From the NCBI GenBank assembly GCA_026129095.1, contig JAHCIT010000004.1, positions 186,001-250,000 on the forward strand: 64,000 bases of DNA, read 5' to 3'. How positions within the stretch are numbered: the stretch's first letter is position 1; each line of letters begins with the position of its first letter. Both the position numbers and the translations under genes were made by a program. The notes beneath the pieces were generated by a model. That model had not been told where the DNA came from and did not search any database. It was given only the letters and a program-made list of their open reading frames with translations. The DNA is from Deltaproteobacteria bacterium. Lineage in GTDB: Bacteria > JAGRBM01 > JAHCIT01. Below, piece by piece: positions 1 to 64,000 of the stretch.

Positions 1-1
1 C

Positions 2-226
2 AGGGAGATCATCCGGGTGGTCGAAAACGGCGAAGAGAAGGAACTCTGGACCGGCGGCTATATCTTCGAGAACGAATGGCAGAGTTACCGGACCCGTAAG
101 GACCGGTCTCTGGAACTATCCAGTGGAACGCATGAATATTCCGGCAAGGGCAAATACAAGATCGCAGTAAAGGTGATCGATATCTTCGGCAACGACACAA
201 CCAAGGTGCTGGAGGTGAAAGTCTGA
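2..226 (+). CDS. mod: Type III restriction-modification methyltransferase (Mod), C-terminal fragment; 5' part lies outside the window
   Basis: Frame open from base 2 (REIIRVVENG...FENEWQSYRTRKDRSLEL...YKIAVKVIDIFGNDT). This C-terminus is typical of N4/N6 methylases that precede type III Res. The stop overlaps the res start (TGATG). Confidence 0.75.
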   Translation, partial: REIIRVVENGEEKELWTGGYIFENEWQSYRTRKDRSLELSSGTHEYSGKGKYKIAVKVIDIFGNDTTKVLEVKV

Positions 227-2901
227 TGGGCTTCCACCCGCAGTTTCCCACTGACCCGTATCAGATTATTCACCCTGACGTTCGCTGGTATCCGGGCGAG
301 GAGTTGCTGGGACGAATCGGTCTCGCAAATCTCCTGCCGCCGCTGGTACACCGCATACGGGAGGGCGTATGGAAGTGGAGGGATTCCGGATATGCAGGCG
401 CCAGTGCGACGACCAAGGCACTGCTCCGGCACTGGTTCGAGACGGAACATCTCCTGCCGCAAACCGACGAAACCGTCGGAAAGTTCCGCTATTACTTTTC
501 CCAGCGTGAAGCGGTCGAATCGGCCATCTGGCTCTATGAAATAGAAGAAGCCCGCGACCCCTACGGGCTCATCAAATATGACACCGCCGGGCAGGTCACT
601 AAAAGCATGTTCCGGGAGGACTGGACCCGGTACGTGATGAAACTGGCGACCGGCGCCGGAAAGACCAAGGTGATGAGCCTGCTCATCGCGTGGTCGTACT
701 TCCACAAGATCTATGAGGAAGATTCCGAACTCAGCAAGAACTTTTTGCTGATCGCGCCGAATATCATTGTGCTTGACCGGTTGGCGACCGACTTTGACGG
801 CCTGAAGATATTTTTTGCCGATCCGGTGCTTCCGGACAACGGGTACGAGGGCCGGAACTGGCGTGACGATTTTCAGATCACGCTCCACAAACAGGATCAT
901 GTCAGCAACGTCTCCCCAACCGGCAATATCTTCCTGACCAACATTCACCGGGTCTACGAGAAGGAAGAGGCCCCGAAGACGTTTGAGGAAGCCAAAGACA
1001 AGCTCGATTTCTTCGCCGGTCCCCGCCCCACCGGGAAAACCACGGATTCAAAGGTGGACCTCGGCGATATCATCCGGAACGTCTCGGAACTGGTCGTCAT
1101 CAACGACGAGGCGCACCACGTCCATGAGGAAGACCTGGCTTGGTTCAAGAGCATCGGGGACATTTCAAATCGCCTGAAACTGAAGGGCGGCAAGCTCTCG
1201 GCGCAGTTCGACCTCACGGCGACCCCAAAACACACCAACGGCGCGATTTTCGTTCAGACGGTCAGCGACTATCCCCTTGTCGAAGCCGTCAGGCAGGGGG
1301 TCGTGAAGACGCCGGTGCTCCCCGATCCGGCCTCACGGGCAAAACTTCAGGAGCGGAAAAGTGCGAAGTTCTCGGAGCGGTACCGGGATTATCTCCAGCT
1401 CGGCTATCTGGAATGGGAAAAGGTTTATGACGAGCTGGAACCGGCCGGAAAGAAGTCGATCCTGTTCGTAATGACCGACGACACGAAGAACTGCGATGAA
1501 GTGGCGGATTACCTCGTCAAGACTTTCCCGAAGCTGGAGGATGGTGTTCTGGTCATTCACACCAAGAACAATGGTGAGATCTCGGAGTCCTCAACCGGCA
1601 AGAACAAGGACGAACTGGACAGGCTCCGTAAGCTGAGCCGTGAGATTGATAGCTGGGATAATCCGTACAAAGCGATCGTATCCGTGATGGTGCTGCGCGA
1701 AGGCTGGGACGTGCAGAACGTCGTTTCGATTGTCGGCCTTCGACCGTTCAAAGCGGCGAGCAAGATTCTTCCCGAGCAGACCATTGGGCGCGGCCTCAGG
1801 CGGATGTTCCGGGGTCAGGACATCCAGGAGAAGGTCAGTGTGATCGGGACCGATGCCTTCATCGATTTTGTGGAATCCATCAAGGATGAAGGCGTTGAAT
1901 TGGAATACGCGGCGATGAGTGACCGGACCAAGCCTCAATCGCCGACCGTGATCGAGGTGGACTCGGAGAACCGGAAGAAGGATATCGAAGCCCTTGATAT
2001 AGAAATCCCGGTCTTGGCACCGCGAATCTACAGGGAATACAAGAACCTGGCCGAGATCAATGTTTCAGAGCTGCCTGCTCCGAAGCTGAAGCTGATTCCG
2101 TTCACGCCGGAGCAGCAACGGGAAATCATCTTTCTGGAGATCGACACTGGAGCCGAGAGCCACAAGACCCTGATGGACGGGGATTTTGTCCCCAACCATC
2201 AGAATATGATTACATTCTTCGCCCGAAGCCTGATGCGTGAACTGCACCTGGTTGGTGGATTCGACGGACTGTTCGGGATGATGAAGGATTATATCCAAAA
2301 CCGGCTGTTCGAAATACCGGTCGATCTGGATGACCTCAATGTTCTCCGGAATATGTCCGAAATCGAACCGGTCAGGACGATTCAGGAAACCTTCCGGAAG
2401 GCGATCAACGATCTGACGATTCAGGACACGGGCACAACGAAGATCCAGGAATATATCAAGGTCAGCAAGACGCGACCTTACCTGTCCGACAAGAAGGAGT
2501 ATTTCAGGCCGGACAAGTCGATCTTCAACAAGGTGGTGGGCGACAGCCAGCTTGAACTCGACTTTGCGGTATTTCTCGACAAGTGCCCGGACATCGTTTC
2601 GTACTTCAAGAACTCCAACGCGACCCACTTCAAAATCGAATACAACAAGGCCGGCGGCGGCATTGCCGACTATTATCCGGATTTCGTCGTGAACCAGGAC
2701 GGCAATAACTTCTGGATTATTGAGACCAAAGGCCGGGAAGATCTGGACGATCCTCAGAAATGGGAACGCCTCAAGCAATGGTGCGAAGACGCAACTTCAC
2801 TGGAGCCGAAGAAACGCTACCGGGCACTGTTCGTCCGGCAGGACGAGTGGGAGAAATACCATCCGGCGACGTTTAACGAACTGGTGAAGGCGGTTGGTTA
2901 A
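226..2901 (+). CDS. res: Type III restriction endonuclease Res subunit (SF2 helicase-like plus PD-(D/E)xK nuclease)
   Basis: Motifs LATGAGKT, DEAHH, TATP, LREGWDV, QTIGRGLR; C-terminal YYPDF...IIETKG nuclease motif; 891 aa. Confidence 0.9.
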   Translation: MGFHPQFPTDPYQIIHPDVRWYPGEELLGRIGLANLLPPLVHRIREGVWKWRDSGYAGASATTKALLRHWFETEHLLPQTDETVGKFRYYFSQREAVESAIWLYEIEEARDPYGLIKYDTAGQVTKSMFREDWTRYVMKLATGAGKTKVMSLLIAWSYFHKIYEEDSELSKNFLLIAPNIIVLDRLATDFDGLKIFFADPVLPDNGYEGRNWRDDFQITLHKQDHVSNVSPTGNIFLTNIHRVYEKEEAPKTFEEAKDKLDFFAGPRPTGKTTDSKVDLGDIIRNVSELVVINDEAHHVHEEDLAWFKSIGDISNRLKLKGGKLSAQFDLTATPKHTNGAIFVQTVSDYPLVEAVRQGVVKTPVLPDPASRAKLQERKSAKFSERYRDYLQLGYLEWEKVYDELEPAGKKSILFVMTDDTKNCDEVADYLVKTFPKLEDGVLVIHTKNNGEISESSTGKNKDELDRLRKLSREIDSWDNPYKAIVSVMVLREGWDVQNVVSIVGLRPFKAASKILPEQTIGRGLRRMFRGQDIQEKVSVIGTDAFIDFVESIKDEGVELEYAAMSDRTKPQSPTVIEVDSENRKKDIEALDIEIPVLAPRIYREYKNLAEINVSELPAPKLKLIPFTPEQQREIIFLEIDTGAESHKTLMDGDFVPNHQNMITFFARSLMRELHLVGGFDGLFGMMKDYIQNRLFEIPVDLDDLNVLRNMSEIEPVRTIQETFRKAINDLTIQDTGTTKIQEYIKVSKTRPYLSDKKEYFRPDKSIFNKVVGDSQLELDFAVFLDKCPDIVSYFKNSNATHFKIEYNKAGGGIADYYPDFVVNQDGNNFWIIETKGREDLDDPQKWERLKQWCEDATSLEPKKRYRALFVRQDEWEKYHPATFNELVKAVG

Positions 2902-2976
2902 CCCCCTCAGTGCAGCAGTTCGACGAGGCCGGGGGAGCGGAACTCCTGGAAATACCCGACGGCGGCGGAGACGGTC
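2899..2976. repeat. 78-bp direct repeat, copy 1 (degenerate copy of the JAB gene 3' end; att-like)
   Basis: taaccccctcagtgcagcagttcgacgaggccg...gagacggtc matches 3751-3828 at 75 of 78 positions (manual alignment). Confidence 0.95.
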
Positions 2977-3277
2977 ACGCCGCCAGGCGGATGCTTTTCG
3001 CGCCGAAGTTGGCGCGGATCTCCAGTTCGCCGCCGAGGGCCTCCACGCACTTGCGGAGCGTTGACACCAGATAGTCCGTCCGGTGCTCCAGCCGCGAGAT
3101 TTCCGACTGCGACATGGCGGTCGCCTTTGCCATCTCTTCCTGCGTTTTGCCCAGCAGTTCGCGGAGCGCCCGGATGTTGATCGCCAGCACTTCCTCGGCG
3201 GCGGCCTTCTCGATGCGTGCTATCGCCTCAGGCGAAAGCTGGCTGTCACGCAGTTCCTTCCACTTGTGGATCGCCAT
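2975..3277 (-). CDS. XRE-family HTH antitoxin (HigA-like)
   Basis: LRELLGKTQEEMAKATAMSQSEISRLE HTH and VSTLRKCVEALGGELEI; lies directly downstream of the toxin. Confidence 0.9.
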   Translation of the reverse strand: MAIHKWKELRDSQLSPEAIARIEKAAAEEVLAINIRALRELLGKTQEEMAKATAMSQSEISRLEHRTDYLVSTLRKCVEALGGELEIRANFGAKSIRLAA

Positions 3278-3280
3278 GAG

Positions 3281-3664
3281 TCACCCTTTGCCTTTCTTCT
3301 GCGAGGCCGAAGCCCTTTCCATCTCTTCACGTTCAGCGAGGTACTGCTTCCAGATTTTCTCCGCCACCGGTATCCAGGTCCGGTAGAACCGGCCGTCGTC
3401 CTGTCCTTCCTTGTCGCCCCCGATAATCAGGACGGCATCCCGCGTCCTGTCGAACGCATAGAAAACCCGGATCGGCCTGCCCTTCGACTGGACCCGCAAC
3501 TCCCTCAGGGCGATGCTGGCCCCCCTGATCTCGCTGCTATGAGGATAACCCAGTGCAACACCGCATTGCTCCAGCAGTTCAACGGAGTAGGCAACCGATT
3601 CCTTGTCCGTGTCGTCCAGCGCCCTGTACCAGTCGCCGAACTCATCGGTATGCACCACTTCCAC
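3281..3664 (-). CDS. Type II toxin, RelE/ParE superfamily (HigB/Gp49-like)
   Basis: LGYPHSS...LRELRVQSKGRPIRVFYAFD...LIIGGDK signature; toxin-first gene order. Confidence 0.9.
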   Translation of the reverse strand: MEVVHTDEFGDWYRALDDTDKESVAYSVELLEQCGVALGYPHSSEIRGASIALRELRVQSKGRPIRVFYAFDRTRDAVLIIGGDKEGQDDGRFYRTWIPVAEKIWKQYLAEREEMERASASQKKGKG

Positions 3665-3670
3665 CCTGCA

Positions 3671-3699
3671 ATTATGAGGTTAAACACATAATGATGCAA
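3671..3699 (-). promoter_or_regulatory. Sigma-70 promoter of the TA operon with overlapping inverted-repeat operator
   Basis: Minus strand TTGCAT-17 bp-CATAAT, 6 nt before the GTG start. Inverted repeat ATTATG(3671-3676)-N10-CATAAT(3687-3692). Confidence 0.7.
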
Positions 3700-3750
3700 G
3701 TGAAAAAATAGCCGCCCAGGCCAACCGGTAAGCCCAATATATTCAGAGGC

Positions 3751-3828
3751 TAATCCCCTCAGTGCAGCAGTTCGACGAGGCCGAGGGAGCGGAACTCCTG
3801 GAAATACTCGACGGCGGCGGAGACGGTC
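3751..3828. repeat. 78-bp direct repeat, copy 2 (includes the last codons and stop of the JAB gene)
   Basis: 852 bp from copy 1; 3 mismatches. Confidence 0.95.
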
Positions 3829-4580
3829 TGCGGGTCGCGCTGCTGGGCGGCGCGGCCGCTGCGGCCGACGGTGATCCGGCGGGTCTCGCCGTAGACGCGG
3901 ATGAACTCGCCGAGCGATGACGCCCGCGCCGTCTGGAGGTGGCGGAAGAACTCGTACTGCGGCGAGGCGGGCTGGTAGGGGAGCTTGCGGCTCCGCGAGA
4001 CGCGGATCTTCAGCGACTCCTCGGGGTTCACGCCGGGGCGCGCGAAGGCGTCCACGACGGTCTTCTCCCGCTGGTAGCTGACGGCGAAGGGGCAGAGCAG
4101 CGCCACCTGGCGCACGCTCCCCTCGGTGATGCCGCGGTAGTAGGCGCTCATCTTGAGGCGGTAGCCGCTCACGGTGCCGGAGAGGTTCCCCTTGCGGTCG
4201 TATTTCCAGTGGGAACGGCGGCCGGTCTCGTGCAGGCTGATGACGACGGAGACGAACCGCTTGCCCATCGTGGCGACGTCGGTGTCGGAGAGGATGGGCT
4301 CCCAGGTCTGCCCGGCGTAGTCGGGGTGCGAGTGGAAGTCGCCCACCTTCCGCCAGCGGTGGAACTCGTCCATGAGCTGCCCCACCCGGCCCACGCGCTG
4401 CGTGCTGACGGACACCTCCATGAACTTGCGCTCGGCCGACTGGAGCGGCACGGCGAGGTCCACGTGGCAGGCGTCGTCGGTCATGTGCCCCAGCAGGTAG
4501 CCGAAGCACTCGCGCTTGTAGACCTCGACGGCCGCCACGGTGAGCGCGACAAACGCCTGATCCGAAAGATAGACTCGCAT
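3759..4580 (-). CDS. JAB/MPN+ (Mov34) metalloprotease-domain protein with an extra C-terminal domain
   Basis: JAMM motif: E in KRECFGYLLG, then GDFHSHP...LSDTD. Start chosen at ATG 4580, which follows GGAG/GAGG. Confidence 0.8.
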   Translation of the reverse strand: MRVYLSDQAFVALTVAAVEVYKRECFGYLLGHMTDDACHVDLAVPLQSAERKFMEVSVSTQRVGRVGQLMDEFHRWRKVGDFHSHPDYAGQTWEPILSDTDVATMGKRFVSVVISLHETGRRSHWKYDRKGNLSGTVSGYRLKMSAYYRGITEGSVRQVALLCPFAVSYQREKTVVDAFARPGVNPEESLKIRVSRSRKLPYQPASPQYEFFRHLQTARASSLGEFIRVYGETRRITVGRSGRAAQQRDPQTVSAAVEYFQEFRSLGLVELLH

Positions 4581-4980
4581 GGCCTCATCTCCGCTCCGCC
4601 GGTTCCTTCCTCGTGTGCCTGTGAAGGACGGCGTATCTGCTTTGCGTGTAACGTCCGGGGCCTGTCCGCTGCGGCGCATCCAGGGGGCTGGATTCAGCGT
4701 CAGGCCATGCCACGGCTCGCTGGGGGAAAGTGTGGAGCCGGGCCGGATGGCGTGGCAAGGGAGGGGGCCATCGGGGAGCGCGGTAGTGTCTGAAATACCC
4801 AGTTATCCCAACAAGTTATAATATTTTCTGAGTCTCCAGGTCCCGCCTGTCCCGTTAATTTGATGCCCTGCGCTATTGCCGGGTGGCATTATGCCGATTT
4901 CATTGGGAACCTGGCCCAAGGCGGGCTAAAACTGATCCCCGTCAACCCGACACTCAACGAAAAGGGAGAGTCCCCAACCC

Positions 4981-5571
4981 ATGATGGAACGCCGCTCATT
5001 CCTCCGCACCACCGCCACCGGACTTGTTGTCGCCCCCGCTGCCCTCGCCGCCGGATGCGCCTCCACCACGGCCCATGCCGCTTACAAGGGCAAGCCGTTC
5101 AAGGGCTCTCTGAAGGGGACCGAGTGGGAGGGCCTCGAAACGACGAGCCCCGACATCCAGCACCCGTATTTCACGGACAAGACCTGGGAGGCGACCATTC
5201 CCGACTACCTCGAGTACAACCGCATCCGCGAGGACACCCTCGGCCGCCGCAGCGACGAGATGATCATCAAGCACGAGCCGCACCTGAAAGTTGCCGGGAA
5301 CCGGTCGGACTCGATGGTGGACTTCATCAACACGCTCAAGCATCCGCACGTCCACAACCACTGGTGGTCGTGGGTCGAGCTGTGGGACGGGAAAACCCAG
5401 CCCACGGTCATCAGCATCCTCGCGCCCAAGGAGGGGGAAACCCTCTACGGTCCCGAGGGCATCCAGTTCTTCGCCTGGCTCTACACGCCCAGGCCGTTCG
5501 GAAACGACGTGGTCCGCGTGCGGGCCTACTGCGTGACGCACGGCCTGTTCACCAAATACGAGAAGATCTAG
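4981..5571 (+). CDS. Tat-exported lipoprotein with a superoxide reductase (neelaredoxin/desulfoferrodoxin-like) iron-binding domain
   Basis: ERRSFL twin-arginine motif, LAAGC lipobox; KHEP, HPHVHNH (H-x5-H) and YCVTHGL (C-x2-H) give the 4His-1Cys ligand pattern; GGGAG RBS. Confidence 0.75.
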   Translation: MMERRSFLRTTATGLVVAPAALAAGCASTTAHAAYKGKPFKGSLKGTEWEGLETTSPDIQHPYFTDKTWEATIPDYLEYNRIREDTLGRRSDEMIIKHEPHLKVAGNRSDSMVDFINTLKHPHVHNHWWSWVELWDGKTQPTVISILAPKEGETLYGPEGIQFFAWLYTPRPFGNDVVRVRAYCVTHGLFTKYEKI

Positions 5572-5580
5572 GCATTGCGC

Positions 5581-6096
5581 GTGACCAGCGAAGGCCCACA
5601 ACCCGCCGCCGCCCCGCGGCGGCCCCGGAAGAAATCCCTCGACCAGCGGATCGAGGGCGATCTGGAGCGCGGCGACCTCGCCTCGGCCCGCCGCCGGATC
5701 GAGAGCCGCCTCCAGATCGAAACCGACCCCCTGCGGGCCGGCCGGCTCCGCACCCACCTGATCCAGGTGCTGGTCCAGATGGGCGACCCGGAGCGGGCCG
5801 GCATGTACGCGCTGCTCGTCGAGGACGACTCGGCCGAGCTGAACAGCCTGCGGACGCTGTTCATCCGGCGGTGCGGGGGCTCCAGCCAGACGGTGAAGGA
5901 CCGCTCGGCCGCCTACCGCCGTGCCGTCGGCCCCAGGGCGCAGGACCGTCTCGACCAGCTCTTCATGGACCTCACGCCGTTCAAGGCCCACCCGGAGAAG
6001 TGGCGCAAGATCAACCTCAACGAATCCCTGGGGACGTTCATCTTCCTTGGGATCATGCTCGTCTTCATCGTCATGGGCGTCCGGTCGTGCTCCTGA
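5581..6096 (+). CDS. Hypothetical protein, TPR-like helical N-terminus and C-terminal TM helix (resembles DUF6584)
   Basis: Host-like codon usage; DLERGDLASARRR...GDPERAG pattern; C-terminal hydrophobic FIFLGIMLVFIVMGV. Start could be 5575 or 5581. Confidence 0.55.
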   Translation: MTSEGPQPAAAPRRPRKKSLDQRIEGDLERGDLASARRRIESRLQIETDPLRAGRLRTHLIQVLVQMGDPERAGMYALLVEDDSAELNSLRTLFIRRCGGSSQTVKDRSAAYRRAVGPRAQDRLDQLFMDLTPFKAHPEKWRKINLNESLGTFIFLGIMLVFIVMGVRSCS

Positions 6097-6149
6097 AGGG
6101 GCTCCCTCCCGCCGCCCGCCCGGCCGTGATATCCTCACCCTGACCGGCC

Positions 6150-8258
6150 ATGAACCTGGCGAACCAGATATCGCTCATTTCCGCCGTGCTGTGCGCGGCG
6201 CTGGCGTTCGCCGTGATCTACAAGAACCGGCAGAACGATGTCCGCCGGACGTTTTCCTACGTGGCCGCCGGGCTCGCCCTCTGGAACCTGTTTGCCTACC
6301 TGGGCGGCATCTTCCCCCGGACCGAACTGCTCCACCGGTTCACGGTGATGGCTGCCGCGCTGATCCCGCCGCTCGCCATCCGGTTCCTGCGGATTTTCCT
6401 CTACGCCGAGATGCCGACCCTGAGGCGGTCCACCCGTTCCATGTCCACGGCCAGCACGCTGGTGATCCTGCTGGCGGCGGTCATCCCCGTCACCACAACC
6501 GCCACCGGCGCCGGCACACGCATGCCCTACCTCGATTACGGCATGCTGTTCTACCTGGGAATCACGGTTCTCTACTGCTTCTACATCCTGCTGCGCCGCG
6601 AGCGCGAACTGCCCCGCCAGACGACCGAGCGGACGCGCCTCAAGTACCTGCGCAACGGCTCGATGGTCATCCTGGCCGCGGGGCTCATCGACCTCGCCAT
6701 CCTGCTGACCAGCGGCGAACGCCACCGGTTCTCGGCCATGGCGACAAGCGTCTACGCCTACTTCATCTACCTGTCGATCCTGAACTACCGGCTGCTGGAG
6801 TACCAGGAGATCGTCGTCCGCGCCGCCATCATCGCCACGATCGCCACGGTCTTCTCGGCCGTGTACGGGGTTCTGGTCTTCTGGGTCGATTCGTTTGGCG
6901 TGACCGTGCTCTACACGATGATCGCGTCGATCATCATCCTCGTGATCTACGATCCGGTGAACAAGTACGTCGAGGACCGGTTCGCCACGTTTTTCCTGCG
7001 CCCCAAGCGCGAACTGAGCGAGGTGCTCGCCGTCCTGAGCCGCGAGATGATCCGCGCCACCGACGCCCGGCAGCTCGCCTCGATCATCGCCCGGCACATG
7101 AAGGTGCTCGAACGGGTGACCGACCTGGCCATCTACTTCCGCGACCGCCGGACCGGGCGGCTGGGGCTCCACGCCTGCTTCGGCCGGATGGCGACCTCCC
7201 TGCCGCCCGTGCTGGACCGGCTGGAGCTGCTGTTCGAACTGGAGTCGAGCCGGTCGCCGCTTTCGGCCGAGCATCTGGAACAGGAACGGCGCGCCACGCC
7301 GCCGGGATCCCGGCGGGACTACCTGGGGGTGATCCACGGCGAGATGGAACGGCTCAACGCGGCGGTCGTCCTGCCGGTACCCGGCGCCGACGACCTCGCC
7401 GGAATCGTCTGCATCCGCGACGAGCGGGCGGTCGAGGGCTACGACGCGGACGAGATCACCCTGCTGGCCACCATCGCCACGCAGGCGGCGATGCTGCTGG
7501 AAAACTTCCGGTCCAACGACCGCATCCGCGCCCGGTCGCGCATGGCCGCGCTGGGAGAGATGGCCGCCGGACTGGCGCATGAAATCCGCAACCCCCTGGG
7601 TTCGATCAAGGGGGCCGTGCAGGTGCTCGAAACCAGCCGGTCGCCGGAGCAGAACCAGGAGTTTCTCTCGATCATACTGGAAGAAGTCCAGCGCCTGAAC
7701 CGGGTGGTGAGCGAGTTCCTCAACTACGCCCGCGAGCCCAAGCCTCAACTGGAGCCGGTGGACCTGAACCGCCTCATCGAGCGGACGGCGCGGCAGGTGT
7801 CTCTGGCCGAGGAGCAGGGAGAGGTGAAGATCGTCCTCGATCTCGCCGAAAACCTGCCGCAACTCGCCGCCGATCCCGAACAGATCAAGCAGGTGCTCCT
7901 CAACCTTGTCAGCAATGCCTTCGTGGCCATGAAGGACCGCACAGCCCGCGTGCTCACGCTCCGGACCCGCTGGCGGCCAGCCCCCGACGGCGGACAGGGC
8001 TCGGTGGTGATCCAGATTGCCGACACCGGCAGCGGAATGAACCCCGAAACACTGGACCGGGTGTTCACGCCCTTTTTCACCACCCGGCCAGAGGGGACCG
8101 GCATCGGCCTGCCGGTTTGCGAACGGCTCGTCGAGGCCCACGGCGGCACCATCGACGTCAACTCCCGGGAGGGCGAGGGAACGGAGTTCACGATCGTCCT
8201 GCCGCTGCCGCCCGCCGAAGTCCCCGCAGCCGCAGGGACCACTGGAAACGCGGCGTGA
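6150..8258 (+). CDS. Sensor histidine kinase (multi-TM N-terminus, GAF, HisKA, HATPase)
   Basis: Many hydrophobic segments; LAHEIRNPL H-box, NLVSNA N-box, DTGSGM, FTPFFTT, GTGIGL. Confidence 0.93.
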   Translation: MNLANQISLISAVLCAALAFAVIYKNRQNDVRRTFSYVAAGLALWNLFAYLGGIFPRTELLHRFTVMAAALIPPLAIRFLRIFLYAEMPTLRRSTRSMSTASTLVILLAAVIPVTTTATGAGTRMPYLDYGMLFYLGITVLYCFYILLRRERELPRQTTERTRLKYLRNGSMVILAAGLIDLAILLTSGERHRFSAMATSVYAYFIYLSILNYRLLEYQEIVVRAAIIATIATVFSAVYGVLVFWVDSFGVTVLYTMIASIIILVIYDPVNKYVEDRFATFFLRPKRELSEVLAVLSREMIRATDARQLASIIARHMKVLERVTDLAIYFRDRRTGRLGLHACFGRMATSLPPVLDRLELLFELESSRSPLSAEHLEQERRATPPGSRRDYLGVIHGEMERLNAAVVLPVPGADDLAGIVCIRDERAVEGYDADEITLLATIATQAAMLLENFRSNDRIRARSRMAALGEMAAGLAHEIRNPLGSIKGAVQVLETSRSPEQNQEFLSIILEEVQRLNRVVSEFLNYAREPKPQLEPVDLNRLIERTARQVSLAEEQGEVKIVLDLAENLPQLAADPEQIKQVLLNLVSNAFVAMKDRTARVLTLRTRWRPAPDGGQGSVVIQIADTGSGMNPETLDRVFTPFFTTRPEGTGIGLPVCERLVEAHGGTIDVNSREGEGTEFTIVLPLPPAEVPAAAGTTGNAA

Positions 8259-8310
8259 GGGGTAGTGCCCTTCCCTAGTTCCCGTCCGGCGGGCTATGAA
8301 CCCTTCCTGA

Positions 8311-9699
8311 ATGGAAAACTCCGACTACAGCATCCTCGTCGTCGATGACGAACCGAACATGCGGAAAGTCCTCTCGGCGCTCCTGGGCGGCGAGGGTTAC
8401 GACGTGGAGACGGCCGATTCCGGTGCGAAGGCGCTCGACATGCTCCGCCAGGACCAGTTCCACGCGATGATTACCGACCTGCGCATGCCGGGCATGGACG
8501 GCCTGGAACTGCTGCGGAAATCCCGGCAGTTCCAGCCGCGCCTGCCCGTCATCATGCTGACGGCGCACGGGACCGTGGACACGGCGGTCGAGGCGATCAA
8601 GCAGGGCGCGTTCGACTACCTTTCCAAGCCGTTCGACAAGAGCGAGATCGTGGGCGTGGTGGACAAGGCGCTCCGGTCGTACGAAATCTCCCAGCAGGAT
8701 GTCGTGGACCCCGAGCGCAAGCCGGCCGACCTGCCGCTCATCGGCGAGCACCCGTCCATGAAGGAGATATTCCGGATGGTGGACAAGGTGGCAGCCTCGC
8801 CGTCCACGGTGCTCATCTCCGGCGAATCGGGCACGGGCAAGGAGCTCATCGCCCAGCTCATCCATGACCGGTCGGACCGGGCGAAAAAGCCGCTCATCAA
8901 GCTGCACTGCGCGGCAATCCCGTCAACGCTTCTGGAGAGCGAGCTGTTCGGATACGAGAAGGGCGCCTTCACCGGGGCCGTCACCTCCAAGCCCGGCCGG
9001 TTCGAGCTGGCCGATGGCGGCACACTGTTCATGGACGAGGTGGGCGACATTCCGCTGGAGATGCAGGTGAAGCTCCTGCGGGTTCTCCAGGACCAGCAGT
9101 TCGAGCGGGTGGGCGGCGTGAAGACCAGCCAGGTGGACGTGCGCCTCGTGGCCGCCACCCACCGCGATCTCAATGCCGCCGTCCGCGAGGGGCGGTTCCG
9201 CGAGGACCTGTTCTACCGGCTGAACGTCGTGCCCCTGCACCTGCCCCCGCTCCGCGAGCGGCAGAGCGACATCCCGCTGCTGGCCGACCACTTCCGGCGG
9301 AAGTTCAATACCCGGCTGAACCGCAACGTCCAGTCGATCTCGCCGGAAGCGATGGAAAAGCTGGCCGCCTTCAGCTGGCCGGGGAACATCCGCCAGCTCG
9401 AAAACGTCATGGAGCGGTCGATGCTGTTCTGCGAGGGGACCGTCCTCACCGGTCAGGATATCCCGTCTCTGGAGGGAACCGTGCCGCTCCCGCCGCCGGG
9501 AGCGGCGTCCGCCGCGGCCCCCGAAGCCGCCGCCGGGAGGTTCAAGGAACTGACCCGCGAGGCGTCCGTCCGGGTCCAGCGGGAAATCATCCTCAAGGCG
9601 CTCGAAGAGCACAACCACAACGTCACCCGAACCGCCAAGGCGCTCGGCCTTTCGCGCAAGGGATTGCAGCTGAAACTGAAGGATCTGGGACTCCGGTAG
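8311..9699 (+). CDS. Sigma-54-dependent response regulator (NtrC/AtoC family)
   Basis: REC (VVDDE, TDLRMP), GESGTGKE, GAFTGA, DLFYRLNV, WPGNIRQLEN, C-terminal Fis-type HTH. Confidence 0.95.
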   Translation: MENSDYSILVVDDEPNMRKVLSALLGGEGYDVETADSGAKALDMLRQDQFHAMITDLRMPGMDGLELLRKSRQFQPRLPVIMLTAHGTVDTAVEAIKQGAFDYLSKPFDKSEIVGVVDKALRSYEISQQDVVDPERKPADLPLIGEHPSMKEIFRMVDKVAASPSTVLISGESGTGKELIAQLIHDRSDRAKKPLIKLHCAAIPSTLLESELFGYEKGAFTGAVTSKPGRFELADGGTLFMDEVGDIPLEMQVKLLRVLQDQQFERVGGVKTSQVDVRLVAATHRDLNAAVREGRFREDLFYRLNVVPLHLPPLRERQSDIPLLADHFRRKFNTRLNRNVQSISPEAMEKLAAFSWPGNIRQLENVMERSMLFCEGTVLTGQDIPSLEGTVPLPPPGAASAAAPEAAAGRFKELTREASVRVQREIILKALEEHNHNVTRTAKALGLSRKGLQLKLKDLGLR

Positions 9700-9706
9700 G
9701 GAGAAC

Positions 9707-10057
9707 CTACAGGAGGCTGAGCGACTGGCTCTCGATGAAATGGAGTATCCGCTCCCGCAGCGGCACATCGATCTCCGTAAACTCGATGCCGATACCGGCG
9801 GTTTCCTCCTCGCGCACGTCCATCTGCCGCCAGCGGATCACGCCGCGGGCCTCGACCATGTCACCCAGATAGGGAAGCTGGAACCGGACTGTCACTTCGG
9901 TGCCGGGGGCGAGGCTGCTGCGCGCCCGGAGGAACATGCCGCCGCCGGAAAGATTACCGCCCGGCGAGAAGACCGTCGTCGCCGGCTGGGCCATGCACCG
10001 GACAGCCCCTTGGAACGGCACCCGGTGGTGTTTCCGTAGCTCCGAACCCTGTGACAT
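9707..10057 (-). CDS. Single-domain PilZ protein (c-di-GMP receptor)
   Basis: RKHHR (RxxxR) and NLSGGG (D/NxSxxG) motifs; GIGIEF near the C-terminus. Confidence 0.88.
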   Translation of the reverse strand: MSQGSELRKHHRVPFQGAVRCMAQPATTVFSPGGNLSGGGMFLRARSSLAPGTEVTVRFQLPYLGDMVEARGVIRWRQMDVREEETAGIGIEFTEIDVPLRERILHFIESQSLSLL

Positions 10058-10193
10058 GGGGCACATGCTATCAGAAATGGATGGCGCTCGCCACGTTTTT
10101 CATTTCCCGAATTGGCAGAAATGGAAACAGGACATCCGGCAGGCAAATTGTCTACTGCGGTATACCGGACAGTCGGTTCAGGGAGCGGACTGG

Positions 10194-11555
10194 TCAGCTG
10201 GCCGGAGCGGCGGCGGCAGGAGCGGCAGGCTGCGCCGCCGGGGCGTTCATGGTCATCAGCGTCTGCATGATGAACGGCTTGGCAATCAGGAACATGTTCG
10301 CAGTCTTGTCGATCTGCGTGGCGAGCCCCGACAGCAGCGAAAAGGTCCGGCCGTACAGGATGATGTCGTTGGGGATCGTGATCCGGTCGATCTTCTCGAT
10401 CGTTGCCAGCACGTCCTCCCGGATCTTGCGGAAATCCAGGTTCTTCGCCTCCTGCGGCGAGAGGTGGAAATAGTGCTGGAAAAACTCCGACAAGATGGGG
10501 CGCACTGCCTCCAGGTCGGCGTCGCCCAGGACTCCCAGTCCCTTCAGCGCCGGAAGGAACTGGTTCACGTCCCGGGAGAGGAAAGCGAAAACGGCGGCGA
10601 GGAGCTTCTGGTGAAACTCCTTCGGGAGGATCTTCACCTGGCCGAAGTCGAGGACGCAGACGACCACCTTGCCGCCAATCTTGTTGAACATGAGATTGCC
10701 CGGATGCGGGTCGGACTGGAACACCCCGTCCTGGTACATCATCTTGGTCCAGGCGTTCAGGATCATCGTCAGCGTTTCACGGCGGTCGATCTCCAGTTCC
10801 TTCATCTTGGCGAAATTGGTGATCTTGTAGCCGTCGAAGAACTCCATGCAGATCACATGGCGCGTGGTGTATTTGCGGATCACGCGGGGGATGACGACCC
10901 CGCCCGTAAACCCGGCGAAGTTATTCCCGATCGTCTCGCAGTAGGCCGCTTCCTGCTCGTAGGAGAGTTCATTCGACAGCGCGTGTGACATCTCCCGGCC
11001 GATCACCGACAGGTCGGTGCGGGGAATGAAGATGTTGAACATCTTCACCGCCGTCCGGAGCATCCACAGGTCCACCTTCAGCTTGAACTCGATGTCCTCG
11101 TGCTGGATCTTGAGGACCACTTCCTCGCCCTCTTTCGTCCGGGCCCGGTGGACCTGTCCGAAACTGGCGGCGGCGAGCGCATTATGGTCGATCCACTCGA
11201 ATATCCCGTCCGGTTCGCCGCCCAGTTCCGCCTTGAGGGTCTTGTGGATATAGGGCCAGGGCGTCGGCGGCACGCTGTCCTGGAGCAGCGACAGTTCCTC
11301 GATCCATTCCCGCGGCATCACGTCCACACGGGCGGAAATGAGCTGCCCCACCTTGATCATGCCGCCTTTCAGCTTCACGGCCATGCGGTAGAACCGCTTT
11401 GCGTACTTGCGGTGCGTGGCGCGCCATTTCTCGCGGGTGGTCCGTATTCCCAGCCACTTCCGCCGGTACCACAGGAACACGTAGTAGAGGTACATGGGCA
11501 GCAGCGTCCCGGCGATGATGCTGAAACGGTAAACGGTCGCAAGTGCCTGTCGCAT
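10194..11555 (-). CDS. ABC1/AarF/UbiB-family atypical kinase
   Basis: IKVGQ, AAASFGQVH, VLKIQ, DPHPGN, LDFG. Confidence 0.92.
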   Translation of the reverse strand: MRQALATVYRFSIIAGTLLPMYLYYVFLWYRRKWLGIRTTREKWRATHRKYAKRFYRMAVKLKGGMIKVGQLISARVDVMPREWIEELSLLQDSVPPTPWPYIHKTLKAELGGEPDGIFEWIDHNALAAASFGQVHRARTKEGEEVVLKIQHEDIEFKLKVDLWMLRTAVKMFNIFIPRTDLSVIGREMSHALSNELSYEQEAAYCETIGNNFAGFTGGVVIPRVIRKYTTRHVICMEFFDGYKITNFAKMKELEIDRRETLTMILNAWTKMMYQDGVFQSDPHPGNLMFNKIGGKVVVCVLDFGQVKILPKEFHQKLLAAVFAFLSRDVNQFLPALKGLGVLGDADLEAVRPILSEFFQHYFHLSPQEAKNLDFRKIREDVLATIEKIDRITIPNDIILYGRTFSLLSGLATQIDKTANMFLIAKPFIMQTLMTMNAPAAQPAAPAAAAPAS

Positions 11556-11573
11556 GGGTTCGGGGTGCCGTCC

Positions 11574-12680
11574 TTACTGGCTGCGCTCGGCAAGCCAGAG
11601 CGCCATCGGCGCCCAGATGTGTTTCTTCGCCCGCGATCCGGTCACGAGACCGATGTGGCCCACCTCCACCTTGACGCAGGTCTTGTCCTTCGAGCTGACC
11701 AGGCCTATCAGCGCCTCGACAGATTCCGGTGCGGCCACCTTGTCGGTCATCCCGACGAACAGCAGCAGGTTGGCCTCGACGTTGGCGAGGTCCACGCGGC
11801 GGCCCTTCATCACCAGCTGTCCCCGGCGCACCTTGTCGTCGCGGATGAAGTCCGTCACGAACTGGACGAACGCCTCCTGCGGATAGGCGATGAAACCCCG
11901 CCCCCAGTCACGGATCGTCTCGAATCCCGCCACATACTCCCGGTCCCAGTAGTTCATCAGCAGGTTGAGATAGCGGGTCAGCATTCCGAACGGAGCGAGC
12001 ATCTCGAAGCCGATGCGCGGCAGGATCGGCGGCAGGTTGCCCATCTTCTCCATCGTGGCCCCGATACCCATGCCGAAGAACTTCACCAGCAGGTTGACGG
12101 GGAACATCTTCGAGAAGTCGAACGGGCTCCCCAGCACGATGGCGTTCCGCAGGTGGGCGTCCTTCTGGTATACCGACGCGTACAGCATGCTCATGATGCC
12201 GCCCATAGACCAGCCGATTGTCGAGACCTCGTTCTCGCCTGTCACCTCGCAGATCTTCGCAATCGCCTTCGGGATGAAGTCGGTCACGTAGTCATCCACG
12301 CGGATTTCCCGGTCGGCGTCCGTCGGCGATCCGAAGTCCACCAGAAAGACATCGAAACCGGCATCCAGCAGGAAATGGATCAGCGAGTGTCCGGGGCGCA
12401 GATCGAAAACGTCCGGGTTCACCATGAGCGGCGGAATAATGACCACCGGGGTCCGGTAGGTCCGCGCCTTTGTCGTATGGTACCGGAGCAGCGTCACGTT
12501 CTCCCACATGAACACCGTGCGGGAGAACGAGCGGACCTGCGGCGTGAGCGGCCCCAGGACGGCGCGCTCGACCAGATGGGCCGAACCCAGCGCCATCCGC
12601 CGGGCCGTTACTGCTGGTCTGATCTGGGGAAGTGCCGCCACAACCTCCAGTGCATATCCGAAACCGCCCGAAACCCGCAA
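11574..12680 (-). CDS. Alpha/beta hydrolase, PHA synthase (PhaC)-like, with Ser nucleophile; start uncertain (possibly 12596)
   Basis: PVVIIPPL...FDLRPGHSL..FL...GFDVFLVDFG; GWSMGG; D in GMTDKV; H in GHIG. Confidence 0.8.
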   Translation of the reverse strand: MRVSGGFGYALEVVAALPQIRPAVTARRMALGSAHLVERAVLGPLTPQVRSFSRTVFMWENVTLLRYHTTKARTYRTPVVIIPPLMVNPDVFDLRPGHSLIHFLLDAGFDVFLVDFGSPTDADREIRVDDYVTDFIPKAIAKICEVTGENEVSTIGWSMGGIMSMLYASVYQKDAHLRNAIVLGSPFDFSKMFPVNLLVKFFGMGIGATMEKMGNLPPILPRIGFEMLAPFGMLTRYLNLLMNYWDREYVAGFETIRDWGRGFIAYPQEAFVQFVTDFIRDDKVRRGQLVMKGRRVDLANVEANLLLFVGMTDKVAAPESVEALIGLVSSKDKTCVKVEVGHIGLVTGSRAKKHIWAPMALWLAERSQ

Positions 12681-12774
12681 GACGGGAAGACCCTGAAAGC
12701 GCTTTAACCCGCGACTCCCCTTGCGGGTGCCGCCAGCGGACGTTTAACGTTCCCCGGCGCCCGGAATCAGGACC

Positions 12775-13977
12775 ATGCCGCTTCCGCAATCGGACGATTT
12801 TCTCCAATCCTCCGGCGACACCGCCGGGCGGCCCCTTGCTGCCCGCGCGCTGGATCTGCTGGAAGCCTACCTGGAGGGTCATCCGCCCACCCGGTACGAC
12901 ACCCAGCAGGAGGCCTGGTTCGGCCTGTTCCTCGACGGGCGCGGCATCGGCCTCGAAGAAAAGCAGGAGATACTGGCCATCGCCCGCCGGTACCGGGAGT
13001 TTCTCGGCGAGAGCCAGCCATCCGCTGATCCGGCGGAGGATTCCGCCCCCAGCCAGCCCGCATCCACTGAACTGAAAAACCGGTTCAAGCCCGGTCCGTC
13101 GGTGGGTCCGCCCCCCCGCCCCGGCTGGAAGAAAAAGGTACAAGCGGCCGGGAAGCGGGCGTCTCCCGCAGGCAAGATCCGCCCCCCGGCGGCCGGTGCT
13201 TCACTACTCGCCATGGCCGGAATCGCCGCCGCGATCCTGTGGGCGGCCTACTGGATACTCGTCACCCGGCCGCTCGGCGACTTCGAGCACGATCTTGGGG
13301 AAAAGCTCCGCCGCAACCAGTCCAATACCCGCCCCGCCTATGGCGCATGGGTGATGGCCGAAGCAGAACGGCGGGGACTGGAGATCATCCCGGAGCGGTC
13401 GGCCATCAGGGTTCTCGGTGTACGGGAGTACCTTCTGGACAATTCTCCCATGCACAAGGTGGAGTTCCGGGCCGGGGTGCGGCTCCCGCTCCCGCTGGGC
13501 CTGCACTGGAACCGCACGGTCACCGTGACGACCGAGACCTACCACGTGCCGTCCGACTGGCCGCCAAAATCCGCCAGCCCGCAGCCCAGGACCAACATCG
13601 CCGCCAAAGCACCCCGCCGGAAGGACGCCATTCCGCGCCAGCCGTATGAGACGATCCTGGCAGCCCTCGCCGGAGCCCGCTCCAGTGTGCTGGCATTCTA
13701 TGAGGAAAACCCCGAGGAGACCGGCCGCCTGCTGGAAACCGAGCTGAGGCGGCTGAATGAAGGCTTTGCCGCCCTGCCCGCGGCCGGATCGCCCGATGAG
13801 CAGCTGGTACGGGACGACCTCAAGACCAGCATCGAGCGGATACGGTCGATGTCCATCGTGATCAGCCAGGCCCGCGAGGGACTGATCACCTCCCGTCAGC
13901 TCCGGCAGTCGATTGACACGCTGGTCGCGCAGAGCGAGATGCACCAGCGCAAGGCCGAAGTCAGGCTGGGCAACTAA
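12775..13977 (+). CDS. Hypothetical single-pass membrane protein
   Basis: AGGA RBS; Pro/Lys-rich linker, TM segment LLAMAGIAAAILWAAYWILV, helical C-terminus; ends 7 bp before PBP1A. Confidence 0.6.
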   Translation: MPLPQSDDFLQSSGDTAGRPLAARALDLLEAYLEGHPPTRYDTQQEAWFGLFLDGRGIGLEEKQEILAIARRYREFLGESQPSADPAEDSAPSQPASTELKNRFKPGPSVGPPPRPGWKKKVQAAGKRASPAGKIRPPAAGASLLAMAGIAAAILWAAYWILVTRPLGDFEHDLGEKLRRNQSNTRPAYGAWVMAEAERRGLEIIPERSAIRVLGVREYLLDNSPMHKVEFRAGVRLPLPLGLHWNRTVTVTTETYHVPSDWPPKSASPQPRTNIAAKAPRRKDAIPRQPYETILAALAGARSSVLAFYEENPEETGRLLETELRRLNEGFAALPAAGSPDEQLVRDDLKTSIERIRSMSIVISQAREGLITSRQLRQSIDTLVAQSEMHQRKAEVRLGN

Positions 13978-13984
13978 AACCAGC

Positions 13985-16900
13985 ATGGCCCGGCGGCGCA
14001 AGAGGAAACGGAAAGTGGCGGCCCTCGTCAGTGCATTCATGGCCGCCCTCGCCATCGTCACGCTGGCGGTGAGCAGCGCCGCCTATCACATGGTGGTGAG
14101 AAAATACCCCGGTGCGCACATCGAGCGCAGCTACATCATGTCCGTTCTCGCCCGGGAGAGCCCGATCTACGCCTCTGACGGCGTGACGCGGATCGGTGCC
14201 TTCTCGGGCCTGGAGCACCGCGACTATGTGCCGCTCGACCAGATCCCGGCCGCACTCCGGCAGGCCATCGTCGCCTCGGAGGACCGGAAGTTCTACCGGC
14301 ATTTCGGCGTCGATCCGCTGGCCATCGCCAGCGCCATCTACGCGAACCTCCGGGCGGGCCGGATGGTCCGGGGCGGGTCCACCATCACCCAGCAGACCGC
14401 CAAGAACCTGTTCAAGCGCAAGGACCGCAGTTTCCAGGAAAAGTGGCGCGAGCTGGTGAACGCCCTCCGCCTGGAGGCACACTACACCAAGGACGAGATC
14501 CTCGAGTTCTATCTCAACCAGTTCCACGTCAACGCCAATGGCCGCGGAGTCGGTGTGGCCGCCCGCCACTTCTTCGACAAGGAAGTGGCGGAACTGACAC
14601 TGGTCGAGTCGGCATTCATCGCCGGGAGCGTGAAGGGACCGTTCTACTACGATCCGTTCTCGACGAGCGATCCCGACCGGCAGGCACGCAACATCGCACG
14701 CGCCAATGTCCGCAAGGACTACGTGATCCGCCGGATGTTCGAGGAAAAGTACATCGACCGGCCGGCATACGAGGCTGCCCTGGCCACCCCGGTGCCATTC
14801 CGGCAGGGACATTTCCGGTTCGAGCGGAACGTCATTGCCGACATGGTACAGCGCGAGCTGGCATCCGACGATCTGGCCCCGCTGCTCCAGGGCCGGGGCG
14901 GAGAAAGCCTGTACGCCTCCGGCTACCAGATCTTCACCAGCATTGACCCGGAAGCGCAGAAGGACGCCCTCTATGCCCTGCGGAGCCAGTTGAGCCGGCT
15001 CAAGATTCTGCTCGAAGGAACCGCGCCCGCACCCGCCACGCCGTCGCCGCCTTCCCGGACCGAGCGGGGCGACTTCCTTGCCGGTGTCGTGGCCGAGACC
15101 GGGGCCGATGGCGTCAGGGTGCGTCTCGGACCGCATCTGGCGCTCATGGACCCGGACGGAGCGGCCGCCTGTGCCGAACCCGCCAAGGGACACAAGACCG
15201 CGAACCCGTGGGCGCGGGTGACGGCCACGGAGATCCGCGCATTCATGCAGTCGCTCCAGCCCGGACAGACGGTGCCGGTCATCGTGCGGCGGGAACCGTT
15301 CACGGATGACAGCGGCGGCCACCCGGCGCTGCTTGACTGCGCCTATCCGTACACGCGGGAGGAAAAACTCCAGGGCGCGCTCATCGTCCTGGACGACGGC
15401 TTCATCCGGGCCGTGGCGGCGGGGTTCAGCAACGCCGATTTCAACCGCGCCGTGGATGCCCGGCGGCAGGCCGGTTCGGCCTTCAAGCCCGTCGTCTATT
15501 ACGCCGCGCTGCAGCTGGGCTGGTCGCCGGCCGACATGGTGCGGAACCGGCGCGAGGTGTACCGCTGGGGGAACGTCAGCTACCGGCCCCGGAACGACCA
15601 TCCGCCTGTCTCGGATGAAATGTCGCTCGCCTGGGTGGGCACCCAGAGCGAGAACTACGCCTCGGTCTGGCTGCTCGCGCATCTCACCGACCGGCTGACC
15701 GATCCGCAGTTCGCCGCAGTGGCCGGGGCGGCGGGGCTCGGACCGGCAGAGGGCGAAACCAGCCGCCAAACGATCGCCCGGCTCCGCGACCGGCACGGCA
15801 TCATGATCCGGCAGGCGGACGTCCGCGAAGCGGCCTTCCAGCAGATCCGTGCCGGCCTCGTCCGGGACATGCAGTTCGCCGGCGAGGCCGCCTGCGCCGC
15901 CCAGCTCGACCGGCTCGGCTTCGATGCGACCACCCGCGAGGAAATCCTGGAGGCCCTCAAGGCCGAGCGGGACGAAAAGACCGAAGCCCGCCGCCCGGAA
16001 CGGAAGGCCGACGCCGAAATCGCCGTGGAGCGGTACGAAAACCTCCAGCGCAACCTGAACGATCCGTCCGCGTTCACCGGCCTGCCCGTTCCGCTCGCCG
16101 GATGCAGCGGCGATGTCCGCAGACGGCTGGTGGATGAGACTGAAAAGCTCGCCCGCGAGCAGGGGATCCCCGTATCATTCGATCCTGCCGTGTGGCGGCG
16201 GTTCCGCGACTACCGGATGGCGGTCAATGTCCACTACGTCATCACGATGGCCCGTTCGCTCGGGATCCAGAGCCCGCTGGCTCCGGTACTGTCTCTGCCG
16301 CTGGGGACGAGCGACGTCACGCTGGCCGAAATGGCCCACTTCTACGAGGAAGCCGGACAGGGAACCACCCGCGGCCCCGCGCCACGGCTCGTGCGGGAAA
16401 TACGCAGCGCCGAGGGCGAACTGCTGTGGTCCTACGAAGGAGAGCCGTCGTCCACCGGCTCGCCCCAGGTATCCGCATCGTGGCTGGAAATCCTGCGCAA
16501 CACGCCGGTATTCGGCACGGCGCGGGGCGCGGCAGATCTCGTGACCCTGACCCGGAACCCGGACCAGCCGGGCGCGGACGTGCGGGTTCCCTTCTTCGGC
16601 AAGACCGGAACCACCAACCGGTACCAGAACGTCTACTTCGTGGGGCTTTTTCCCCGGCCCGACCCCGACGCGGGCGGCAAGCTCTCGCACCGGCAACTGT
16701 TCACCGTGGCGGCGTACATGGGATACGACGACAACCGGCCGATGACACACGGACGGGTGCGAGTGTACGGCTCGACCGGCGCGCTGCCGATGGTGCTCGA
16801 ATCCGCCCGCGGAATGATCGACCGGGCGGACTACCCGTTCGACGCCGGCGATCTTGCCGTGCGCATGGCGAAGCTGCTCCCCATGGGCTACCCGGACGGG

Positions 16901-17317
16901 TTCCTTACTGTCTCGATCAACGCGACGACGGGACTTCCCGACGACGCCCAGATGATCCAGGACCGCACGGAACTGGAACTCTCGTCGCATCCGTACCTGG
17001 TCCTGCCGGGCCGGATCGTGGGAAACCGGTTCGAACCCGCACGTTTTTTTGAACCGGTGGCGGTGGAGCCGGTTCAGCCTGAAATCCCGCAGGCCGACCG
17101 GGAGGCACTGCTCAGGCTGCTCGAAGCGGTAACGCCCACTCCGGCCGGTGACGGCACTCAAACCCCGGCAAGGGAACCGTCGCCCGCGCCAGCAACTCCC
17201 GCCCCGCCGGAGGAAGAAACGGAACCGGGAAGCATCGAGGATATTCTGGAGGAACATCTGGGGCCGCCTTCGCCGCCGCCATCATCACCGCCACCCCCCG
17301 GCTCGATCCCTATTTAA
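13985..17317 (+). CDS. Class A penicillin-binding protein (PBP1A-like transglycosylase/transpeptidase)
   Basis: Basic N-terminus and TM; EDRKF, GGSTITQQ, YLNQ; transpeptidase motifs SAFK, SEN, KTG. Confidence 0.92.
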   Translation: MARRRKRKRKVAALVSAFMAALAIVTLAVSSAAYHMVVRKYPGAHIERSYIMSVLARESPIYASDGVTRIGAFSGLEHRDYVPLDQIPAALRQAIVASEDRKFYRHFGVDPLAIASAIYANLRAGRMVRGGSTITQQTAKNLFKRKDRSFQEKWRELVNALRLEAHYTKDEILEFYLNQFHVNANGRGVGVAARHFFDKEVAELTLVESAFIAGSVKGPFYYDPFSTSDPDRQARNIARANVRKDYVIRRMFEEKYIDRPAYEAALATPVPFRQGHFRFERNVIADMVQRELASDDLAPLLQGRGGESLYASGYQIFTSIDPEAQKDALYALRSQLSRLKILLEGTAPAPATPSPPSRTERGDFLAGVVAETGADGVRVRLGPHLALMDPDGAAACAEPAKGHKTANPWARVTATEIRAFMQSLQPGQTVPVIVRREPFTDDSGGHPALLDCAYPYTREEKLQGALIVLDDGFIRAVAAGFSNADFNRAVDARRQAGSAFKPVVYYAALQLGWSPADMVRNRREVYRWGNVSYRPRNDHPPVSDEMSLAWVGTQSENYASVWLLAHLTDRLTDPQFAAVAGAAGLGPAEGETSRQTIARLRDRHGIMIRQADVREAAFQQIRAGLVRDMQFAGEAACAAQLDRLGFDATTREEILEALKAERDEKTEARRPERKADAEIAVERYENLQRNLNDPSAFTGLPVPLAGCSGDVRRRLVDETEKLAREQGIPVSFDPAVWRRFRDYRMAVNVHYVITMARSLGIQSPLAPVLSLPLGTSDVTLAEMAHFYEEAGQGTTRGPAPRLVREIRSAEGELLWSYEGEPSSTGSPQVSASWLEILRNTPVFGTARGAADLVTLTRNPDQPGADVRVPFFGKTGTTNRYQNVYFVGLFPRPDPDAGGKLSHRQLFTVAAYMGYDDNRPMTHGRVRVYGSTGALPMVLESARGMIDRADYPFDAGDLAVRMAKLLPMGYPDGFLTVSINATTGLPDDAQMIQDRTELELSSHPYLVLPGRIVGNRFEPARFFEPVAVEPVQPEIPQADREALLRLLEAVTPTPAGDGTQTPAREPSPAPATPAPPEEETEPGSIEDILEEHLGPPSPPPSSPPPPGSIPI

Positions 17318-17433
17318 GCGCATTAATGTGACCGCTACCGGCGGTCCTATTGACGGGAACCGGCCGGTAACGCCATTCTCGCCCGCCGATGCCATACTGG
17401 CGTTCGAAGATACTCCCTGGAGGTTTCTACCCC

Positions 17434-18153
17434 GTGAACAAGGCTATTGTGTGCCTGGCCATTGCGATCATCCCCGTTACCGGCTGCCAGCGCCGTGAGA
17501 CGAGCGAGCTTCGCGAGCGTGTCATCAAGCTCGAAAACAAGATTGCCGACCTGGAAGAGCGCCAGTCGCAGACTCCGGTGGTCAATCCGGAAGACGCCAA
17601 GCGCCGCCAGCTCGAAAACCTGATCGCCGCGTTCAACCGGCTGGAGGAACAGTCCTACAAGGATGATTCCAAGGTGAAGGCCGGCGAGGGCTCGCTCGAA
17701 GTGATCGTGACGCCACGCGAGGGGCCGTCCTACATGCAGGCCCGTATGAAGCCGGACGAGGCCGAAGGCATCGCCGGCGTGACCGTCCGCGTGGCGGAGA
17801 CGAAACTCCCGGTCGTGAATACGGCCGCCAAGGGATCGGTCTTCATCGGCAACCTCAAGGCCGGCAACTACACGGTCGAGCTGGACAAGGCCGGGTACCA
17901 GAAGAAGCTGTTTCCGGTCGAGGTTCGCGAGGGCAAGCGCAAGTCGCTCGTGACGTTCATGCTGAAAGAGGGCGAGGAAATCGGAGCCGCAGCGGGCGGA
18001 CTCCTCCAGGGTCTCTCCGGGCAGGGCGGAGCTCCGGCAGGCAACGCCGGTGCCAACGGCGGCGAGAACACCTCGGAACAGATCAGGGATTTCCTCGGCA
18101 AGCTGCAGGAAGCGGCCGCACGCCAGCAGCGCCAGTCACAGGAACAGCCCTGA
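17434..18153 (+). CDS. Putative lipoprotein (coiled coil plus carboxypeptidase-regulatory-like beta domain)
   Basis: GGAGG before the GTG; VTGC lipobox; GSVFIGNLKAGNYTVELDKAGY pattern. Confidence 0.6.
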   Translation: MNKAIVCLAIAIIPVTGCQRRETSELRERVIKLENKIADLEERQSQTPVVNPEDAKRRQLENLIAAFNRLEEQSYKDDSKVKAGEGSLEVIVTPREGPSYMQARMKPDEAEGIAGVTVRVAETKLPVVNTAAKGSVFIGNLKAGNYTVELDKAGYQKKLFPVEVREGKRKSLVTFMLKEGEEIGAAAGGLLQGLSGQGGAPAGNAGANGGENTSEQIRDFLGKLQEAAARQQRQSQEQP

Positions 18154-19059
18154 CCGGGCGAATGCTTCCCGGTCGGTGAGCAGTCCTTCCCGGCGGTAGT
18201 GCCGGTTGCGATGAGCGTTCGCCGCATCCATCCGCGAAAGCGCGCCCACCAGCGGCACCTTGAGCCGCCACCGGTCATAGTCGAAGTAGGTCGATTCCAT
18301 GATCCGCTGGAAGGCGGCATCGCGGCTGCGGATCAGCTCGATGTCGGTCAGCGCGCAGAGATGGAACAGCAGCCGGTGACACTCAACGAGCCGGTCCCGG
18401 GCCTTCTCGTCATAAAACCTTCCGGTAGTTTCTGCGGAGTGGTGCCGGATCCGGGCCGCTGGACAGTACGTGACCGTCCATCCGCGTTTCCAGGCCCGGA
18501 ATGAAAGCTCGACATCCTCGCCATAGGCGGGACTGAACAGTTCCGAGTACCCGCCGAGAGCCATCCATTTTTCACGCGAACAGGCACTTGCCCCGCCGTG
18601 GGCGTGGGCGACCGGTGCACCGGCCGGCGGTGGCTCGCCGCCACCCAGCACCGGATGGCTGACCCGGAACAGGCCGTCCTCGCCGGTCCAGACCGAGGGG
18701 CTTTCATCGAGCCCGCCCTGCCGCGCATTGAGACTTGCAGCCGTGCGGGCGAACTCCTCCGGCCGCCAGCCAGCGGTGAGCCCGTCGAGCGTCTCCGGCT
18801 CCATGTCGTTGTTGAGAAGGATCACGACGCCGGCGCGGCTCGTTTCCACGCCGGCATTCACCGCCGCGGCATATCCCGCCGGTGCGGGAAGCTGGAGGGT
18901 GCGGATTCCTTCCAGCAGCGGGGCGGCGCCGGGATCGGGACCGTCCAGGACGACGGCGATTCCGGCGCCGATGGCCTCTGCCGCCCGGCGCACTGACGGG
19001 AGGTTCCGCCTGAGAAGGGTGGCCCCGTCACGGGAGGGAATGATGATTTCGGCCGTCAT
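18136..19059 (-). CDS. Glycosyltransferase family 2
   Basis: IIIPS, GYAAAVNAG, LLNND, GGYSELFSPAYGEDVELSFR. Confidence 0.88.
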   Translation of the reverse strand: MTAEIIIPSRDGATLLRRNLPSVRRAAEAIGAGIAVVLDGPDPGAAPLLEGIRTLQLPAPAGYAAAVNAGVETSRAGVVILLNNDMEPETLDGLTAGWRPEEFARTAASLNARQGGLDESPSVWTGEDGLFRVSHPVLGGGEPPPAGAPVAHAHGGASACSREKWMALGGYSELFSPAYGEDVELSFRAWKRGWTVTYCPAARIRHHSAETTGRFYDEKARDRLVECHRLLFHLCALTDIELIRSRDAAFQRIMESTYFDYDRWRLKVPLVGALSRMDAANAHRNRHYRREGLLTDREAFARSGLFL

Positions 19060-19116
19060 GGCCCCCAGTATCGCCGGTTAGGCAGGGCCGGTTCCAGTAA
19101 CTATTGTTGGAAGCAT

Positions 19117-19896
19117 ATGCCCTCCCCGAACGGCAAACTCAGCGGCAAATCCGGCGGCAGGCCCGGCAAGGCCAGGATTGACCGGCTTCTCATGGACCGG
19201 GAACTGGCGTCATCGCTCACGGATGCCCGGGCGCTTCTCATGGCCGGCGAGGTGCTTGTGAACGACGTTCCCGTCACCAAGCCAGGGGCCACCGTCCCGG
19301 CGGACGCGACCGTGCGCCTCCGGTCGGCCCGCTCCCGGTATGTGAGCCGCGGGGGGCTCAAGCTCGAAGGCGCGCTATCGGACCTGAACGTAATGCCCAA
19401 CGGGCTCGTGTGCGCCGACATCGGCGCCTCCACCGGAGGCTTTACCGACTGCCTGCTCCAGCATGGCGCGGCGAGGGTTCATGCGGTGGATGTCGGGCAG
19501 GCACTTATCGCCGAAAAGCTCCGGCAGGATCCACGCGTCATCCTGCACGAAAAGCTGAACGCCCGGTTCCTGAAACCCGAAGACCTCGGCGAGCCGGTAG
19601 AGCTCGCCGTCGCCGACTGCTCGTTTGTTTCGCTCACGCTGCTCCTGCCGGCGATCCGGACGGTACTCGCGCCGGGCGGGACACTGCTGGCACTGGTGAA
19701 GCCGCAGTTCGAGGCGGCCCGCGGGGAGGTCGAAAAAGGCGGGATCGTCCGGGATCCTGCGATCCAGTTCGCGGCGGTGGAGAAAATCGGGGCGGCCGCC
19801 GAAGTCCTCGGGTTCCGGGGTGCCGGCAGCGCGCCGAGCCGCCTAGCCGGTGCCGATGGCAACCAGGAGTATTTCCTCAAGCTCGTGGCGGAATGA
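19117..19896 (+). CDS. tlyA: TlyA-family rRNA (cytidine-2'-O)-methyltransferase
   Basis: S4 domain, YVSRGGLKL, DIGASTGGFTD, LVKPQFEA, GADGNQEY. Confidence 0.95.
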   Translation: MPSPNGKLSGKSGGRPGKARIDRLLMDRELASSLTDARALLMAGEVLVNDVPVTKPGATVPADATVRLRSARSRYVSRGGLKLEGALSDLNVMPNGLVCADIGASTGGFTDCLLQHGAARVHAVDVGQALIAEKLRQDPRVILHEKLNARFLKPEDLGEPVELAVADCSFVSLTLLLPAIRTVLAPGGTLLALVKPQFEAARGEVEKGGIVRDPAIQFAAVEKIGAAAEVLGFRGAGSAPSRLAGADGNQEYFLKLVAE

Positions 19897-19903
19897 CCGG
19901 ATT

Positions 19904-21130
19904 TCAGGCCGACAGATGACCATCGTCGAACAGGACCTGGTTGAACTGGAGCAGCCCCTCGGCGTCGAAGATGTCCCGGTCGAAGAACGGAACCTGGATG
20001 AAGAACTCCTTCGGGTCGCGGACCTTCTGGATCAGTTCCAGGTTCTTCTGCTCCCCGGCAGCGAGGATTTCCATGTTGGCATAGGTGTCGAGCAGGTCGC
20101 CCATCAGGTCGCGGGCCTTCCCGCCATAGGGCTTGAGGCCGCTGATCTCCGGCACGCGGTCCAGCAGTGCCTTCCGGTCAGCGGGGTTTTCGACCCAGGC
20201 GAGCTTGAGCGGGTCGATCTCCACTCCCGGCGGCAGGAAGTTGTTGTGGACACGGTTGATGATGAAACCGCCGAAGGGCATCTGCGCCTCACGGAGACGG
20301 TCGTAGAAGTAGCGCGTTTCGGTGAGCGTGAGCTTTGAGGGACTCGTTACGAGCAGAAACGAGGTCGTGGGCTGCCGCAGGAGGGCATCCACGCCGTAGG
20401 CGCGCCCCTTGAACCCCTGATAGTAGCCCTCGAACGATCCGACGAACTCGCTGATGTCGCGCAGTATCTCGCCTCCGATGATCATCTCCAGCACCTTGAA
20501 AACGGCGGTGGTGCCGAACTTCAGCATCCGCATGCCCACGCCGGGACGGCCGCCCTCTTCGGTATAGGGTTTCAGGAATGCGTTCACGAAGGTGCCGTCC
20601 TCCAGGAAGCTGAACAGCTTCCTGGGCGCTTCCAGGAAATCGAGCGCGTGCTTGGTGGGCGGCGTATCGAGCACCACCAGGTCGTAGTCCCCCTGCTGGT
20701 GCAGGTAATAGAGGCGTTCCATCGCCATGAACTCGCCCGCACCGACGAGGTGGTTCGACAGGTAGTTGTACAGACGGTTGCCGAGAATCTTGTCCCTGGA
20801 GCCGGAATCGGGCGCATAGCGGCGGACCACGTCGTCCCACTCCCGCTTCGTATCGAGCATCATGGCCGACAGGCTGCCCTTGAACTCGATACCAGCCGCC
20901 TCGAACTTCTCGCGCGGGACCTCCTTGATGGAGTTTTCCAGCACGTCAATGCCAAGCGCATTCGCCAGACGGCGGGCCGGATCAATGGTAAGAACCAGCA
21001 CCTTGCGGCCCTCGATCGCCGCCCGGAGCCCGACCGAGGCCGCGACGGTGGTCTTGCCCACGCCGCCCGATCCGCAGCAGATGACCACGTTCTTCTCCCG
21101 GACGTGGCTGGCAAGGCGGCCCGGCTTCAT
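19904..21130 (-). CDS. ArsA/Get3-family ATPase
   Basis: GSGGVGKTT, TIDPARRLA, LDTPPTKHALDFL. Confidence 0.9.
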   Translation of the reverse strand: MKPGRLASHVREKNVVICCGSGGVGKTTVAASVGLRAAIEGRKVLVLTIDPARRLANALGIDVLENSIKEVPREKFEAAGIEFKGSLSAMMLDTKREWDDVVRRYAPDSGSRDKILGNRLYNYLSNHLVGAGEFMAMERLYYLHQQGDYDLVVLDTPPTKHALDFLEAPRKLFSFLEDGTFVNAFLKPYTEEGGRPGVGMRMLKFGTTAVFKVLEMIIGGEILRDISEFVGSFEGYYQGFKGRAYGVDALLRQPTTSFLLVTSPSKLTLTETRYFYDRLREAQMPFGGFIINRVHNNFLPPGVEIDPLKLAWVENPADRKALLDRVPEISGLKPYGGKARDLMGDLLDTYANMEILAAGEQKNLELIQKVRDPKEFFIQVPFFDRDIFDAEGLLQFNQVLFDDGHLSA

Positions 21131-22122
21131 GACGGCGCCTCCATGTCCTTCAGCCGCTTCTCCAGTTCATGCGAGAGGAACTCGATCGTCGTCTTGTCGT
21201 AGGTGCGCGAATAGATATACGGCAGTTCCAGCGTCGCCCTCGAGAGTTTCCGGTAGGCATCCACGTACTGCCGGTTCAGGTCGGCGCGTATCTGCTGGCT
21301 GGCCGCGCTCGACAGGACCGACCGGGCCAGATCGGGACCGCCCACCAGTTCGGCGACGCCCTTCACTCCTTCGGTCGAATCGTTGATCTCCTGCAGAAGG
21401 CCGGTGAGTTCCGGGCGCACGGCCGGAGGATGCACCGCATTCACGGCCAGCATCCCGCGCGGGAGCCGGATCTCGCCGTCCATCTTCGCAAGCAGCTCGA
21501 CCGTCTCGTTATAGGGCATTTCCTCGGCCAGCGTGACCACGTGATAGAGCGCCCTGCCCGGCTGAGTGAAGTAGTCGGCCATGAGGCCGGCGTGCTTGGC
21601 GAGGGGCCCCACCCGGACCGCATTCTGCGTCTGGCGCGGCAGTGCCCACAGGGCGAGGCCGTGCCCGGTGGCCGGAGAGTCGATGATGAACACGTCGTAC
21701 TTCGGGCGGCGGCCTTCCATCTGCTGCCCCATGTCCCATATCTTGCCCAGCACGACAAATTCGCGGAAACCCGGCATCCCCTTCACCCAGTGGCGCAGGA
21801 AGCCCCGGTTGAAGATCGCGTCATAGACCGTCTTGAGCCTGACAAACCGCAGGACATATTCTTCCATCGAGGAGTCTGGATCGACGTTCTTGGCAAACAG
21901 GTTGGGAAAGACCTCGACTTCGCGGTATCCGATGGGCGGCACCTGGAAGAGCTGGCTCATGCGTTCCTTCACATCGGTTTCGATAATGACGGTGCGCTTC
22001 CCGTGCCGGGCGAGCACCAGACCGAGCGCTGCAGACAGGCTCGACTTGCCCACGCCGCCCTTGCCGGTCATGACCTGAAACGGGTGGGCAAGGATCCAGT
22101 CGAGGTAGCTCTGATTTGCCAT
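21127..22122 (-). CDS. ArsA/Get3-family ATPase
   Basis: TGKGGVGKS, DSPATGH, VTLAEEMP; ATGA overlap with the partner gene. Confidence 0.9.
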   Translation of the reverse strand: MANQSYLDWILAHPFQVMTGKGGVGKSSLSAALGLVLARHGKRTVIIETDVKERMSQLFQVPPIGYREVEVFPNLFAKNVDPDSSMEEYVLRFVRLKTVYDAIFNRGFLRHWVKGMPGFREFVVLGKIWDMGQQMEGRRPKYDVFIIDSPATGHGLALWALPRQTQNAVRVGPLAKHAGLMADYFTQPGRALYHVVTLAEEMPYNETVELLAKMDGEIRLPRGMLAVNAVHPPAVRPELTGLLQEINDSTEGVKGVAELVGGPDLARSVLSSAASQQIRADLNRQYVDAYRKLSRATLELPYIYSRTYDKTTIEFLSHELEKRLKDMEAPS

Positions 22123-22221
22123 TCGGATGGTGATGCCAGAAAATCCTGATATTTCAGCAGGTTAGCAGGCTGACGCCGGGCTCACCCGCGGGAACGGGGA
22201 GCCTAAATGTGAAGGGAACCG

Positions 22222-22671
22222 GTGTCAAACGAGTTGGTCCATAATCCTTCAGAAACTCCTGAAATGAGGCCCGGAGCCGCACTGGCCGCCGTCGCCTTCG
22301 TTCTGGCGGTTGTGGCGGGCCTTGTGTGGGTGGCGTTCCGGGGCGAGCGCAACCTCGATGCGGCCCTCCGCCGGTGCGACCACCGGTACGCGGCGGCCCT
22401 GATTGACCGCGCCCCGCTCGGTCCGGTGAATGACTGTTACCAGGAGGTGTTCCGGCTGCGTCCCTGGAACCGGCAGACGGCCTTCCGGCTCCAGTCCATT
22501 GCCGATCTGGAACGGGAACGCGCCGGGCTCGCGCCGGAACAGGGTCCGCTCGCCGCGCTGGCGGCTGGCGATCTGGCCGCGTGTGACCGCATCGAAACCG
22601 ATCCGAAACTCCAGACCCCGGCGATCCGCTCCGCCTGGCTGCGGCTGTGCCTGGAGTTGCGGCAAAATTAA
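22222..22671 (+). CDS. Hypothetical membrane-anchored helical protein (start may be 22264)
   Basis: N-terminal TM segment; fills the gap between divergent genes. Confidence 0.45.
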   Translation: MSNELVHNPSETPEMRPGAALAAVAFVLAVVAGLVWVAFRGERNLDAALRRCDHRYAAALIDRAPLGPVNDCYQEVFRLRPWNRQTAFRLQSIADLERERAGLAPEQGPLAALAAGDLAACDRIETDPKLQTPAIRSAWLRLCLELRQN

Positions 22672-22739
22672 ACCGTGCGGGACCGGGTAATTTTGGCTAT
22701 AATATCAGCCGCTTATGTAATTGGGTGGTATTTCGGGTA

Positions 22740-23699
22740 ATGTCGCGCACCTGCCTCATCGTCGACGATTCGGAATCGATCCGGAACCTGGTGAACAGGA
22801 TACTGATCGAGGAGCGGGTCTTTGACACCTGCCTGCTGGCCGCCGACGGCATCGAGGGGTTCAAGCTGCTGCTCAAGCACAAGCCGGACCTCGTGCTCTG
22901 CGACGTGGTGATGCCCGATCTGGACGGCTTCAAGTTCCTGGAACTGAAGAACGCGAAACCCGAACTGGCGAAGACGCCCGTCATCATGCTCACGAGCCAG
23001 GAGCAGGTCGGCATCAAGGTAAAAGCCCTCGAAGCCGGCGCGTCGGACTACCTCACCAAGCCGTTCGAGGCGAAGGAACTGGTTGCCCGCGCGCGGGTTC
23101 ACCTCAAGATCAAGACGCTCCAGGACGAACTGGAGCGGCAGAACGCCGAGCTCGAGAAGCTGTCGAACACCGACTATCTGACCCGCATCAACAACCGGCG
23201 GCACTTCGTGGAACTGACCGAACTCGAATTCGCCAGGGCTGAACGGTACAACTCGTCCCTGTCGTACCTGATGATCGACATCGACCACTTCAAGCAGGTG
23301 AACGACACCTGGGGCCACCATGCCGGCGATGCCGTGCTGGTTGAGGTGGCAAAAGTGCTGAACGGCGGCCTGCGGGCCATCGACATCGTGGGGCGGTACG
23401 GCGGCGAGGAGTTCGGCCTCCTGCTCCCCGGAACCGACGAGGAAGGTGCGGCAATCGTGGCCGAACGGAACCGGGCCCGCGTGGAAAAACTCCGCATCGC
23501 GGTGCCTGACTCCGGCAAGGAGATCAGTGTGACGATATCCGTCGGCGGGGCGACCTACCCCCGGCCGGACATCAAGACCTACGAGGACCTGACGCGCGTG
23601 GCCGACATGGCCCTGTACGAATCGAAGAGCGCGGGCCGGAACCGCGTCACCTGGTCACATCACCGCGGGCTGGAACTGGTCCACAAGAAGGACGATTAG
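22740..23699 (+). CDS. Response-regulator diguanylate cyclase (REC-GGDEF)
   Basis: IVDDS, CDVVMP, DIDHFK, RYGGEEF with RAID I-site; TATAAT at 22698-22703 upstream. Confidence 0.95.
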   Translation: MSRTCLIVDDSESIRNLVNRILIEERVFDTCLLAADGIEGFKLLLKHKPDLVLCDVVMPDLDGFKFLELKNAKPELAKTPVIMLTSQEQVGIKVKALEAGASDYLTKPFEAKELVARARVHLKIKTLQDELERQNAELEKLSNTDYLTRINNRRHFVELTELEFARAERYNSSLSYLMIDIDHFKQVNDTWGHHAGDAVLVEVAKVLNGGLRAIDIVGRYGGEEFGLLLPGTDEEGAAIVAERNRARVEKLRIAVPDSGKEISVTISVGGATYPRPDIKTYEDLTRVADMALYESKSAGRNRVTWSHHRGLELVHKKDD

Positions 23700-25387
23700 G
23701 AACCCGCTGTCGTCCGCTCCCGCCCGATCCTGACCGGAGCGGGCACGGACTGGTGGCGGAACTGGCGGATCACGTCGAGCAGGCGCTCGCGGGTAAACGG
23801 CTTCACCAGAACGGCGCGGCAACCGGCCTCCAGCGCACGGGCGTGCTCTGCCGTATCGCTCACGGCGGTCACGGCCACCACCGGCACGGTCCGGGTCCGC
23901 TCGTCTTTTCCCAGTTCACGGGCGACCTCGATGCCGCCGATGTCGGGCAGCTTGAGATCGAGGAGCACGATATCCGGCGGAGAGGCCTGGGCCTCCGCGA
24001 TCCCGCTCCGGCCATTGGCTGCATGGCGGAATACCCCGCCTCCCGACTCGACAAACTGCTGCATGACCCGGGCGGTTGCTTCGTCATCCTCGATCGCCAG
24101 CACCTGTCCGATGGTCCGCTCGGTACGGATCGACCGCGTGCTGGCCGGTATGCGAACCAGGAATACGCTCCCCTTGCCCGCCTCCGTCTGGACCGTGATC
24201 GATCCGCTGTTCAGCTCCACCAGACGCTTGGCCAGCGGCAGGCCGAGGCCCAGCCCCCCGTGCTCACGGGTCGAACCGGAATCGATCTGGTGGAAATCGA
24301 CGAAAATCTCCGGTACCTGGTCGAATGACATGCCCGGTCCCTCGTCGCGCACCTCGACGTAGGTGGACGCCACGCCCTGTCCCGCCAGCGCGAGAAACTG
24401 GTTGCCCGAGGTGTCGGGTTCGCCTTCGGAATAGACGCGGACCCGCACCGTCCGGCCGGACGGCGAGAACTTGATGGCATTCTGGATCAGGTCGTCGATC
24501 ACCAGTCCCACCTTGTCCCTGTCGGCATCGACCGGGAGCGTCGCCTCCGGAGCCTCCACGGTCACCCGGACGTTTTTCTCGGCGCTGTAGGGGGCCAGGT
24601 TCTGCACCGTCTCGGCTACCAGTGCAGGCATGTCGAACACGGTCTTGAGCAGGTTCTGGCGGCGCGACTCGATCTCCGAAAAGGCCAGCACCCGGTTGAT
24701 GAGCCGGATCAGGTGGCTCGACTTGTCGTGAATCTGGTTGATGCACTCCAGGTGGTCCGGGTCGAACTTCTCCTTCTCGGCCAGCAGGAGTTCGGTAAAG
24801 CCCAGAACGGCCGTCAGCGGCGTCCTCAGTTCATGGTTTACGTTGGCCACGAAATCGCTTTTCAGCTGGTCCAGGTGTTCCAGCCGCCGCTGGGCCTCGA
24901 CGAGCTGCGCGTAGTTCTTCTCCAGCTGGCGATAGTTCTCCTCGGTCGTCTCGATGTGCATCTGGCTGGTGAGGAACACCCGGAACCGGCTGTCGAGCAT
25001 GCCCTCGATCAGGCCCAGCACGAGCATGTCATCGGCCGACGCGCCGTTGCGCGACTTTTTGAGCGGGCGGTAGCCGAACAGCCCCATGATCTCTCCGGCA
25101 CACCGGACCGGCCGGAAGGTATAAGACTGGCGATCGGCAGAAAACCTGTATATCCGGCGGTCGCCCGTGAAACCGATCGCCTCGATGGCGCTCTGGATCG
25201 TTTCCAGCTGGCGGCGGGCCGTAACGCGCTTGCCGGAGTCGTACACCACCGGATTGCTGACCGATCCGGGTGCCGCGAGGATCATCACGGCCTCCAGCCG
25301 GCGGGACAGCGGCTGGAACACCAGTTTCAGGTCCGCTTCCGAGAGCAGTTCCATCAGCGGCGGAGGCGTATGCAGGGATATCCTCAT
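23696..25387 (-). CDS. Hybrid cytoplasmic histidine kinase with C-terminal receiver
   Basis: NHELRTPL, NAIKF, DEGPG, GLGLGL, IEDDE...LDLKLP; no TM segment. Confidence 0.92.
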   Translation of the reverse strand: MRISLHTPPPLMELLSEADLKLVFQPLSRRLEAVMILAAPGSVSNPVVYDSGKRVTARRQLETIQSAIEAIGFTGDRRIYRFSADRQSYTFRPVRCAGEIMGLFGYRPLKKSRNGASADDMLVLGLIEGMLDSRFRVFLTSQMHIETTEENYRQLEKNYAQLVEAQRRLEHLDQLKSDFVANVNHELRTPLTAVLGFTELLLAEKEKFDPDHLECINQIHDKSSHLIRLINRVLAFSEIESRRQNLLKTVFDMPALVAETVQNLAPYSAEKNVRVTVEAPEATLPVDADRDKVGLVIDDLIQNAIKFSPSGRTVRVRVYSEGEPDTSGNQFLALAGQGVASTYVEVRDEGPGMSFDQVPEIFVDFHQIDSGSTREHGGLGLGLPLAKRLVELNSGSITVQTEAGKGSVFLVRIPASTRSIRTERTIGQVLAIEDDEATARVMQQFVESGGGVFRHAANGRSGIAEAQASPPDIVLLDLKLPDIGGIEVARELGKDERTRTVPVVAVTAVSDTAEHARALEAGCRAVLVKPFTRERLLDVIRQFRHQSVPAPVRIGRERTTAGS

Positions 25388-26061
25388 TTCGTCACCTCCC
25401 CGGAGGGACGGCGGAAGTTGCTCCGCACTGCCGACATGAACTCCTCCTCGGTCAGTCCGTACTTGCGCGAAAACTCGTACCGCGCCTCCAGGCTCTGGAA
25501 CAGGCGGCGGACCAGTGCGTCCAGTGTGGGAATGACGCCCTTGCCCTCGATTGCCGAGGCCATGAACACGGGGATGCCGGTCTGGCCCCAGGTCTTCTGG
25601 ATCAGCTCGGATGGCACCGCATTGGGAAGATCCCGCTTGTTGAACTGGATCGCAAACGGCATGTCCTCCAGGGACATGCCCAGTTCCTTCAGGTTCTCCT
25701 TCAGGTTCAGATAGCTGCTGGCGTTTTCCTTCTCGAGTTCCTTCTGGCTGTCGGCGATGAACGCCACCGCGTCGGTGCCCTTGAGCACCGCCCGCCGGGT
25801 CGTGTTGTGCTGGACCTGCCCTGGCACGGTAAACAGCTTGAGCTTCACCTTGAACCCGGCGCCCGTGCCTATCTCCATCGGGAGCAGGTCGAAAAAAAGC
25901 GTCCGGTCGCCTTCGGTGTCCAGCTTCATCAGCTCGCCGCGGCTTCTGGAACTCGCCGCCTTGTGGATCACCTGGAGATTGGTCGTCTTCCCGCTCAGGG
26001 CCGGTCCGTAGTAGACCAGCTTGAAGGTGATTTCCTTACGGGAAATATTGAACTCTGCCAC
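25384..26061 (-). CDS. MglA-family small GTPase, SofG-like
   Basis: KLVYYGPALSGKTTNL, DRTLFFDLLP, LFTVPGQV, FNKRDL, C-terminal GLTEEEF extension. Confidence 0.88.
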   Translation of the reverse strand: MAEFNISRKEITFKLVYYGPALSGKTTNLQVIHKAASSRSRGELMKLDTEGDRTLFFDLLPMEIGTGAGFKVKLKLFTVPGQVQHNTTRRAVLKGTDAVAFIADSQKELEKENASSYLNLKENLKELGMSLEDMPFAIQFNKRDLPNAVPSELIQKTWGQTGIPVFMASAIEGKGVIPTLDALVRRLFQSLEARYEFSRKYGLTEEEFMSAVRSNFRRPSGEVTK

Positions 26062-26072
26062 AGTAAGTCCGC

Positions 26073-27119
26073 TTACCCGCGCCAGACGGACCTGCGCTCG
26101 CGCAGGACGTCATGCACCATCTTCTGGATGCGCTGCCTGAGCGCCTCGTTCAGCTGGTTGATCCGGATTTCGTCGCCGGGGTCGGCGCCCGCTTTCCGGT
26201 CAGGCCTGATGGGTTCTCCGAAACGGACGTACCACTTGGAGGGAAGCGGAACAAGTCCGCCCGGTCCAAGCCAGGGGAAAGTCGGCGTGATCGGAAACAC
26301 CGGAAGGCCAAGCCACTTGGCCAACAGATCGGACTTGGCCAGCACCGGGTGGGTTTCCTCGCCACCGACGATGGCCGCAGGAATGATCGGACTCTGCGTG
26401 GCGATGGCGAGGCGTACCGTTCCGGCACGGCCGAACCGCTGGATCCGGTACCGGTCCCTGAACATTTTGGCCGCTCCCCGTGCACCTTCGGGGAAAACCG
26501 CCACCAGCTTCTCCTCGCGGAGCATCCGCTCGGCGTTCCGCCGGTCGGCGCGGGCGATCCCGGCCCGGCGCAGGAAGCCGGAGAGATAAGGCAGGGCGTA
26601 GGCAAAATCCTCGATCAGCGGGCGCAGGTCGCGCTGATTGGGGTGCTCGATCTGCACCGCCTCGCGGAGAATCACCGCATCCCAGGGAAGCAGGCCGCTG
26701 TGGTTGGCGACGATAAGCGCACGCCCCTCGGCCGGGATATTCTCGATACCGGATGTCTCCACCCTCCAGTAGGTGTCGTACAGGTACCGGATCCGGGGCT
26801 GGATCTCCTGCCAGTAAACGGCGTCGTAGCCGAAATCGTCCACGTCGGCACCGCGGGCCCGGAGCGATTTCCTCAGATGCCGGAGCCGCTCCCGCGACCG
26901 GCGGCCCGCCGCCATGTCGCGGAAGAAATCCATAAAACCCTTTTCGACGACCTCGCCCGGCTGCTCCTCGGCGGCGGAATCGAGCCGCTCGCGTGCCTCC
27001 CGGATCTTGCGCTCCATCTCGGCGCGGACCAGCGGGTCCTTCACGCCCTTGATGAGCGGTGCGAGCTCGCGCTCGATGCGGGCAGCCGCCTGGACGGGAT
27101 GTTCAATTGGACGGGCCAA
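26073..27119 (-). CDS. Lysophospholipid acyltransferase family protein
   Basis: DDFGYD, ANHSGLLPWD, VFPEG, IVGGEE. Confidence 0.9.
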   Translation of the reverse strand: MARPIEHPVQAAARIERELAPLIKGVKDPLVRAEMERKIREARERLDSAAEEQPGEVVEKGFMDFFRDMAAGRRSRERLRHLRKSLRARGADVDDFGYDAVYWQEIQPRIRYLYDTYWRVETSGIENIPAEGRALIVANHSGLLPWDAVILREAVQIEHPNQRDLRPLIEDFAYALPYLSGFLRRAGIARADRRNAERMLREEKLVAVFPEGARGAAKMFRDRYRIQRFGRAGTVRLAIATQSPIIPAAIVGGEETHPVLAKSDLLAKWLGLPVFPITPTFPWLGPGGLVPLPSKWYVRFGEPIRPDRKAGADPGDEIRINQLNEALRQRIQKMVHDVLRERRSVWRG

Positions 27120-27146
27120 GTGGGATTACCCCCCGGGTGCGGCCCA

Positions 27147-28238
27147 TCAGGCCGCCGCCTCGCTGACGTAGCGGCGCAGCCGTTCCTCGCCGGTGAACGC
27201 GAGCCAGGCTTCCTTGGTGGAGAAACGGGGCACGAAGCCGAGTTGCTCGCGTGCCTTGGCCGTGTCGGCCACGTTCAGGAACTGGAGGAACCGGAGATAG
27301 GCAGGCGGGATGCTGGTCACACCGCCCAGCCACAGGCTTGTCACGATCCCCCGTGCGGCGAAGGCGGGCAGCGCCATGTCGAACTTTCCGCCGATCTTGA
27401 GAATGGTGGAAAGCGGCAGCACGCCCCGCCCCGCGATGTTGAAGATACCCGACACTTCTGTCTTCTCCATCGCCAGCCGGAACGCCTCGATGGCGTCGTC
27501 CTCATGGAGGAACTGGATCAGCGGATCGTAGCCCATGATTGTCGGGACTGCGGAGCGCGACAGGAGGCGGGTTTCATACGTCCGGATGCGGGGCCCCAGG
27601 ATCGTGGCGAACCGGAGCACCGTCACCCGGGTATCCTGGTGGCGCCGCGCATGGCGGGCCAGCAGTTCCGCCACCTCGACCCGGTTCTGGAGATACGGGA
27701 AATCGACGATCTCCCTGAGCGGCATATCTTCGGTAAGGAAGTTCGGATGGCTCGAAGCGGCATCGTACACCTTGGCCGTCGAGGGAACGACGATCTGCTC
27801 CACCCGGCAGCGTGCACAGGCGTTCAGGATGTTCAGGGTGCCGATGACCTCGAGTTCGTGCAGGTCGGTGTTGTTGACCTTGGGCCAGTTGGTGAAGGCG
27901 CAGTGGATGACCCGGGTGACGCCTTCCTTCTCGAAGATGTCGGCGATGCGGGCGTCGCAGTTCGGCTCGGTGAGATCGGTCTTGTAGAAAACGGTCTTTC
28001 TAATGGCGAGGGCCGGCTTGCGAATGTCGATCACCACCACCTTTTCGCACTGTTCGGACGAGCGCAGCCAGTTGAGCGCGTTGGACCCGAGAAACCCGTC
28101 TGCGCCGGTGATCGCCACCACGGCCGGGCGCTTCCCCGCCTTCGGGAGCGGCGCTCCGCCAGAACCCTTCGATGCGCGTTTGGGCCGCGGCGCCTTCCGC
28201 GGCGGTTTGGCGGATGTCGTTTCCGGTGCGTCTGCCAC
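27147..28238 (-). CDS. NAD-dependent epimerase/dehydratase (extended SDR)
   Basis: ITGADGFLG, STAKVY, GYDPLIQFLHEDD, FNIAG; GTG start after AGGAGG. Confidence 0.85.
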   Translation of the reverse strand: MADAPETTSAKPPRKAPRPKRASKGSGGAPLPKAGKRPAVVAITGADGFLGSNALNWLRSSEQCEKVVVIDIRKPALAIRKTVFYKTDLTEPNCDARIADIFEKEGVTRVIHCAFTNWPKVNNTDLHELEVIGTLNILNACARCRVEQIVVPSTAKVYDAASSHPNFLTEDMPLREIVDFPYLQNRVEVAELLARHARRHQDTRVTVLRFATILGPRIRTYETRLLSRSAVPTIMGYDPLIQFLHEDDAIEAFRLAMEKTEVSGIFNIAGRGVLPLSTILKIGGKFDMALPAFAARGIVTSLWLGGVTSIPPAYLRFLQFLNVADTAKAREQLGFVPRFSTKEAWLAFTGEERLRRYVSEAAA

Positions 28239-28341
28239 AAATCCCTCCTGCGGCCAGCGGAAAACTATCCTACGCGACGGCGGCCGTGTCAATGCAGAAA
28301 CCGGAACTGCCGGGGCTTACCCCGGCAGCTCCGTACGTGAT

Positions 28342-28971
28342 ATGAACCGGTCCATGACCGATGATGCAGGCACCACATCCGCTGACCCGCTGACCCGGCT
28401 CGCCAGGGCCTGCGGCTTCCTGCTGCATCCGCTCGTCATCGGGACGCCGCCGGCGCTGTATGTCGGCATCCGCGAGTTCGGCGGATGGTCGGACATCACC
28501 CTGCGGCTCACCGTGCAGGTGACGTTCCTCGCCGTGCTCGCCCCGGCGGCCTACCTCGTCTACCTGTTCCGGTCGGGCCGGACCTCGGACGTCTTCATGT
28601 CGCTCCGTGAGGACCGCCGCTACATCTTCCCCATCGGCATGTTCAACCTCGTGCTGGTCTACATCACCTTCCGGTACCACGGGGCCACCGACCTTATCCA
28701 GAACGTGGTGCTCGCCGCCATGCTGGTGATGGCGGCCATGCACACCGGGACACTGTTCTCCAAGCCCAGCATGCACACCGCCGGAAACGCGGGGATATTC
28801 ACCGCCATTGCCATCTGCGAGACGACGGCCGTCATCCCGGCCGGAATCGCCCTCACGGCGCTCGTCATGTGGAGCCGGGTCCGCGACCGCCGCCACACGG
28901 TGCCGGAGGTTTTCCAGGGGCTGGCAATTGGAGTGGCTGGTTCGGCGGTCCCCCTGCTCCTGCTCCAGTAA
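28342..28971 (+). CDS. PAP2-like integral membrane protein
   Basis: About 6-7 TM segments; KPSMH and SRVRDRRHT (SRxxxxxH) motifs. Confidence 0.6.
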   Translation: MNRSMTDDAGTTSADPLTRLARACGFLLHPLVIGTPPALYVGIREFGGWSDITLRLTVQVTFLAVLAPAAYLVYLFRSGRTSDVFMSLREDRRYIFPIGMFNLVLVYITFRYHGATDLIQNVVLAAMLVMAAMHTGTLFSKPSMHTAGNAGIFTAIAICETTAVIPAGIALTALVMWSRVRDRRHTVPEVFQGLAIGVAGSAVPLLLLQ

Positions 28972-28984
28972 CAAGGCGAGGAAG

Positions 28985-29665
28985 ATGAACCCGCCGCTTC
29001 ACTGGATTGACATGGGGACCATCCCCTATGGCCGGTGCATCCGGATCCAGGACGAACTGGCCGGCCGCCGCAGTGAACTGGACAGCGACTACCTCCTGCT
29101 GGCGCAGCATCCCCCGACCTACTCGTTCAGCCCGCGTCTGAAGGAGAGTCCCGCCTGCTGGAGCGCGGAATACTGCCGGCGGCACGGCATCGAGCCGGTG
29201 CTGACCAGCCGTGGCGGTGACCCGTGGTACCATTCGCCGGGGCAGATCTCGGGTTATGCGGTTTTCGACATCACCCGGCAGAATCTATCCCCCCGCGCCT
29301 TCGTCGCCCTCATGCAGCGGGCACTGATGCTGGTCCTGAAGGATGCAGGGGTGGCGGTCTTTACCCGCCCGGCGGCGGCGGGCCTGTGGGTGGACGGCCG
29401 CCAGATCGCCGGTACCGGTGTGCATCTTTCCCGCGGCGTGAGCCGTCACGGTTTCTTCCTGAACGTCGCGCCCGATCTCTCGCCCGTGGAGTTTGCCACG
29501 GCGGATGCCGTCCCCGGTCCCGCCGCGCCCGTCACCAGCCTTGAGAAACTCGGCGTGACCATGATGGCGGAAGCCATTATCCCGAAAATCGCCGCCGCCT
29601 TCGGCGTGGTCTTCCACCAGCAGGTCCGCCGGGCTGACAACCTGCCGCCCGGCCTCACGCCGTGA
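28985..29665 (+). CDS. lipB: LipB (octanoyltransferase)-like protein with degenerate catalytic residues
   Basis: QHPPTY, RGGDPWYHSPGQ, HGFFLNV, VTSL. The expected KI(A/C) reads QIA and the PCG motif is absent. Confidence 0.7.
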   Translation: MNPPLHWIDMGTIPYGRCIRIQDELAGRRSELDSDYLLLAQHPPTYSFSPRLKESPACWSAEYCRRHGIEPVLTSRGGDPWYHSPGQISGYAVFDITRQNLSPRAFVALMQRALMLVLKDAGVAVFTRPAAAGLWVDGRQIAGTGVHLSRGVSRHGFFLNVAPDLSPVEFATADAVPGPAAPVTSLEKLGVTMMAEAIIPKIAAAFGVVFHQQVRRADNLPPGLTP

Positions 29666-30257
29666 GTTCGGCCACCCGGCGTTTCAGCGCGGGCACGACT
29701 TCCCTTTCAAACCACGGGTGCCGCCGGAACCACATGAGGTTGCGGGGCGAGGGGTGCGGAAGCGGCAGGTAACGGGGTCCGTAATCCCGCCAGCGGCGGA
29801 CCGTCTCGGCAAGGGTCTTCTTCCGGCTGCTCCCGAGATAGTGGGCCTGGGCGTACTGTCCGATGAGCAGCGTCAGCTCGACCTTCGGCAGTTTTGCGAG
29901 CAGTTTCGGCAGCCACACCTCGGCGCACTCCGGCCGGGGCGGCAGGTCGCCACGCTCCCCCTTGCCGGGGTAGCAGTAGCCCATCGGGATGATGGCGATG
30001 CGCCGCTCGTCATAGAACCGCTCACGGCCGATTCCCATCCAGTCGCGAAGCCGCTCGCCGCTCGGATCGTTCCAGGGGATGCCGGTGGCATGGACCTTCG
30101 TGCCCGGCGCCTGTCCCACGATGAGGAGACGCGCCGTCTCCGACGCCCTCAAGACCGGGTTCGGACCCAGCGGGAGCATATCCTCGCACAGGCGGCAGGC
30201 CCGGACCTCGGCCAGCAGCGAAGCGAGCGAATCAGGCGCGGCGGCCCGGCGCGGCAT
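29655..30257 (-). CDS. Uracil-DNA glycosylase superfamily protein
   Basis: CRLC, GQAPG, WNDPSGERLR, GDLPPRPEC, LPHPSPRN. Confidence 0.9.
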   Translation of the reverse strand: MPRRAAAPDSLASLLAEVRACRLCEDMLPLGPNPVLRASETARLLIVGQAPGTKVHATGIPWNDPSGERLRDWMGIGRERFYDERRIAIIPMGYCYPGKGERGDLPPRPECAEVWLPKLLAKLPKVELTLLIGQYAQAHYLGSSRKKTLAETVRRWRDYGPRYLPLPHPSPRNLMWFRRHPWFEREVVPALKRRVAELTA

Positions 30258-30325
30258 TGGTTCCCTCCCTGCCGGTATGATATCCGACTGGCCATTCAGC
30301 CCGGAAGGCGGGAGGCGGCCTCAGC

Positions 30326-31069
30326 ATGGACTTTTCAACCATCGGAATCGTTGGTGGCGGCGTCATGGGTACCGGTATCGCCCAGGTGGCGGCCCTTGCG
30401 GGGTTCAGCGTTTTCGTGAAGGAGGTCGAGGAGAAGTTCCTCGAAAAATCGCAACTCGACCTGTCCACAGGCCGCTACGGGCTCGAACGGGCGGTGGACC
30501 GCGGGCGGGTGACGCCAGAGGACGCCAGGGCGGCCCTCAAGCGGGTGTCGTTCACGCTCGATCTTCCGGACCTTAAGGGGGCCGATCTCGTCATCGAGGC
30601 GGTGCCCGAGAACAAGCCACTCAAGGAAAAGGTACTGGCCGAACTGGACCGCACGCTGAAGCCGGAGGCGGTCATCGCCACCAACACGAGCGGTTTTTCC
30701 GTCACAGAACTGGCCCGGTCGGTGAAACGGCCCGGCCAGTTCCTGGGGCTTCATTTCTTCTCGCCTGTTCCGGTGATGCGAGTCGTGGAGATCATCCATC
30801 ACCCGGAAACCTCGCCCGCAGCGATCGAAAGCTGCGAGGCGTTCGTCAGGAAGATTGGCAAGGAGTCGATCCGCGTGAAGGACGCCCCCGGCAAGTACGG
30901 CTTCGCCGCCAACCGCATCTACTTCGCCATGATCCAGGAGGCGCAGAAGGTCGTGGCGGAGGGGCTCGCCACTCCCGCCGACATCGACAAGGTGATGACG
31001 CTCGGATTCAACTGGCCGGTCGGACCGTTCGGCATGGTCCAGGGCGCCCGCGGCGGCTGGAAGAAGTAA
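30326..31069 (+). CDS. 3-hydroxyacyl-CoA dehydrogenase family (short C-terminal domain)
   Basis: GGGVMGTGIA, IEAVPE, ATNTS, GLHFFSPVPVM, GFAANR. Confidence 0.88.
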   Translation: MDFSTIGIVGGGVMGTGIAQVAALAGFSVFVKEVEEKFLEKSQLDLSTGRYGLERAVDRGRVTPEDARAALKRVSFTLDLPDLKGADLVIEAVPENKPLKEKVLAELDRTLKPEAVIATNTSGFSVTELARSVKRPGQFLGLHFFSPVPVMRVVEIIHHPETSPAAIESCEAFVRKIGKESIRVKDAPGKYGFAANRIYFAMIQEAQKVVAEGLATPADIDKVMTLGFNWPVGPFGMVQGARGGWKK

Positions 31070-31072
31070 AAA

Positions 31073-32080
31073 CTACTCCTTCAGCTCCTCCGGCGTCACG
31101 TCGAGGTCCACCAGGGCATCGCCCCGGATGATCTTGAGCGGAACGCGGCGGCCGATGGAGCTTTCGTCCAGGTAGTTCAGGATGTCGTCCGGCCCTTCCA
31201 CGCGCCGGGGGCCGATGGAGACGATCCGGTCGCCGGCGCGAAGCCCAGCGCGGCTCGCCGGACCGCCGCCGGCGAGCGACTTGACCACCATCGCCTTCTC
31301 CTGCGCCACCTGGAGCCTGCGGCGTTCCGGCTCGGCAAGCCTCACCCGCGAGCCGCCGAGGCCGAGCCACCCGCGCCGGATATGCCCCTTGGAGAGCAGC
31401 GTCGCCGCCGTGCGCCGGGCCGTGTCCGACGGGATGGCGAAGCACAGCCCCTGGGCGAGCCAGATGATCGCCGTGTTGATTCCCACCACCCGGCCCCGCG
31501 TGTCCACCAGCGGCCCGCCGGAGTTGCCGGGGTTCAGGGCGGCATCGGTCTGGATGACATTCTCGATGGGCCTTCCCGACCGGGCCCGGAGCGTACGTCC
31601 CAGCGCCGAGACGACGCCCGCCGTCACCGTGCATTCGAAGCCGTACGGGTTTCCCACCGCGACCACCGCCTGCCCCACGCGCAGTTCGTTCGAATCGCCC
31701 AGTTCGGCATGGGGAAACTTCCAGCCGTACAGCTTGAGCACGGCGAGGTCCGAGTGCGGGTCGGCGCCGATCTTCTGCACGTCATGGGCGGAGCCGTCGT
31801 TCATCACGGCACGGATCTTCCCCGCGCCCTCCACCACATGATGGTTGGTGAGGATGTAGCCGTCGGGCGTGAAGATGACGCCCGACCCCGACCCCCGCGC
31901 CTCCGGCCAGCGGCGGGGGCGGAACATCCGGGGCCGGGGGACGAGGGCCTTGGCGACCTCGATCTTCACCACGGCCGGGGAGACCTGTTCGGCCACCCGC
32001 ATGACCGCGTGGCTATAGGCGTCCAGCGCCTCGGCACCGGGGATCGGTTCGTTCTGTGCGGGGGCGTCGCCGGTGGCCAT
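31073..32080 (-). CDS. HtrA-family serine protease with one PDZ domain, no signal peptide
   Basis: GSGVI, TNHHV, DLAVL, QTDAALNPGNSGGPL. Confidence 0.92.
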   Translation of the reverse strand: MATGDAPAQNEPIPGAEALDAYSHAVMRVAEQVSPAVVKIEVAKALVPRPRMFRPRRWPEARGSGSGVIFTPDGYILTNHHVVEGAGKIRAVMNDGSAHDVQKIGADPHSDLAVLKLYGWKFPHAELGDSNELRVGQAVVAVGNPYGFECTVTAGVVSALGRTLRARSGRPIENVIQTDAALNPGNSGGPLVDTRGRVVGINTAIIWLAQGLCFAIPSDTARRTAATLLSKGHIRRGWLGLGGSRVRLAEPERRRLQVAQEKAMVVKSLAGGGPASRAGLRAGDRIVSIGPRRVEGPDDILNYLDESSIGRRVPLKIIRGDALVDLDVTPEELKE

Positions 32081-32286
32081 ATGAAAACTCTCCGTTCGTC
32101 TTTTTCGTGCGTTTCCCATGAGCGCGGCAGGGGCCGGCAAGGCGGCCCCTGCGAAGATCACCCATCTAGTGATGAATCCGGAACTGGCAAGGTTGAGCCT
32201 GACTACGGGAGCGGCTACTCATGCAACGTACTGAAACCGTAAAGGAATCCGGCCCCTTCGGGGCAACCGGCAGCGGCTTAAAACCC

Positions 32287-33771
32287 ATGGCTCTCGACCA
32301 GATCGACGAGATCAAGACGCTCCTTCTCTCCCGCTACCCCATCCTGGTGCTGGACAGCCGGAGCCGCGACCGCGGCGAGCACATTCTCGGCCGGGCGGCG
32401 CGGGCCGCCAACATCCGGATGCTCTCCTGGGATCCGGTGGACGGGCTCCGGGGGGCCGACGGCCAGTTCGCCTACGAGGGCAAGCTGGAGCTGGTTGATG
32501 CGCTTAAGTTCATCGAGAACATCCCCATCCGCACGGTTTATGACTTCCGGCAGCTCGAGCATTTCATGGACGACCCGAAGGTGATCGAGATGCTCCAGCG
32601 CGTCGCCCGCCACTTCCACAAGATCGGCAGCACGCTCACGGTCATCGGAAACGGCGTGAAGATCCCGCCCTCGCTCCAGGCAAAGGCCGCCCAGGTGGAC
32701 CTGAAGCCGCCCTCGATCGCCGAAATACAGCAGACGATCCAGTCCACGCTCATTGCCCTCAAGCGCGAGCACACCTTCACGTTCGAGCTCACCAAGCCCC
32801 AGTACGCCGAACTGGCCCGCCGGTTCCAGGGCCTCACGCTCGCCGAGATAGAACGCATCCTCACCAAGCTGGTTCTGGAGGACAGCAGGCTGGACACGAG
32901 CGACCTGAAGAAACTGCTCGACGAGAAACGGCGGATCTTCGAGGACGACGGCGTGGTGGAGTTCGTGGATACCCACGCAGGGCCGCTGAAGCTCGGCGGG
33001 ATGCAGAACCTCAAGGGCTGGCTCGCCCGGCGGCGCGCCGCGCTCACCGCCCGCGAGGCCGAGGCGTTCGGCCTCACGCCGCCCAAGGGGCTCCTGCTGA
33101 CCGGCGTGCAGGGGTGCGGCAAGTCGCTGGCGGCGCGGGTGATCGCCCATGAGTGGAATCTCCCGCTGCTCAAGCTCGACCTCGGCCGGATCCGCGACAA
33201 GTACGTGGGCGAGACGGAAAAAAACCTCCGCCGGGCGATTGAGATCGCAGAGCACACCGCGCCGTGCGTCCTGTGGCTGGACGAAATCGAGAAGGGAATC
33301 CAGCAGGACGAGATGGACGGCGGGCTCTCGAAGCGGCTGCTCGCCTACCTGCTCACCTGGATGCAGGAGCGCAAGTCGCGGGTCTTCCTCGTGGCGACCT
33401 CCAATGACATCGAGGGGCTGCCGCCGGAACTGCTCAGGAAGGGCCGCTTCGACGAGATCTTCTTCATTGACCTGCCCACGCCCGGCGAGCGGCGGGAAAT
33501 CCTCACGCTGCACCTGGAAAGCCGGGGCCGGTCCGTAGCCGATTTCGACATGGACCGGCTGGTGGAGGCGAGCGACGGCTGCTCCGGCGCGGAGATCGAG
33601 CAGGGGATCGTGGGCGCCCTCTACCGGGCGTTCGATTCGCCGGAGAAGAAGCTCACCACCCCGCACATCGTCGAGGAGTTCCGGTCCACCCAGCCCCTGT
33701 CGGTGGTCATGTACGAGAAGGTGGACGCCCTGCGCCGCTGGGCCGAAAGCAGAACGGTCAGGGCGAGCTAG
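32287..33771 (+). CDS. AAA+ ATPase, Ycf46-like (start may be 32221)
   Basis: Degenerate N-terminal AAA; GVQGCGKS, LWLDEIEK, PPELLRKGRFDEIFF. Confidence 0.88.
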   Translation: MALDQIDEIKTLLLSRYPILVLDSRSRDRGEHILGRAARAANIRMLSWDPVDGLRGADGQFAYEGKLELVDALKFIENIPIRTVYDFRQLEHFMDDPKVIEMLQRVARHFHKIGSTLTVIGNGVKIPPSLQAKAAQVDLKPPSIAEIQQTIQSTLIALKREHTFTFELTKPQYAELARRFQGLTLAEIERILTKLVLEDSRLDTSDLKKLLDEKRRIFEDDGVVEFVDTHAGPLKLGGMQNLKGWLARRRAALTAREAEAFGLTPPKGLLLTGVQGCGKSLAARVIAHEWNLPLLKLDLGRIRDKYVGETEKNLRRAIEIAEHTAPCVLWLDEIEKGIQQDEMDGGLSKRLLAYLLTWMQERKSRVFLVATSNDIEGLPPELLRKGRFDEIFFIDLPTPGERREILTLHLESRGRSVADFDMDRLVEASDGCSGAEIEQGIVGALYRAFDSPEKKLTTPHIVEEFRSTQPLSVVMYEKVDALRRWAESRTVRAS

Positions 33772-34732
33772 TTCCTGCTTCCCCGCCCCTCGCAATCATC
33801 TCCTCCAGCCAGCGGACGGCCATGTCGGCGGTCTGCTGGAGGCTCACGGGCGAGCAGTTCTCCTTCGTGTCGGTGCGCTTGTGCCAGTGGGGATAGTCGA
33901 GGTCTATGACGAGCGCCGAGGGGATGCCGCGTGCCATGAGCGCCAGGTGGTCGTCGAAGATCATGCGGCCGGGTTCGGGGCGGAACACCGCCCGGTCGCC
34001 ATGCCGGAACAGTTCCTCGTAAAGCCACGGGTAGCCGCGGAAGGAGAGATCCTCGGCCCGGACCAGGTAGTCGCGGTCGGCCACCATGTCGAACACCACG
34101 GCGGCGCGGTAGCAGGCGACCTCCCCGGCGGCGAGTTCCGAGGCGAACCGCTTGGAGCCGGTGAAGTAGAGGTCGGTGCCCTTCACGCCCTCCTCGGCAT
34201 CGAACATCACGATCTCGATGCCGAAGGGAAGCTCCGTCCGTGCCTGCATCCGCCGGGCGATGTCGAGCAGGACGGCGACGCCGCTCGTCCCGTCGTTGAA
34301 GCCCGGCACCGGCAGCCCGGCGAGCACGGGATCAATCTCCTCGTCCGCCACGGCGCGGGTATCCCAGTGGGTGCCCAGCAGGATCGTCTGCTGGCATGTG
34401 GGGCCGCGCCGGGCGACGAGGTTCGCCAGTTCCATGCCGCCCCAGTGCGGGGTCGAGTCCGGCAGCCGGAAGCGTTTCAGTTCCGCCTCGAAACCGTAGC
34501 CCCGGAGGCGTGCGGCGATCTGCTCCAGCGCGGCGAGCCGTTCAGGGTGTCCCACGTGGCGCGGCGGGAGCGCGTCCACCCAGAGTGCCTCCTGCCAGGC
34601 AGTGTGCTCCGGGCGGGGTTCATGCCGGCCGCCGGAACCGTCCACGGGCTTGCCGCAGCTTCCAAAACCGGCGACGAGCAGGCAGCCCGCCAGCAGGCAG
34701 CCGCGGTCCAGGGACGGAAACCGCCGGACCAT
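33758..34732 (-). CDS. M28-family metallopeptidase / glutaminyl-cyclase-like lipoprotein
   Basis: FGSC lipobox-like sequence, HWDTR, NDGTSG, FDAEE, DMV, DDH, HWH. Confidence 0.85.
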   Translation of the reverse strand: MVRRFPSLDRGCLLAGCLLVAGFGSCGKPVDGSGGRHEPRPEHTAWQEALWVDALPPRHVGHPERLAALEQIAARLRGYGFEAELKRFRLPDSTPHWGGMELANLVARRGPTCQQTILLGTHWDTRAVADEEIDPVLAGLPVPGFNDGTSGVAVLLDIARRMQARTELPFGIEIVMFDAEEGVKGTDLYFTGSKRFASELAAGEVACYRAAVVFDMVADRDYLVRAEDLSFRGYPWLYEELFRHGDRAVFRPEPGRMIFDDHLALMARGIPSALVIDLDYPHWHKRTDTKENCSPVSLQQTADMAVRWLEEMIARGGEAGTSSP

Positions 34733-36270
34733 CAGAAACTCCTCTTCAGCATCAGCGCCGCCAGCGCGTCCACCGGCGCATGGTCGTCGGTGAAGGCCGG
34801 GTAACTGGCCATCCATTTCACTTCCATCCGCTGAAACGGGTGGAACCGTTCATCCCGGTCCATCGGCACCGCCTCATTCGATGCCAGCAGCATGAGGTTC
34901 TGCGGAATCCGGCCGTCGTAGTACCGCGTGGCGAACACGCGGACATGGGGGAATGCCTCGCGCAGGGCCGAGATCATCCCGCCGGGGAGGCGCGATCCGT
35001 CGCCCTCCTTCGCCCCGATGACGTTGATGAGGAGCCGCCCCTCAGGCGTCAGGCGGCTCCGGATCAGGCGGAAGTATTCCACCGTCGAAAGGTGCGGCGG
35101 AATGCGGTTCACCCCCTGGTAGGTGTCGGCGAAGATGGCGTCGTAACGGCTGGTGTCCTGGATGAGGAACCGGCGGGCGTCCCCCGTTGCGCGGACAAGA
35201 TGGGGGATGTCGTCCGCCCCGAAATACCGGGAGGCCACCCGGTGCAGGGCGGGATCAATGTCAACGACCGTGAACCCGGCATCCGGGTAACGCTCGGCGA
35301 GGAAGCCGGGCAGCGAGTAGGCCCCCGCGCCAAGGAACAGCAGCTTCCGGGGCGGCCGGGCACTGTCCAGCATGAGCGGCCAGTATTTGAGGTATTCAAA
35401 GGCGAGTTCGCCGGTCTCCATGTCGCGCCCGCCCTCGTAAGTCGAGTTGAGGCGGAGGTAGCGCACCGTGCCTTCTTCGGTGACGTCGATCCGGTGGTAG
35501 AAGCTGTGCTCGCGGTGGATGACGCCGTTCTCCGGCCGGGGCTCCGGCCACGCGCCCGCGCCCAGGGCCGCGAGAGCGAGCACAATCCCCGCCGCTTTCG
35601 TTCTTCCTGGAATCCGGCAGAACAGAAGCCCGGCAGTCCCGGTCAGCACGGGAATCGCCGCCGCCACCCAGAAGGTGCTGCGGATTCCCAGCGCGGGAAC
35701 GAGCAGCCAGCCGCCACCCACGGCTCCGGCGATGGAACCCAGAGTGGATGCACTGCCGACGAAACCGGCGCGGCGTCCCAGCGTGGAGCCGGTGGAAAAG
35801 ACGAGCCGCACGGCAAATGGCCAGCTCATCGACAGGACGAGGCACGGCGGCGCGAACAGGATCAGGCAGGCGTAGACGGTCCCCCCCACGGGTGACATGC
35901 GGGCGAGGTCCTCGCCGGTCACGGCGCCCGAAAGCGGCGGAATAAGCGCCGTGAGCGCCCCGCCCGCGAGGATCACCAGGAAAAATGTCTGCGCGTCCGG
36001 CCGCCGGTCGGCAAGCCAGCCGCCCGCCACGTAACCCGCGGCCATCGCGCCCAGGACCACGGCGATGGTCGTGGACCAGGTGTAGAGCGAATCGCCGAGC
36101 CACGGGGCAAGGAGTTTGGGCCCCGCGATCTCGACGGCGAGCACCGAAAAGCCGGTGAGAAAAGTGCAGAGCGCGAGCACCGGGACCGGCAGTCCGGCGC
36201 GGCCGTCTTCGCCGGCGAACTCCTCCGGTTCCGGCGGGGACTCCGGACCGCGTTTCCGCCGGGGACTCAC
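34732..36270 (-). CDS. Fused membrane (MFS-like) / spermidine-synthase-like methyltransferase
   Basis: About 7 TM segments (EIAG...LGDSLYTW) followed by LFLGAGAY, VDIDP, GDAR, IFADTY. Confidence 0.88.
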   Translation of the reverse strand: MSPRRKRGPESPPEPEEFAGEDGRAGLPVPVLALCTFLTGFSVLAVEIAGPKLLAPWLGDSLYTWSTTIAVVLGAMAAGYVAGGWLADRRPDAQTFFLVILAGGALTALIPPLSGAVTGEDLARMSPVGGTVYACLILFAPPCLVLSMSWPFAVRLVFSTGSTLGRRAGFVGSASTLGSIAGAVGGGWLLVPALGIRSTFWVAAAIPVLTGTAGLLFCRIPGRTKAAGIVLALAALGAGAWPEPRPENGVIHREHSFYHRIDVTEEGTVRYLRLNSTYEGGRDMETGELAFEYLKYWPLMLDSARPPRKLLFLGAGAYSLPGFLAERYPDAGFTVVDIDPALHRVASRYFGADDIPHLVRATGDARRFLIQDTSRYDAIFADTYQGVNRIPPHLSTVEYFRLIRSRLTPEGRLLINVIGAKEGDGSRLPGGMISALREAFPHVRVFATRYYDGRIPQNLMLLASNEAVPMDRDERFHPFQRMEVKWMASYPAFTDDHAPVDALAALMLKRSF

Positions 36271-37625
36271 GGGGCGGGGGTGCTCACCACGCCCGGCTCG
36301 CGCCGGCGCTCGATCAGGTAAAAACGCAGGTCGCTGGAACGCTCAGCCTCGACCATGAACCGCTCCAGCCCCTCGACCGCCTTGATGGCAGCGCGCACGT
36401 CATCGAGATTCTTCACCGCCCTGCCCTCTATCCGGCGGATCACGTCACCCGGCAGCATCCCCACCTCGTCGGCGGGGCCGCCCCGGACAACGTAGGAGAC
36501 GATCGCCCCTTCCATCGAATCGAGCTTGCGGGTGAGCATCACGTCCGTGGTGATGTCCTGGACGAAGAAGCCGTACTGGGTCTCGACCGTCTCGGGCCGT
36601 ACCTTGGGCTGGGTGCCGACCGTGACTTTCACCGTCGCCGGCTGGCCGTCCCGGATCCGCACGATCTCGACCACTTCCCCCGGCTGGGTGGCGGCCACCA
36701 TGCGGGTGAAGGCCATCACGTCCGTCTCATCAGGCACGTCCACCTCGGTCCCGCCAAACCGTGTCACGATGTCCCCCGGCCTCAGGCCCGCCGCGTCGGC
36801 CGGTGAGCCCGGCATCACGCGGTTTACCACCGCGCCGGTTTCCCCCTGGAGTTTCCAGTAAGAGGCGAGCTTGCGGGTCAGCGGCTGGAAGCTGACGCCA
36901 AGCCACCCGCGCCGGATCGACCCGCGCTCCATGATGCTCTGGTGGACGCCAAGGGCCGTCTCGATGGGGATGGTGAGGCCAATGCCCCGCCCGGCAGCAA
37001 TGGAGTTGATCCCCACCACCTCGCCGCTGAAGTTCACCAGCGGCCCGCCGGAGGAGCCCTGGTCTATCAGTGCGTCGGTCTGGATGAACTCGTTGATGAC
37101 ACCCTTGAACCGCAGGTTCCTGCCCTTGGCCTGGACAATGCCGAACGAGACGCTCCCGTCCAGCGCGTAGGGATTTCCGATGGCGAGCACCAGCGAGCCC
37201 ACCTTGAGATCGGCCGACTTGCCGAACTTCGCCGGGCGCAGGCTCTTTGCGTGCTTGCCGGGGTCTATCCTGATCACGGCGAAATCGGTCTGGGCGTCCT
37301 CGCCGAGCACTTCCGCCGCGAACGATTCGCGTATGCCCGGTACCGTCACCGTCACCTTGGTGGCGTTTTCGATGACGTGCTGGTTGGTGAAGAGCACTCC
37401 GTCGCGTCCGAAGATGATCCCCGATCCGGTGACGATCTGCTGGTCGTTGTTCCGCCGGAGCACGGCCTCGATGAACACGACCGAGGGAGTGACCTCCTTC
37501 GCGACGCGGATGATGTCGTTTTCCAGGTCGCGCAGGGCGCGGCTCGTCTGGGCGGCCGAGGGAGCCGGTTGCAGGAGTGCGGCGGCCGCCAATGCGGCCA
37601 TGAGCACCAGATGGAACCGGCTCAG
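36267..37625 (-). CDS. DegP/HtrA serine protease with two PDZ domains; start uncertain (CTG 37625 or ATG 37601)
   Basis: Signal peptide, GSGII, TNQHV, TDFAV, QTDALIDQGSSGGPL, two PDZ domains. Confidence 0.88.
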   Translation of the reverse strand: MSRFHLVLMAALAAAALLQPAPSAAQTSRALRDLENDIIRVAKEVTPSVVFIEAVLRRNNDQQIVTGSGIIFGRDGVLFTNQHVIENATKVTVTVPGIRESFAAEVLGEDAQTDFAVIRIDPGKHAKSLRPAKFGKSADLKVGSLVLAIGNPYALDGSVSFGIVQAKGRNLRFKGVINEFIQTDALIDQGSSGGPLVNFSGEVVGINSIAAGRGIGLTIPIETALGVHQSIMERGSIRRGWLGVSFQPLTRKLASYWKLQGETGAVVNRVMPGSPADAAGLRPGDIVTRFGGTEVDVPDETDVMAFTRMVAATQPGEVVEIVRIRDGQPATVKVTVGTQPKVRPETVETQYGFFVQDITTDVMLTRKLDSMEGAIVSYVVRGGPADEVGMLPGDVIRRIEGRAVKNLDDVRAAIKAVEGLERFMVEAERSSDLRFYLIERRREPGVVSTPAP

Positions 37626-38416
37626 GCGGCCGGCTGCTTCTCGAAACCGAGCCGGTGGCTGATCTGCCGGGCGGCGTCGATCACGGCGGGCGCCAGCTCC
37701 CGGGCGATCCGTTCGTCGCCCATGCGCGAACTGGGGCCGGACAGTGTGATGGCTCCGGCCGGATGGCGGGTATGATCGAAAATCGGGACGGCCACGCATT
37801 TCACGCCCTCTTCATATTCTTCGTTATCAGTGGCGTAACCGCCGGAGCGGACCCGGTTCAAGTGCTCGACGAACTCGCCCCGGTCAATGATCGTGCGGGC
37901 GGTGTAGGCGGTGAGGCTGGCCAGCGGGAATATCCGCTTGATTTCATCTTCGGACATGTGCGCGAGCATCGCCTTGCCAACGGCCGTACAGTGAACCGGA
38001 AGCCGCAACCCCACCCGTGGCACCACCCGGATCACGTGGGTGGACTCGACCACATCGAGGTAAACCATCTGGCCGTCCCGGAGGATGGCGACGTAGGCCG
38101 TTTCGTTGGTCTTCCGGACGAGGTCTTCCAGCACCGGGCGAGACGACTGGACGAGGCCGGACTGCTGGATGAACGTCTGGCCGAGTTCCAGGGCGCGGAT
38201 GCCGAGCCGGTAGTTCCCCGTCACCGGGTTCTGCTCGATATATCCGTGGTGCTCCAGCGTGGCGAGCAGGCGGAACACGTTGTTCTTGTGCAGCTTGAGC
38301 CGCTTGGCCAGTTCCGTCACGCCCAGTTCGTCGCTTGCCGAGGACTTGAACTCCTCCAGAAGCTCCAGCGCATGCGAAACCGCCTGAATGGTGTAGTCCG
38401 ACTTCTGCCGTTTCAT
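37622..38416 (-). CDS. IclR-family transcriptional regulator
   Basis: HTH LGVTELAKRLKLHKNNVFRLLATL; HCTAVGKAMLA; CVAVPI. Confidence 0.93.
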   Translation of the reverse strand: MKRQKSDYTIQAVSHALELLEEFKSSASDELGVTELAKRLKLHKNNVFRLLATLEHHGYIEQNPVTGNYRLGIRALELGQTFIQQSGLVQSSRPVLEDLVRKTNETAYVAILRDGQMVYLDVVESTHVIRVVPRVGLRLPVHCTAVGKAMLAHMSEDEIKRIFPLASLTAYTARTIIDRGEFVEHLNRVRSGGYATDNEEYEEGVKCVAVPIFDHTRHPAGAITLSGPSSRMGDERIARELAPAVIDAARQISHRLGFEKQPAA

Positions 38417-38560
38417 GGAAACCCCTGCCGCCCCGGGCCCGCCCCAACGCCAATTCTGTCCATTTCGACCCACCGCGTCAATCCAGAAATGACGCCTTAC
38501 GTTATCCAGGTGCCAAAAGACCTGAATAGTCAAGTAAATACAGTGACTTATAAATATCTC

Positions 38561-39865
38561 TTACGACTGCTCGACCCGCAGCCGGTGGGGAACCGATAGC
38601 AGGAACGGCCTGCTCTGGACGGCTTCAAGGGCCTTGAGGAGCCCCTTTTCGGCGACGGGGTGGGTCATCATCACGACCTCGACCGGGTGATCCCCGGTTT
38701 CGCCATCCGACTGGACCATACGGGCGATGGAAACCCCGTTCTGGCCAAGTGCCTGGGCAAGGGCGGCGAGCACCCCCGGCTCATCACGGACCTCGAACCG
38801 GAGGAAAAATGGCGAAGCCATCGCGGCGAGGTCGGCCGGAACGCCCGCCTCCAGCCGGTTATGGCCGAATACCGGCACCCGCCCCCGGCAGCCGAGACCG
38901 CGCACGGCCTCCAGAATGTCGCCCACAACGGCGGTAGCGGTGGCCCCGCCGCCGGCACCAGCGCCGAAATAGATGGTTGTTCCGAGATTCTCGCTCTCCA
39001 CCAGCACGGCGTTCATGGGACCGTCCACATGGGCGAGCAGGGAGCGCCGGGAGACGAGCACCGGCTCGACGCGTGCCGCGATGCGGCCGTCGGCACCGCG
39101 GGCTGCCGTCCCCAGCAGGCGGATTGCGAAGCCGAAGTCCCCGGCGTAACGGATATCCTTCAGCGACACCGAACTGATGCCGGTGGCCCGAATGGTGCCG
39201 GGCATAAACCGTGCACCGAAGGCGGCCATCATCAGCACGCAGAGCTTGTGGGCGGCATCGATACCGTCGATGTCGAACGATGGATCGGCTTCGGCATAGC
39301 CCAGCCGCTGCGCGTCTTTCAGGACCGGCTCGTACTCGACGCCCCGCTTTTCCATCTCCGTCAGGATGTAGTTGCAGGTGCCGTTGATGATCCCCTTGAT
39401 ACCATTCACGCGATCGCCAGCGAGCCCCTCGCGGAGCGCACGGATCACCGGGATTCCGCCCGCGACGCTCGCCTCGAACAGGAAATCCGCGCCGCCTGAC
39501 CGGCAGGCGTCCAAGATTTCCTCGGCATGGTGGGCGATGAGCGCCTTGTTGGCCGAGACGACGGTCTTGCCCTTGCGGAGCGCGGCGAGCACCAGATCCT
39601 TCGCCGAGGTCACGCCGCCGATCAGTTCGACCACGATCTGCACGTCCCCGTCGTCCACCACAGCCCTGCCATCGGCCGACAGGCGGCACCCGGCCGGAAG
39701 TCCGGGAAACTTCTCGCCGCGCGAGACGCCCCGGTCGGCCGCATGGACCAGCTTTACCGGTTCGCGGAGCTTGTGGCCGAACGAACCATTTTCCCCGCCG
39801 CCCAGAATAGCAGCGGTTTTCAGCCCGACGGTTCCCAGCCCGATGATGCCGACGCCGACGCTCAC
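38561..39865 (-). CDS. hom: Homoserine dehydrogenase with ACT domain
   Basis: GLGTVG, ANKA, FEASVAGGIP, NGTCNYIL, GYAEADP, DEPGVLA; GTGA overlap with the upstream gene. Confidence 0.95.
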   Translation of the reverse strand: MSVGVGIIGLGTVGLKTAAILGGGENGSFGHKLREPVKLVHAADRGVSRGEKFPGLPAGCRLSADGRAVVDDGDVQIVVELIGGVTSAKDLVLAALRKGKTVVSANKALIAHHAEEILDACRSGGADFLFEASVAGGIPVIRALREGLAGDRVNGIKGIINGTCNYILTEMEKRGVEYEPVLKDAQRLGYAEADPSFDIDGIDAAHKLCVLMMAAFGARFMPGTIRATGISSVSLKDIRYAGDFGFAIRLLGTAARGADGRIAARVEPVLVSRRSLLAHVDGPMNAVLVESENLGTTIYFGAGAGGGATATAVVGDILEAVRGLGCRGRVPVFGHNRLEAGVPADLAAMASPFFLRFEVRDEPGVLAALAQALGQNGVSIARMVQSDGETGDHPVEVVMMTHPVAEKGLLKALEAVQSRPFLLSVPHRLRVEQS

Positions 39866-41133
39866 GGTTTCTTCCCTCTGGGGCCCCGCCCGGATCCGGC
39901 GGCGGAAGCCCGGCGGGACGGTTTTTTCGCGGGCGGAGGCAGTTCCGGCGGCTTCTGTAGAGCCAGCTTGATCGCCCGGCAGGCCTGCTTGATGCGGTTG
40001 TGGTTCTCGATCAGCGCAAAACGAACGTGCCCGTCGCCATTCTGGCCGAAACCAATGCCGGGGGCGACCGCCACCCGTGCCTCTCTCACCAGCATCTTGG
40101 AAAACTCCAGCGAACCCATAGCCCGGTGGCTTTCCGGCAGCGGCGCCCACAGGAACATGGTGGCCTTCGGCGCCTCGACCGGCCAGCCGGCGCGATTGAG
40201 GCCGTTCACCAGCCAGTCCCGCCGCTCCTTGTAGAGAAGGCGCACTTCCTCGACCACCGACGGCGGGCTACGGAGCGCCGCCACGGCGGCGATCTGCACC
40301 GGCTGGAACATGCCGTAGTCGAGGTAACTTTTCAGCCTGCCCAGGGCACCGACAATCTTCTGGTTTCCGGCGAGGAAACCCACCCGCCAGCCGGGCATGT
40401 GGTACGACTTGGAAAGCGTGAAACTCTCCACGCACCGCTCGCTCGCGCCCGGTACCTGAAGGATGGACGGCGCACGGTAGCCGTCGAACACGAGGTCCGC
40501 ATAAGCGAGATCGTGAACGACCCACAGGTCATGCCGGTTCGCCAGCTCGACGATCTCCTCGAAAAACCTCAGGTCACAGACATGCGTCGAGGGGTTCGCC
40601 GGGAAACTGACGATGAGGCCCTTCGGCTTCGGCCCCTTGCGCGAGGCGAGCCGCTCCCGGATCCGTTCCAGGAACTCCCCGGTGGTATTCAGGGGAATGT
40701 CCACCGCCGTCCCGCCCGCCAGCACCACGGCCCACCGGTGAATCGGATAACAGGGGTCCGGTACCAGCACGGCGTCCCTGGCCTCCGGATTCACGATGGC
40801 GAACATGAGGTGCGAAAGCCCCTCTTTCGAACCGATGGTCGCGATCACCTGGTTGTCGGGATTGAGCCGGACATCGAACTTGGCCGCGTACCAGTCGGCG
40901 ACCGCCAGACGCAACCCCCGGATTCCCACCGAAAGCGAGTAGCGGTGGTTGCGCCCGAGCTGGGCGGCCTCGACCAGCTTGTCCACGATGTGCTTCGGGG
41001 TCGGATGGTCGGGATTTCCCATGCCGAAATCAACCACGTCCTCGCCGCGTGCCCGCGCCTCGGACCTCAGCTTGGTAACTTCAGCCAGAATATATGGAGG
41101 AAGCAGTCCGACCCGGTAAAAATTGAAGTCCAT
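39862..41133 (-). CDS. alaC: PLP-dependent aminotransferase class I (AlaC-like)
   Basis: DFGMGNPD, GSKEGL, HDLAY, SKSYHMPGWRVG, KSYLDYG; position upstream of hom. Confidence 0.85.
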   Translation of the reverse strand: MDFNFYRVGLLPPYILAEVTKLRSEARARGEDVVDFGMGNPDHPTPKHIVDKLVEAAQLGRNHRYSLSVGIRGLRLAVADWYAAKFDVRLNPDNQVIATIGSKEGLSHLMFAIVNPEARDAVLVPDPCYPIHRWAVVLAGGTAVDIPLNTTGEFLERIRERLASRKGPKPKGLIVSFPANPSTHVCDLRFFEEIVELANRHDLWVVHDLAYADLVFDGYRAPSILQVPGASERCVESFTLSKSYHMPGWRVGFLAGNQKIVGALGRLKSYLDYGMFQPVQIAAVAALRSPPSVVEEVRLLYKERRDWLVNGLNRAGWPVEAPKATMFLWAPLPESHRAMGSLEFSKMLVREARVAVAPGIGFGQNGDGHVRFALIENHNRIKQACRAIKLALQKPPELPPPAKKPSRRASAAGSGRGPRGKKP

Positions 41134-41284
41134 CTAAAGCCTGCACTGGCACCCGCGCCTCAAGGACAAGGCACATACACGGCCTGACAAACCGGAATCA
41201 AATCCGGGGGTTGGAGGGCTTTCCATACCCGCTGCCGGTAGCCGCGGTTCCCCTTCCCCCGGGCGATTGAACTAGACTGCCCCC

Positions 41285-42688
41285 GTGCAGCTCAAACCGG
41301 AACAGAAAAAGCGGCTGGAGGATTTCCGGCTGGTCGTGCAGGGGCTGGGACTGGACGCCGCCGAACTGGAGGAAACCGTCCAGACAGCCGAGCGGTACGA
41401 GCTGTTCTGCCTGCTCCAGGAGACACCGTTTTCGGAAACCAGTTTCCGCAGCTACCTGGCCGCTCTTGGCAAGGGCACGCTCCCTCCGGAAGAACAGAAA
41501 CACCAGCGCGACCGGCTGCAGCGCTACTACCATGCCTTTTACAGGACGCTGAAGGAATCCGCGAAGGAGCCTGCCGGGACACCCGGCGAGAACCTGCCGC
41601 CTGCCGTTTCTTTGGCCCCTGCCGCACCCGTGCGTGAGCCGCTGAAACCCCTCCGCGGTAGCATCACCTGTCCCAAGTGCGGCACCCAGCAGACCGAAAG
41701 CGCCGAGTGCATCAAGTGCGGGGTCGTGTTCGCCAAGATCGGCATCGGCAAGGACGCCATCCAGGGTGCCGTGCTGCCGGGCGACCTCGCTTTCCAGCGG
41801 GCGCGGTTCGAGAACGACCGCACGACAGCGCAGCTCCTGTGGATGCTGTTTGCCTATGTCGCCATGCCGCTGGTGTTCGTCTTTGTCATCGGCACGTACG
41901 AGCTTTCCCACCGGGAGCAGCGGACCGCCCTCAGCCGGGCCCATACCGATCTCGACAACCTGAAGAATGAGTCGAAACGGGAGACCGGGTCCGCGGGCGA
42001 TGAAAAGGCGCTGTGTGAACTGCTCCGCGGGCGAGCGCTGCCTGCCGCGTTCACTCTCAATTACCGTCCGGTTCTTCGAGAGGACGACGGCGGCGACGTA
42101 CCCGCCACGTTCGTCCTCGCCAGCAACCAGGGCGAGCGGGCCGTGTTCGAAATCGAGCAGGCAGTCATCACCTCGGAACGGTGGATCGACGCTGGCACCG
42201 GAAACCCCGCTGACGACTTCACGTCCCGGGTCGCCTACGAGAGGGAAATGTACAGCCGGAATCTCGGCGAATATGATTTCGCCAGGAACTCCCGCACGCT
42301 CCGGCCGGGCGAGCCAAAACCTGCCCGCGAGGTCAACGTCAATATGGCCGGCTATCTCGACCAGCCCGGGCGCTACGACTTCGAGTTCCTGTTCCGGCTC
42401 CGTTCGGCCGAGCCTTCGGCCCTGCGAATCCCGGACCGGGTCAACTGGACAGAACTCAGGGTCCGCTGTCCGGTTCGTGGCGTGACCTATATTCCGCAGG
42501 CCGTACGTCAGCAGCGCGAGGCCGCCTACGAGCAGCAGATCACCGATCAGGAGGACCGGATTGCCGGGCTGGAGCACCGGGTGGGACGGACCGCCCTCAT
42601 ACGGAATACGCTCCGGATCGCGGTCGTGCTCTATGGCATCTGGGTCTACTATTCGATCCGGCCACGCAGGGAGGGCGAGCTGGCCTAG
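41285..42688 (+). CDS. Hypothetical membrane protein with zinc ribbon
   Basis: CPKC...CIKC followed by a TM segment, a large probable extracytoplasmic region and a C-terminal TM segment. Confidence 0.6.
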   Translation: MQLKPEQKKRLEDFRLVVQGLGLDAAELEETVQTAERYELFCLLQETPFSETSFRSYLAALGKGTLPPEEQKHQRDRLQRYYHAFYRTLKESAKEPAGTPGENLPPAVSLAPAAPVREPLKPLRGSITCPKCGTQQTESAECIKCGVVFAKIGIGKDAIQGAVLPGDLAFQRARFENDRTTAQLLWMLFAYVAMPLVFVFVIGTYELSHREQRTALSRAHTDLDNLKNESKRETGSAGDEKALCELLRGRALPAAFTLNYRPVLREDDGGDVPATFVLASNQGERAVFEIEQAVITSERWIDAGTGNPADDFTSRVAYEREMYSRNLGEYDFARNSRTLRPGEPKPAREVNVNMAGYLDQPGRYDFEFLFRLRSAEPSALRIPDRVNWTELRVRCPVRGVTYIPQAVRQQREAAYEQQITDQEDRIAGLEHRVGRTALIRNTLRIAVVLYGIWVYYSIRPRREGELA

Positions 42689-43419
42689 AACCCCAGCTCA
42701 TGCCGGAGCGAAAGCAGGTCGAGTGTCTTGGCGAGCCGTTCGACCGAGGGGATCAGGACGGCCGTCTTTTCCAGTTTCACGATGCCCTTGTCGCGGAGCG
42801 TGAGAATCACCCGCTTCACCTGGGTGACATCGACACCCATCGTCTCGGCCATCTCGCGGGGAGTGATATTGACGTGGACCCCGTCATCGGACGGAAGTCC
42901 CTTGTCATCAGCGATCTGGAGCAGCGCATTGATCACGCGGCTCTCGATATCGTGATACAGCAGGTTGACGATGTGGTTGTCGGCGTTCTGGAGACGCGAG
43001 GCGAGCGTCTTGATGATCCGGATGGCGAGACCCAGGTTGTTGACGATCAGCTTTTCAAAGCCTTCCTGCTGGAACCGGAGCAGGCGGACGTTCGTGGCCG
43101 CCTCGGCCGACAGGCTGCGGGGCCGGTGGTTGAGCACCGACATCTCGCCGAAGAATTCGCCGGGACCGACTGTTTGCAGCACCTTCCGGGTGCCGCGGAT
43201 CAGCTTGAACAGCTTCACCTTCCCTTCCTGGACGATGTACATCTCGCCGCCGGCATCGCCCTCATGGAAGATCATCTCGCCGGCCCTGTATTCGGATCCG
43301 AAGCGTTCAAAAACACGGACCCGCTCGGCGGATGCCTCCGCCGCCTCGATCTCGTAGGTCTTGTCGACCAGGTGCTCGGTTTCGCCGGTCAGCACGTTCG
43401 CCGGCTTGCTGTCAGACAC
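42685..43419 (-). CDS. Crp/Fnr-family transcriptional regulator
   Basis: IFHEGD, GEFFGEMS...PRS cNMP-binding motif, C-terminal HTH. Confidence 0.9.
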   Translation of the reverse strand: MSDSKPANVLTGETEHLVDKTYEIEAAEASAERVRVFERFGSEYRAGEMIFHEGDAGGEMYIVQEGKVKLFKLIRGTRKVLQTVGPGEFFGEMSVLNHRPRSLSAEAATNVRLLRFQQEGFEKLIVNNLGLAIRIIKTLASRLQNADNHIVNLLYHDIESRVINALLQIADDKGLPSDDGVHVNITPREMAETMGVDVTQVKRVILTLRDKGIVKLEKTAVLIPSVERLAKTLDLLSLRHELGF

Positions 43420-43487
43420 TCAATGTGCCGCCTTTCCAGGGGCCCATAACTTATACGGGAATCGCCGGATTTTCCACTGGCGGGGTT

Positions 43488-44843
43488 TCAGCGGCGCCCG
43501 CAGGCCGCTTCCACGTCGGCGGGCGCCTTGGGAACCACGGTCAGGTCCAGCGGCGGCCCGCTGGGCCGGATCACCACGTCATCTTCTATGCGGATACCGC
43601 CGAAATCCAGATACTTCTCGGCCAGTGCGAAGTTCACCATGCCGCGCAGCTTCTTCCGGCGGATGGGGCTCCTGATCAGCGCCTCGATGAAATAAAGTCC
43701 CGGCTCGACCGTGACAACGAACCCCGGCTCCAGTTTCGCGTTGAACCGGAGTACCGGCCGGCCCCGTGTGCGGAGCTTGCGCCGGCGGCCGCCCGTCACG
43801 TCATGGACGTCGAGCCCCAGCATGTGCGACAGGCCGTGCGGGTAGAACAGGGCGACGGCACCCGCCTCGACCAGTTCCGAGATACCGCCCTTCAGGAAGC
43901 CGAGATCCTTCAGGCCTTCGCCGAGCACACGGAGCGAATGGATATGCAGTTCCGCGCTCGTGATGCCCGCCCTCGCCCGGCTGATGCACTCGACCTGGGC
44001 AGCCAGGACCACCTCGTAGAGGTCACGCTGGCGGCGGGTGAACTTTCCAGACACCGGAAACGTGCGCGTGATGTCGGCCGTGTAGCCCCGGTACTCGCCG
44101 CCCGCGTCCACCAGCAGAAGCTCGCCCGCCTGCATCCGGCGATTGTTCGACTGGTAGTGGAGCACGGCGCTGTTCGGACCGCTGGCGACGATCGACGGAT
44201 ATCCCTCGTGGCGCATGCCGGAAGCCCGGAACTCCCGCTCCAGATCCGCCTGCACCTCGAACTCGTACCGGCCCGGCCGGGCGGCGCGCATGGCCGCCAG
44301 GTGCCCGCGCGCGCTCTGCTCGTTGGCATAGCGGAGCAGCCCGATCTCGCCCGGCGTCTTGACGGCGCGCAGTTCCTGAAGCGCCTCACGGAAGGGGCCC
44401 GTCTTTTTCACCAGGCCGCGAGATGCGGGGGGCTTCACCAGGGAAAGTCCGGCGGCGTTGCCGTAAACCTGCCGGTACCCGCGCCTCCGGCGCGTGACCT
44501 CCCGCGGAAGTTCGCCGAGGTAGTGTGCGCGCCGGATACCGTAAAACCGTGCGGCCTCGGACGGCGAGGGAATATGGCCGCGCCAGACAATCTGTTTTTC
44601 GTCCACCGGCGGAACGAACAGGACCGACTCCCGGCGGCGCGGGTCCAGAAGCAGCACAAAATCGGGCTCCTCGATGCCGGTCAGATAAAGGAAGTCCGAT
44701 GACTGCCGGAACAGGTAGGCGACGTCGTGGTTGCGGACTGTTTCCGAATCGGCGCGCACAAGAATGAGCCCGTCGGGCAGTTTCTCCATCAGCGCCCGTC
44801 GGTGCTGTTCGTGAAAACCGTAGTGGTTGGGCAATGCTGGCAA
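43488..44843 (-). CDS. pepP: Xaa-Pro aminopeptidase
   Basis: FRQSSDFLYLTG, DAG...ADITRT, HMLGLDVHD, VEPGLY, GIRIEDD. Confidence 0.92.
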   Translation of the reverse strand: MPALPNHYGFHEQHRRALMEKLPDGLILVRADSETVRNHDVAYLFRQSSDFLYLTGIEEPDFVLLLDPRRRESVLFVPPVDEKQIVWRGHIPSPSEAARFYGIRRAHYLGELPREVTRRRRGYRQVYGNAAGLSLVKPPASRGLVKKTGPFREALQELRAVKTPGEIGLLRYANEQSARGHLAAMRAARPGRYEFEVQADLEREFRASGMRHEGYPSIVASGPNSAVLHYQSNNRRMQAGELLLVDAGGEYRGYTADITRTFPVSGKFTRRQRDLYEVVLAAQVECISRARAGITSAELHIHSLRVLGEGLKDLGFLKGGISELVEAGAVALFYPHGLSHMLGLDVHDVTGGRRRKLRTRGRPVLRFNAKLEPGFVVTVEPGLYFIEALIRSPIRRKKLRGMVNFALAEKYLDFGGIRIEDDVVIRPSGPPLDLTVVPKAPADVEAACGRR

Positions 44844-44922
44844 GCTGGTCAGAACTCCGCTGGACGCTTTTACCCCTGCGACCGGGCGCGGGACAACCCG
44901 GCAGTCCAGTTGTGTATACGAG

Positions 44923-44936
44923 TTGATCTAAATCAC
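44923..44936. promoter_or_regulatory. Candidate Fnr/Crp-type binding site
   Basis: TTGAT-ctaa-ATCAC, a 9/10 match to TTGAT-N4-ATCAA, in the divergent pepP/TPR intergenic region. Confidence 0.45.
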
Positions 44937-45210
44937 GGGACTGACAGGGATTTTCCGTTTTGGTCAATCGCCCCAGCCTGCAGAACGTCGCGCCGCGTCA
45001 TCCGGCAATCCCCGTCCCGACACGCAAATAGTGGCGTAACTATCTAATTTCGCTTGTTATTCCTTATGGTTTCGTCACCCAATGAGTGCTAATTTAAGAG
45101 TCATAAAACGCTGCGTGGTGGCAGCCGTTGGTTCGGGATGGGAACAGGAATGTTTCCTGACCGGCGTCAGCCTTTAGGGTGAACCGGTTTCAAGCTTAGG
45201 GTTAGCAGTT

Positions 45211-48200
45211 TTGGCGATCGACAAGAGCAAGATTATCCAGCAGGCCCAGAAGCACATTCAGGGCCAGAAATGGGACAAGGCGATCGAGTGCTACGAGCAG
45301 CTCGCCAAGATTGAGCCCAAGGATACCCGTGTCCGCCAGAAGATCGCCGAACTTTACTACCGCAAGGGTGATATAGCCAAGGCGCTGCAGAGCTACTCGC
45401 TTGTCGCCGATTCGTACACCCGGGAAGGTTTTTACCAGAAATCCCTGGCCGTGTACAAGCAGATGCTCCAGATCAAGCCGGACTTCGTTCCCGCCTACGA
45501 GCACCTCGCCGATGTCAGCATCAAGCTGGGACTGACCAACGACGCGATCAACTACATCAAGGTCGTCATCGCCCACTACGAAAAGGAGGGCAAGGTTCTC
45601 GAGGCGCTGGATGCGATCAAGAAACTGATTGAGATAGACCCCGGCAATATCGCCTCGCAGATCAAGCTGGCCGAACTGTACGCGCGGGAAGGCCATCGCG
45701 AAGATGCCATTCGCCAGCTCAATTCGCTGGTGCCGGGCCTTGAGCAGAGCCAGAACTGGGACGACCTGATCCGGATCCGCGAACGGATGGCGGCATTCGA
45801 CCCGGAACACACCGGGCACATCAAGGTTTACTACAAGCTGCTCATGCGGCTGGGCCGCTATCAGCCGGCCTTCCAGGGACTGCAGCGTTACCTCAAGACC
45901 CACCGCAACGAGGTCGAGGCCATCGAGGACCTTTCCATCCTCCTGCGGGAACTGGGCAATGCCAAGCATGAGAAGGTCGCGCTGAAGGAACTGGCCCGCC
46001 TGCTGGGCGAAAACGCCGATCCAGCACGCCTGGAGCAGATCTACACACGCATTCTGGAAATCGACCCGGAAGACCAGGGAGCTTCCGAGTATCTCCATGC
46101 CCTTCAGGCGAACATGACGACCGAAGACGAAATGGGCGACGAGACCGCCCACGAGGACGTGGACGTCGCTGGCGAGGAGATGATCGGTTCCGAAGACGGG
46201 GAAATGATTGGCGATGACGACGGCATGGTCGATGACGACATCGAGATTGCCGGGCAGGAACACCTCGACACGATGCTCGTTGGCGCCAGCGGGGCAGAAA
46301 TCGCCGCCGACCAGATCGATGCCTATCTCACCGAGGCGGACGTCTACGTCAAATACGGACTGATCGACAAGGCCGTCACCCATCTCCAGCGGCTCATCGC
46401 CTCACAGCCGGACTGCATCCCCGCCTACCACAAGATGCGCGAAGTGCTGATGGCCGGTTCCCGGGGCGGCGAGTTCGCCGGAATCGTCAACGCCGGTGCC
46501 GATGCCTTTGGGAAAGCCGGGGGTGATCCCTCCTCCATCCATGCACTCCTTTCCGCGCCGGCGCCCGCCCAGAGAGTGGCACCGGCGGCCGATATCGACC
46601 CGGATGTCGCCGCCATCGTGGCCGAATCGGCTGCGATGGATGAGGGGCTGATTTCTGACGAACTGGCGAACGCGGTCGGTGGTGCCCTGGACGCCCAGCT
46701 CGGCGGCAATGCAGGTGGCGAAGTGCCCACCGTCGAGCCGGACGCCGAACTGCCGCCGGACGAGGAAATGTCGATCGAAATCGACATTGACGCTCATGGT
46801 GCACCCGCTGCAGCCGGAGCGGCCGACAGGAACCCGCTGGCTGGCGCCGATCTGGAGTCCGACCTCAACTTCAACACGCCGGAAGAGCCATCGCTCGAAC
46901 TGGCGATCGACGAGCCGCCCCCTGCTCCAGAGCCGGCTCCAGCAGAGGCTCATCTGGACGGCGGTTCGCTCGAAGCGGATATCGCTGACGAAGCGGTCCC
47001 GGAACCTCCGGCTCCTCCTCCGCCCACGCTGGAAGCCGAAGCAGAACTCGCCTCCGGCCCGCCACCCGACTTCGACGACACCACCCTGGACGGGGACATG
47101 GCAGCGCCACCTCCCCAGCCGCCAGCAGCGCAACCACAGGCAGCGAAGGCTTCGCCCGCTCCAGTGCTGAAACCACCGGTTATCCAGAAGCCTGCCATCA
47201 GCAAGCCGCCGGTTATCCAGAAGCCGGTCATCCCGAGGCCACCGGTCCCCGGTCCGGCCGTACCGAAGCCGGTAGCGGCGCCTGCGGTGAAACCGCCTGC
47301 GATTGCCAGGCCGGAACTGCCCAAATCCGGGATGGTAAAGCCGGTCATCACAAAACCGGAACCGGGAAAACCGCTGGTTGTGCCCAAACCTGCATTGAAA
47401 CCGCCGTCCATCGCCCGGCCGTCAATCGTGGCACCGGTAAAACCAGGGGTTCAGACTCCCGCTGCCCTGAAGACGCCACTCGCCGGAAAGGCACCACTCC
47501 CCAAACTTGCGCCGCTGCCAAAGCCAGGAGCGGCCGGACTGCCCAGGCCAGCGCTGAAGCCACCGGCATTCAAGCCACTTGCTCCGCGGCCGATCAAGCT
47601 GCCGACCATCCAGAAGGAACCGTTCACCGAAGAACTCGAACAGGCGGACTTCGAGATCCAGCAGGGCCTGTTCGACGAGGCCCGCATCACGCTGGACATG
47701 ATACTCGCCCAGGAACCCAATCATCCGAAGGCCAAGGCGAAACTGAACGAGCTGGTCGCCGCGGAAAAGGCGACACGAGAAGAGAAGGACGGCGTATTCA
47801 CGCCCGAGTTCGGCGGCGGCGAGCAGGTGTCGGTCGAATCGGTCCTCAAGGCGTTCCAGACGGGCGTAGACAAGACCGTAGCCAAGGAAGATTCCCAGAC
47901 CCGTTTCGACCTGGGGCTTGCCTACCGGGAGATGGGCCTGTTCAGCGAGGCGGAACGCGAGTTCAGACTCGCACTGGATGGCGTCGGGGCGCGGCGGCCT
48001 GACTGCTGGAGCATGATCGGGCTCTGCCAGATCGACCAGGGTAACCCGGCAGCCGCGGCCGAGAGTTTCGAGCAGGGCCTTGGAGAGACCCATGAACCCG
48101 AAGTCCGCTGCAACATGGCCTACGAACTGGCCAATGCGAAGATGGCCCTTGGCGACAAGGAGGGCGCGCTCGGGCTGCTTGTCTGGATTGACCAGGAAAA

Positions 48201-48333
48201 ACCGGGGTTCCGCCATACTGGCGAACTGATCGCACAACTCAGGCTCGATGGAGCCACTTCGGGCCCCACGCCGCCACCTGCTCCCGACAGCGGCCCTGGC
48301 TCGGGAACGCGGGCGAACGTGTCGTATGTGTAG
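45211..48333 (+). CDS. Large TPR protein, SgmX-like, with acidic and Pro/Lys-rich linkers
   Basis: N-terminal TPR array (DKSKIIQQAQK...DKAIECY), internal EADVYVKYG, C-terminal TRFDLGLAYREMGL TPRs; TTG start. Confidence 0.75.
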   Translation: MAIDKSKIIQQAQKHIQGQKWDKAIECYEQLAKIEPKDTRVRQKIAELYYRKGDIAKALQSYSLVADSYTREGFYQKSLAVYKQMLQIKPDFVPAYEHLADVSIKLGLTNDAINYIKVVIAHYEKEGKVLEALDAIKKLIEIDPGNIASQIKLAELYAREGHREDAIRQLNSLVPGLEQSQNWDDLIRIRERMAAFDPEHTGHIKVYYKLLMRLGRYQPAFQGLQRYLKTHRNEVEAIEDLSILLRELGNAKHEKVALKELARLLGENADPARLEQIYTRILEIDPEDQGASEYLHALQANMTTEDEMGDETAHEDVDVAGEEMIGSEDGEMIGDDDGMVDDDIEIAGQEHLDTMLVGASGAEIAADQIDAYLTEADVYVKYGLIDKAVTHLQRLIASQPDCIPAYHKMREVLMAGSRGGEFAGIVNAGADAFGKAGGDPSSIHALLSAPAPAQRVAPAADIDPDVAAIVAESAAMDEGLISDELANAVGGALDAQLGGNAGGEVPTVEPDAELPPDEEMSIEIDIDAHGAPAAAGAADRNPLAGADLESDLNFNTPEEPSLELAIDEPPPAPEPAPAEAHLDGGSLEADIADEAVPEPPAPPPPTLEAEAELASGPPPDFDDTTLDGDMAAPPPQPPAAQPQAAKASPAPVLKPPVIQKPAISKPPVIQKPVIPRPPVPGPAVPKPVAAPAVKPPAIARPELPKSGMVKPVITKPEPGKPLVVPKPALKPPSIARPSIVAPVKPGVQTPAALKTPLAGKAPLPKLAPLPKPGAAGLPRPALKPPAFKPLAPRPIKLPTIQKEPFTEELEQADFEIQQGLFDEARITLDMILAQEPNHPKAKAKLNELVAAEKATREEKDGVFTPEFGGGEQVSVESVLKAFQTGVDKTVAKEDSQTRFDLGLAYREMGLFSEAEREFRLALDGVGARRPDCWSMIGLCQIDQGNPAAAAESFEQGLGETHEPEVRCNMAYELANAKMALGDKEGALGLLVWIDQEKPGFRHTGELIAQLRLDGATSGPTPPPAPDSGPGSGTRANVSYV

Positions 48334-48348
48334 ATGGAGTAATACGAG

Positions 48349-49401
48349 ATGAACTATCTCCAGTACTACGGGCTGTCGCAGGAACCGTTTTCGAACGCGC
48401 CGGTTTCCAAGTTCTATTTCAACAGCTCGCAGCACGCCAAGGCGCTGCTCCGGCTGCAGGCCGTGGCCGAGGGCATGAAGGGCCTCGGTGTGCTCGTCGG
48501 TGACATCGGCGCCGGCAAGACCACCCTCGCGCGCCGGATGCTCGACCAGCTCCCGGAGGACGAGTACGAAGCGGCGCTGCTGGTGATCATCCACTCCGGC
48601 ATCACCGCCGAATGGCTCCTGAAGCGCATCGCCTCGCAGCTGGGGGTGAAGACTCCGGCCGACGACAAGCTGACCGTCCTGTCCCAGCTCTATGAACGGC
48701 TGGTCGAGATCAACAAGAAGGGGAAGAAGGCCATCGTCCTCATCGACGAGGCGCAGATGCTCCAGACGCGGGACATCATGGAGGAGTTCCGCGGACTCCT
48801 GAATCTGGAGATACCCGGGTCAAAGCTCATCACGTTCATCTTCTTCGGCCTGCCCGAACTGGACCAGAACCTGAAGCTGGACGAACCACTCGCAGGCCGC
48901 ATCGCCATGCGCTACCACCTGGAGCCGCTGAACGAGGAAGCCACGACCGCCTACATCGACCACCGGCTCCGGCTTTCGGGCTGCACCAAGCCGTTGCTCC
49001 TTCCGGACGCCATCAGGGTGGTTCACCAGTATTCCCACGGAATACCCCGGATCATCAACACGATCTGCGACAACGCCCTGTTCGAAGGTTCCCTCACCAA
49101 GCAGGAACAGATTGGCGCCAGCCTGATCCGCCAGATCGCCAGCGACCTGGGGCTGGACCAGACCGGCCAGAGTCCGGCTGCCCATGCCGTCCCGAAACCC
49201 GCCGGTGCGCCAGGACTGAAGGCCCCGCCCGCCACGCCCCGGCTGAATGTGCCGCCGTCGCGTCCCCCCGCATCACAACCGGCCGCCGCCAGTCATGCGG
49301 CAGCCCCGCACAAGCCGACGGCCAAGGACGAGGTGACATCGCTTATCGGCGGCGCAGCCGATGACGAGATCGACGACATCCTGGGCAAGATCGGCACCTG
49401 A
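48349..49401 (+). CDS. ExeA/GspA-family AAA ATPase
   Basis: YGLSQEPFS, GDIGAGKTT, LIDEAQ, GIPRIINTICDNAL; GGAG RBS. Confidence 0.9.
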   Translation: MNYLQYYGLSQEPFSNAPVSKFYFNSSQHAKALLRLQAVAEGMKGLGVLVGDIGAGKTTLARRMLDQLPEDEYEAALLVIIHSGITAEWLLKRIASQLGVKTPADDKLTVLSQLYERLVEINKKGKKAIVLIDEAQMLQTRDIMEEFRGLLNLEIPGSKLITFIFFGLPELDQNLKLDEPLAGRIAMRYHLEPLNEEATTAYIDHRLRLSGCTKPLLLPDAIRVVHQYSHGIPRIINTICDNALFEGSLTKQEQIGASLIRQIASDLGLDQTGQSPAAHAVPKPAGAPGLKAPPATPRLNVPPSRPPASQPAAASHAAAPHKPTAKDEVTSLIGGAADDEIDDILGKIGT

Positions 49402-49419
49402 ACGCCGGAACCGTTCCAG

Positions 49420-50529
49420 CTAGACATCGAACCGGTTGATCGAAAACGGCTCCAGACTCATGTCCGGAGTTTCTCCGTTGATCAGTTGCCGGAGCAGGCG
49501 AGCCGATACCGGCGTGAGCAGGATTCCGTTCCGGAAATGGCCGGTCGAGATGAAAAGCCCTTCCGTCTGTGTCCGGCCGATGACCGGAAGGAAGTCCGCC
49601 GTGCAGGGGCGGAGCCCGGCCCATGTCTCTATCACTTCGGCATCCCTGGCAGCCGGAATGGCTTTCTGGAGCAGCCCGGCAAGTTTACGCAGGCCCTCGA
49701 CCGTCACCTGTTTCTCAAACCCGGCCATCTCCATCGTCGAACCGGCAATGATCCGTCCGTCGTCACGGGGGACGGCGTAGCCCTCCTGCGTGAACACCAC
49801 CCGGCCGAGTGTTCCCTTTGGCGTCCGGACAGCGAGCATCTGGCCACGAACCGGTTGCACGAGATCGGGCGGAAGTTCCGTCCCCGGTACCAGCGACGAC
49901 CAGCTTCCGGCGCACAGGCACACCACGGGCGCATCCACTGGTCCGCCGTCCATCTCGACTCCGCGCACCTTCCCGCCTTCGATTCTAACCCGGCGGACCG
50001 TCTCCCCGCTGATGACGCTCACACCGGCCGTCACGGCGGCCCGGAAAAGCGCCTGCACCAGAAGCCGGTTATCCACGATTCCGTCGTCCGCAAAATGCAG
50101 CGCGCCGGATACTTCCGGCGACAGGGCCGGTTCCTTCCTGCGGGCATCGTCCCCGGAAAGCACCTCCACCGGAAGTCCTGCCTCCTGCTGCCACGCCCGA
50201 ATGGAATCGAGCCAGCCCTGGGACTGCTCATCGAAGGCGACCTTGAGCAGTCCCGACCGGCGGTAGCAGATATCGACTCCCGTTTCCTCACGGAGTGCGG
50301 CGGCAAATCCCTCGTAGAGATCCCGGCTCTTCAGGCACAGGTCCATGAACGGCCCCGGCCCCCCGGCCTCGGCCTGGGCACCGAGAATGCCGGCTGCCGC
50401 CGATGACGCCTCGGCGCCCGGAACGGCCTTTTCCAGCATGACGACATCACGGCCGCTGCGGGCCAGCTCCCGCGCCAGGGCCGAACCCATTACGCCGCCG
50501 CCAATGACAATAATTTCCGCCCGCCGCAT
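49420..50529 (-). CDS. thiO: Glycine oxidase (FAD-dependent)
   Basis: IGGGVMG, ASSAAAGIL, PVRGQ, WAGLRP, GHFRNGILL. Confidence 0.85.
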   Translation of the reverse strand: MRRAEIIVIGGGVMGSALARELARSGRDVVMLEKAVPGAEASSAAAGILGAQAEAGGPGPFMDLCLKSRDLYEGFAAALREETGVDICYRRSGLLKVAFDEQSQGWLDSIRAWQQEAGLPVEVLSGDDARRKEPALSPEVSGALHFADDGIVDNRLLVQALFRAAVTAGVSVISGETVRRVRIEGGKVRGVEMDGGPVDAPVVCLCAGSWSSLVPGTELPPDLVQPVRGQMLAVRTPKGTLGRVVFTQEGYAVPRDDGRIIAGSTMEMAGFEKQVTVEGLRKLAGLLQKAIPAARDAEVIETWAGLRPCTADFLPVIGRTQTEGLFISTGHFRNGILLTPVSARLLRQLINGETPDMSLEPFSINRFDV

Positions 50530-50587
50530 GCCGGGGGAGTCTAGCAGGGATTCAAGGAGGGAATATGACCAGTCACAGAGTCGCCGG

Positions 50588-51319
50588 TCAGGGCAGATAG
50601 GGCATCGGATCAATGGCCTGCTTGCCGTCGCGGAGCTCGAAATGCAGGTGTGGCGTCGTGGCGGCACCGGTATCACCCACAGTGGCGACCACCTCTCCGG
50701 CGCGGATGAAATCATCCTTCTCCACAAGGTTCTCGTCGTTATGGGCATAGACCGTCGCCCAGTTTCCAGTATGCCGGATGATGATAAGGTTGCCGTAGCC
50801 CCGGAGACCATCGCCCGCATAGATCACCCGGCCATCGGCGGCAGCACGGATTTTCGTTCCCTTCGGCGCGCCCAGATCAAGGCCGTCGTGATTGCGGCCG
50901 CTACGGGGACCGAAGGCAGACAGCATTTTCGGTTTTTCCAGCGGCCAGATGAGGCGAATGGGCGGACTCTTCACCACGGCACGGGGCGCTGGTTCGACCG
51001 ACGCGACACGCTCGCCGCTTGAGCGCCGGGGCGGCGGTGCATCGGACGCCTTGTCGCCTGCCTGTGGCTTGCGCGCCGCATGGACCGGCTCCTGCGCGCC
51101 GGGAACCCAGAGCCGGTCTCCCACATTGATCCGGTTCGGATCCTTGACGCCGTTCCAGATCGCCAGCAGTTCGGGGTCCATGTCGTAGCCGCGGGCAATG
51201 ACGGACAAGGTCTCGCCGCGCTGGACCTCGTGATAGACGCCGCGCTTCTGCGCGCAGGCGGACAAACCAGCCAGCGTCAGGAGAGCCGCCATGAGCGCAT
51301 ATGTACGTACGGATCGCAC
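50588..51319 (-). CDS. LysM plus M23 peptidase lipoprotein (NlpD-like); start approximate
   Basis: LSAC lipobox, LysM VQRGETL, HDGLD, YAHN, HLHFE; downstream of surE. Confidence 0.9.
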   Translation of the reverse strand: MRSVRTYALMAALLTLAGLSACAQKRGVYHEVQRGETLSVIARGYDMDPELLAIWNGVKDPNRINVGDRLWVPGAQEPVHAARKPQAGDKASDAPPPRRSSGERVASVEPAPRAVVKSPPIRLIWPLEKPKMLSAFGPRSGRNHDGLDLGAPKGTKIRAAADGRVIYAGDGLRGYGNLIIIRHTGNWATVYAHNDENLVEKDDFIRAGEVVATVGDTGAATTPHLHFELRDGKQAIDPMPYLP

Positions 51320-51420
51320 CAGAACTTTCCAGATGCGTGCGGGAGGAAGAAGGACGAAGAAATTATAGGTCAATGAGGGTAAATTGTCCATGAAAACCGG
51401 CACGCGGCACGCTTAGCGAA

Positions 51421-52215
51421 CTACTTATCGAATGCTGTGGGAATATGGACGATCATCTTCAACGCCGCGAAGTGGGTCATGTTGAGATGGAGCGGCGTAA
51501 TCGACACGAAGCCGTCCTTCACCGCATTGAAGTCGGCGTGATCGTGCGTCTCGATCACCTTCTGTTCACCGGCGATCCAGTAAACCTTCCGGTTGAACGG
51601 CCCTTCCATCGTCTTTACGGTCTGTTCGTACCGGCGGCGGCCCTGGATGGTGATCTTGGAACCCCTGATTTCGGCGGCGGGGATGGCCGGGATGTTGACG
51701 TTCAGCAACGTGTCCGGTGGAAGACCGTGGGTGAGCACCCAGCGGGCCACATCGGCGGCCACTTTCGAGGCGGGACCGTAGTCGGCATCCAGCGCCTTCG
51801 TGGCGAGCGAAAAGGCGACCGACGGAATGCCAAGTATGCACCCTTCCATCGCCGCGCTCACGGTGCCCGAATAGGTCACGTCGTCGCCCAGGTTCTGTCC
51901 GTGATTGATGCCGCTCACCACGAGGTCCGGGGTCCGGCCTTCCAGGACCACGTTGACACCCATGATGACGGCATCGGTCGGCGTCCCGTCCCAGGCAGTG
52001 ACGCCGGGGGCGACCTCGATCCGCTGGAGCGGACGGGAAACGGTGAGCGCGTGGCCCATCGCCGACTGTTCCCGGTCGGGCGCGGAGACAATCACCTCGG
52101 CACCCATGTCACGCATGGAATCGGCCAGCGCCCTGATGCCCGGAGCCCAGACGCCGTCGTCGTTGGAAACGAGAACCAGGGGGCGTTTGTCCGTGCTGTG
52201 CTTGGTTTCCGGCAT
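51421..52215 (-). CDS. surE: 5'/3'-nucleotidase SurE
   Basis: SNDDG, GTPTD, SGINHGQN, YSGTVSAA. Confidence 0.96.
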   Translation of the reverse strand: MPETKHSTDKRPLVLVSNDDGVWAPGIRALADSMRDMGAEVIVSAPDREQSAMGHALTVSRPLQRIEVAPGVTAWDGTPTDAVIMGVNVVLEGRTPDLVVSGINHGQNLGDDVTYSGTVSAAMEGCILGIPSVAFSLATKALDADYGPASKVAADVARWVLTHGLPPDTLLNVNIPAIPAAEIRGSKITIQGRRRYEQTVKTMEGPFNRKVYWIAGEQKVIETHDHADFNAVKDGFVSITPLHLNMTHFAALKMIVHIPTAFDK

Positions 52216-52258
52216 CGGGTGGGGCTGGCGGGAGCACGGGCGGACAGGGGGTAAAATC

Positions 52259-52335
52259 TGGTCGGGCTGGGGGGACTTGAACCCCCGACCTCACCCACCC
52301 CAAGGGTGCGCGCTAGCCAACTGCGCTACAGCCCG
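52259..52335 (-). tRNA. tRNA-Pro(GGG)
   Basis: CGGGCTGTAGCGCAGTTGGCTAGCGCG CACCC-TTGGGGT-GGGTG AGGTCGGGGGTTCAAGTCCCCCCAGCCCGACCA; full cloverleaf, encoded CCA. Confidence 0.96.
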
Positions 52336-52429
52336 GTACGAGTTCTTTTTTCTGGCGGTCCCGCCGCCGCGCACCGGAGTAACCGGTTGCCGGTGGCAAA
52401 TCAATGACACGAACGGCGGGAACCGGCGG

Positions 52430-52714
52430 TCAGGGGTTGAGAATGTTTTTCAGCACCTGCGAGGGCTTGAACGTGAGTACCCGGCGGGCACTGATCTTGA
52501 TCTCCTCGCCGGTGTGGGGATTGCGGCCGATACGGGTCCGCTTGGACTTCACGACGAAGTTGCCAAAGCCAGATATCTTCAGGCGGTCGCTCCCGGTCAG
52601 GGTCTCCTTGATGATCTCGAACATCCCCTCGACGATCTCGGCCCCTTCCTTCTTGGAAAAGCCGACCTTCTGGTAGACCGCCTCGACAAAATCAGCCTTG
52701 GTCATCGTGCCCAT
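52430..52714 (-). CDS. ihfA: Integration host factor subunit alpha
   Basis: MTKAD, KISGFGNF, GRNPHTG, LTFKPS; downstream of pheT. Confidence 0.93.
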   Translation of the reverse strand: MGTMTKADFVEAVYQKVGFSKKEGAEIVEGMFEIIKETLTGSDRLKISGFGNFVVKSKRTRIGRNPHTGEEIKISARRVLTFKPSQVLKNILNP

Positions 52715-52822
52715 TCAGATTTCCCTCAAACCAGCCGCGCCGGGAACCCTTGTTCCCCGGCATCACTCATCGTGGCGGCATTTGGGGTATCTTACCCCGT
52801 CCCGCCGAAAAGACAAGTATTT

Positions 52823-55228
52823 CTAGTGCCTTAGCTCGACGCCCAAATCGGCCTTGAGACGTTCCAGAACCCGGCTTTCCACGGCCCGGATCTGGTCCTC
52901 GGTGAGCGTTCCCTCCCTGGACCGGAGCCGCACGGCCACGGCCAGCGAGTGGGTGCCTTCAGGAAGCTTGCCGCCCCGGAACAGGTCGAACACCTCGACC
53001 TCCTGGACCATCTCTCCGCCCGCCTGCCGGATCAGGGCCGTCAGGCTGCCCGCCGGCACGGTATCGGGCACCACGAACGAAAAGTCCCGTTTTACCGGCG
53101 GGAACCGGTCCGTTTCAGGAAGCTGTTCCATATTCCGCAGGAGACTCACCAGCGGCCCGGTTTCCAGTTCCAGCACCGCTATCCGCCCCTTGAGGTCGTA
53201 AGCGGCGGCTGTCTCCGGGTGGAGTTCGCCGTACACGCCGATGGTCTGGCCGTTAAGGACGATCTCTGCCGACCGGCCCGGATGAAGGAACGGCTCCTGA
53301 GCCCGGCTACCGGTCTTCAGTGGCGCATGGAACCGGGGGCCAATGGCCTCCACCAGTGCCTTCATCTCAAAGAAGGTTTCACCCCGGACGCTTTCCTGCT
53401 CCCAGAAGGTTTTGCCTTCCGGGGACTGGATGAGCGCGGCCAGCACGCCGCGCTCGGCGGGAAGCGACTCGCCCTTCACCGGCCGGTAAACCCGGCCGAG
53501 CTCGAACAGCCTGAGACGCCCTGCCCCGTGATCGGCATTGAACTTGGCCACGGCGGCAATCGAGGGAAGCAGCAGTGTCCGCATCACCGACTCGTCGCTG
53601 CGGATCGCATTCTGGAGTTTCACCGCCGTCCGGCGCGGATCGTTCGCCGCAAGGCGGAACTGGTCCGGCCACCGGTCGGAAACAAACGTATAGGTGATGC
53701 ACTCCACAAGTCCCCGGGCGACGAGGAGGCTTCTCAGGCTTTCAATCCCCGCCCACGGCGAGAGATCCGAAACGGGCTGCGCGGCCACGGCTGGCAGCGT
53801 CGCCGGCACCTTTTCGTAGCCGTCCACCCGGACCAGTTCCTCGATAAGATCGATTTCCCGCTCTATGTCATGCCGTGCCGCCGGCACCGTCACCTTGAGC
53901 GCCGCGCCGCCACCCGACACCTTCATGCCGAGCCGGGCAAGCACATCGGTCACCGTGGCCGCCGGTATCTCATATCCGAGGATACGGCTGATCCGGGCCG
54001 GACGGAGATCCAGTTCGCGGGGGCGGAGGCCGCCGGAGGAAACCTCGATACGGCCTTTCGACACCTCGCCGCCGCCCAGTTCAGCCATCATCCGGGCCGC
54101 ATGGTCCAGCGCCACACCGGTCCGCACCGGATCAATGCCGCGCTCGAACCGGTAGGAACTCTCGCTCACGAGCCCCGTCGCCTTCGAGCTTTTCCGGACG
54201 GCTGACGGATGGAACCACGCGCTCTCGATGAAGACGTCCGCCGTCTTCCCGGTGACTTCCGTGGATTTCCCGCCCATGACGCCACCCAGCGCCACCGGCA
54301 CGTCACCTGAAACGATCGTGAGCTGGCCCTCGAAAAGCTGCCGCTCGATGCCGTCCAGCGTCGTCAGTTTTTCTCCCGCCCGGGCGCCCCGGACCCCGAT
54401 GGCCCTTGACGGAAGCAGGGCAAGATCAAATGCATGCAGAGGCTGGCCGTGGAGCAGAAGAATGTAGTTGGTGATGTCAACGATGTTGCTGATCGCACGG
54501 ATACCATGGGCCTGGAGACGCCGGGACAGCCAGAAGGGGCTCGGCCCCACCCGGATGCCTTTCACGATCCGCCCGCAGTAGAGCGGACAGTCGGTGCCGT
54601 TCTCGACCGTGACAGCAACCTGATCCTTTGCCAGCGGTCCGGATTCCACAAGCTGGAACTTCGGCTCGGCCATGTCGAGCCGGAGCAGCGCCGCCAGGTC
54701 GCGGGCGATTCCCACCACCGACAATGCGTCGCCGCGGTTCGGCGTCACGGCGATCTCCAGCACAGCGCCGTCCCCTGCGACATCGGCGAGAGGCAGCCCC
54801 GCCGCCGTTCCCTCCGGAAGTTCCCACAGGCCGGACTTGTCGGCCGAGATCCCCAGCTCCGACTGCGAGCACAGCATCCCCCGGCTCTCGACGCCGCGAA
54901 TCTTCGCGGCCTGAATGACCGTCCCGTCCGGAAGCCTGGCGCCTTCCTTTGCCAGCGGAACGATCATCCCCTCGCGGCAGTTGGGGGCTCCGCAGACGAC
55001 CTTCTGCTCCGCCCCGCCGGCGTCAACCGTGGCCAGCCGGAGCTTGTCGGCCGAGGGATGCGGCTCGACCTTCACCACGCGGGCCGTCACCACCCCCTGC
55101 CACTGGACAGCCGGATCATGGATCGCCTCCACTTCCAGCCCCGCCTGGGTGAGGACGCGGGCGATCTCGGCCGCCGGGATCTTCAGGCCCGGCAGCAGTT
55201 CACTCAACCAGTTTACCGATACGCGCAT
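52823..55228 (-). CDS. pheT: Phenylalanine-tRNA ligase beta subunit
   Basis: HPSADKL, VCGAPN, TPNRGD, SYRFERG, HPGRSA, FDX-ACB C-terminus. Confidence 0.97.
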   Translation of the reverse strand: MRVSVNWLSELLPGLKIPAAEIARVLTQAGLEVEAIHDPAVQWQGVVTARVVKVEPHPSADKLRLATVDAGGAEQKVVCGAPNCREGMIVPLAKEGARLPDGTVIQAAKIRGVESRGMLCSQSELGISADKSGLWELPEGTAAGLPLADVAGDGAVLEIAVTPNRGDALSVVGIARDLAALLRLDMAEPKFQLVESGPLAKDQVAVTVENGTDCPLYCGRIVKGIRVGPSPFWLSRRLQAHGIRAISNIVDITNYILLLHGQPLHAFDLALLPSRAIGVRGARAGEKLTTLDGIERQLFEGQLTIVSGDVPVALGGVMGGKSTEVTGKTADVFIESAWFHPSAVRKSSKATGLVSESSYRFERGIDPVRTGVALDHAARMMAELGGGEVSKGRIEVSSGGLRPRELDLRPARISRILGYEIPAATVTDVLARLGMKVSGGGAALKVTVPAARHDIEREIDLIEELVRVDGYEKVPATLPAVAAQPVSDLSPWAGIESLRSLLVARGLVECITYTFVSDRWPDQFRLAANDPRRTAVKLQNAIRSDESVMRTLLLPSIAAVAKFNADHGAGRLRLFELGRVYRPVKGESLPAERGVLAALIQSPEGKTFWEQESVRGETFFEMKALVEAIGPRFHAPLKTGSRAQEPFLHPGRSAEIVLNGQTIGVYGELHPETAAAYDLKGRIAVLELETGPLVSLLRNMEQLPETDRFPPVKRDFSFVVPDTVPAGSLTALIRQAGGEMVQEVEVFDLFRGGKLPEGTHSLAVAVRLRSREGTLTEDQIRAVESRVLERLKADLGVELRH

Positions 55229-55254
55229 CGCTTCAGTTCATCCCGCAATTCACG

Positions 55255-56295
55255 CTAGTAGCGGCCCAGAAACCGGACGTCGTTCTCGAAAAAGAGTCTC
55301 AGGTCGGGAATCCGGTATTTCAACATGGCGAGCCGCTCAATTCCGGTCCCGAATGCAAACCCCTGCACCTTTTCGGGGTCGTAGTTCACCGCCTTGAGGA
55401 CGTTGGGATCCACCATCCCCGCTCCCAGCACCTCAAGCCAGCCGGTGTGCTTGCAGACGCCACAGCCCTTGCCGCCGCAGAACACGCACTGGATGTCCAC
55501 TTCAGCCGATGGCTCGGTGAACGGGAAGAAGCTCGGCCGCAGGCGGACTTCCTGTTCCGGACCGAACAGTTCCCGGATAAACGCCCGCAGCACGCCCTTC
55601 AGGTCCGCAAAGGTGATCTGCTCGTCAATCCAGAGCACTTCCATCTGGTGAAACATGGGTGAATGGGTCTGGTCCGAATCACACCGGTAGACGCGACCGG
55701 TGCAGATCACCTTCACCGGCGGCTTGCGCTTGAGCATCGCCCGGATCTGGACCGGCGACGTGTGCGTGCGAAGCACCACGCCGGGAGCGACATAGAACGT
55801 GTCCTGCATGTCGCGGGCCGGATGGTCAGCGGGAAAGTTCAGAGCCTCGAAGTTGTAGTAGTCGAGCTCGACTTCCGGCCCGTCCACGACACTGAATCCC
55901 ATCCGGAGCAGGATATCGCGCACCTCGCGTTCCATCTGCGAAACGGGATGCATGCGGCCGAGCGGCACTCCCCGCGACGGCAAGGTGATGTCCAGCGATT
56001 CGGCGGCGAGTTTCTGGTCCAGTTCCGCGCTGTACAGTTCACGGCGGCGTGCTTCCATCGCGGCCGTGAGCTGTTCCTTGGCTGCATTGGCGGCCTTGCC
56101 CAGTTCGGCCCGCTCGGCGTCCGGCACGTTCCGGAGCGTGGCGAGGACATCCGAAACAAGGCCCTTCTTGCGGCCCAGATACCGGGTATCGATCTCCTGG
56201 AGCGCCGCGACAGAACCCGCCGAGGCAATCTCGGCAAGGCCCTGTTCGGTCACCGCCTTCAGACGGGAGGCCGGAGTGGCGTCGGGGGTGCCCAT
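55255..56295 (-). CDS. pheS: Phenylalanine-tRNA ligase alpha subunit
   Basis: HPARDMQDTF, RTHTS, FPFTEPS, GFAFG. Confidence 0.97.
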   Translation of the reverse strand: MGTPDATPASRLKAVTEQGLAEIASAGSVAALQEIDTRYLGRKKGLVSDVLATLRNVPDAERAELGKAANAAKEQLTAAMEARRRELYSAELDQKLAAESLDITLPSRGVPLGRMHPVSQMEREVRDILLRMGFSVVDGPEVELDYYNFEALNFPADHPARDMQDTFYVAPGVVLRTHTSPVQIRAMLKRKPPVKVICTGRVYRCDSDQTHSPMFHQMEVLWIDEQITFADLKGVLRAFIRELFGPEQEVRLRPSFFPFTEPSAEVDIQCVFCGGKGCGVCKHTGWLEVLGAGMVDPNVLKAVNYDPEKVQGFAFGTGIERLAMLKYRIPDLRLFFENDVRFLGRY

Positions 56296-56309
56296 CTGGC
56301 CGGGACTGC

Positions 56310-56663
56310 TCAGGCCGCGGCCTGTACCTGGTCAACCAGCGCCTTGAACCCCTGCGGGTTCTCAAGGGCGAGTTCCGCCAGCACCTTCCGGTCCAGTTCG
56401 ATGCCGGCCTTCTTCAGCGCGGCGATGAACTGGCTGTAGGACAGTCCGTGCTCGCGCACGGCGGCGTTGATCCGCTGGATCCACAGTCCGCGGAAGTCCC
56501 GCTTCTTCACCCGCCGGTCGCGGTAGGCGAACTTGCCGCCGCGGATAACCGAATCACGGGCGGTCTTGATCAGGCGGCGATGGCCGTGACGGCGGCCCTC
56601 GGCGAGGTTCAGTATCTTGTTGCGGCGGGCGCGGGCTTTCGTTCCACGTTTGGCTCGGGGCAT
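56310..56663 (-). CDS. rplT: 50S ribosomal protein L20
   Basis: [28 protein letters not shown]. Confidence 0.96.
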
Positions 56664-56707
56664 GGTACAAACTCCTTAAGAAAGAATAAAAACCGATAAG
56701 ATACGGA

Positions 56708-56905
56708 TCAGCCGTTCGGAAGCATCCTGCTTGCACGGGCTTCATCCGCGCCGGAGACGTAGGCACGCTTCCGGTGGGCCCGCTTGGATTCCTGGCTCTT
56801 GCCAGCAAGCAGGTGCCGCGCATGGGCGTGCTTGAACTTGATCCGGCCGGACGGCTTCTTCTTGAGGCGCTTGGCCGCAGACTTGAGCGTCTTGATCTTG
56901 GGCAT
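56708..56905 (-). CDS. rpmI: 50S ribosomal protein L35
   Basis: MPKIKTLKSAAKR...RHLL...KR; AGGAG RBS. Confidence 0.93.
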   Translation of the reverse strand: MPKIKTLKSAAKRLKKKPSGRIKFKHAHARHLLAGKSQESKRAHRKRAYVSGADEARASRMLPNG

Positions 56906-57165
56906 GGGTTGTCGTCTCCTCTTTATAGCTTCCAGGGGCCCGTTTCGCCTGGCCTGACCAGCTCCGGAGACCCTTGGAAAGGCCTCTGGCCGGACGCCAG
57001 ACTCACGGGGGGAGTCCCGGTCGGACCGGGTGTATTCACGGGACCGGGGGTAAAAGTCAACCGCAATCCGGATGCCCTCCGGAAACCCCAAACCACGATA
57101 AAGACTCCGGTTCTTGGCCCCTCTGCACCCGTGGATTAACAGGAGAGTCGCGGAGGGTTTCCACC

Positions 57166-58221
57166 ATGTCAGAACCGGCCTGGATGATCTACGGCGCCAA
57201 CGGCTACACGGGGGCCCTGGCGGCCGAAATCGCCGTCAAACGGGGCAAACGGCCGGTTCTGGCGGGGCGGACTGCCGACCGGATCCGTCCTCTCGCCGAG
57301 CGTTTGAAGCTCGATTACCGGGCCTTCGGTCTCGACCGCCCGGAGGAGATCCGCAAGGGGCTCGACGGCATGGCGGCGGTCCTGCACTGCGCGGGTCCGT
57401 TTTCGGCGACGAGCCGCCCGATGGTGGATGGCTGTCTGGCGGCCGGGGTCCACTACCTCGACATCACGGGCGAGATCGAGGTTTTCGAGGCCATCGCCGC
57501 ACGTCATGAAGAGGCCAAGGCCGCGAAAGTGGCGCTGATGCCCGGAGTGGGCTTCGACGTCGTTCCGTCGGACTGTCTTGCCGCCTCGCTGCACCGGGCG
57601 CTTCCGGATGCCACCGAGCTGGAACTGGCCTTTGGAGGCTTCAACAGGATCAGCCCCGGCACCCTCAAGACGGTGGTCGAGGGAATCCCCCACGGCAGCA
57701 AGATCCGGAAAGACGGCAAAATTGTTTCCATCCCGACGGGATCGCGCACCCGGCCTCTCAGGCTGGGCGGCAAGTCATACACGGGGGTTTCCATCCCCTG
57801 GGGCGACGTCTCGACCGCCTACCAGTCCACGGGCATTCCGAACATCACGGTCTATGTGCCGGTACCGGCGCCGGTCATCGCGGGAATGAGGATTGGCCGC
57901 CCGTTTCTGCCACTGTTCGGGCGGCCAGCTGTCCAGCGGTTCCTGAAAAACCAGATCGAACGGCGCGTGACCGGGCCGGATGAAACCTACCGCCAGTCGG
58001 CGAAGGTTTACCTCTGGGGCTGCGTGAGAAACGCCTCCGGCAAGACCGTTGAGGGAACGCTGGAGATTTCCGAAGTATACCTCTTCACCGTGGACGCGGC
58101 CCTCGCCGCCACCGAACGGGTCGCCGCCGGCGAAGTGCCGGGCGGAGCCTGGACACCTTCAAAGGCGTTCGGCGCCGGTTTCATTACCCGGCTACCGGGC
58201 GCGAAACTGCAGATCGGATAG
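57166..58221 (+). CDS. Saccharopine dehydrogenase-like NAD(P)-binding oxidoreductase
   Basis: IYGANGYTG, HCAGPF, HYLDITGE, GFDVVPSD. Confidence 0.88.
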   Translation: MSEPAWMIYGANGYTGALAAEIAVKRGKRPVLAGRTADRIRPLAERLKLDYRAFGLDRPEEIRKGLDGMAAVLHCAGPFSATSRPMVDGCLAAGVHYLDITGEIEVFEAIAARHEEAKAAKVALMPGVGFDVVPSDCLAASLHRALPDATELELAFGGFNRISPGTLKTVVEGIPHGSKIRKDGKIVSIPTGSRTRPLRLGGKSYTGVSIPWGDVSTAYQSTGIPNITVYVPVPAPVIAGMRIGRPFLPLFGRPAVQRFLKNQIERRVTGPDETYRQSAKVYLWGCVRNASGKTVEGTLEISEVYLFTVDAALAATERVAAGEVPGGAWTPSKAFGAGFITRLPGAKLQIG

Positions 58222-58350
58222 GGACTGCCAGCGGCAGTTTCATGACCAGGTTTTCATCTTCGCACCGCCCTGCCCCGATGGACAAGTTTCGCCGGCAGCG
58301 GGTAGGCTTCGCGGACAACTCTCATTTCCCGCGAAAGGAAAATGTACACC

Positions 58351-58932
58351 ATGACGACCCGCACACGCTTTTTTCTGGCCACCGCCCTGGCTGCCGCCCT
58401 CCCGCTGGCCGGCGCAAGCTCCGCCAATGCCACCCACAAGATCGACCCCGTGCATACCTATGTGATGTTCAAGGTCCTGCACATCGGCGCCGCCTACAAC
58501 TGGGGGCGATTCAATGACATTTCCGGCTCGATCTCCCTGAACACGGAGAAACCCGAGGCCAGCGCCGTTGATTTCACCATCAAGCCGGCCAGCGTGGACA
58601 CCAACAATGCCAAGCGCGACGATCACCTGCGCGGGCCCGATTTCTTCCTCGCCAAGCAGTTCCCGAACGCCACCTTCAAGTCCAGGTCGGTGAAGAAGTC
58701 TGGTGACAAGACCTGGGATGTTTCCGGCGATCTCACGATCCGCGGTGTCACCAAGCCGCTGTCGTTCACCTTCACCGAGGTCGGCCGCGTGAAAAACCAG
58801 ACCGGCAAGGAAGTCGTGGGCGGCCACACCACCTTCACGATCAAGCGCAGCGACTTCGGGGTGAACTACGGTATCCCGAACATCGCCGACGAGGTGGAAC
58901 TGCACGTCTCGGTGGAAGCGATCGCGGAATAG
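58351..58932 (+). CDS. YceI-family periplasmic lipid-binding protein (start 58342 or 58351)
   Basis: Signal peptide, IDPVHT, GRF, RDDHLRGPDFF, GDLTIRGVTK, RSDFG. Confidence 0.92.
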   Translation: MTTRTRFFLATALAAALPLAGASSANATHKIDPVHTYVMFKVLHIGAAYNWGRFNDISGSISLNTEKPEASAVDFTIKPASVDTNNAKRDDHLRGPDFFLAKQFPNATFKSRSVKKSGDKTWDVSGDLTIRGVTKPLSFTFTEVGRVKNQTGKEVVGGHTTFTIKRSDFGVNYGIPNIADEVELHVSVEAIAE

Positions 58933-58938
58933 CACCCG

Positions 58939-59799
58939 TTGCTGGCCAGTGCCCTTATCTATGGAGTTTTCCTGCCCGCCGCACTGGCGGCGGCGGTCCT
59001 GCTCAGTTCGCTCCGGCAGCGGGAAGGCGGTGACCGGCGTGCGGCGTCGGCTTCCGCCCTCCCCGCCGCCGTGGGCCTGGGCTTCGTGGCCGGTTATGCG
59101 GGAATCTCCGGCGTGCCGAAGTTCCCGCCGGTCGTGACAGGCGAGTGGCTTCCGTTCATCGCCTTCGCAGCGACGGCCTTCGCCCTTGGGTTTGCCTTCT
59201 GGAAGCCCCCTGCATGGGTGCAGCTTCTCAAGAGCTTCCTGGTGCTCGCCGCCGTCCAGTGGCTGATGCTCCGGCCGCTCATGGAACACACCTGGGAAGG
59301 CGCGGCCGGCTGGCTGTGGCTTGCCGGAACGTCACTGGCGGGACTGGCATACGTGGAGGCCAGCGAGCGGATCGCCGCGAAAACGGCCGACCATTCGCTG
59401 CTCGCCGTGGCGGGCGCATCGGGCGCGCTTACCGCGGGCACCCTTGGACTCTCCGGCAGTGCGCTGCTGGCGCAGCTTATGGGTGTGCAAGCTGCTGTCT
59501 GCGGAGTCCTGTACCTGGTGACACTGAAAAAACCGGAACTCAATGCACGGTTCATGGCCCTTCCAGCTGGCGCCATCCTGCTGGCACTTGTGGCCAATGG
59601 CCATTTCTATTCGGAGTTTTCGCTGACAGGAGCCGCCCTCGTCATGGCCGCCCCCCTGCTGCCGCTCATCGCTGCATGGAAGCTCCCCGAATCGGTTTCC
59701 GGCTGGAAACGAAGCATTCTGCTCGGTACGCTGGGCGCAGTAACGCCCGCCGTCGCGGCACTGATGGCGGTCCAAACCCCGCCCGACGTCTACTACTGA
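58939..59799 (+). CDS. Hypothetical polytopic membrane protein
   Basis: About 9-10 hydrophobic segments; 6 bp downstream of the YceI gene. Confidence 0.6.
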   Translation: MLASALIYGVFLPAALAAAVLLSSLRQREGGDRRAASASALPAAVGLGFVAGYAGISGVPKFPPVVTGEWLPFIAFAATAFALGFAFWKPPAWVQLLKSFLVLAAVQWLMLRPLMEHTWEGAAGWLWLAGTSLAGLAYVEASERIAAKTADHSLLAVAGASGALTAGTLGLSGSALLAQLMGVQAAVCGVLYLVTLKKPELNARFMALPAGAILLALVANGHFYSEFSLTGAALVMAAPLLPLIAAWKLPESVSGWKRSILLGTLGAVTPAVAALMAVQTPPDVYY

Positions 59800-59804
59800 T
59801 GCCG

Positions 59805-61493
59805 TCAGGCCGTTGTCGCGCCTTCGGAAGCGGGGCGGACGGTGCGGGCATACTTGGCGAGAACGCCGCGCTTTACCTTCAGTTCCGGCTGCTTCCACGC
59901 CGCCCGGCGCTTTTCCAGTTCCGCATCTGAAAGATCAACGGCGAGGAGTTTCCGGACGGCGTCAATCGTCACCTTGTCGCCTTCCTTCAGCAGGCCGATC
60001 GGCCCGCCGGTCCAGGCTTCCGGCGTCACATGGCCCACCACGAGACCGTGCGAGGCGCCCGAGAACCGGCCATCCGTCAGCAGTCCCACCTTCTCGCCGA
60101 GCCCCTGCCCGACCAGCGCGGCCGTCACGGCAAGCATCTCGCGCATGCCGGGACCGCCCACCGGACCCTCGCCACGGATCACGATCACATCGCCCGCCCG
60201 GATCTGCTTCGCCTGTATGGCCGCAAAGCAGGCCTCCTCGCCCTCGAATACACGCGCCGGACCGGTGATCCGGCGGGCCTCCTCGGGCAGACCAGCAACC
60301 TTGGCCACCGCGCCGCCCGGCGCGAGGTTCCCGCGCAGGACCACCAGGTGTCCCGTCGGGTACATGGGGGCATCGAACGGCTTCACCACGTCCTGTTTCC
60401 GCTGGTAGATGCTGGCCACGCCTTTGAGGTTTTCCGCCAAGGTCCTGCCCGTCACGGTGAGACAGTCGCCGTGCAGCATCCCGCGGTCCAGCAGCGCCTT
60501 CAGGACGGCCGGAGTGCCGCCCACGCGGTGCAGGTCGTTCATCACGTACCGCCCGCCGGGCTTGAGGTCAGCCAGATGCGGCACCTTGTCCCCGAGGCGG
60601 TTCATGTCGTCGAGCGTCCACTCGACCTCGGCCTCATAGGCGATGGCGAGCAGGTGCAAAACGGCGTTGGTCGAGCCACCAAGCGCGAGCACCAGCGTAT
60701 AGGCGTTTTCGAGCGCCTTCTTCGTGACGATCTGGCGCGGGCGGATATCCTTCTCGATCAGGTTCACCAGCGCCTTGCCCGCAAGGAACGATTCGCGCTC
60801 CTTGCCTGCCGTCACGGCCGGCATGCTGGCGCTGTAGGGTAGCGACATCCCCATCGCCTCGATGGCGGAACTCATGGTGTTCGCCGTGTACATGCCGCCG
60901 CAGGCGCCCGGACCGGGACAGGCCTCGAACTCGATCCGGTCCACCTCGTCCGTGCTGAGGGTGCCCGCCTGCTGGCGGCCCACGGCCTCGAACACCGTGG
61001 CGATATCAATATCCGTCCCGTCGGCGCCCACGCCCGGCAGGATGCTGCCGCCATAGACGAAGATTGACGGCACGTTCATGCGGACCATCGCCATGAGACA
61101 GCCGGGCATATTCTTGTCGCACCCGCCGAAGGCGAGGATTCCGTCGTGGTTCATGCCGCCGGCGACCACCTCGATCGAATCGGCGATCACCTCGCGGGAA
61201 ACGAGACTGTACCGCATCCCGAGATGGCCCATCTGGATCCCGTCGGAGGCGGTCGGCGCGCCAAAAATCTGTGGCACTCCGCCCGCCGCCCGGATACCCT
61301 CGCTGGCTTTCCGGGCCAGGCGGTCCAGATGGTCGTTGCAGGGCGTGATCTGGCTGTAGAGCGAAGCGACCCCGATCATCGGGCGGCTGAAGTCGGTATC
61401 GAGGAAACCGACGCCCCGCAGCATGGCGCGATTCGGGGCGCGGGAGATCCCCTCGGTGGTCAGGCGGCTCCGGCGGTTCAGATCGTTCGGCAC
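59805..61493 (-). CDS. ilvD: Dihydroxy-acid dehydratase
   Basis: [42 protein letters not shown] start after AGGGAG. Confidence 0.96.
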
Positions 61494-61690
61494 GGCATAC
61501 TCCCTTGTAACTACAGGCAAATTGCTGCCCGGCGTGTGCATCTACACGGCACCGGGCCTTGCTGGCAACGGTCCCCGGCCAATGCCGGTCCCCATCATCT
61601 TGTAATAACAAAAGAAAATAGCCGGTTTAATTTGCCGGCTGCTGGAATTGGTGCTTGGATTATGATCCATATCAGCTTTCCGGAGGGGAA

Positions 61691-64000
61691 ATGCCAATCC
61701 AGAACGGACGCCAGCGCAAGCTGCTGGCCACCACCATCCTTTTCGCCACGCTCTTCTTTACCGGCTGTTCGTTTGCCGTGGTACCGCAGACCTGGCCCGC
61801 CATCATGGTCGCCATGGTGCTGGTGTTTGCGGCCGCCTGCGGAAACGGCACGACCTCCACGTCGACAGACGATGATGACGATGACCTGACCGGCTGCGGC
61901 CCCCGTCAGACCATCGTCGAGATCTTCGACAACGACGTGGACAACTGTATTGGTTTCCGGATCACCCTGAGCGGGGATAATGGCCTTGGACGGTCCGTTG
62001 CACCGGCCGGCGACATCAACGGCGACGGTTTCGACGACATCCTGATCGGACTCTCCCGCCGGGATCTGTCAAACGAAGGCCGTGGGTCTGCAGTGGTGCT
62101 GAAGGGAAAAGCGGGGCCGTTCAGCGATATCAGCCTCGACAGCCTGTCATCCGGCGACGGTTTCCGGATCGACGGCCAGGATGAAGCCGTATACGTCTAC
62201 GAAGGCGGGGCATACTACTGGGAATGGGATCAGGACCAGCGGTTCGGACGGGCACTGGCGGGCGGCACCGACTTCAACGGCGACGGCTTCGCCGACATGA
62301 TATTCGGATCGCACCTTACCCGGTGGGGGTATTATTACGAATGGACCGGAGAAGGGGCCTTCACCGAAGGCTATGACAATTATGACAATGGCCGCGGGTA
62401 CATCCTGTTCGGCCGGGAAACGGACTTCTCCCATCCCCTGCCATTTACCAGCTTCGATTTCGGTGAAGGTGGTGGCCTTGTGGTCCGGGGCAGCCAGGAA
62501 GACGGGCTTTTTGGCTTTTCGGCGGCCTCCTCATGGGACATGAACGGCGACGGGTTTGCCGAAGCCCTGTTTGGTTCACATTCCTACCAGACCCAAGCTG
62601 AAGGCACCTATCACGGGCTTGCCTGGATTGCCCGTGGCACCGATAGCCATACCGGCGGGTTTGAATCCGGTGACATTGGCGGAGAGGGTCTCCCCGGTAA
62701 CCGGATATCCCACCCAGGAAATTCGGGATACGGATTCGGGTTTGCGCTCGCCGGAAGCGGCGATGTGAACGGCGATGGATACGCCGACATTGCTGTTTCC
62801 AATCCCTGGCTGCACATCGAGGGCGATAACTCCGGACGGGCCTACGTCGTGACCGGCAGCCCCGTCATGAACGACAATAACAACCGGGTGCCATCAATCG
62901 CTTTGTCTGCCGATGGCTATGGATGGTATTTGGGCCACAGCGTGGCGTTCGCCGACGTGAACGGCGACGGGTACAGCGACCTGATCGTTGGCGTACCGGC
63001 CTTTGGGGTCGAGGGCGAAGGCTCGGAAGGCATCGTGGCAGTACGGTTTGGATACAGCGGATACAGTGAGGGGTTCCCATATAACCAGTCCTTGGGAAGC
63101 CTGAACGGGTCCAACGGTTTCATGCTGTTTGGCAGTGCCGCCAACGATGGAACCGGAAGGTCCGTCGCCGGTATCGGCGATTTCAACGGGGATGGCTTCG
63201 ACGACATTCTCATCGGGGCTCCGTTTGCAGACCCGACTACCGGCGATATCGAAGGGATCAACAGCGCCGGAAAGGCCTATATCGTTTTCGGCAAGGCTGA
63301 CTGGACAGCCGATGGCGGCACGATGTCACTCAGCACGCTGAACGGCATGAACGGTATCACCGTTAGCGGAACACTGGCGGGCAGCATGCTCGGCTACTCG
63401 GTTGCCGCCGGCGGCGACATCAACGGCGACGGTTTCGCGGACGTCCTGATCGGCTCACTCGGCTATTACGGGGACGGGAAACAGGTACTGGTCCTGTTTG
63501 GCGGCGACGTGACCGGCAGCGTAACGGCTGAAGGCACAGCAGCCGGTGATACCCTGTCCGTGTCGGGTGGCGGCGCCGCCGTGGGAGGCCGCGGGAACGA
63601 CATCATCACCGCTACCGGCGAGGGAAATACGCTGATCGGCGGCGCTGGCCATGACCTGTTCGAAGTCAGCGAGCCGTATTTCCAGAAGGTGGACGGCGGC
63701 TCCGGCTTTGACGTCCTTCGCTTCACCCAAAGCGGCTACACGATCAGAACGGGCAAAGGCTGGTGGTCGAATAACCGCAACGCCGGGCTGGATATCCGGA
63801 ATATCGAGGCGATCGACCTTGGCGGAACAGGTGAAGGGAATGCTCTCCAATTGTCCCGCGGAGCGATCTCGCTCATGTCCACCACATCGTCGTCTCTGTA
63901 TATTCTTGGTGGAACGAACGATTACGCCTGTACCTATGGCACCTCATGGAGCATGGGAGATGGCCAGTCGATCGATATTGGTGGCGATACCATCCAGTTC
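61691..64000 (+). CDS. FG-GAP/integrin-alpha repeat protein with RTX-like Ca-binding repeats; truncated by the window end
   Basis: GGAGG RBS and ATG at 61691; frame stays open to 64000, which is why it is absent from the ORF track. Seven DxNGDG(F/Y)x(D/E) repeats, then GGRGND, GGAGHD and GGSGFD. Confidence 0.85.
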   Translation, partial: MPIQNGRQRKLLATTILFATLFFTGCSFAVVPQTWPAIMVAMVLVFAAACGNGTTSTSTDDDDDDLTGCGPRQTIVEIFDNDVDNCIGFRITLSGDNGLGRSVAPAGDINGDGFDDILIGLSRRDLSNEGRGSAVVLKGKAGPFSDISLDSLSSGDGFRIDGQDEAVYVYEGGAYYWEWDQDQRFGRALAGGTDFNGDGFADMIFGSHLTRWGYYYEWTGEGAFTEGYDNYDNGRGYILFGRETDFSHPLPFTSFDFGEGGGLVVRGSQEDGLFGFSAASSWDMNGDGFAEALFGSHSYQTQAEGTYHGLAWIARGTDSHTGGFESGDIGGEGLPGNRISHPGNSGYGFGFALAGSGDVNGDGYADIAVSNPWLHIEGDNSGRAYVVTGSPVMNDNNNRVPSIALSADGYGWYLGHSVAFADVNGDGYSDLIVGVPAFGVEGEGSEGIVAVRFGYSGYSEGFPYNQSLGSLNGSNGFMLFGSAANDGTGRSVAGIGDFNGDGFDDILIGAPFADPTTGDIEGINSAGKAYIVFGKADWTADGGTMSLSTLNGMNGITVSGTLAGSMLGYSVAAGGDINGDGFADVLIGSLGYYGDGKQVLVLFGGDVTGSVTAEGTAAGDTLSVSGGGAAVGGRGNDIITATGEGNTLIGGAGHDLFEVSEPYFQKVDGGSGFDVLRFTQSGYTIRTGKGWWSNNRNAGLDIRNIEAIDLGGTGEGNALQLSRGAISLMSTTSSSLYILGGTNDYACTYGTSWSMGDGQSIDIGGDTIQF

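Follow-up and report, generated by a model that had tools for sequence, protein, structure and literature searches.

The locus described here raises the question of how a toxin-antitoxin (TA) cassette with no mobility gene of its own came to lie between two copies of the 3′ end of a conserved chromosomal gene. It is found at the left of the window, by which is meant the whole stretch of 64,000 nucleotides of deltaproteobacterial DNA that was analysed. The initial annotation of this stretch took the gene end to be an attachment site carrying a minimal TA element mobilised by a recombinase in trans, possibly in tandem with a larger restriction-modification (R-M) island. The insertion, the duplication, the empty site and the foreign nature of the R-M genes are borne out below, whereas the attachment site in the JAB gene, the recombinase acting in trans and the tandem array are not.

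The repeat pair and its cargo

The direct repeat occupies positions 2896-2976 (left copy, A′) and 3748-3828 (right copy, A), neither with a strand assigned. The copies are 81 nt long, identical at 77 of the 81 positions (95%) and spaced 852 nt apart; within the 78-nt frame originally described (2899-2976 and 3751-3828) there are three mismatches, and the count of 75/78 given at the time is correct. When the right copy was compared by blastn with the whole 3.67-Mb genome the left copy was matched with E=4.4e-31, while the next-best match was of 28 nt with E=0.02, so that the match lies well outside what chance would give, and the repeat is present in exactly two copies, with no third found by this search.

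The right copy is the working 3′ end of a JAB/MPN-like gene encoding 273 amino acids (3759-4580, minus strand), the conserved core gene that was the target of the insertion. It contains 11 nt past the stop codon, the stop itself (3759-3761), the last 22 codons and one base of the next, and its translation ends in ...TVSAAVEYFQEFRSLGLVELLH and the stop. The name of the gene follows from Pfam matches below threshold, with Prok-JAB reaching 24.1 bits where the cut-off is 25, together with an HSHP-x12-SDTD motif; orthologs in conserved synteny are 79-81% identical in the genomes G001-G003 and 77% identical in L024. The left copy has the same layout of 11 nt past the stop, stop codon, 22 codons and one more base, and is a dead JAB 3′ end reading ...TVSAAVGYFQEFRSPGLVELLH before its stop. 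The two non-synonymous changes previously ascribed to it, E>G and L>P, are both seen in the translated copies. The E/G difference is a polymorphism among working JAB orthologs, with glutamate in G001 and G003 and glycine in G002 and L024, and the L>P change is unique to A′ among all the JAB copies compared. As had also been pointed out, the stops of the two genes that meet A′ fall at its two ends. The TAA of res (2899-2901) forms positions 4-6 of the repeat, and the stop of the antitoxin (2975-2977) is made up of the last 2 nt of A′ and 1 nt of the cargo, leaving 0 nt between the antitoxin and A′. JAB itself remains an uninterrupted reading frame as a result of the duplication.

The insert between the repeats is 771 bp long and, from its open reading frames and Pfam matches, holds only a Gp49/DUF891 toxin, an HTH_3 antitoxin and 83 nt of upstream DNA. 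The toxin, of the HigB/RelE superfamily (3281-3664, minus strand, 127 amino acids, GTG start; PF05973, 57.2 bits, cut-off 23.9), precedes the XRE-type antitoxin on the same strand (2975-3277, 100 amino acids; PF01381, 39.8 bits, cut-off 23), with 3 nt between the genes. From its domains and operon layout the pair is predicted to be a HigBA-like type II TA module, resembling others of that type in the toxin-first order, the 3-nt gap, the domain matches above cut-off and the widespread two-gene relatives, with no unusual feature in either gene. Among the genome contigs searched the toxin has 319 relatives, the nearest 63% identical, and at the 8 loci with open reading frames listed one of about 100-123 amino acids directly follows the toxin. 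The upstream region (3665-3747, minus strand) is AT-richer and contains a weak terminator-like hairpin at 3723-3709. A consensus scan of 2700-4900 found this hairpin and no sigma-70-like promoter above threshold; a promoter-like match at 8 of 12 positions, TTGCAT-17-CATAAT, can be placed by eye at 3699-3671. The earlier description of an 852-bp unit of promoter, toxin and antitoxin with no recombinase thus holds for the gene content and the lack of a mobility gene, but the promoter was not confirmed.

A chimeric join of strain variants, made during assembly or binning, could also produce a left copy or a cassette of this kind. The genome is a 23-contig assembly, and in run X4 the contigs break at both repeats and differ in depth, with about 21 in the flanks, 15.6 in the cassette and about 8 in res. 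Against this, a contig from run X1, belonging to a strain about 3% divergent, covers positions 4201-12000 of L025 in one piece and runs without gaps from res through A′, the TA genes and A into JAB, while a contig from X7 spans res, A′ and the antitoxin and one from X6 spans the toxin, A and JAB. The two copies, moreover, agree exactly over 29 nt at the longest, and nowhere over 31 nt or more. As the contigs of three runs from three studies bridge the junctions, an assembly artefact is very unlikely and we give it next to no weight.

Empty sites and foreign blocks at the JAB gene

An empty site in related genomes, proposed at the outset as a check on the insertion, was present in all four relatives compared (G001, G002, G003 and L024), none of which is from the window's own genus. 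Synteny is kept on both sides, and the stop codon of a membrane-protein gene is followed after 5-27 nt by the JAB stop. The cassette has been inserted in the 3′ end of a protein-coding gene, and since every relative compared has an empty site, the insertion amounts to 5.8 kb when the type III R-M genes are counted with the cassette. Different cargo at the JAB site, which had been suggested as a further sign of an attachment site, was not seen in these four genomes from outside the genus.

The R-M genes lie to the left of the repeats. The 3′ end of mod occupies the start of the window (1-226, plus strand); the whole gene (G000:C18:184130-186226, 698 amino acids) has partial NCBIfam matches, below cut-off, to adenine DNA methyltransferases. 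It is followed by res (226-2901, plus strand), encoding a type III restriction subunit of 891 amino acids (Pfam ResIII, 54.7 bits; RE_endonuc, 24.7 bits). The GC content of the foreign block is 0.49-0.56, lower than the values of about 0.65-0.70 in its flanks, and the R-M genes are without counterpart in the relatives; on both grounds the larger island that had been recognised to the left of the cassette is foreign. That the island and the cassette form a tandem array was not upheld, the R-M block having no flanking repeats and a local alignment at its left border giving nothing above chance. The R-M genes form a second block of foreign DNA, distinct from the cassette, at the convergent gene junction where both lie.

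A tyrosine or serine recombinase had been expected nearby, but there is none on the 334,849-bp contig (C18), and neither the open reading frames nor a profile search of C18 gave a recombinase or a remnant of one in or beside the cassette. The 7 Phage_integrase and 2 Resolvase matches in the genome are all on other contigs. The genome also carries a classical tRNA island with an integrase. A DNA transposon was considered and rejected: the two ends of the cargo have no 7-mer in inverted repeat, no open reading frame encodes a transposase, and the duplication is as long as 81 bp. Among the assembled contigs of four runs, which are of a kind that cannot show rare forms, no joint was seen that skips 852 nt or goes back by 852 nt, as excision to a circle and an emptied site would leave.

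Three further cassettes and the making of the duplication

Genome-wide direct-repeat scans, which gave 91 pairs and, in a finer scan, 32 pairs, brought out three further cases. A VapD-like gene is bracketed by a 52-nt repeat (51/52 identical) at the 3′ end of an aminotransferase gene, a site that is empty in three of three relatives. A type II C-R-M unit on C19, with a C-protein, a 184-residue open reading frame and an N6_N4 methylase, is bracketed by a 63-nt repeat (59/63) at the 3′ end of a beta-propeller gene; this gene is present in one of three relatives, and there the site is empty. The third cargo, an AHH nuclease with a 158-residue open reading frame, lies within a 214-nt repeat (209/214) at the 3′ end of a B12-radical-SAM gene; G003, in which synteny is lost, has one copy of this gene end. 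Clean empty sites are therefore found at three of the four loci, those of the TA, VapD-like and type II R-M cargos. The GC content of the four cargos is 0.51-0.59 compared with about 0.65-0.68 in the flanks, except that the left flank of the TA cassette, at 0.54, is the foreign R-M block. No terminal inverted repeats were found in the four cargos and no motif common to the four repeat pairs beyond GC-rich 8-9-mers. Three cassettes at three other target genes, with repeats of 52-214 nt and no common motif, taken with the negative results at the JAB site, point to a general, non-site-specific process. At three of the four loci the duplication stops just 1, 4 or 11 nt past the stop codon of the target. 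Five of the six coding differences between copies at the three other loci are synonymous, an excess with P of about 0.04 without JAB and not significant with JAB, by a hand calculation on small numbers. Beside the dead copy there is also, at two of the four loci, another foreign block that has no bracketing repeats.

The insertion, the duplication, the empty sites, the lack of a nearby recombinase and the recurrence at three other genes are direct observations, from which we infer the way in which the duplication was made. On balance it is probable that the TA cassette inserted 70 nt inside the JAB 3′ end with an 81-bp duplication, without a JAB-specific att site or a dedicated recombinase. 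The 81 bp comprise 70 coding nt, counting the stop, and 11 nt past it. The copy adjoining the gene body keeps JAB intact, and the other, lying between the type III R-M genes and the antitoxin, is a dead remainder. Host enzymes of DNA repair or replication may have joined foreign DNA at a break or a stalled fork at the end of the gene and re-copied the target. Later, homologous recombination between the repeats could lose or amplify the cargo with one repeat, or pass it to close relatives, and an addictive TA pair would favour retention of the cassette.

Insertion with long target duplication was reportedly described for R-M systems by Nobusato et al in 2000. In the accessible part of a later survey the class is one of repeats longer than 30 bp without mobility genes and with one copy at the empty site, the repeats often overlapping the 3′ end of a gene (Furuta, Abe and Kobayashi 2010, PMC2853133). 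The TA locus resembles this class as a small selfish unit of foreign GC content without integrase or transposase. Its repeat is of 81 nt (77/81), one copy of it is found at the empty site in four of four relatives, and the insert of 771 bp, well within the 20-kb limit, has no mobility or phage genes and is flanked by a repeat unique to it (two copies). The repeat again overlaps the 3′ end of the flanking gene, and its length varies from case to case; the C19 case is itself a type II C-R-M unit. In contrast to the class, the cargo here is a type II TA pair and the R-M genes, mod and res, lie outside, to the left of the left repeat, while the other parallel cargos include a VapD-like gene and an AHH nuclease with its partner open reading frame. 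The screening rule that both R and M genes lie between the repeats (accessible part of PMC2853133) is accordingly not satisfied, though this rule belongs to a screen for R-M units and not to the mechanism. The same part of that paper offers restriction cleavage as the hypothesis for insertion, and nothing further; as the cassette encodes no double-strand-cutting enzyme, this idea is not directly transferable. Searches of titles and abstracts, on long target duplication together with TA modules and, from 2012, on long target duplication alone, found no report of TA cargo.

Several observations count against insertion with re-copying of the target. Boundaries 1, 4 and 11 nt past the stops are not predicted by a random staggered break. 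With Ku not found in the 96.65%-complete genome, capture by end joining is left without an obvious enzyme. The second foreign block at two of the four loci is a coincidence under this explanation. The stop-aligned ends, the synonymous differences and the E/G polymorphism hint at two functional alleles, one of which arrived with the cargo, and this appearance, in small numbers, favours integration of the Campbell type or the att type.

In the first of these, the cargo would have begun in a donor allele, immediately past the stop codon of the gene, and a circle or fragment bearing it together with 50-200 nt of the gene's 3′ end would have entered by host homologous recombination with the resident gene, duplicating the homology instead of replacing the allele. 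We regard this as possible, if rather doubtful. The position of the duplication ends, the mainly silent differences and the E/G polymorphism would all be explained, and the route needs no recombinase, matching the lack of one on C18. It also suits the presence of a different foreign block already at the site at two loci. A chromosomal R-M unit is said, from the work of Handa et al in 2001, to resist replacement and to leave rearranged survivors. Replacement at JAB would delete the resident addictive R-M genes, so that only add-on recombinants would have survived. ComEC is encoded in the genome, although this is generic. However, no donor allele, with the TA genes adjoining JAB without A′, was found in the four relatives or in the assembled contigs of four runs, a circular or one-sided intermediate is required, and 52-81 nt of homology is short for RecA. 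The L>P change unique to A′ fits later decay equally well, and the statistical support from the silent differences is weak. A related version in two steps, a tandem duplication and then recombination with an allele from which part of the duplication is missing, is given in the accessible part of Lim et al (2012, PMC3457768).

Integration of the att type would make the cassette a decayed, integrase-less CIME or microCIME that was integrated by a tyrosine recombinase at the JAB 3′ end and can now move only by accretion or when mobilised in trans; the copy of the gene end would have been carried in by the element. The element e14 and phage 21 integrate in this way into icd, bringing a substitute 3′ end. 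Their likeness to the JAB locus is in the duplicated gene end, with the working copy by the gene body and the displaced copy beyond the insert, in homology that stops at about the stop codon and in copies that can differ at silent sites; they differ in being much larger and having their own integrase, as against 771 bp with a TA pair. CIMEs and microCIMEs reportedly are integrase-less remnants of ICEs and IMEs, in the account of Bellanger et al from 2011. Their definition as att-flanked remnants without recombination genes, in the accessible part of a study of Streptococcus (PMC7563491), speaks for this reading, as do the direct repeats at a gene 3′ end with the gene restored, the block of identity ending just past the stop, the synonymous-type differences at other loci, and the 7 tyrosine and 2 serine recombinases and the tRNA island elsewhere in the genome. 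The Streptococcus elements of that source also share with the cassette the protein-gene 3′ end, cargo of an adaptive or addictive nature and perhaps an arrangement in tandem with another foreign block. They differ in that at JAB there is no integrase-bearing relative, third att or remnant, whether in the cassette, along the 335-kb contig or in the four relatives, all of them empty and none with other cargo. Nor is there spare space for one, with the antitoxin stop abutting A′ and 83 nt on the other side. No JAB gene adjoins the toxin relatives at 80 loci, and the cassette has no match in plasmid or phage collections. Four specificities would be required in one genome to account for the four targets and repeat lengths, and each of the four elements would have to have lost everything but an addiction module. 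The distance from the target gene in S. salivarius is greatest for the most decayed elements (accessible part of PMC7563491), whereas the bracketed cassette here is the nearest, adjoining its target. We therefore judge a decayed site-specific element to be quite unlikely.

Addiction cassettes without mobility genes

How tiny selfish modules without a mobility gene enter chromosomes is poorly understood. The scar described here is of a type known for R-M genes. In this genome it is found at four different core genes, where the cargos are a TA pair, a type II R-M unit, a VapD-like gene and a nuclease toxin, from which it follows that the process cannot depend on restriction cleavage alone. The stop-aligned boundaries and silent differences are testable clues to the mechanism, and as near-identical DNA is present in public runs of 11 studies, tests at the population level are feasible. 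For annotation, short pseudo-3′-ends beside defence or TA genes should be read as insertion scars and not by default as att sites.

A broader and more speculative proposal, which we think has a modest chance of being right, is that small addiction cassettes, with TA, VapD-like, R-M or nuclease-toxin cargo (the last with its partner open reading frame), together with a 50-200-nt copy of a core-gene 3′ end are recombinase-free mobile units, in which host recombination uses the copy as an 'att site' by virtue of its homology. Such a unit could be excised as a loop, be amplified and enter related genomes again with the target gene left undisturbed, which would explain both the boundaries aligned to stop codons and the silent differences between copies, and would extend the unsolved route of long target duplication from R-M systems to addiction modules generally.

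The duplicated JAB gene end and its cargo

The toxin-antitoxin (TA) cassette is bracketed by a direct repeat of 81 nt, with a left copy (A') at window positions 2896-2976 and a right copy (A) at 3748-3828, 852 nt apart and 95% identical in the repeat search. The initial annotation had described this as a 78-bp duplication, which is borne out: the copies agree at 75 of 78 positions in that frame and at 77 of 81 over the full repeat. Read along the JAB gene, A comprises a single base of one codon, the final 22 codons, the stop codon and 11 nt past it. As had also been described, the left copy carries two substitutions, Glu to Gly and Leu to Pro, and gene stops fall on its two ends, that of res at positions 4-6 of A' and that of the antitoxin on the last two bases of A' together with one base of the cargo; two further base changes lie within the 11 nt past the stop. 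The longest exact stretch common to A and A' is 29 nt. A blastn search of the genome (3.67 Mb in 23 contigs, the window being C18:186001-250000) with A as the query recovered A' at E=4.4e-31, and the next best match was 28 nt long with E=0.02; because nothing beyond A' is better than this, the JAB-end repeat is present in exactly two copies in the genome.

Both genes of the cassette are on the minus strand, one for an HTH_3 antitoxin (2975-3277, 39.8 bits) and one for a Gp49/DUF891 toxin (3281-3664, 57.2 bits, with the cut-off at 23.9). To its left is res (226-2901, plus strand), with matches to ResIII (54.7 bits) and RE_endonuc (24.7 bits), and to its right the JAB/MPN-like gene (3759-4580, minus strand), which has an HSHP-x12-SDTD motif and Pfam scores slightly below the curated cut-offs (Prok-JAB 24.1 versus 25). 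Of the promoter, toxin and antitoxin that the cassette was thought to contain, the two genes are supported by their domain scores, while a consensus scan of 2700-4900 found no promoter; the same scan gave a weak terminator-like hairpin at 3723-3709. A candidate promoter, TTGCAT-17-CATAAT, which matches at 8 of 12 positions, was picked out by eye.

The type III restriction-modification (R-M) pair also includes mod, whose middle portion, outside the window on its left side (contig C18:184514-185201, which is 3514-4201 of the extracted locus L025), gives way in other strains to a sequence unlike it. In the public run X1 878 letters stand in place of 686, and in run X4 unlike sequence is found at about the same place. 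This variable centre looks like allelic target-recognition domains.

Empty sites in relatives and the locus in other strains

Orthologs of the JAB protein with 79-81% identity are present in the family's three other genomes (G001, G002 and G003), which belong to another genus, and one of 77% identity lies on a metagenome contig of a relative (L024). The gene was matched in 6 of 41 genomes, the one under study included, and was not found in two genomes of the sister family in the same order. In all four relatives the flanks can be aligned on both sides of the site and the site is empty: only 5-27 nt separate the end of a convergent membrane-protein gene from the JAB stop, the repeat region occurs once, and no other DNA intervenes. 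Because of this, C18:183934-189747 is a foreign block of 5.8 kb in which mod and res are followed by the dead JAB end, the antitoxin and the toxin, and only its final 852 nt are bracketed by the repeat. Between about C18:184000 and 189000 the G+C content falls to 0.49-0.56; the cassette has about 0.59 and the flanks 0.65-0.70. Thus the empty site that the initial annotation had suggested looking for was found, with the JAB gene end adjoining the membrane-protein gene in four of four relatives; the different cargo that might have occupied it was seen in none of them.

The foreign block has, at its left boundary, a tract of 11 G that directly follows the membrane-protein stop (L025:2934-2944, C18:183934-183944). 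The length or surroundings of this tract vary between runs, with GG added in X4 and GATTT in X1.

At least part of the window between 2300 and 4700 is present in 20 of the 24 public runs listed, from 11 studies. Four runs from four studies were compared over C18:181001-193000 (L025, where positions are those of the window plus 5000). A contig of 11,245 nt from X1 spans L025:4201-12000 free of gaps with 250 differences, about 3%, and a diverged strain therefore shares the order res, A', TA pair, A and JAB. Contigs from run X7 (L025:7722-8127, one difference) and run X6 (L025:8330-8952, no differences) join res, A' and the antitoxin, and the toxin, A and JAB, respectively. An assembly artefact was rejected and is extremely improbable, as these independent contigs carry the junctions and no exact stretch between the copies exceeds 29 nt. 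No joint that skips or goes back 852 nt was listed in the four runs, in which assembled contigs cannot show rare forms. The X4 contigs end at both repeats (L025:7902-8780), with depths of 21.5 and 21.3 in the flanks, 15.6 in the cassette and about 8 in res, and the breaks and unequal depths suggest co-existing strain variants at the locus.

Similar duplications at other genes

Comparison of the genome with itself for direct repeats of at least 40 nt within 6 kb gave 91 pairs, and a finer scan gave 32 pairs, its additions lying only in terminator hairpins and repetitive proteins. Terminator hairpins and genes that are paralogous or repetitive account for most pairs; in four, JAB included, a copy of a gene 3' end is stranded beyond a small insert of low G+C content. 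The first of the other three involves the end of a class-V aminotransferase gene (C11:7914-7965 and 8553-8604, L026:2914-3604; 51 of 52 positions identical). It encloses a 101-aa VapD/Cas2-like gene with scores below the cut-off (Cas2 23.2 bits, VapD 33 bits); just outside the repeats is a second block of low G+C content, whose two ORFs belong to no known family. This site is empty in three of three relatives, where the neighbouring gene is 83-117 nt from the aminotransferase stop, compared with about 1.9 kb here. The second, next to a tRNA gene, involves the end of a beta-propeller gene (C19:151349-151411 and 153484-153546, L027:3349-5546; 63 nt, 59 of 63 identical). Its cargo, with a G+C content of 0.51, is a type II R-M-like unit composed of a controller-like gene of HTH_3 type, an ORF of 184 aa outside any known family and a gene for an N6_N4 methylase (159 bits). 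The site is empty in G003, with the tRNA gene, about 60 nt and then the beta-propeller stop, and there was no match to the beta-propeller gene there in G001 or G002. In the third, the gene whose end is repeated encodes a B12-binding radical SAM protein (C18:54026-54239 and 55617-55830, L030:3026-4830; 209 of 214 identical), and the cargo is an AHH nuclease gene (56.5 bits) and a 158-aa ORF that is possibly its immunity gene. G003 has one copy of this gene end, but synteny is lost there, and a clean empty site is therefore lacking.

Beyond GC-rich 8-9-mers, the four repeats have no motif in common, and the four cargos show no terminal inverted repeats or common ends. A fifth pair on contig C12 (44 nt) lies around an MpaB oxygenase gene, which the relatives carry on other contigs without synteny, and a sixth on contig C1 (66 nt, 83% identical) involves a DnaB_C gene. 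In contrast to these, C19:108202-113059 shows integrase-made repeats: a tRNA 3' end of 71 nt is repeated around a tyrosine integrase gene and a few other genes, in a classical island of 4.8 kb.

Beyond this genome, repeats bracket the TA pair in 5 of 49 loci of toxin relatives with full 4-kb flanks, compared with 1-2 of 49 at shifted control positions, a weak excess. In two of the five the repeats have the look of REP-type hairpins. Three loci resemble the JAB case, with repeats that include the 3' end of a neighbouring gene: a 75-nt repeat that covers the final codons and stop of a gene and flanks a 3-kb insert holding the TA pair in a Dehalococcoidia locus (L083:1785-4889), a 421-nt repeat in Paracoccaceae (L071:3374-5292) and a 282-nt repeat from the end of a NuoN-like gene in another deltaproteobacterial locus (L065:3574-6059).

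Mode of entry

The point at which the foreign TA cassette entered JAB is 70 nt inside the 3' end, and the 81-bp duplication leaves JAB whole. The initial annotation had read the gene end as an attachment site, possibly in tandem with the larger R-M island; the nearest known form of this is a CIME or microCIME, a remnant of an ICE or IME flanked by att sites and lacking an integrase (PMC7563491). The insertion at the JAB 3' end stands, but the absence of a third copy, of other cargo in the four relatives and of a recombinase on the contig speaks against a dedicated site, and we consider a decayed element of this kind unlikely. All seven Phage_integrase and two Resolvase-type matches in the genome lie on contigs other than C18. 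Whole-genome blastn gave no third repeat copy, and local alignment of the JAB end with the left border of the R-M block gave a 9-nt exact match, GCTAATCCC (C18:184070-184078, L025:3070-3078), within the range of shuffled controls; at the C11 locus the only exact match, of 12 nt, was also within that range. A tandem array of attachment sites was rejected, as the R-M block has no flanking repeat.

The 9-nt match pairs with the left end of A and sits 60 nt upstream of mod. Possibly the R-M block has a short target duplication here, although by the shuffle test the match is within chance.

The features instead recall the class of insertions accompanied by long target duplication, which has repeats of more than 30 bp, no mobility genes and inserts of less than 20 kb, with one repeat copy at the empty site and repeats in many cases overlapping a flanking gene's 3' end (Furuta 2010, PMC2853133). 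Its authors suggest that restriction cleavage may take part in the insertion of R-M units, and propose a life cycle of insertion, repeat-mediated amplification and release (PMC2853133); an alternative two-step route is duplication in tandem and, after it, homologous recombination (Lim et al. 2012, PMC3457768). The cassette is an insertion, other genes show the same pattern with repeats of different length, and no recombinase or shared core was found; these findings place the JAB case in this class and argue against a dedicated JAB attachment site. A general, recombinase-free insertion with target duplication is the reading that we lean towards.

The duplications end 11, 4, 1 and 56 nt past the stop codon at the four loci, and coding differences between the copies at the three other loci are five synonymous to one non-synonymous; neither fits a random staggered break. 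At JAB, the Glu/Gly site is polymorphic among working orthologs (Glu in G001 and G003, Gly in G002 and L024), and the Leu to Pro change is unique to the dead copy. The positions of the ends and the mostly synonymous differences suggest, from small numbers, that in some cases one copy came with the cargo, by Campbell-type entry through homology or as an element-borne gene end. Homology-driven entry of this type is possible, if rather doubtful, as the route at JAB, and it overlaps with general insertion because repeats, once present, allow homology-driven spread. No JAB homolog was found near toxin relatives among 80 loci (best relative 63% identical, many phyla), and the cassette DNA had no match in plasmid or phage collections. 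The toxin is single-copy in the genome, with only 50-56% homologs in G001 and G002, elsewhere in those genomes. ComEC, a generic feature, is present. NHEJ capture was rejected, Ku not being found in the genome, which is 96.65% complete.

No TA pair is reported as cargo in the titles and abstracts of the papers that were listed for 'long target duplication'. The JAB case is a member, with TA cargo, of a known and mechanistically unsolved kind of insertion, and its value is raised by the three parallel cases that this genome contains.
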